Positions 1 to 14,116 of a stretch of DNA of 14,116 bases are shown piece by piece. A program made the translations under genes and the position numbers. The notes beneath the pieces are model-generated. The model was not told the origin of the DNA, searched no databases, and was given only the letters and a program-made list of their open reading frames with translations. Every line of letters starts with the position of its first letter. Within the stretch, counting starts at the first letter, position 1. The DNA is from Octopus vulgaris (lineage: Eukaryota), in NCBI GenBank assembly GCA_951406725.2, contig CATOCA020000050.1, positions 1 through 14,116 on the forward strand. Reading direction: 5' to 3'.

Positions 1-76
1 AACTCCTATCAGAAAATGAAACACGTGTAATGATAGCTAAATGATATAAATAACTTTTTTCCAGCCTCCTCTTTTT

Positions 77-1332
<1,256 letters not shown>

Positions 1333-1400
1333 AGGTTTTTGGCCAGTATTGGCCCAGGCCATGTCTAACTTAATAGCACCACCTGGCGAAGTCTTTCAGT

Positions 1401-3194
<1,794 letters not shown>

Positions 3195-4318
3195 GATTGA
3201 TTGATTGATTGATTGATTCTAGTTTCAGCTTATGAGCTGTGGCCATGCTGGGGCACCGCCATTTGGTGTTGCTACTTGGTTTCACTTCATGGAGGCTTTC
3301 TAGCAACTGCTATTTGGTGCATGAGAGAGTTCGATGCAGCTGCCCTCATCTGCCCCTCCTGCCGTGAAGTTGGTTCATCTGGGACACCTGACAGGAAGAG
3401 ATCCAGCTCCATTTTAAAGACATCTGTATCCACCCCATGCAGGTCTCTCAGGTTCTTCGGGAGGATATTGAAGAGCTGTGGGCCTCGGAAGCCCAGGTTA
3501 TCACAGAATCTTGTCCTACATCTTGATGGCAAGTTTGGAGTCCTAGGCACCACGCAGTGGCGCCCAGTTCTGGCATTTGCGTAACTCTCGATGCCAAAGT
3601 TCAGGACACTTCCCTCCAGGATCTTCCAGATGTATATTATGGCATATCTTTCCCGCCTATGCTCCAGGGAATATAATTTTAATCTCTTGAGTCTTTCCCA
3701 GTAGCTTACATTCTGCATAGAGGCTATCTTCTTTGTGTAGCTTCGTTGGATCGCCTCAAGTTCTGTGATCAACTTGACACTGGATGGTGACCATAGCTGG
3801 GAGCAATAGTCAAAGTGGCTTAGGACAAGTGTCTTCCAGAGGACCATCATGGTTTCTTGTTCTCTTGTTCTAAAGGTTCTAAGAATCCATCCAGCCAGCC
3901 GTCTGCATTTCATTGTCAGTTTAGCAACATGTACATGAAAGGTCGCGTCATCACTCATGTGAATACCCAGGTCACGCACTGATTGTGCCTCTGGGATTGC
4001 AATCCCTCCGGGTCCAGTGTATTCCTTGGGTATTGCATTCAGTTTTGCATGCTGATAGTATAAAGCTTGAAACTTTTCAGCATTGAACTGCATGCTATTC
4101 TTTTCAGCCCACTTGTATATTTCGTCCAGCTCATATTGCAGGTGCTTAGTGTCTTCAGGGTTCTGTATTGCCTGTGAAACTTTTGTATCATCTGCATAAC
4201 TTGTGATCGTGGCTCTCCGCGTGGCTGAGGGCATGTCTGAGAGGGCCATTATGAACAGTAGTGGTCCCAAAACAGTGCCCTGTGGAACACCGCTCACTAT
4301 TTGCGTGCTAATGGAAGT
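3195..4318 (-). mobile_element. 5'-truncated CR1-group LINE, family B, copy 1
   Basis: Reverse complement of 7863-8984 at about 99% identity (roughly ten substitutions and two 1-nt indels by eye). Ends in an (AATC)6 tail at 3195-3218. Confidence 0.95.
3287..4318 (-). pseudogene. LINE ORF2 fragment: C-terminal part of reverse transcriptase plus C-terminal domain, open frame
   Basis: [24 protein letters not shown] and [10 protein letters not shown] motifs; no stops over 336+ codons; truncated at its 5' end. Confidence 0.92.
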
Positions 4319-4563
4319 AGATATATGTATATATATGTATATATATGTATATATATATATGTATATATATAAATGTATATATATATATGTATATATATAT
4401 ATGTATATATATGTATATATATATATGTATATATATATATGTATATATATGTATATATATGTATGTATATATATGTATATATATATATGTATATATATGT
4501 ATATATATATGTATATATATGTATATATATATGTATATATATATATATATATGTATATATATG

Positions 4564-4594
<31 letters not shown>

Positions 4595-4605
4595 GTATAT
4601 ATATG

Positions 4606-4636
<31 letters not shown>

Positions 4637-4638
4637 GT

Positions 4639-4702
<64 letters not shown>

Positions 4703-4727
4703 GTATATATATGTATATATATGTATA

Positions 4728-4770
<43 letters not shown>

Positions 4771-4920
4771 GTATATATATATATGTATATATATATATGT
4801 ATATATATATATGTATATATATATATGTATATATGTATATGTATATATGTATATATATATATGTATATATGTATATGTATATATGTATATATATATATGT
4901 AGATATATGTATATATATAT
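4319..4920. repeat. (TA)n / (TATG)-rich degenerate microsatellite
   Basis: Directly visible; dense G interruptions. Confidence 0.98.
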
Positions 4921-5964
<1,044 letters not shown>

Positions 5965-8893
5965 ATCAGAGGACTACTAACACACAGTAACAGGACAAAA
6001 GTCCCGTTCCTGAGAGACTTTGTCGCATGCAATCAAGCCTTATGCATAGCACTCACAGAAACGCATCTGAAACCGGACATAGCAGATGCGGAATTACACA
6101 TACCACAGTATGTTGTACTACGGACCGACAGGAAAGAAAGAAGTCATGGAGGAGTTGCTATGTACATCCGTGGGGACCTCACACCCCAGGTCCTTTTGTC
6201 ATACTCAAACACTAATTGTACACATAAGGCAACTTGATGTAGTTGTGTGTGCTACATATCGCCCTCCAGATGCCCCAAGTCATATGGGCAAGTTTGAGGA
6301 CTGCCTTTTAAAAATAGAAGAAGTTCTAACCACATTAGAACAACACATAAGTGTACTTCTCATGGGAGACTTCAATCTACCGAATGTCAGATGGCCCGAG
6401 GGCCTTTCTCTCCCAGGAATGACAAGATGTGAACGAGGACAGGCGAGGTCCCTCCTGAACCTCACCAACACCCTGTACATGGAGCAAGTAATACTCCAAC
6501 CAACCAGAGCAGGTAACACACTGGATCTCTGCTTCACAAATAATATGGATCTCATCCATAATGTGAAAGTGACACCGACACTACTCTCGGATCACAACAT
6601 GGTAGAGCTGACCATGTACGGGCCAAAAGAGAGCACGGACATGCAGCCTACAAGAAACCCTCAGAATCTTTCCAGCTTGAACTTCAATAAGGCAAACTGG
6701 AAACAAATTGAGAAAGAGATCCTCAAACAAAACTGGCCTGAATGTCTCTCCTCGCCGGACATCGACATGATACTTCAACAATTCATGTCTGTAATGCAAG
6801 CCATATGCTACAAATGTGTCCCAGAGAGAAAGGCCACTGTACACAAGAACAAAATCCCCAGAGAGAGAAAATTTTAATGAGACGGCGTACAAAAATCTCA
6901 AATCGCCTAAACAAACAAATTGAAAGCAGTGAAAAGTCCCGCCTGAAAATAAAACTGTTGGAAATTGAAAATTGTCTGCAACTCTCCCATGAGAAGGAAA
7001 GAGCAGACAAAGAAGCCTGGGCTATAGACAACATAAAAACTAACCCCAGAGCTTTCTACAGGTATGCCAAAGAAACAGCTACGGTGCACTGTAGGATAGG
7101 GCCACTCCTTGAAAAGGATGGCACACTCACAGGAAAACCAATGAGGGTAAGTGAAATACTGAATGAACAATTCAAGAGTGTTTTCACTCCACCCCTTGGG
7201 CATTTCCAAATCAGCAATCCAACTGACTTTTTACCACTGCAGATATAGAATCAGAGGCGGCGACGTTAAATTACATCGATATAAAGGAAGACGATGTAAT
7301 AAAGGCTATAGATGAAATGAAAATAGACTCAGCTATTGGCCCCGATGGATTCCCGGCAATCCTCCTAAAAGTATGTAAGAGAGTCTTAGCAAGACCACTG
7401 CAGTTCCTCTTTCAGAGCTTCCTTGCAGCTGGCAAACTTCCAAGAAAACTGAAGGAAGGTAAAATATGCCCTATTCATAAAGGAGGTAGCAGAGCGGAGG
7501 CCAAGAACTACAGACCTATCTCTCTGACCTCACACATCAGCAAGGTCATGGAACGAATAGTCAGAAGGAAACTAATCACCTTCCTTGAAGAAAATGACTT
7601 GCTGCCTGACACCCAACATGGTTTCCGACCAGGAAGAAGCTGCTTAACTCAGCTCCTGCAGCACTATGACTGGGTGCTGAAACAACTGCTCAACCACTCA
7701 AATGTGGAAGTCATATATCTCGACTTCGCAAAGGCCTTCGATAAAGTCGATCATGGAATGATATGTCACAAACTGCGTGATCTTGGCATAGTTGGAAAAC
7801 TAGGAGAATGGCTTCACGACTTTCTGAAGAATAGAAGTCAGGTGGTAGTAGCCAATGGGGCCACTTCCATTAGCACGCAAATAGTGAGCGGTGTTCCACA
7901 GGGCACTGTTTTGGGACCACTACTGTTCATAATGGCCCTCTCAGACATGCCCTCAGCCACGCGGAGAGCCACGATCACAAGTTATGCAGATGATACAAAA
8001 GTTTCACAGGCAATACAGAACCCTGAAGACACTAGGCACCTGCAATATGAGCTGGACGAAATATACAAGTGGGCTGAAAAGAATAGCATGCAGTTCAATG
8101 CTGAAAAGTTTCAAGCTTTATACTATCAGCATGCAAAACTGAATGCAATACCCAAGAATACACTGGACCCGGAGGGATTGCAATCCCAGAGGCACAATCA
8201 GTGCGTGACCTGGGTATTCACATGAGTGATGACGCGACCTTTCATGTACATGTTGCTAAACTGACAGTGAAATGCAGACGGCTGGCTGGATGGATTCTTA
8301 GAACCTTTAGAACAAGAGAACAAGAAACCATGATGGTCCTCTGGAAGACACTTGTCCTAAGTCACTTTGACTATTGCTCTCAGCTATGGTCACCATCCAG
8401 TGTCAAGTTGATCACAGAACTTGAGGCGATCCAACGAAGCTACACGAAGAAGATAGCCTCTATGCAGAATGTAAGCTACTGGGAAAGACTCAAGAGATTA
8501 AAATTATATTCCCTGGAGCGTAGGCGGGAAAGATATGCCATAATATACATCTGGAAGATCCTGGAGGGAAGTGTCCTGAACTTTGGCATCGAGAGTTACG
8601 CAAACGCCAGAACTGGGCGCCACTGCGTGGTGCCTAGGACTCCAAACTTGCCATCAAGATGTAGGACAAGATTCTGTGATAGCCTGGGCTTCCGAGGCCC
8701 ACAGCTCTTCAATATCCTCCCGATGAACCTGAGAGACCTGCATGGGGTGGATACAGATGTCTTTAAAATGGAGCTGGATCTCTTCCTGTCAGGTGTCCCA
8801 GATGAACCAACTTCACGGCAGGAGGGGCAGATGAGGGCAGCTGCATCGAACTCTCTCATGCACCAAATAGCAGTTGCTAGAAAGCCTCCATGA
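5965..8893 (+). pseudogene. LINE ORF2 (APE endonuclease + reverse transcriptase) with four frameshifts
   Basis: Stitched from ORFs 5785, 6086, 6742, 7317 and 8201. Lesions: 14-nt deletion after 6210 (vs copy 3), inferred 1-nt losses at ~6870 (A run) and ~7230 (T run), and a lost G at ~8156 (vs copy 1). Confidence 0.92.
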
Positions 8894-8984
8894 AGTGAAA
8901 CCAAGTAGCAACACCAAATGGCGGTGCCCCAGCATGGCCACAGCTCATAGCTGAAACTGGAATCAATCAATCAATCAATCAATC
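5965..8984 (+). mobile_element. CR1-group LINE, family B, copy 2: near-complete ORF2, 3'UTR and (AATC)6 tail
   Basis: APE endonuclease motifs (IRGL, ALTETHL, GGVAMY, YRPP, MGDFN, LDL, SDH), RT motifs (NYRPISLTS, QHGF, YLDFAKAFD, GVPQG, YADD), C-terminal domain, tail at 8961-8984. Confidence 0.96.
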
Positions 8985-9023
8985 ATATATATGTATATAT
9001 ATATGTATATATATATGTATATA

Positions 9024-9070
<47 letters not shown>

Positions 9071-9090
9071 CATATATATATATATATATA
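8985..9090. repeat. Short (TA)n microsatellite
   Basis: Directly visible. Confidence 0.95.
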
Positions 9091-9317
9091 CGTTCTGAGA
9101 TTTAATAATATTTTATATATATATATGGATTAAAAATGGGAAAAATTGATGGTAAATTTTTTTTTTAAATCGTAGACTCATCGTAGACGCGCGCCATATA
9201 TATGAATCACGACTATAAGATACCCGGTTTTGGTTAAACTGCACCGCAAAATGTGGGAGTAGTTAGGAATCTAAATCGTAGGAGACAGACACACAATCTC
9301 ACTTTTATATATAAAGA
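9091..9317 (-). mobile_element. Possible non-autonomous Helitron-like element, 5' portion
   Basis: Minus strand starts A|TCTTTATATATAAAAGTGAGATTGTGTGTCTGTCT, matching the TC 5' end, AT-rich leader and GTCT repeats typical of invertebrate non-autonomous Helitrons. No CTRR 3' end found. Confidence 0.45.
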
Positions 9318-9547
9318 TTTCCTCTATTTACATAATATTGAGGTCTCTTTCTTTCTTTTGTTATCTTACTGTTTTTACCAATATACATATATATATATAT
9401 ATAAATATATATATAGTTACAGAGATGTACTTGCATAGCAAGTGACTTAATCTGAGATCGTGTGCTGGAACGAAAACAGTTGCAGCGTTGAAGGTGTTTA
9501 TAAGCCATTTAAGAAACACACAAAACCGTTAGATTCACTTCAACATT

Positions 9548-9669
9548 TAAATTAAATTTGTCAAAATATTTTTCGAGCGCTTGAGACCGCGACCTGTTAG
9601 CACGATATTTTTGTCAGTGAACAGGTCGCGGTCTCAAAGCGACGAAAATATTTTACTCAATTAAATTTA
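9548..9669. repeat. Imperfect inverted repeat, ~50-bp arms, 21-nt spacer
   Basis: Perfect 18-bp core TTGAGACCGCGACCTGTT (9581-9598) / AACAGGTCGCGGTCTCAA (9620-9637), with imperfect pairing outward. Confidence 0.92.
9610..9660 (+). ncRNA. Minimal type I hammerhead ribozyme-like motif, G3:C8 variant (partly decayed)
   Basis: TTTGTCA (stem I 5') - GTGAACA core - G - GTCGC/GGTCTCAAA/GCGAC stem II - GAAA - ATAT - TT. The stem I 3' strand is decayed here but intact (TGACAAA) in the inverted copy at 9563-9557. Confidence 0.55.
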
Positions 9670-9960
9670 CCCCCACCACGCATGCCGGAAGTTCCTATTC
9701 GGTCTTCCATTCCGGGGTTGCTTTCTTAAGACTGGCTCTCACCATCCCTACCCCCTTCCCTACCCCTAGTCTCGACCTATGTAAGGTAATATATATACAG
9801 TGCAAATATATGATATAGGCTAGCGTATATGCAGGTATGTACTGAAGGCTATGTGTGTACTTCATTTTTTGCATGAATTCTGCCAAATGTGTGCGTGTCT
9901 TTTCAGGTACACGAAGCTACTGTCCACCGTCCCAGGGTCTCTAGAGCCCATGCTTGACAA

Positions 9961-10100
9961 CGGGTTGGCACCTTTGTTGGCATCCCTGTCAGGTCTAGTG
10001 AGATAGTCGAGATGCTTGAAACGGAGATGTGTGGATATATGTTGCATGCAAGAAATAAGGTGGAGAGGAGGATCAAACTAGGTTCTTCACAGGCATTGAA
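9961..10100 (+). pseudogene. Decayed RTE-clade APE endonuclease N-terminus relic
   Basis: With two +1 shifts (10021, ~10077) it reads RVGTFVGIPVRSSEIVEMLE/RRCVDICCMQEIRWRGGS/TRFFTG, matching the RTE EN start pattern (VGT..NV..L...E....VDI.C.QE.RW.G). Confidence 0.7.
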
Positions 10101-10152
10101 CGCATGGCCACAGAGCAATGGCTGGAAAAAGCAGAAGAATAAAAGGAATTAT

Positions 10153-10767
10153 TGAGGGGGACCTCTACATGGTAGCTAGACCTGGTAGAAATAGCAGCAA
10201 AATTTCCCCCCAAATCACACCTTACTGTCTTATCTATGTATATATGTATGTATGAGCCTATGAGGGAGACCCCTACATGGCAGCTAGACATGGTAGAAAT
10301 AGCAGCCAAATCTCCCTCAAATCACACCTTACTGTCTTATGTATGTATATATATATGAGCCAATGAAGGGGGACCTCTACATGGTAGCTAGACCTGGTAG
10401 AAATAGCAGCCAAATTTCCCCCAAATCACACCTTACTGTCTTATCTATGTATATATGTATGTATGAGCCTATGAGGGAGACCCCTACATGGCAGCTAGAC
10501 CTGGTAGAAATAGCAGCCAAATTTCCCCCAAATCACACACTTACTGTCTTATCTATGTATATATGTATGTATGAGCCTATGAGGGAGACCCCTACATGGC
10601 AGCTAGACCTGGCAGAAATAGCAGCCAAATTTCCCCCAAATCACACCTTACTGTCTTATCTATGTATATATGTATGTATGAGCCTATGAGGGAGACCCCT
10701 ACATGGCAGCTAGACATGGTAGAAATAGCAGCCAAATCTCCTCAAATCACACCTTACTGTCTTATCT
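10153..10767. repeat. Minisatellite, six units of 104-108 bp (last partial)
   Basis: CTACATGG anchor at 10165, 10273, 10377, 10484, 10592 and 10699; core GGTAGAAATAGCAGCCAAAT..CAAATCACACCTTACTGTCTTAT. Confidence 0.96.
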
Positions 10768-10802
10768 TTCTGCTACTTATATTCGTCGTAAAACTTTCCT
10801 GT

Positions 10803-10874
10803 CACACACTCACGCACACGCACACACACACACACACGCGCGCACCCTCACACACACACGCGCGCACACCCTCA

Positions 10875-10907
<33 letters not shown>

Positions 10908-10921
10908 TCACACACACGCAC
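10803..10921. repeat. (CA)n microsatellite with CG/CT interruptions
   Basis: Directly visible. Confidence 0.95.
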
Positions 10922-11099
10922 GTTAGCTTACAATTTTATTTATATATTTGCGTGTCTATGTGTTGAAAGAGGAAGTGGGAGGCAGAGTGAAAGAATCACT
11001 CACTACAGTAAGTAAATTACTTTCATTTTATTCGCTGCCCACTGTGTGTGTGCGTTTGCGTGTGGTGTAAACCAGACTAAGAAAAGCATTTGACACACA

Positions 11100-11288
11100 C
11101 ACCAGAATGTGAGTGTTTCTGTAAATTTTGCTTAATTGGAGTTTAAATTTTAAAAACTGGACCTGGCATGACGCGATGCATTGTACTCTTAAAATTGCTA
11201 GGTAAATTGTAATTGAAGAAATCCTATATTGTAGATTTGTATAACTCCCAAAGGGAGGCATATAAAATCTGCCTTTTATAATAAGAGA
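11100..11288 (-). mobile_element. Possible second Helitron-like 5' end (left boundary uncertain)
   Basis: Minus strand starts A|TCTCTTATTATAAAAGGCAGATTTTATATGCCT, with a TC start, AT-rich leader and subterminal hairpin (11256-11274). Confidence 0.35.
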
Positions 11289-12970
<1,682 letters not shown>

Positions 12971-13042
12971 GTCCACAACCCGTGGCCTTCTACATGGGAT
13001 GGAGCCAGCCTACGTATGCATACCTTCCCTTCTTGGGACACA

Positions 13043-13250
13043 AAACTCTACTTGTGAAGACGTGTTGAGGCAAGTGAGGATCAGAATCGAAATCGATCAA
13101 TGGAAATTGCGGATGTGCTACCAGTGCCGGTGGCATGTCGAAACTCTGCTTGTGAAGACCCATTGAGGCAAGTGAGGATCAGAATCGAAATCGATCAATG
13201 GAAATCGATCAATGGAAATTGCAGATGTGTTACCAGTGCCGGTGGCATGT
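13043..13250 (+). repeat. ~98-bp direct tandem duplication in RTE 3'UTR; second unit has an extra 14-bp duplication
   Basis: AAACTCT.CTTGTGAAGAC...GGTGGCATGT at 13043-13138 and 13141-13250; GAAATCGATCAATG doubled in unit 2. Confidence 0.92.
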
Positions 13251-13575
13251 AAGAGAACCTTCCGTTTCGCGACCGTTGCCAGCACCGCCCCGTTTCGTGT
13301 TCGTTGCCAGCCTCGCCTGGCCCTCGTGCCGGTGGCACATAAAAAACACCATCCGTTCGTGGCCGTTTGCCAGCTCTGGCTGGCACCAGTGCGGGTGGCA
13401 CGTAAAAAGCACCCACTACACTCACGGAGTGGTTGGCGTTAGGAAGGGCATCCAGCCGTAGAAACACTGCCAGATTTGACTGGGCCTGATGAAGCCTTCT
13501 GGCTTCACAGACCCCAGCAGAACCGTCCAACCCATGCTAGCATGGAAAACGGACGCTAAATGATGATGATGATGA

Positions 13576-13578
<3 letters not shown>

Positions 13579-13639
<61 letters not shown>

Positions 13640-13647
13640 ACTATATA
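13579..13647. repeat. Short (TA)n microsatellite
   Basis: Directly visible. Confidence 0.95.
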
Positions 13648-14116
13648 CCAGACCACCACAGCAAACAGACACAGGATGGACACCGCCGGCAACAACGTAC
13701 ACATCACCTCGATACTCCTACTGAACATCAGAGGACTGCAAACACTCAGTAACAGGACAAAGATCCCGTTCCTGAGAGACTTTGTTGCATGCAATCAAGC
13801 CTTATGCATAGCACTTACAGAAACGCACCTGAAACCGGACATAGCAGATGCGGAGTTACACATACCACAGTATGCTGTACTACGGACCGACAGGAAAGAA
13901 AGGAGTCATGGAGGTGTTGCTATGTACATCCGTGAGGACCTCACACCCCAGGTCCTCTTGTCATACTCAAACTCGGTGTGTGACACACTAATTGTACATA
14001 TTAGGCAACTTGGTGTAGTTGTGTGTGCTACATATCGCCCTCCAGATGCCCCAAGCCATGTGGGCAAGTTTGAAGACTGCCTTATAAAAATAGAAGAAAT
14101 TCTAACCACATTAGAA
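13648..14116 (+). mobile_element. CR1-group LINE, family B, copy 3 (runs off window)
   Basis: 13727-14116 aligns to 5965-6340 at roughly 94% identity by eye and retains the 14 nt missing from copy 2. Confidence 0.94.
13676..14116 (+). CDS. LINE ORF2 N-terminus (APE endonuclease), open for 147 codons to the window edge
   Basis: Own translation: [52 protein letters not shown]...GGVAMYIRE...TYRPP...; absent from the ORF track because no stop lies in the window. Confidence 0.8.
   Translation, partial: MDTAGNNVHITSILLLNIRGLQTLSNRTKIPFLRDFVACNQALCIALTETHLKPDIADAELHIPQYAVLRTDRKERSHGGVAMYIREDLTPQVLLSYSNSVCDTLIVHIRQLGVVVCATYRPPDAPSHVGKFEDCLIKIEEILTTLE

What the first reader, a model, noticed from the sequence alone, without database searches (positions are those of the whole stretch)
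9548..9669. Inverted pair of variant (G3:C8) minimal hammerhead ribozymes, Penelope-type
Seen: GTGAACA (9617-9623) + G + 5-bp stem II (9625-9643) + GAAA (9644-9647) + palindromic ATAT loop + TT. The 7-nt stem I can be rebuilt from the two arms (TTTGTCA 9610-9616; TGACAAA on the minus strand at 9563-9557). Known: the canonical core is CUGANGA with a C3:G8 pair, and PLE pseudo-LTRs carry minimal hammerheads with palindromic loop III that cleave as dimers. Here both paired positions are swapped (G3:C8), there is an extra nucleotide after A9, and the cleavage triplet is UUU, so standard motif searches would miss it. Each local copy is partly decayed; the family consensus is the candidate ribozyme.
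Basis: partly seen in the sequence, partly recalled or inferred. Interest (0 to 1): 0.75.

Follow-up and report, generated by a model that had tools for sequence, protein, structure and literature searches.

The report
Swapped-core hammerhead in Penelope retrotransposon
This hairpin is the broken end-piece of an abundant Penelope-type jumping gene whose RNA carries a small hammerhead motif with two paired core letters swapped (G3:C8 instead of C3:G8); the intact family motif likely still cuts itself weakly, but cutting is untested and this copy is predicted to be inactive.

Summary
The motif is present at the stated coordinates. It is the pseudo-LTR hammerhead motif of a Penelope-like retrotransposon (RT plus C-terminal GIY-YIG, Nematis-like linker). 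The pLTR segment lies 1.0-1.4 kb downstream of the endonuclease in 27 of 30 loci and about 60 nt upstream of the ORF start. The G3:C8 core is fixed in the family (5,777 exact 20-mer copies). Sister families in the same genome carry the homologous motif with C3:G8 or U3:A8, so three Watson-Crick pairs occur at 3:8, with compensatory changes in the stems.

The 'inverted pair' is not two ribozymes. It is one 5'-inverted insertion whose second arm lacks half the core, later multiplied as cargo of a Helentron-like repeat.

Against essential cleavage: a mismatched G3:G8 sublineage also multiplied, and only 1 of 59 insertions starts at the predicted cut (control family 0 of 30, so uninformative). I found G3:C8 in print only as a partly active laboratory double mutant; one key paper was not available. 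This scan noted the same swap before on other DNA, including this genome. Verdict: new variant of a known kind; cleavage untested.

The parts
9610..9660 (+). Minimal type I hammerhead-like motif of the PLE pseudo-LTR: stem I 5' strand 9610-9616, core 9617-9623 (G3 = 9617, C8 = 9622), extra G 9624, stem II 9625-9643, GAAA 9644-9647, palindromic ATAT 9648-9651, U16.1 9652, U17 9653 (predicted cut after 9653); stem I 3' strand damaged in this copy
9599..9669 (+). Direct arm of the PLE pLTR insertion, 5'-truncated; in sibling copies it runs about 70 nt further and ends at the first of the two family 3' ends
9416..9598 (-). Inverted, 5'-truncated pLTR arm. It starts inside the core (at A6), keeps the stem I 3' strand (9563-9557) and runs to the second family 3' end, next to (TA)n. 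Not a complete hammerhead
9416..9508 (-). First about 30 codons of the PLE ORF (ATG at 9508-9506), carried inside the pLTR; in a longer copy this frame continues into the RT ORF
   Evidence: L127
9089..11290 (+). Non-autonomous composite repeat with Helentron/HINE-like ends (class recalled; abstract of PMC4067079 seen) that carries the PLE fragment as cargo; its 5' end is missing in the window copy
9655..10110 (+). Stretch colinear with the composite family but insertion-rich and poorly matching; possible long-read error

Best explanation
The hairpin is a 5'-inverted pseudo-LTR fragment of a Penelope-like retrotransposon family whose minimal hammerhead motif has the core pair swapped to G3:C8; the intact family motif likely self-cleaves slowly after U17 as a dimer or with help from the element's protein, while this window copy is predicted to be inactive. 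SHOWN: the motif sits in both pLTRs of an RT + GIY-YIG element, about 60 nt before the ORF start; G3:C8 is the family state; sister families have C3:G8 or U3:A8 at the homologous place; intact copies fold in silico into stems I and II; the window copy is cargo of a larger repeat and folds into one long hairpin. INFERRED: the swap keeps the 3:8 tertiary Watson-Crick pair, as in the laboratory C3G/G8C rescue; the AUAU palindrome supplies helix III between two copies (tandem units or two transcripts); U17 avoids a G3-C17 mispair; cleavage would cut the roughly 60-nt leader off the ORF or cut tandem transcripts into units, and is not needed for insertion, since most insertions were copied from uncut RNA. 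Odds: hammerhead homologue about 0.95; measurable cleavage about 0.55.
For: PLE link: segment on the same strand 988-1363 nt behind the GIY-YIG hit in 27 of 30 loci, G3:C8 in 26 of those 27 (one has the core deleted). ORF with RT motifs and Pfam GIY-YIG (E 1.8e-5). The upstream pLTR leads into the ORF. Insertion signature: adjacent 5'-inverted copy in 20 of 30 loci; 3' ends cluster at two sites about 58 nt apart (11 and 14 of 30); TA-rich targets, as described for PLEs (PMC8557442, PMC11167929). Fixed state: 5,777 G3:C8 against 356 non-C8 and 175 non-G3 copies in the same 20-mer context. Covariation: family B (57% protein identity) has C3:G8; family C has U3:A8 in 28 of 29 correctly oriented rows, endonuclease upstream in 11 of 30; 1,805 canonical-core matches, control 1, one of them (L262) endonuclease-linked with the same stem I letters as family A. 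In an 11-row alignment 3:8 pairs in 11 of 11 rows with three pair types, stem II pairs in every cell, covariation score 0.418 against 0.216 +/- 0.032 (0 of 500 shuffles). An intact natural copy folds with P 0.75-1.0 for the stem I and II pairs. In a PLE hammerhead the single mutants are dead and C3G/G8C partly restores cleavage, which needed the element's protein (PMC11167929). A G3-C8 variant is reported as more active with G17 than with C17 (PMC3884650, 'data not shown'). A short direct tandem array of the motif exists (L443).
Against: No cleavage data: the listed runs are contigs only. A mismatched G3:G8 form is common (42 of the first 100 listed of 356 non-C8 copies, against 9 C3 in the first 100 listed of 175 non-G3 copies; counted by eye), occurs in both arms of one insertion (L333) and nests among G3:C8 copies in the tree, so a predicted dead core still retrotransposed. 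The youngest family B copies carry A9C. Only 1 of 59 non-cargo copies starts at the predicted cut and 48 of 59 hold the whole core; family B gives 0 of 30, so this test does not discriminate. Six of the 11 alignment rows came from a pattern that demanded C3, G8 and some stem II letters, which inflates the covariation. Stem I pairs in only 69% of cells. Minimal PLE hammerheads cleave poorly in vitro even with a canonical core (PMC4209133).
Confidence: 0.68

Rival explanations
1. The motif is a hammerhead descendant that no longer cleaves at a useful rate. Its fold is kept as a binding or folding signal for the RT/EN protein, or by descent, and the 3:8 swap is near-neutral.
For: The G3:G8 sublineage multiplied; A9C in young family B; insertions come from uncut RNA; hammerhead mutants did not affect insertion in vitro and no RNA-seq reads ended at the cut in another PLE (PMC11167929).
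Against: Three different Watson-Crick pairs at 3:8, a tertiary pair of the active fold; U4-G5-A6, G12-A13-A14 and G10.1:C11.1 invariant across 11 rows while loop II and stem I letters change; G3:C8 outnumbers the mismatch forms more than tenfold.
Confidence: 0.27
2. The inverted pair itself is the working unit: two hammerheads in opposite orientation that act together in this window.
For: The same junction recurs in all 30 loci.
Against: The recurrence is cargo amplification, with flanks shared over hundreds of bases on both sides; other insertions have different inversion points; the minus arm lacks G3-U4-G5; a transcript of the pair folds into one hairpin (-54 kcal/mol in the window, -90 in a sibling).
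Confidence: 0.03
3. The hairpin is a MITE-like DNA element and the hammerhead likeness is chance.
For: Long inverted repeat in (TA)n; no Rfam hammerhead hit in the window at E up to 10.
Against: Fixed position in the PLE pLTR; variable truncation and inversion; 0 of 3000 shuffles; Rfam also misses the canonical-core sisters.
Confidence: 0.02

Closest known systems
Minimal type I hammerheads (min-HHR) in pseudo-LTRs of metazoan Penelope-like elements (Cervera and de la Pena 2014, PMC4209133; parts 1-2 of 4 read)
   Same: Position in the pLTR; extra nucleotide between 9 and 10.1; G10.1:C11.1; small palindromic helix III; most copies solo, some in opposite-strand pairs; a natural U3:A8 core variant.
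   Different: The core pair is G3:C8, which the parts read do not report; stem II is 5 bp and stem I 7 bp; cleavage is not tested here.
PAc (Poseidon, Anolis carolinensis) hammerhead and its engineered C3G/G8C double mutant (Frangieh et al. 2024, PMC11167929; part 1 of 4 and passages read)
   Same: Same base swap; motif at the pLTR-ORF junction; two 3' ends giving a tail; uncut RNA is the main insertion template.
   Different: There the swap is engineered, here it is natural and fixed in thousands of copies; here the ORF starts about 60 nt after the cut, not inside the motif; the protein has a CxxxCxxC linker (Nematis-like), which Poseidon lacks.
Natural hammerhead core variants (Perreault et al. 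2011, PMC3088659; section 8 and passages read)
   Same: Compensatory change at the 3:8 pair in nature (U3:A8).
   Different: The text read lists U3:A8, A6C, insertions and U15.1-A16.1, not G3:C8.
Nematis clade of EN+ PLEs (Craig et al. 2021, PMC8557442; passages, section 11 and supplement hits read)
   Same: C-terminal GIY-YIG with CCHH; CX2-5CxxC linker with the short spacing of the Nematis rows in Fig. S2; pLTRs, inverted 5' copies, (TA)n targets.
   Different: The clade call rests on motif spacing by eye, with no tree against named references; ORF of 1,000-1,300 aa; tail about 58 nt rather than 30-40.

Membership tests
Penelope-like element (EN+, C-terminal GIY-YIG) | [quoted passage not shown] | tested here: met
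   Pfam GIY-YIG above cut-off; RT motifs (GIAG..A, YVDD) read by eye, since Pfam gave no RT hit at E 0.1. The ORF lies in family members elsewhere; the window holds only its first codons.
Penelope-like element (EN+, C-terminal GIY-YIG) | Pseudo-LTRs, 5' truncation, inverted 5' copies, 3' tail | tested here: met
   20 of 30 with an inverted copy; two 3' ends; direct pLTR-ORF-pLTR in L127.
Nematis clade | CX2-5CxxC linker with short spacing, plus CCHH | tested here: met
   One search compared by eye with the Fig. S2 rows.
Nematis clade | RT phylogeny groups it with named Nematis elements | not tested
   No named references were aligned.
Naiad clade | N-terminal GIY-YIG | tested here: not met
   GIY-YIG at residues 915-1005 of 1025.
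Minimal type I hammerhead | Invariant U4 G5 A6, A9, G12 A13 A14, A15.1:U16.1, H17 | tested here: met
Minimal type I hammerhead | Consensus letters C3 and G8 | tested here: not met
   G3 and C8 in 5,777 copies; filed as a variant for this reason.
Minimal type I hammerhead | Watson-Crick pair between positions 3 and 8 | tested here: met
   Complementary in 11 of 11 rows with three pair types; sequence-level evidence only, rows partly selected by pattern.
Minimal type I hammerhead | Stems I and II around the core, G10.1:C11.1 | tested here: met
   Met in intact family copies; stem I not met in the window copy (1 bp).
Minimal type I hammerhead | Palindromic loop 3 that allows a dimer | tested here: inconclusive
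   The palindrome is present; cofolding two copies gave intermolecular pairing in stems I and II and left the palindrome unpaired; same-strand partners exist in L127 and L443.
Minimal type I hammerhead | Site-specific self-cleavage after N17 | not testable with these tools
   Only contigs could be laid; the genomic footprint test does not discriminate.
Helentron-associated non-autonomous element (carrier) | Subterminal inverted repeat at the 5' end, hairpin near the 3' end, captured fragments | tested here: inconclusive
   Common 5' end in 13 of 13 and 3' end with hairpin in 10 of 13 loci printed; the features are recalled, only the abstract of PMC4067079 was seen; no autonomous partner was sought.

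The most novel reading that the evidence does not exclude
One PLE clade in this genome has sampled three Watson-Crick pairs at the hammerhead's catalytic 3:8 position. The G3:C8 family is a working natural ribozyme, co-adapted with U17, that sits about 20 nt behind a capped transcription start and removes the leader from the ORF. Its G3:G8 sublineage and the A9C sister are natural 'off' alleles, which makes the clade a ready-made test of what hammerhead cleavage does for Penelope elements.
Probability: 0.35. Interest if true: 0.65.

Novelty: new variant of a known kind. Interest (0 to 1): 0.47.

Why it matters
G3:C8 has served as a laboratory rescue control for the hammerhead's tertiary core pair. 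A retroelement family that fixed it in thousands of copies, beside sisters with C3:G8 and U3:A8, is phylogenetic support for that pair in minimal PLE hammerheads. It also shows that CUGANGA-based searches undercount these ribozymes. The clade offers matched natural alleles (C3:G8, U3:A8, G3:C8, G3:G8, A9C) for the open question of whether hammerhead cleavage matters for Penelope transposition. The window copy itself is ordinary repeat debris.

Tried and rejected
Rfam found no hammerhead in the window or in four pLTR loci, two of them with a canonical core: uninformative. The genome search with RF00163 gave 6 matches in which my descriptor and the family queries found nothing. My first guess, Naiad, was rejected because the endonuclease is C-terminal. 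The metagenome scan for related elements gave 1 weak locus of 89 candidate stretches. A search with a distant homologue's endonuclease returned mostly families A and B. No RNA holder was listed; laying contigs cannot show ends or expression, and gaps in cover over 9820-9869 prove nothing. The cut-site footprint in genomic 5' ends was 1 of 59 in family A and 0 of 30 in family B; B mostly carries A9C, so it is an imperfect control. The idea that G3:G8 is the ancestral intermediate is not supported: the three endonuclease-linked G3:G8 copies fall in one subclade with G3:C8 copies and G3:C8 occurs on three other branches, but the base of the family is unresolved. Cofolding did not give the dimer fold. 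Alignment A1 had one row on the wrong strand and was replaced by A2 with a changed row set. L101 and L256 were entered in the wrong orientation; L101 has the segment on both sides, so 27 of 30 stands, and L256 was left out of the core count. Three papers that could bear on novelty or rates were not available: Lunse et al. (PMC5785218), Przybilski and Hammann 2007 (PMC1986816), Nelson and Uhlenbeck 2008 (PMC2151028).

Full report
Observation. Only the + arm holds a whole core. The - arm begins at A6 and lacks G3-U4-G5 and the 5' strand of stem I. In the window the + arm pairs 1 bp of stem I, while 27 of 29 sibling copies pair 7 bp with one wobble. The damage starts where the window becomes an insertion-rich, poorly matching version of the family sequence (9655-10110); read error is plausible but not shown. 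The window is a whole 14,116-base contig of a 2.8-Gb genome. That genome encodes a protein 99-100% identical to one that NCBI names from Octopus vulgaris.

Why the pair recurs. A DNA search scored 40 of 925 candidates and returned 30 loci, all with the same junction. Flanks were aligned for 18 of the 30 and are shared for several hundred bases on each side in the 9 rows printed. A common 5' end was found in 13 of 13 and a common 3' end with a hairpin in 10 of 13 loci printed. The pair is therefore one old insertion copied as cargo in a composite repeat of about 2.2 kb (window 9089-11290). Its ends resemble Helentron-associated elements (recalled; abstract of PMC4067079 seen). Conservation among these copies says nothing about ribozyme function.

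The source element. A pattern covering the core through the 3' strand of stem I has 553 exact matches (control 0). In the first 30 loci the segment shows variable 5' truncation, an adjacent inverted copy in 20, and 3' ends clustered at two sites about 58 nt apart (11 and 14 of 30), often beside (TA)n. One locus had a GIY-YIG-like frame upstream. Searching with that frame (150 of 4,050 candidates scored, 30 loci taken) showed the segment on the same strand 988-1363 nt downstream in 27 of 30 loci, with G3:C8 in 26 of the 27. Longer stretches hold RT plus C-terminal GIY-YIG frames of up to 1,025 aa. In L127 an upstream copy of the motif leads into the ORF about 60 nt after the predicted cut, and a second copy follows 4.3 kb downstream. 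The linker spacing matches the Nematis rows of Fig. S2 in PMC8557442 by eye; Naiad is excluded by domain order.

The core swap. In a fixed 20-letter context the genome has 5,777 G3:C8 copies, 356 with another letter at 8 and 175 with another letter at 3. Old and young subfamilies differ in loop II but keep the core. Family B, found by protein homology (57% identity; intact 1,312-aa ORFs between two pLTRs), has at the same place a motif with C3:G8, compensatory stem II changes and A9C in its youngest copies. Family C has U3:A8 in 28 of 29 correctly oriented rows, with an endonuclease upstream in 11 of 30 loci. A canonical-core pattern has 1,805 matches (control 1), among them an endonuclease-linked copy with the same stem I letters as family A and a core that differs only at 3 and 8 (L262). 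The N-terminal peptide after the motif is homologous in A, B and C. In a structure-blind alignment of 11 natural copies, 3:8 is complementary in all rows (C:G 7, G:C 3, U:A 1) and stem II pairs in every cell. The covariation score is 0.418 against 0.216 +/- 0.032 (0 of 500 shuffles; slid controls at most 0.133); stem I pairs in 69% of cells. Six of the 11 rows came from the pattern that fixed C3, G8 and part of stem II, and related rows can beat this shuffle control, so the score is an upper reading. A relaxed descriptor, written after seeing the motif, hit none of 3,000 shuffles for each of three pLTR windows. An intact natural copy folds into stems I and II as its minimum-energy structure.

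Results against an essential role. Of the first 100 listed non-C8 copies 42 have G8, 38 T8 and 20 A8; of the first 100 listed non-G3 copies 9 have C3 (counted by eye). Scaled to the totals, C-to-G at 8 is about nine times the symmetric change at 3, so G3:G8 was present in templates. It occurs in both arms of one insertion (L333) and on several sequence backgrounds. In a 21-row tree of the ORF 3' part the three endonuclease-linked G3:G8 copies lie in one subclade with G3:C8 copies, and G3:C8 occurs on three other branches; the base is unresolved. A reversion that still transposed is the simpler reading. Among 59 non-cargo copies anchored 3' of the cut (62 loci from the first 100 listed of 3,588 matches: 30 given by the tool, 32 picked by me to avoid known cargo; 8 cargo copies dropped by the script), 1 starts at the cut, 48 hold the whole core and 31 start 52-66 nt upstream. 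Family B gives 0 of 30 at the cut, so the test shows that uncut RNA is the template but does not rank the families. All sequencing runs that I laid were contigs.

Mechanism. The 3:8 pair is part of the active hammerhead fold (PMC3884650, part 1 of 5). In the Anolis PLE hammerhead each single mutant is dead, the C3G/G8C double mutant is partly active, cleavage needs the element's protein, and insertion does not need cleavage (PMC11167929). Minimal PLE hammerheads are inactive as monomers and weakly active as dimers (PMC4209133). I infer that the family motif is a slow, dimer- or protein-assisted ribozyme that would cut after U17, between a short leader and the ORF. U17 fits the report that G3-C8 is more active with G17 than with C17 (PMC3884650, data not shown there), but U17 also occurs in some C3:G8 sisters, so co-adaptation is a guess. 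The main rival is a retained fold without useful cleavage (0.27).

Comparison with what is known. The extra nucleotide after A9, the palindromic loop 3, opposite-strand pairs and a natural U3:A8 variant are all in PMC4209133; U3:A8 is also in PMC3088659. I found G3:C8 only as an engineered mutant. The searches behind that statement were made, which cover open-licence PubMed Central papers and bioRxiv only. The paper most likely to list such variants (Lunse et al., PMC5785218) was not available and I saw only its title. The supplements of PMC4209133, PMC3088659 and PMC11167929 were not read and may bear on this. Also seen: part 1 of 5 of bioRxiv 10.64898/2026.07.22.740005, passages of PMC6765202 and part 1 of 2 of PMC2920678. 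Earlier notes of this scan report the same swap in other genomes and in a satellite of this genome; they are unchecked and are not counted as support.

Verdict. A real hammerhead homologue of a Penelope-like element with a natural, family-wide G3:C8 swap and sister-family covariation; a new variant of a known kind; activity untested; the window copy is inert cargo. Interest 0.47.

Noticed in passing
family A pLTR, 60 nt upstream of the predicted cut (e.g. L352, L355, L380); just upstream of window 9599, missing in the window copy: Many insertions start at one base, and 15 of 28 non-native junctions there are preceded by G (background 12.5%). This could be a copied cap at a transcription start, or the end of a spliced first exon, since the same place looks like a 3' splice site with a branch point. 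10 of the 15 have TG, so microhomology is also possible.
   Followed up: partly
L331-L333, L311-L330: An amplified G3:G8 mismatch form of the motif, roughly 150 copies by scaling the listed sample.
   Followed up: partly
L134-L171 (family B): A very young PLE family with intact 1,312-aa ORFs, tandem units of about 4.6 kb, a long Asn-rich low-complexity insert and a hammerhead with A9C; other copies have A9.
   Followed up: partly
L215, L228-L257 (family C): A PLE family whose hammerhead has U3:A8 and a 3-bp stem I.
   Followed up: partly
L443:330-790: Four direct tandem copies of the G3:C8 motif at about 100-nt spacing, a natural dimer-capable array.
   Followed up: no
window 9655-10110: Colinear with the composite family but insertion-rich, starting right after the hairpin; possibly uncorrected long-read error.
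   Followed up: partly
window 3231-4317 (-) and 5965-8949 (+): A LINE-like endonuclease/RT element with a 99% identical inverted partial copy (arms 3231-4029 and 8151-8949); a further 5' fragment of the same kind at about 13690-14116. Class read by eye.
   Followed up: no
window 11400-13570 (+) and 4920-5400 (-): An RTE-like LINE 3' part ending in a (GAT)n tail and a related short copy on the other strand; a fragment of another LINE-like element at about 1330-1970 (-). Classes recalled, not tested.
   Followed up: no
window 10150-10770: A tandem array of about 104-nt units inside the composite repeat.
   Followed up: no
L222-L227: Six Rfam Hammerhead_1 matches elsewhere in the genome, in repeats not matching families A or B.
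   Followed up: no
runs X10, X16, X17: The pLTR segment is held by runs with four different organism labels, so the family is probably shared among related species.
   Followed up: no
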